64,000 nucleotides of DNA from Escherichia coli (lineage in GTDB: Bacteria > Pseudomonadota > Gammaproteobacteria > Enterobacterales > Enterobacteriaceae), in the NCBI RefSeq assembly GCF_001677475.2, contig NZ_CP015229.1. The stretch is one strand, 5' to 3'. Numbering within the stretch: position 1 is the first letter of the stretch; each line of letters begins with the position of its first letter. Below the pieces are notes generated by a model. That model did not search any database. It had not been told where the DNA came from and saw only the letters and a list, made by a program, of their open reading frames with translations. A program made the translations under genes and the position numbers. Positions 1-64,000 of the stretch are shown piece after piece.

Positions 1-50216: not shown

Positions 50217-51364
50217 TGACTGAACAGCGTCCATTAACGATTGCCCTGGTCGCCGGAGAAACCTCCGGCGATATCCTGGGGGCCGGTTTAATCCGCGCTC
50301 TGAAAGAACGTGTGCCCAAAGCCCGCTTTGTTGGTGTTGCCGGGCCACGAATGCAGGCTGAAGGCTGCGAAGCCTGGTACGAAATGGAAGAACTGGCGGT
50401 GATGGGCATTGTTGAAGTGCTCGGTCGTCTGCGTCGCTTACTGCATATTCGTGCCGATCTGACAAAGCGTTTTGGCGAACTGAAGCCAGATGTTTTTGTT
50501 GGTATTGATGCGCCTGACTTCAATATTACTCTTGAAGGTAACCTCAAAAAGCAGGGTATCAAAACCATTCATTACGTCAGTCCGTCCGTCTGGGCGTGGC
50601 GACAGAAACGCGTTTTCAAAATAGGCAGAGCCACCGATCTGGTGCTCGCATTTCTGCCTTTCGAAAAAGCGTTTTATGACAAATACAACGTGCCGTGCCG
50701 CTTTATCGGTCATACCATGGCTGATGCCATGCCGTTAGATCCAGATAAAAATGGTGCCCGTGATGTGCTGGGGATCCCTTACGATGCCCACTGTCTGGCA
50801 TTGTTGCCGGGCAGCCGTGGTGCAGAAGTTGAGATGCTTAGTGCCGATTTCCTGAAAACGGCCCAGCTTTTGCGCCAGACATATCCGGATCTCGAGATCG
50901 TGGTGCCGCTGGTGAATGCCAAACGCCGCGAGCAGTTTGAACGCATCAAAGCTGAAGTTGCGCCAGACCTGTCGGTTCATTTGCTGGATGGGATGGGCCG
51001 TGAGGCGATGGTCGCCAGCGATGCGGCGCTACTGGCGTCGGGTACGGCAGCACTGGAATGTATGCTGGCGAAATGCCCGATGGTGGTGGGATATCGCATG
51101 AAGCCTTTCACCTTCTGGCTGGCGAAGCGACTGGTGAAAACTGATTATGTCTCTCTACCCAATTTGCTGGCGGGCAGAGAGTTAGTCAAAGAGTTATTGC
51201 AGGAAGAGTGTGAGCCGCAAAAACTGGCAGAGGCGTTGTTACCGCTGTTGGCGAACGGGAAAACCAGCCACGCGATGCACGACACCTTCCGCGAACTGCA
51301 TCAGCAGATCCGCTGCAATGCCGATGAGCAGGCGGCACAAGCCGTTCTGGAGTTAGCACAATGA
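50216..51364 (+). CDS. lpxB: lipid-A-disaccharide synthase
   Basis: 382 aa; ATG overlaps the lpxA stop (TAATG). Confidence 0.97.
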
Positions 51365-51957
51365 TCGAATTTGTTTATCCGCACACGCAGCTTGTTGCGG
51401 GTGTGGATGAAGTCGGGCGCGGGCCGTTAGTTGGCGCGGTTGTCACCGCTGCAGTGATTCTCGACCCGGCGCGTCCGATTGTCGGGCTGAATGATTCCAA
51501 AAAGCTGAGCGAAAAACGCCGTCTGGCGTTGTATGAAGAGATTAAAGAGAAAGCGTTAAGCTGGAGTCTGGGTCGCGCTGAACCTCATGAAATCGACGAA
51601 CTGAATATTCTACACGCGACCATGCTGGCGATGCAGCGTGCGGTTGCGGGGCTGCATATCGTCCCGGAATATGTGTTGATTGATGGTAACCGCTGTCCGA
51701 AATTACCGATGCCTTCGATGGCAGTGGTGAAAGGCGACAGCCGCGTGCCGGAAATCAGTGCGGCGTCTATTCTGGCGAAAGTCACGCGCGACGCTGAAAT
51801 GGCGGCGCTGGACATCGTTTATCCACAATATGGCTTTGCCCAACACAAAGGGTATCCAACCGCTTTTCATCTTGAAAAACTGGCTGAACATGGCGCGACC
51901 GAACACCATCGGCGCAGCTTTGGCCCTGTCAAACGCGCACTGGGACTTGCGTCCTGA
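51361..51957 (+). CDS. rnhB: ribonuclease HII
   Basis: 198 aa; 4-bp overlap with the lpxB stop (ATGA). Confidence 0.97.
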
Positions 51958-51993
51958 TTCTTGTGTCGAGATTAAGTAAACCGGAATCTGAAG

Positions 51994-54900
51994 ATGTCTG
52001 AACCACGTTTCGTACACCTGCGGGTGCACAGCGACTACTCGATGATCGATGGCCTGGCCAAAACCGCACCGCTGGTAAAAAAGGCGGCGGCGTTGGGTAT
52101 GCCAGCACTGGCGATCACCGATTTCACCAACCTTTGCGGTCTGGTGAAGTTCTACGGAGCGGGACATGGCGCAGGGATTAAGCCTATCGTCGGGGCAGAT
52201 TTTAATGTCCAGTGCGACCTGCTGGGTGATGAGTTAACCCACCTGACGGTACTGGCGGCGAACAATACCGGCTATCAGAATCTGACGTTGCTGATCTCAA
52301 AAGCGTATCAGCGCGGGTACGGTGCCGCCGGGCCGATCATCGATCGCGACTGGCTTATCGAATTAAACGAAGGGTTGATCCTTCTTTCCGGCGGGCGCAT
52401 GGGCGACGTCGGACGCAGTCTTTTGCGTGGTAACAGCGCGCTGGTAGATGAGTGTGTCGCATTTTATGAAGAACACTTCCCGGATCGCTATTTTCTCGAA
52501 CTGATTCGCACCGGCAGACCGGACGAAGAAAGCTATTTGCACGCGGCGGTGGAACTGGCGGAAGCGCGCGGTTTGCCCGTCGTGGCGACCAACGACGTGC
52601 GCTTTATCGACAGCAGCGACTTTGACGCACACGAAATCCGCGTCGCGATCCACGACGGCTTTACCCTCGACGATCCTAAACGCCCGCGTAACTATTCGCC
52701 GCAGCAATATATGCGTAGCGAAGAGGAGATGTGCGAGCTGTTTGCCGACATCCCCGAAGCTCTTGCCAACACCGTTGAGATCGCCAAACGTTGTAACGTA
52801 ACTGTGCGTCTGGGTGAATACTTCCTGCCGCAATTCCCGACCGGGGACATGAGCACCGAAGATTATCTGGTCAAGCGTGCAAAAGAAGGCCTGGAAGAGC
52901 GTCTGGCCTTTTTATTCCCTGATGAGGAAGAACGTGTTAAGCGCCGCCCGGAATATGACGAACGTCTGGAGACTGAACTTCAGGTTATCAACCAGATGGG
53001 CTTCCCGGGCTACTTCCTCATCGTTATGGAATTTATCCAGTGGTCGAAAGATAACGGCGTACCGGTAGGGCCAGGCCGTGGCTCCGGTGCGGGTTCACTG
53101 GTGGCCTACGCGCTGAAAATCACCGACCTCGATCCGCTGGAATTTGACCTGCTGTTCGAACGTTTCCTTAACCCGGAACGTGTCTCCATGCCTGACTTCG
53201 ACGTTGACTTCTGTATGGAGAAACGCGATCAGGTTATCGAACACGTAGCGGACATGTACGGTCGTGATGCGGTATCGCAGATTATCACCTTCGGTACGAT
53301 GGCGGCGAAAGCGGTGATCCGCGACGTAGGCCGCGTGCTGGGGCATCCGTACGGCTTTGTCGATCGTATCTCGAAACTGATCCCGCCCGATCCGGGGATG
53401 ACGCTGGCGAAAGCGTTTGAAGCCGAGCCGCAGCTGCCGGAAATCTACGAAGCGGATGAAGAAGTTAAGGCGCTGATCGACATGGCGCGCAAACTGGAAG
53501 GGGTTACCCGTAACGCCGGTAAGCACGCTGGTGGGGTGGTTATCGCGCCGACCAAAATTACTGATTTTGCGCCGCTTTATTGCGATGAAGAGGGCAAACA
53601 TCCGGTCACCCAGTTTGATAAAAGCGACGTTGAATACGCCGGGCTGGTGAAGTTCGACTTCCTCGGTTTGCGTACGCTCACCATCATCAACTGGGCGCTG
53701 GAGATGATCAACAAGCGGCGGGCGAAGAATGGCGAGCCGCCGCTGGATATCGCCGCGATCCCGCTGGATGACAAGAAAAGCTTCGACATGCTGCAACGCT
53801 CGGAAACCACGGCGGTATTCCAGCTTGAATCGCGCGGCATGAAGGACCTGATCAAGCGTCTGCAACCTGACTGCTTCGAAGATATGATCGCACTGGTGGC
53901 ACTGTTCCGCCCCGGCCCGTTGCAATCAGGGATGGTGGATAACTTTATCGACCGTAAACATGGTCGCGAAGAAATCTCCTATCCGGACGTACAGTGGCAG
54001 CATGAAAGCCTGAAACCGGTACTGGAGCCAACCTACGGCATCATCCTGTATCAGGAACAGGTCATGCAGATTGCGCAGGTGCTTTCTGGTTATACCCTCG
54101 GTGGCGCGGATATGCTGCGCCGTGCGATGGGTAAGAAAAAGCCGGAAGAGATGGCTAAGCAGCGTTCTGTATTTGCTGAAGGTGCAGAAAAGAACGGAAT
54201 CAACGCCGAACTGGCGATGAAAATCTTCGACCTGGTGGAGAAATTCGCTGGTTACGGATTTAACAAATCGCACTCTGCGGCCTATGCTTTGGTGTCATAT
54301 CAAACGTTATGGCTGAAAGCGCACTATCCGGCGGAGTTTATGGCGGCGGTAATGACCGCCGATATGGACAACACCGAGAAGGTGGTGGGCCTGGTGGATG
54401 AGTGCTGGCGGATGGGGCTGAAAATCCTGCCACCAGATATAAACTCCGGTCTTTACCATTTCCACGTCAACGACGACGGCGAAATCGTGTATGGTATTGG
54501 CGCGATCAAAGGGGTCGGTGAAGGTCCGATTGAGGCCATCATCGAAGCCCGTAACAAAGGCGGCTACTTCCGCGAACTGTTTGATCTCTGCGCCCGAACC
54601 GACACCAAAAAGTTAAACCGGCGGGTGCTGGAAAAACTGATCATGTCCGGGGCGTTTGACCGTCTTGGGCCACACCGCGCGGCGCTGATGAACTCGCTGG
54701 GCGATGCGTTAAAAGCGGCAGATCAACACGCGAAAGCGGAAGCTATCGGTCAGGCCGATATGTTCGGCGTGCTGGCCGAAGAGCCGGAACAAATTGAACA
54801 ATCCTACGCCAGCTGCCAACCGTGGCCGGAGCAGGTGGTATTAGATGGGGAACGTGAAACGTTAGGTCTGTACCTGACGGGACACCCTATCAACCAGTAT

Positions 54901-55476
54901 TTAAAAGAGATTGAGCGTTATGTCGGAGGCGTAAGGCTGAAAGACATGCACCCGACAGAACGTGGTAAAGTCATCACGGCTGCGGGGCTCGTTGTTGCCG
55001 CGCGGGTTATGGTCACCAAGCGCGGCAATCGTATCGGTATCTGCACGCTGGATGACCGTTCCGGGCGGCTGGAAGTGATGTTGTTTACTGACGCCCTGGA
55101 TAAATACCAGCAATTGCTGGAAAAAGACCGCATACTTATCGTCAGCGGACAGGTCAGCTTTGATGACTTCAGCGGTGGGCTTAAAATGACCGCTCGCGAA
55201 GTGATGGATATTGACGAAGCCCGGGAAAAATATGCTCGCGGGCTTGCTATCTCGCTGACGGACAGGCAAATTGATGACCAGCTTTTAAACCGACTCCGTC
55301 AGTCTCTGGAACCCCACCGCTCTGGGACAATTCCAGTACATCTCTACTATCAGAGGGCGGATGCACGCGCGCGGTTGCGTTTTGGCGCGACGTGGCGTGT
55401 CTCTCCGAGCGATCGTTTATTAAACGATCTCCGTGGCCTCATTGGTTCGGAGCAGGTGGAACTGGAGTTTGACTAA
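51994..55476 (+). CDS. dnaE: DNA polymerase III alpha subunit
   Basis: 1160 aa; PHP domain N-terminus. Confidence 0.98.
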
Positions 55477-55488
55477 TACAGGAATACT

Positions 55489-56448
55489 ATGAGTCTGAAT
55501 TTCCTTGATTTTGAACAGCCGATTGCAGAGCTGGAAGCGAAAATCGATTCTCTGACTGCGGTTAGCCGTCAGGATGAGAAACTGGATATTAACATCGATG
55601 AAGAAGTGCATCGTCTGCGTGAAAAAAGCGTAGAACTGACACGTAAAATCTTCGCCGATCTCGGTGCATGGCAGATTGCGCAACTGGCACGCCATCCACA
55701 GCGTCCTTATACCCTGGATTACGTTCGCCTGGCATTTGATGAATTTGACGAACTGGCTGGCGACCGCGCGTATGCAGACGATAAAGCTATCGTCGGTGGT
55801 ATAGCGCGTCTCGATGGTCGTCCGGTGATGATCATTGGTCATCAAAAAGGTCGTGAAACCAAAGAAAAAATTCGCCGTAACTTTGGCATGCCAGCGCCAG
55901 AAGGTTACCGCAAAGCACTGCGTCTGATGCAAATGGCTGAACGCTTTAAGATGCCAATCATCACCTTTATTGACACCCCGGGGGCTTATCCGGGCGTGGG
56001 CGCAGAAGAGCGCGGTCAGTCTGAAGCCATTGCACGCAACCTGCGTGAAATGTCTCGCCTTAGCGTACCGACTATTTGTACCGTTATCGGTGAAGGTGGT
56101 TCTGGCGGCGCGCTGGCGATTGGCGTGGGCGATAAAGTGAATATGCTGCAATACAGCACCTATTCCGTTATCTCGCCGGAAGGTTGTGCGTCCATTCTGT
56201 GGAAGAGCGCCGACAAAGCGCCGTTGGCGGCTGAAGCGATGGGGATCATCGCTCCGCGTCTGAAAGAACTGAAACTGATCGACTCCATCATCCCTGAACC
56301 GCTGGGTGGTGCTCACCGTAACCCGGAAGCGATGGCGGCGTCTCTGAAAGCGCAGCTGCTGGCGGATCTGGCCGATCTCGACGTGTTAAGCACTGAAGAT
56401 TTAAAAAATCGTCGTTATCAGCGCCTGATGAGCTACGGTTACGCGTAA
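55489..56448 (+). CDS. accA: acetyl-CoA carboxylase carboxyltransferase alpha subunit
   Basis: 319 aa [22 protein letters not shown]... Confidence 0.98.
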
Positions 56449-56465
56449 TTCGCAAATGTTCTGAA

Positions 56466-56492
56466 AAAGGGTCACTTCGGTGGCCCTTTTTT
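56466..56492 (+). terminator. accA terminator
   Basis: AGGGTCAC ttcg GTGGCCC (one mismatch) followed by TTTTTT. Confidence 0.6.
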
Positions 56493-56546
56493 ATCGCCAC
56501 GGTTTGAGCAGGCTATGATTAAGGAAGGATTTTCCAGGAGGAACAC

Positions 56547-58688
56547 ATGAACATCATTGCCATTATGGGACCGCATGGCGTCTTTTATAAAGATGAGCCC
56601 ATCAAAGAACTGGAGTCGGCGCTGGTGGCGCAAGGCTTTCAGATTATCTGGCCACAAAACAGCGTTGATTTGCTGAAATTTATCGAACATAACCCTCGAA
56701 TTTGCGGCGTGATTTTTGACTGGGATGAGTACAGTCTCGATTTATGTAGCGATATCAATCAACTTAATGAATATCTCCCGCTTTATGCCTTCATCAACAC
56801 CCACTCGACGATGGATGTCAGCGTGCAGGATATGCGGATGGCGCTCTGGTTTTTTGAATATGCGCTTGGGCAGGCGGAAGATATCGCCATTCGTATGCGT
56901 CAGCACACCAACGAATATCTCGATAACATTACCCCGCCATTCACGAAAGCCTTGTTTACCTACGTCAAAGAGCGGAAGTACACCTTTTGTACGCCGGGGC
57001 ATATGGGCGGCACCGCATATCAAAAAAGCCCGATTGGCTGTCTATTTTATGATTTTTTCGGCGGGAATACTCTTAAGGCTGATGTCTCTATTTCGGTCAC
57101 CGAGCTTGGTTCGTTGCTTGACCACACTGGGCTACACCTGGAAGCGGAAGAGTACATCGCGCGGACTTTTGGCGCGGAACAGAGTTATATCGTTACCAAC
57201 GGAACATCGACGTCGAACAAAATTGTGGGTATGTACGCCGCGCCATCCGGCAGTACGCTGTTGATCGACCGCAACTGCCATAAATCACTGGCGCATCTAT
57301 TGATGATGAACGATGTAGTGCCAGTCTGGCTAAAACCGACGCGTAATGCGTTGGGGATTCTGGGTGGGATCCCGCGCCGTGAATTTACTCGCGACAGCAT
57401 CGAAGAGAAAGTCGCTGCCACCACGCAAGCACAATGGCCGGTTCATGCGGTGATCACCAACTCCACCTATGATGGCTTGCTCTACAACACCGACTGGATC
57501 AAACAGATGCTGGATGTCCCCTCGATCCACTTCGATTCCGCCTGGGTGCCGTACACCCATTTTCATCCGATCTACCAGGGCAAAAGTGGTATGAGCGGCG
57601 AGCGTGTTGCGGGAAAAGTGATCTTCGAAACGCAATCGACCCACAAAATGCTGGCTGCGTTATCGCAGGCTTCGCTGATCCACATTAAAGGCGAGTATGA
57701 CGAAGAGGCGTTTAACGAAGCCTTTATGATGCATACCACCACCTCGCCCAGTTATCCCATTGTTGCTTCGGTTGAGACGGCGGCGGCGATGCTGCGTGGT
57801 AATCCGGGCAAACGGCTGATTAACCGTTCGGTGGAGCGGGCGCTGCATTTTCGCAAAGAGGTCCAGCGGCTGCGGGAAGAGTCTGACGGCTGGTTTTTTG
57901 ATATCTGGCAACCGCCGCAGGTGGATGAAGCCGAATGCTGGCCCGTTGCGCCTGGCGAAGAGTGGCACGGCTTTAACGATGCGGATGCCGATCATATGTT
58001 TCTCGATCCGGTTAAAGTCACTATTTTGACACCGGGGATGGACGAGCAGGGCAATATGAGCGAGGAGGGGATCCCGGCGGCGCTGGTGGCAAAATTCCTC
58101 GACGAACGTGGGATTGTAGTAGAGAAAACCGGCCCTTATAACCTGCTGTTTCTTTTTAGTATTGGCATCGATAAAACCAAAGCGATGGGATTATTGCGTG
58201 GGTTGACGGAATTTAAACGCTCTTACGATCTCAACCTGCGGATCAAAAATATGCTGCCCGATCTCTATGCAGAAGATCCCGATTTTTACCGCAATATGCG
58301 TATTCAGGATCTGGCGCAAGGGATCCATAAGCTGATTCGTAAACACGATCTTCCCGGTTTGATGTTGCGGGCATTCGATACTTTGCCGGAAATGATCATG
58401 ACGCCACATCAGGCATGGCAGAGACAGATTAAAGGTGAAGTAGAAACCATTGCGCTGGAACAACTGGTCGGTAGAGTATCGGCAAATATGATCCTGCCTT
58501 ATCCACCGGGCGTACCGCTGTTGATGCCTGGAGAAATGCTGACCAAAGAGAGCCGCACAGTACTCGATTTTCTACTGATGCTTTGTTCCGTAGGGCAACA
58601 TTACCCCGGTTTTGAAACGGATATTCACGGCGCGAAACAGGACGAAGACGGCGTTTACCGCGTACGAGTCCTAAAAATGGCGGGATAA
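56547..58688 (+). CDS. ldcC: constitutive lysine decarboxylase
   Basis: 713 aa Orn/Lys/Arg decarboxylase family; MNIIAIMGPHGVFYKDEPIKELE N-terminus. Confidence 0.95.
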   Translation: MNIIAIMGPHGVFYKDEPIKELESALVAQGFQIIWPQNSVDLLKFIEHNPRICGVIFDWDEYSLDLCSDINQLNEYLPLYAFINTHSTMDVSVQDMRMALWFFEYALGQAEDIAIRMRQHTNEYLDNITPPFTKALFTYVKERKYTFCTPGHMGGTAYQKSPIGCLFYDFFGGNTLKADVSISVTELGSLLDHTGLHLEAEEYIARTFGAEQSYIVTNGTSTSNKIVGMYAAPSGSTLLIDRNCHKSLAHLLMMNDVVPVWLKPTRNALGILGGIPRREFTRDSIEEKVAATTQAQWPVHAVITNSTYDGLLYNTDWIKQMLDVPSIHFDSAWVPYTHFHPIYQGKSGMSGERVAGKVIFETQSTHKMLAALSQASLIHIKGEYDEEAFNEAFMMHTTTSPSYPIVASVETAAAMLRGNPGKRLINRSVERALHFRKEVQRLREESDGWFFDIWQPPQVDEAECWPVAPGEEWHGFNDADADHMFLDPVKVTILTPGMDEQGNMSEEGIPAALVAKFLDERGIVVEKTGPYNLLFLFSIGIDKTKAMGLLRGLTEFKRSYDLNLRIKNMLPDLYAEDPDFYRNMRIQDLAQGIHKLIRKHDLPGLMLRAFDTLPEMIMTPHQAWQRQIKGEVETIALEQLVGRVSANMILPYPPGVPLLMPGEMLTKESRTVLDFLLMLCSVGQHYPGFETDIHGAKQDEDGVYRVRVLKMAG

Positions 58689-58744
58689 CTTGCCAGAGCG
58701 GCTTCCGGGCGAGTAACGTGCTGTTAACAAATAAAGGAGACGTT

Positions 58745-59134
58745 ATGCTGGGTTTAAAACAGGTTCACCATATTGCGATTATTGCGACGGATTATGCGGT
58801 GAGCAAAGCTTTCTACTGCGATATTCTTGGTTTCACGCTGCAAAGCGAAGTCTATCGCGAAGCGCGCGACTCGTGGAAAGGGGATTTGGCGCTTAATGGG
58901 CAATATGTGATTGAGCTTTTCTCATTTCCGTTCCCGCCGGAGCGCCCCAGCCGACCGGAAGCTTGCGGCCTGCGTCATCTGGCTTTTAGCGTTGATGACA
59001 TCGATGCGGCAGTGGCGCACCTTGAAAGCCATAACGTGAAGTGTGAAGCCATCCGTGTCGATCCATACACGCAAAAACGCTTCACCTTCTTTAACGATCC
59101 GGACGGGCTGCCGTTGGAACTGTATGAGCAGTAA
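58745..59134 (+). CDS. yaeR: glyoxalase/VOC family protein
   Basis: 129 aa from MLGLKQVHHIAII; the track start is an upstream extension. Confidence 0.9.
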   Translation: MLGLKQVHHIAIIATDYAVSKAFYCDILGFTLQSEVYREARDSWKGDLALNGQYVIELFSFPFPPERPSRPEACGLRHLAFSVDDIDAAVAHLESHNVKCEAIRVDPYTQKRFTFFNDPDGLPLELYEQ

Positions 59135-59198
59135 GGCTTGTCATCGCCGCATTTGCCCGGTAACGTGCCGGGCATTGCTACTGTAAAATCGCACCATC

Positions 59199-60494
59199 AT
59201 GACACTCACGCTCAATAGACAACTTCTTACCTCACGCCAGATTCTGGTGGCCTTTAGCGGCGGGCTTGACTCCACCGTTCTGCTGCATCAGTTGGTGCAG
59301 TGGCGGACGGAAAATCCGGGTGTCGCTCTGCGCGCTATTCATGTGCATCACGGTTTAAGTGCCAATGCCGATGCCTGGGTTACGCATTGCGAAAACGTCT
59401 GCCAACAGTGGCAGGTGCCGCTGGTGGTCGAACGCGTACAACTTGCGCAAGAGGGGCTGGGGATTGAGGCCCAGGCGCGGCAGGCGCGTTATCAGGCATT
59501 TGCCCGCACCTTGTTGCCCGGTGAAGTGCTGGTCACCGCGCAACATCTCGACGATCAATGTGAAACTTTTCTGCTGGCGCTAAAACGCGGTAGCGGCCCT
59601 GCCGGGCTTTCGGCTATGGCGGAAGTTTCGGAGTTTGCCGGAACACGGCTTATCCGCCCGTTGCTTGCCCGCACGCGGGGGGAACTGGAGCAGTGGGCAT
59701 TGGCGCATGGTTTACGCTGGATTGAAGACGAAAGTAATCAGGACGACTCATACGATCGTAACTTTCTGCGCCTGCGCGTAGTGCCGTTATTGCAGCAGCG
59801 TTGGCCGCATTTTGCCGAAACAACGGCCCGCAGCGCCGCACTTTGTGCTGAACAAGAGAGCCTGCTGGATGAACTGCTGGCAGATGATTTAGCACACTGT
59901 CAATCGCCGCAGGGGACGCTGCAGATTGCGCCAATGCTGGCGATGAGTGATGCCCGTCGCGCGGCGATTATTCGCCGCTGGCTGGCAGGGCAGAATGCAC
60001 CGATGCCTTCCCGCGACGCGCTGGTGCGGATCTGGAAGGAAGTGGCGCTGGCGCGAGAAGATGCCTCCCCCTGTTTACGCCTAGGCGCGTTTGAAATCCG
60101 CCGCTATCAGTCGCAACTGTGGTGGATTAAATCCGTCACCGGGCAAAGCGAAACCATTGTGCCGTGGCAGACGTGGCTACAACCGCTGGAATTACCGGCG
60201 GGGCTGGGAAGTGTACAGCTTACTGCGGGAGGCGATATTCGCCCTCCGCGTGCAGACGAAGCGATCAGCGTGCGTTTCAAAGCGCCAGGATTGCTGCATA
60301 TTGTCGGGCGCAACGGCGGACGTAAGCTGAAGAAAATCTGGCAAGAGTTAGGCGTTCCGCCGTGGCTACGTGACACCACGCCACTGCTGTTTTATGGCGA
60401 AACGCTGATTGCGGCGGCAGGGGTATTTGTGACGCAAGAAGGTGTGGCAGAAGATGAGAATGGCGTAAGTTTTGTCTGGCAGAGAAACGCTTAG
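59199..60494 (+). CDS. tilS: tRNA(Ile)-lysidine synthetase
   Basis: 431 aa; PP-loop [11 protein letters not shown]. Confidence 0.95.
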
Positions 60495-60504
60495 TTAAGT
60501 AAAA

Positions 60505-60537
60505 GCCGGATATGACGCATCAAACGTCGCATCCGGC
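60505..60537. terminator. imperfect palindrome between convergent tilS and rof
   Basis: GCCGGAT...ATCCGGC outer stem with inner GACG/CGTC pairing. Confidence 0.5.
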
Positions 60538-60546
60538 GAAAGTCAA

Positions 60547-60807
60547 TCAGGACTCGCTCACCACCACCGTACCGATTTCCGGGTGGCTAAAGCTGGTAAT
60601 TTTATCCAGACGCAGCTCGCGGGTTGCACCAGCGGCTTCGACGACCAGATATTCCACATTTTTGCGGGAGACTAAATCACTGGCTTTTGCCTGCAATTTT
60701 TCGCCATCTTTCAGCTCAAGTGTCAGCATTAAATGATGCTGGCAGGCGAGCTCAAGATTATCGTAATCATCACAATTGATTGGTTGATACGTATCATTCA
60801 TTGACAT
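60547..60807 (-). CDS. rof: Rho-binding antiterminator Rof
   Basis: 86 aa [25 protein letters not shown]... Confidence 0.92.
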
Positions 60808-60994
60808 AATCGCTCACCAGTAAGTTTGCCGCAGCGTATGCTGCTTTTTCCCTGACAGCCTCAGAAAGGGCGTCGTCGGCAGCCATTTCATTCAGCACTT
60901 TCAAAACGCAGCCCAGCGCGTCCGGAACGTATCCTAAGTCTCCGCTGGCGATTTCCGCGTACCGCTTGCGTATTAACTCACAATATTTTTCCAC
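60794..60994 (-). CDS. yaeP: UPF0253 family small protein
   Basis: 66 aa from (V)[21 protein letters not shown]; GTG start; 3' end overlaps the rof 5' end by 14 nt. Confidence 0.85.
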
Positions 60995-61159
60995 ATGCCC
61001 TCCTGTCAGCACTCTGACTTAACCGTGGATGCAAGTCTAAGCCTACGAAGATAAACTCTGTTTCGCAAGGTGACTATACCACACTCATTTCTGCAATATC
61101 AGCGCCGCAACTGCACGTATTCCGTTACAATGGCCTCCTGATTCGAAAGGAGTTTTCTT

Positions 61160-61705
61160 ATGGCGCTTAAAGCGACAATTTATAAAGCGACGGTTAATGT
61201 GGCCGATCTCGACCGCAACCAGTTTCTCGATGCCTCTCTGACGCTGGCGCGCCATCCTTCAGAAACCCAGGAGCGCATGATGCTGCGCTTGCTGGCATGG
61301 CTAAAATATGCCGATGAACGTCTGCAATTTACCCGTGGTTTGTGTGCCGATGATGAGCCGGAAGCGTGGCTGCGTAACGATCATTTGGGCATTGATTTGT
61401 GGATTGAGCTGGGGCTGCCGGATGAGCGACGAATTAAGAAAGCCTGCACCCAGGCCGCAGAAGTGGCACTGTTTACCTATAATAGTCGGGCGGCGCAAAT
61501 CTGGTGGCAGCAAAATCAGAGCAAATGTGCGCAGTTTGCCAATCTTTCCGTCTGGTATCTGGACGACGAGCAGCTGGCGAAAGTGAGCGCCTTTGCCGAT
61601 CGTACCATGACGCTGCAGGCAACGATTCAGGATGGTGTTATCTGGTTATCGGATGATAAGAATAATCTGGAAGTGAACTTAACCGCCTGGCAACAACCTT
61701 CATGA
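61160..61705 (+). CDS. yaeQ: YaeQ family protein (function not established)
   Basis: 181 aa [22 protein letters not shown]... Confidence 0.92.
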
Positions 61706-62124
61706 TTGTGATTTCCCGACATGTTGCTATTCCCGATGGTGAGCTTGAGATCACCGCCATTCGTGCGCAGGGCGCGGGCGGGCAGCATGTTAATAAGACC
61801 TCAACGGCTATTCATCTGCGTTTTGACATTCGGGCGTCCAGCCTGCCAGAGTATTACAAAGAGCGTCTGCTCGCCGCCAGCCATCATTTGATCAGCAGTG
61901 ATGGCGTGATTGTCATTAAGGCACAGGAATACCGCAATCAGGAACTGAACCGCGAAGCGGCGCTGGCCCGGCTGGTGGCAGTGATTAAAGATTTAACAAC
62001 AGAACAAAAAGCCCGACGACCCACTCGCCCCACCCGTGCATCGAAAGAGCGCAGGCTGGCATCGAAAGCACAAAAATCAAGCGTGAAGGCGATGCGCGGC
62101 AAAGTGCGCAGCGGTCGGGAATAA
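61702..62124 (+). CDS. arfB: alternative ribosome-rescue factor B (peptidyl-tRNA hydrolase)
   Basis: 140 aa; GGQ motif ([10 protein letters not shown]); basic C-terminal tail; 4-bp overlap with yaeQ. Confidence 0.95.
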
Positions 62125-62137
62125 AAAGAAGGAATGG

Positions 62138-62848
62138 ATGGTGAAAAAAGCGATAGTGACAGCGATGGCTGTAATCAGCCTCTTTACTCTGATGGGTTGT
62201 AATAATCGGGCCGAAGTCGATACGCTTTCTCCGGCGCAGGCTGCCGAACTGAAACCGATGCCGCAAAGTTGGCGCGGCGTGCTGCCGTGTGCCGATTGCG
62301 AAGGAATCGAAACCTCTCTGTTCCTCGAAAAAGACGGAACCTGGGTGATGAATGAGCGTTATCTCGGTGCTCGTGAAGAACCTTCCTCCTTCGCTTCCTA
62401 CGGTACATGGGCGCGAACCGCTGACAAGCTGGTATTAACCGACAGCAAAGGTGAAAAGTCATATTATCGGGCGAAAGGAGATGCGCTGGAGATGCTCGAT
62501 CGTGAAGGTAATCCGATTGAATCGCAGTTCAACTATACGCTGGAACCGGCACAATCCAGTTTACCCATGACGCCGATGACCCTGCGGGGCATGTATTTTT
62601 ATATGGCTGATGCGGCGACCTTCACTGATTGCGCGACCGGAAAACGTTTCATGGTAGCGAATAACGCAGAGCTGGAGCGTAGCTACCTGGCTGCGCGCGG
62701 TCATAGTGAAAAACCGATGTTACTGTCAGTAGAAGGTCACTTTACGCTTGAGGCTAATCCGGATACCGGTGCGCCGACTAAAGTATTGGCACCCGATACG
62801 GCAGGGAAATTTTACCCAAACCAGGATTGCAGTAGTTTGGGGCAGTAA
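62138..62848 (+). CDS. nlpE: outer-membrane lipoprotein NlpE (Cpx-pathway sensor)
   Basis: 236 aa; lipobox LMGC; CxxC motif (CADC). Confidence 0.95.
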   Translation: MVKKAIVTAMAVISLFTLMGCNNRAEVDTLSPAQAAELKPMPQSWRGVLPCADCEGIETSLFLEKDGTWVMNERYLGAREEPSSFASYGTWARTADKLVLTDSKGEKSYYRAKGDALEMLDREGNPIESQFNYTLEPAQSSLPMTPMTLRGMYFYMADAATFTDCATGKRFMVANNAELERSYLAARGHSEKPMLLSVEGHFTLEANPDTGAPTKVLAPDTAGKFYPNQDCSSLGQ

Positions 62849-62851
62849 TTG

Positions 62852-62875
62852 AAAGCCGGAGCATTCTCCGGCTTT
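62852..62875. terminator. hairpin between convergent nlpE and yaeF
   Basis: AAAGCCGGAG catt CTCCGGCTTT, 10-bp stem with A/T flanks. Confidence 0.75.
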
Positions 62876-62877
62876 CA

Positions 62878-64000: not shown

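Follow-up and report, generated by a model that had tools for sequence, protein, structure and literature searches.

The question raised by this locus is whether YaeQ acts together with ArfB, the ribosome-rescue factor whose gene its own gene overlaps. The locus lies near the end of a 64,000-nucleotide stretch of Escherichia coli DNA (contig NZ_CP015229.1, assembly GCF_001677475.2), which we refer to in its entirety as the window. A sequence-only reading of the window had taken the tight coupling of yaeQ to arfB to suggest a functional link, and such a link had already been proposed with exactly this example in the 2022 description of GeCoViz (PMC9252766). As set out below, the locus itself is already known, and the interpretation of YaeQ as a partner of ArfB is partly supported.

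The three genes of the locus are encoded on the plus strand. The first, yaeQ (61160..61705; ORF list and PF07152), specifies a PD-(D/E)XK-fold protein of 181 aa, and its ATG lies 7 nt downstream of a Shine-Dalgarno sequence, AAGGAG, that can be read directly at 61147..61152 (+). It is followed by arfB (yaeJ; 61702..62124), which encodes a GGQ peptidyl-tRNA hydrolase of 140 aa (NCBIfam NF006718, PF00472), and by nlpE (62138..62848; PF04170, PF17185, NCBIfam NF007814), which encodes 236 aa. The 4-bp overlap of yaeQ with arfB described in the sequence-only reading is present as an ATGA at 61702..61705 (+) in which the stop codon of yaeQ runs into the start codon of arfB, and nlpE does follow arfB after 13 nt (62125..62137, +), a gap that includes a Shine-Dalgarno-like AAGGA (62129..62133, +). 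The RefSeq annotation places the same three genes at identical spacing, and the arrangement was found in 5424 of 5426 complete E. coli genomes. As the best DNA identity of the window to any of these genomes is only 97.9–98.9%, its own lineage is not among them.

Immediately downstream of nlpE, between this gene and the convergent yaeF, folding against shuffled sequences identified a GC-rich hairpin of 12 bp (62850..62877, no strand assigned; −24.2 kcal/mol, z −5.0, equalled by 0 of 200 shuffles), which probably serves as a bidirectional terminator closing the operon. No promoter-like or terminator-like sites dividing yaeQ, arfB and nlpE were predicted. At the other end, the genes rof-yaeP run divergently from yaeQ, and judging from this layout the putative operon promoter must lie within the yaeP-yaeQ intergenic region (61013..61159, +); a consensus scan of the plus strand of this region returned no sigma-70-like site upstream of yaeQ. 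A candidate regulatory hairpin over the yaeQ Shine-Dalgarno (61135–61152) was weak (z −0.26) and no better than shuffles, and was discarded. The reading of yaeQ-arfB-nlpE as a single transcription unit is nonetheless sound, since the genes share one strand, their junctions (−4 nt and 13 nt) are too short to hold a promoter, arfB lacks a Shine-Dalgarno sequence, and the predicted terminator comes only after nlpE. With strand, junctions, terminator and RefSeq all in agreement, the operon named in the earlier reading stands, and it is the already annotated, known yaeQ-arfB-nlpE operon of Escherichia. In one array study, ethanol induced both yaeQ and yaeJ (PMC1599756).

How much, then, should be read into the overlap? 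The 4-nt ATGA is the most common overlap class in bacterial operons, and for this reason the overlap, while real, is not unusual by itself; common 4-nt overlaps do not by themselves imply joint function. Inspection of the 20 nt upstream of the arfB start found no GGAG, AGGA or GAGG, and this lack of a Shine-Dalgarno, together with the overlap, was noted earlier in the Rof paper (10.1101/2023.08.30.555460). Because the arfB start overlaps the yaeQ stop and has no Shine-Dalgarno of its own, translational coupling of arfB to yaeQ is probable. Under such coupling, ArfB would be synthesised only by ribosomes fresh from completing YaeQ, an arrangement that would hold ArfB scarce and make its output follow that of YaeQ. 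Regulatory RNA structure at the junction was considered and ruled out, as shuffled sequence folds equally well. It could also be postulated that yaeQ acts mainly as a leader whose translation sets the level of ArfB, its protein doing little by itself in E. coli. This would suit both the apparent reliance of arfB on the ATGA junction and the very low abundance at which ArfB is held, the chromosomal arfB being unable to replace tmRNA/ArfA (PMC11721466). However, YaeQ is a well folded and strongly conserved protein with invariant residues, clustering at 50% identity divides its family into about 1550 clusters, most of them lacking arfB, and in other lineages the gene order is reversed such that yaeQ lies downstream. 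We consider the leader explanation the least probable of those weighed here, with hardly any weight left to it.

The identity of the second gene is secure. ArfB is a stand-alone GGQ peptidyl-tRNA hydrolase. It rescues ribosomes that have come to a halt at the truncated 3' end of an mRNA, its basic tail first sensing the vacant mRNA channel and peptide release then following. The protein encoded here matches the NCBIfam equivalog NF006718 with 200.3 bits against a cut-off of 100 and the RF-1 family PF00472 with an E value of 8e-25, and at 140 aa it is short and without codon-recognition domains. The GGQ and basic tail ascribed to it in the sequence-only reading are both confirmed: the catalytic motif comprises G26, G27 and Q28 in the translation (codons at 61777..61785, +), and the C-terminal tail (residues 101–140; 62002..62121, +) carries 15 K/R among its 40 residues. 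All five tail residues required for ArfB activity (R118, L119, K122, K129 and R132; PMC3950681) are present. Relative to E. coli ArfB in the 70S complexes 4v95/6yss, 136 of 140 residues are identical (97%), with 4 differences from 4v95; given this identity to the characterised protein, we infer that ArfB of the window hydrolyses peptidyl-tRNA on stalled ribosomes in a codon-independent manner.

YaeQ is equally well placed within a family, COG4681. Residues 1–173 match PF07152 with an E value of 9.3e-72 over the whole 173-position profile, and the protein differs from PDB entry 3c0u at 1 residue. Its fold is that of the solved YaeQ structures and shows the core alpha-beta-beta-beta-alpha-beta arrangement of the PD-(D/E)XK phosphodiesterase superfamily. 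Across 90 aligned sequences, E35 is conserved in 100%, E66 is D/E in 99%, E83 is D/E in 90% and K94 is K/R in 87%, while the position of the canonical (D/E)xK lysine is occupied by an invariant glycine, G85; K94, conserved in the helix that follows, may take the place of that lysine. PADLOC gave no match, and a role for YaeQ in anti-phage defence was set aside. An AlphaFold model of a YaeQ-(G4S)6-ArfB fusion built with 10 paired rows folded both parts (pTM 0.58) with no confident docking between them, and we give this model no weight either way. In the literature searched, we found no report of YaeQ nuclease activity, ribosome binding or a rescue phenotype, and no experimental link of yaeQ (including VPA0551, COG4681 and PF07152) to arfB/yaeJ, tmRNA, ssrA, smpB or arfA.

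The closest structural neighbours of YaeQ are mainly DNA endonucleases, and this favours a reading in which yaeQ and arfB are co-transcribed without joint function: YaeQ would be a DNA-directed or otherwise unrelated PD-(D/E)XK enzyme, and its adjacency to arfB in enterics and a few other lineages would reflect hitchhiking within an operon, or a low-level stress regulation common to both genes, as with nlpE. The third gene offers a case of the kind. NlpE (CutF) is readily recognised, as both NlpE domains (PF04170 and PF17185) are matched, NCBIfam NF007814 scores 398 bits against a cut-off of 243, and the N-terminus (...SLFTLMGC) is a signal peptide ending in a lipobox cysteine. In a second genome of the Enterobacteriaceae, whose YaeQ is 83% identical, yaeQ-arfB with the same 4-nt overlap is followed directly by proS, and both nlpE and yaeF are missing from the locus. 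As such, nlpE is a lineage-specific third gene of the transcript that stands outside the conserved yaeQ-arfB pair, and it would have joined as a passenger in the Escherichia lineage. That a gene with no evident tie to ribosome rescue shares this transcript, yet is absent elsewhere, is what unrelated co-transcription would lead one to expect.

Another source of evidence is the neighbourhood of yaeQ beyond the enteric bacteria. We surveyed 160 non-enteric YaeQ loci, comprising 80 diverse genome loci and an independent metagenome sample (66 assessable), with the locus searches seeded by subsets of the YaeQ alignment, the consensus sequence first, such that the sample was spread across lineages. 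In the genome set arfB lay within two genes of yaeQ at 7 of 80 loci (in 6 of these as the immediate upstream neighbour on the same strand, and in 1 two genes further downstream), and it was directly upstream at 2 of the 66 assessable metagenome loci. About 90% of the non-enteric loci surveyed had no arfB near yaeQ, and none was seen beside yaeQ in Vibrio-like, Pseudomonas-like and three other representatives, which were mostly short contigs. Chance would be expected to yield about 0.2 such adjacencies in 160 loci, and the observed count is roughly 40 times that expectation. The linked loci are spread over at least three separate YaeQ clades and display three arrangements (yaeQ then arfB, arfB then yaeQ, and yaeQ-ABC-F-arfB), with junctions of 1 nt, 3 nt or about 11 nt, or an 11-nt overlap. 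Recurrence in independent clades, with reversed order and junctions of 1 to 11 nt, is the pattern expected from true functional coupling. Adjacency outside the Enterobacteriaceae is thus infrequent, but it is far above chance overall and recurs in at least three clades; the link proposed in the sequence-only reading is neither demonstrated nor disproved by it. A protein joining YaeQ to RF-1 (P0016) was rejected as a natural domain fusion, being a deletion hybrid in one assembly.

The other genes that gather around yaeQ are likewise of two kinds. Among 103 close same-strand neighbours in the genome sample, RF-1/ArfB was the top Pfam family (7 proteins), followed by S4_2 (5) and SUI1 (3), and besides arfB the translation genes recurring next to yaeQ are those for a YbcJ-like S4 protein, RF3, SUI1/YciH and ABC-F proteins. 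In Gallionellales-type loci, a single tight cluster comprises the YbcJ-like S4 gene together with arfB and yaeQ; an RF3 gene was found upstream of an S4-arfB-yaeQ cluster, and in Ferrovum an ABC-F gene lies between yaeQ and arfB. The metagenome replicate is far weaker, with RF-1 in 2 of 77 neighbours and S4 in none. Genes related to DNA recur beside yaeQ too, namely VF530, annotated as a 'DNA-binding protein' (6), and HNH (2), with RecQ nearby, and an Ada-like gene lies near yaeQ in a Burkholderia locus. This second group lends weight to an unrelated enzyme, as do the lack of arfB at most YaeQ loci, the omission of YaeQ from a broad survey of ArfB neighbourhoods in which only a pseudouridine synthase association was reported (PMC6514570), and the glyoxalase and GNAT given as YaeQ neighbours by Steczkiewicz (2012). 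Against it stand the adjacency in at least three distant clades with differing gene order and what appear to be translationally coupled junctions, the excess over chance, and the rank of ArfB as the commonest close neighbour among the genome loci, where other translation factors also cluster. On balance, we regard unrelated co-transcription as a serious alternative, though one with clearly less than an even chance of being correct.

The divergent rof-yaeP genes upstream of yaeQ in the window bear upon an older proposal, namely that YaeQ modulates transcription elongation or termination, in which case its place beside the gene for the Rho inhibitor Rof would stem from such a role. The proposal originated with the suppression of rfaH mutants attributed to Wong et al. 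(1998), as that work is cited elsewhere. The title of Vicari and Artsimovitch (2004), as cited, however, gives the conclusion that RfaH and YaeQ do not share a pathway; furthermore, the YaeQ fold is nuclease-like with no match to a known transcription factor, and neither rof nor yaeP belongs to the neighbour families that recur across the 160 non-enteric loci. A transcriptional role for YaeQ appears very unlikely.

We return to the reading in which YaeQ and ArfB are partners. It is plausible that the two proteins both serve translation quality control, and on the genomic evidence we place the chance that YaeQ shares ArfB's pathway just short of even. The explanation of the locus as a whole that we favour, in which a known operon ties ArfB to the output of YaeQ, YaeQ participates in the ArfB pathway and nlpE is a passenger, seems to us about as probable as its negation. 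Recurrent above-chance adjacency and tight junctions favour this part of the sequence-only reading, while the confinement of the adjacency to a minority of bacteria, in a searched literature that holds no experimental link, weighs against it. As to what YaeQ might do, it could speculatively be a metal-dependent nuclease that attacks RNA when a ribosome stalls or thereafter, although we rate this as unlikely. Such an enzyme might cut the mRNA and thereby empty the A site and mRNA channel, creating the substrate needed by ArfB; alternatively, it might clear RNA left over from rescue. More specific, and rather improbable, is the possibility that YaeQ is a ribosome-associated PD-(D/E)XK endoribonuclease in an ArfB rescue module, joined in some bacteria by YbcJ-like S4, RF3 or ABC-F proteins; it could then be the enzyme that cleaves mRNA in the A site of paused E. 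coli ribosomes, an enzyme described as unknown (PMC3834316), or it could supply the nuclease of a bacterial system corresponding to mitochondrial large-subunit rescue by MTRES1/mtRF-R.

If YaeQ were indeed a partner of ArfB, a widespread orphan family with four crystal structures would acquire a role, and ArfB-type rescue would gain a nuclease step. ArfB is, to our knowledge, the sole self-sufficient bacterial rescue factor, and ICT1 and mtRF-R of human mitochondria descend from it. Should the link prove false, the locus would serve as a reminder of how weakly an overlap within an operon, taken alone, speaks for joint function, of which nlpE on the same transcript is already a case.

Comparison with known systems begins with the yaeQ-arfB(yaeJ)-nlpE locus of E. 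coli K-12, which the window resembles in genes, order, 4-nt overlap and 13-nt gap, and from which we saw no functional difference. Among PD-(D/E)XK nucleases, type II restriction enzymes, CdiA-CT toxins (including a tRNA nuclease), NucS and Can2 show 4–14% identity to YaeQ, which differs from them in the glycine at the canonical lysine position and in an extra C-terminal beta domain. Endonucleases that produce non-stop rescue substrates include SmrB of E. coli, Cue2 of yeast and the RelE-type toxins. The role postulated for YaeQ would be analogous, in that an mRNA cut at stalled ribosomes would let rescue factors in; these enzymes, however, have SMR or RelE folds, unlike the PD-(D/E)XK fold of YaeQ. 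The Gallionellales-type S4-arfB-yaeQ loci recall mitochondrial mtRF-R (C12orf65, of the ArfB family) with the S4-domain protein MTRES1, and bacterial Hsp15 and RqcP, where a GGQ factor is paired with a small S4 RNA-binding protein holding peptidyl-tRNA on the large subunit (PMC9757039). The E. coli operon nevertheless has no S4 gene, the mitochondrial system has no known YaeQ counterpart, and according to a 2026 preprint the main factor on Hsp15-bound E. coli ribosomes is not ArfB. Last, although the partner gene in prfH-rtcB encodes an RNA ligase of demonstrated activity whose linkage is widely conserved, whereas YaeQ is a nuclease-fold protein linked to arfB in a minority of lineages, that pair likewise sets a truncated GGQ release-factor paralogue beside an RNA-end enzyme, and it has been read as a combination of rescue and RNA processing (PMC6514570).

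The operon comprises three plus-strand genes: yaeQ (61160-61705, 181 aa; Pfam YaeQ, E 9e-72), arfB (61702-62124, 140 aa; Pfam RF-1, and above cut-off for the NCBIfam ArfB equivalog) and nlpE (62138-62848, 236 aa; Pfam NlpE and NlpE_C, also an NCBIfam equivalog match above cut-off). The sequence-only reading had described a 4-bp overlap of yaeQ with arfB and an nlpE beginning 13 bp later, and both are exact: the yaeQ stop and arfB start have an ATGA in common, 13 nt separate arfB from nlpE, and RefSeq annotates the same genes with identical spacing. No other overlap is as common in bacterial operons as the 4-nt ATGA, which is therefore unremarkable in itself. A good Shine-Dalgarno sequence (AAGGAG, 61147-61152, plus strand) serves yaeQ and AAGGA precedes nlpE; the 20 nt 5' of the arfB ATG contain no such element. 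A consensus scan detected neither promoter-like nor terminator-like sites separating the three genes, and a 12-bp hairpin between the convergent nlpE and yaeF (62850-62877; -24.2 kcal/mol, z -5.0 against shuffles) looks like the operon terminator. The yaeQ/arfB junction region, and a small hairpin that covers the Shine-Dalgarno sequence of yaeQ, folded no better than shuffles. The uninterrupted junctions, the missing arfB Shine-Dalgarno sequence and the 3' hairpin thus support a single transcript on which translation of arfB would be coupled to, and presumably dependent upon, that of yaeQ. That yaeQ would be purely a leader ORF for its coupled neighbour we regard as very improbable.

The operon and its coupling are already known, the former from annotation and the latter from the Rof paper, whose Fig. 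1E legend describes arfB as lacking a Shine-Dalgarno sequence and overlapped by the upstream ORF (10.1101/2023.08.30.555460). Coupling of this kind fits the reports that ArfB is very scarce in E. coli and that chromosomal arfB does not substitute for tmRNA/ArfA unless overexpressed (PMC11721466). The divergent yaeP-rof pair (60547-61012, minus strand) likewise overlaps, sharing 14 nt when the annotated start of rof is taken, and therefore both small operons here use overlapping, probably coupled frames. The 3.3-kb yaeQ-arfB-nlpE region is present in 5424 of 5426 complete E. coli genomes. Across 36000-63800 the best identity to that collection is 97.9% (yaeQ region) and 98.9% (dnaE-bamA region); nearly all of its genomes hold this sequence despite the divergence, and the window probably represents an Escherichia/Shigella lineage absent from the collection.

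The tight coupling had been taken to suggest a functional link, an idea that would be refuted if the two genes were rarely adjacent outside Enterobacteriaceae. Our genome scan was seeded with representative YaeQ proteins aligned behind a consensus, to avoid an enterics-only return, and yielded 80 loci from Nitrosomonadales, Gallionellaceae, Nitrospira, Marinobacter, Burkholderiaceae, Oxalobacteraceae, Xanthomonadales, Cellvibrionales, Aeromonas, Thiocapsa, Geothermobacter and others. In six of the 80, arfB lies immediately 5' of yaeQ on the same strand: a Gallionellaceae locus (L002, 1-nt spacer), a betaproteobacterial MAG (L004), Sideroxydans (L018, 3-nt spacer), a Lamellibrachia symbiont (L003, 11-nt overlap) and two gammaproteobacterial MAGs (L010 and L022). 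Ferrovum (L080) has arfB two genes 3' of yaeQ. An independent metagenome sample, drawn around a different YaeQ sub-consensus, gave the arfB-yaeQ order in two (L107, L162) of 66 loci with enough upstream sequence; the 170-bp spacer of L162 (289-461) holds a long inverted repeat, GTAGGTTGGGCAAAGC ... GCTTTGCCCAACCTAC, of REP-like look. In a neighbour-joining tree of YaeQ the arfB-linked loci are spread over three or more distinct clades, including one enteric, one gammaproteobacterial and one Gallionellales/Ferrovum clade. A single-copy gene would fall within two genes of yaeQ by chance in ~0.1% of genomes; ~0.2 such cases are therefore expected in 160 loci, and nine were observed. As such, adjacency outside Enterobacteriaceae is indeed uncommon (about 6%), yet it keeps reappearing, well beyond chance and whichever gene comes first.

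In a Pfam census of 103 same-strand neighbours of the genome sample (≤150 bp away, ≤two genes deep), RF-1 ranked first (7 proteins), followed by VF530 (6, from a single Nitrospira clade), S4_2 (5, with two further by HMM search), an HI0933-like flavoprotein (4, Xanthomonadales), LysR (4) and SUI1/YciH (3, Nitrospirae). The S4_2 neighbours match YbcJ and YaaA models. In Gallionellales-type loci the order is prfC (RF3, E 1e-268) ... YbcJ-like S4 - arfB - yaeQ (L018 567-3541, with 2-3 nt junctions; L004 3-4010; L002 3719-6558), and three loci (L040, L054, L059) carry an S4 gene 3' of yaeQ without arfB. A YheS-like ABC-F ATPase gene separates yaeQ from arfB in Ferrovum and lies directly 3' of yaeQ, on the same strand, at L080 5938-8698, L119 5001-7270 and L125 5001-6496; ABC-F genes occur within 2.5 kb in six metagenome loci, and a prfB-lysS operon is near yaeQ in five loci. 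The metagenome census (77 neighbours) was weaker, with HI0933-like 4, NYN 3, DEAD-box helicase 2, ABC-F 2, PpnP 2, RF-1 2 and no S4. DNA-flavoured neighbours also recur, namely VF530, HNH, an Ada-like gene (Burkholderia) and RecQ (L082). The enrichment of translation genes is real, though other kinds of gene share the neighbourhood, and phylogenetic independence is lacking for many of the counts.

In Nitrospira-type loci (L033, L049, L052, L143; also L011, L016, L061, L068) a small VF530 protein (PF09905) is encoded 5' of yaeQ, and several have a SUI1/YciH translation-factor homologue 3' of it. The HI0933-like gene, the top neighbour family in the metagenome sample, follows yaeQ after 4 nt in Xanthomonadales-type loci (L032, L034, L035, L041). 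Beside yaeQ, two loci (L013 6001-6762; L045 5491-6534) each have another YaeQ-like ORF, partial or complete, which may reflect tandem duplication or an error in gene calling. A small protein weakly matching 'LexA regulated protein' (E 1.7e-5, below cut-off) is encoded 3 nt 5' of yaeQ at L040 1441-1731 and L065 5599-5997; its family also supplies the neighbouring opposite-strand gene in L006 and is present in L031.

In GCA_032007285.1, an Enterobacteriaceae genome whose YaeQ is 83% identical, the order is tilS, rof-yaeP, yaeQ-arfB, proS; yaeQ and arfB keep the 4-nt overlap (L164, L165 3001-5763) directly before a convergent proS, and the locus lacks nlpE and yaeF, so both are lineage-specific insertions there. 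The conserved unit is yaeQ-arfB, nlpE having entered the transcript in the Escherichia lineage, which also shows that a place on this transcript need not mean shared function. The main rival explanation, that yaeQ and arfB are co-transcribed without a common function, is a serious one that we place somewhat behind a functional link: about 90% of loci lack arfB, a published survey of ArfB neighbourhoods lists only a pseudouridine synthase (PMC6514570), and the structural neighbours of YaeQ mostly cut DNA.

As for the proteins, ArfB is identical at 136 of 140 residues to the E. coli protein in 70S complexes; the GGQ motif (residues 26-28) and basic tail (15 K/R among the last 40 residues) noted from sequence are confirmed, and R118, L119, K122, K129 and R132, tail residues required for activity (PMC3950681), are retained. 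YaeQ and the E. coli crystal structure 3c0u disagree at a single residue; the YaeQ family comprises 1551 clusters at 50% identity. A comparison of 90 diverse sequences shows no variation at E35, R43, G85 and W115, with D/E at E66 in 99% and at E83 in 90%, and K/R at K94 in 87%. With its nuclease-type fold and conserved acidic residues, YaeQ thus seems to have kept an acidic metal site, though the canonical lysine position is glycine. No functional model in NCBIfam covers it, PADLOC gives no match, and the searched literature reports no activity. A P. aeruginosa YaeQ transposon mutant showed biofilm-specific tobramycin tolerance; the claimed suppression of rfaH is disputed, and a role in transcription elongation is most unlikely. 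An AlphaFold model of a YaeQ-linker-ArfB fusion (pTM 0.58) gave no usable interface information. A 231-aa hybrid from one Escherichia albertii assembly (P0016) joins YaeQ 1-160 in frame to ArfB 68-140 at a DGVI motif common to both, by a deletion that removes the GGQ; it could be a genuine pseudogene or an error of assembly.

On balance we tentatively favour, at somewhat under even chances, a place for YaeQ in the same translation quality-control pathway as ArfB. Speculatively, and with considerable doubt, YaeQ might be an RNA-directed nuclease that vacates the A site and mRNA channel ahead of ArfB, or one that removes RNA once rescue is over; the narrower proposal of a rescue-linked ribosomal endonuclease is less probable still. 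According to PMC3834316, the nuclease that cuts A-site mRNA in E. coli was unknown. A yaeQ-translation hypothesis was already published as a software use case, for Enterobacteriaceae only (PMC9252766); new here are the reversed arfB-yaeQ pairs in other classes, the company of S4, RF3, SUI1 and ABC-F genes, and the lineage-specific nlpE, additions that are modest and amount to guilt by association only. The S4-domain proteins Hsp15, RqcP and MTRES1 keep peptidyl-tRNA bound to the large subunit, and MTRES1 also brings in mtRF-R, a factor of the ArfB family (PMC9757039). A 2026 preprint found the main factor on Hsp15-bound ribosomes in E. coli not to be ArfB, which counts against a simple transfer of this pairing to E. 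coli. The S4-arfB-yaeQ clusters parallel the mitochondrial MTRES1/mtRF-R system in bringing together an S4 protein and an ArfB-family factor.
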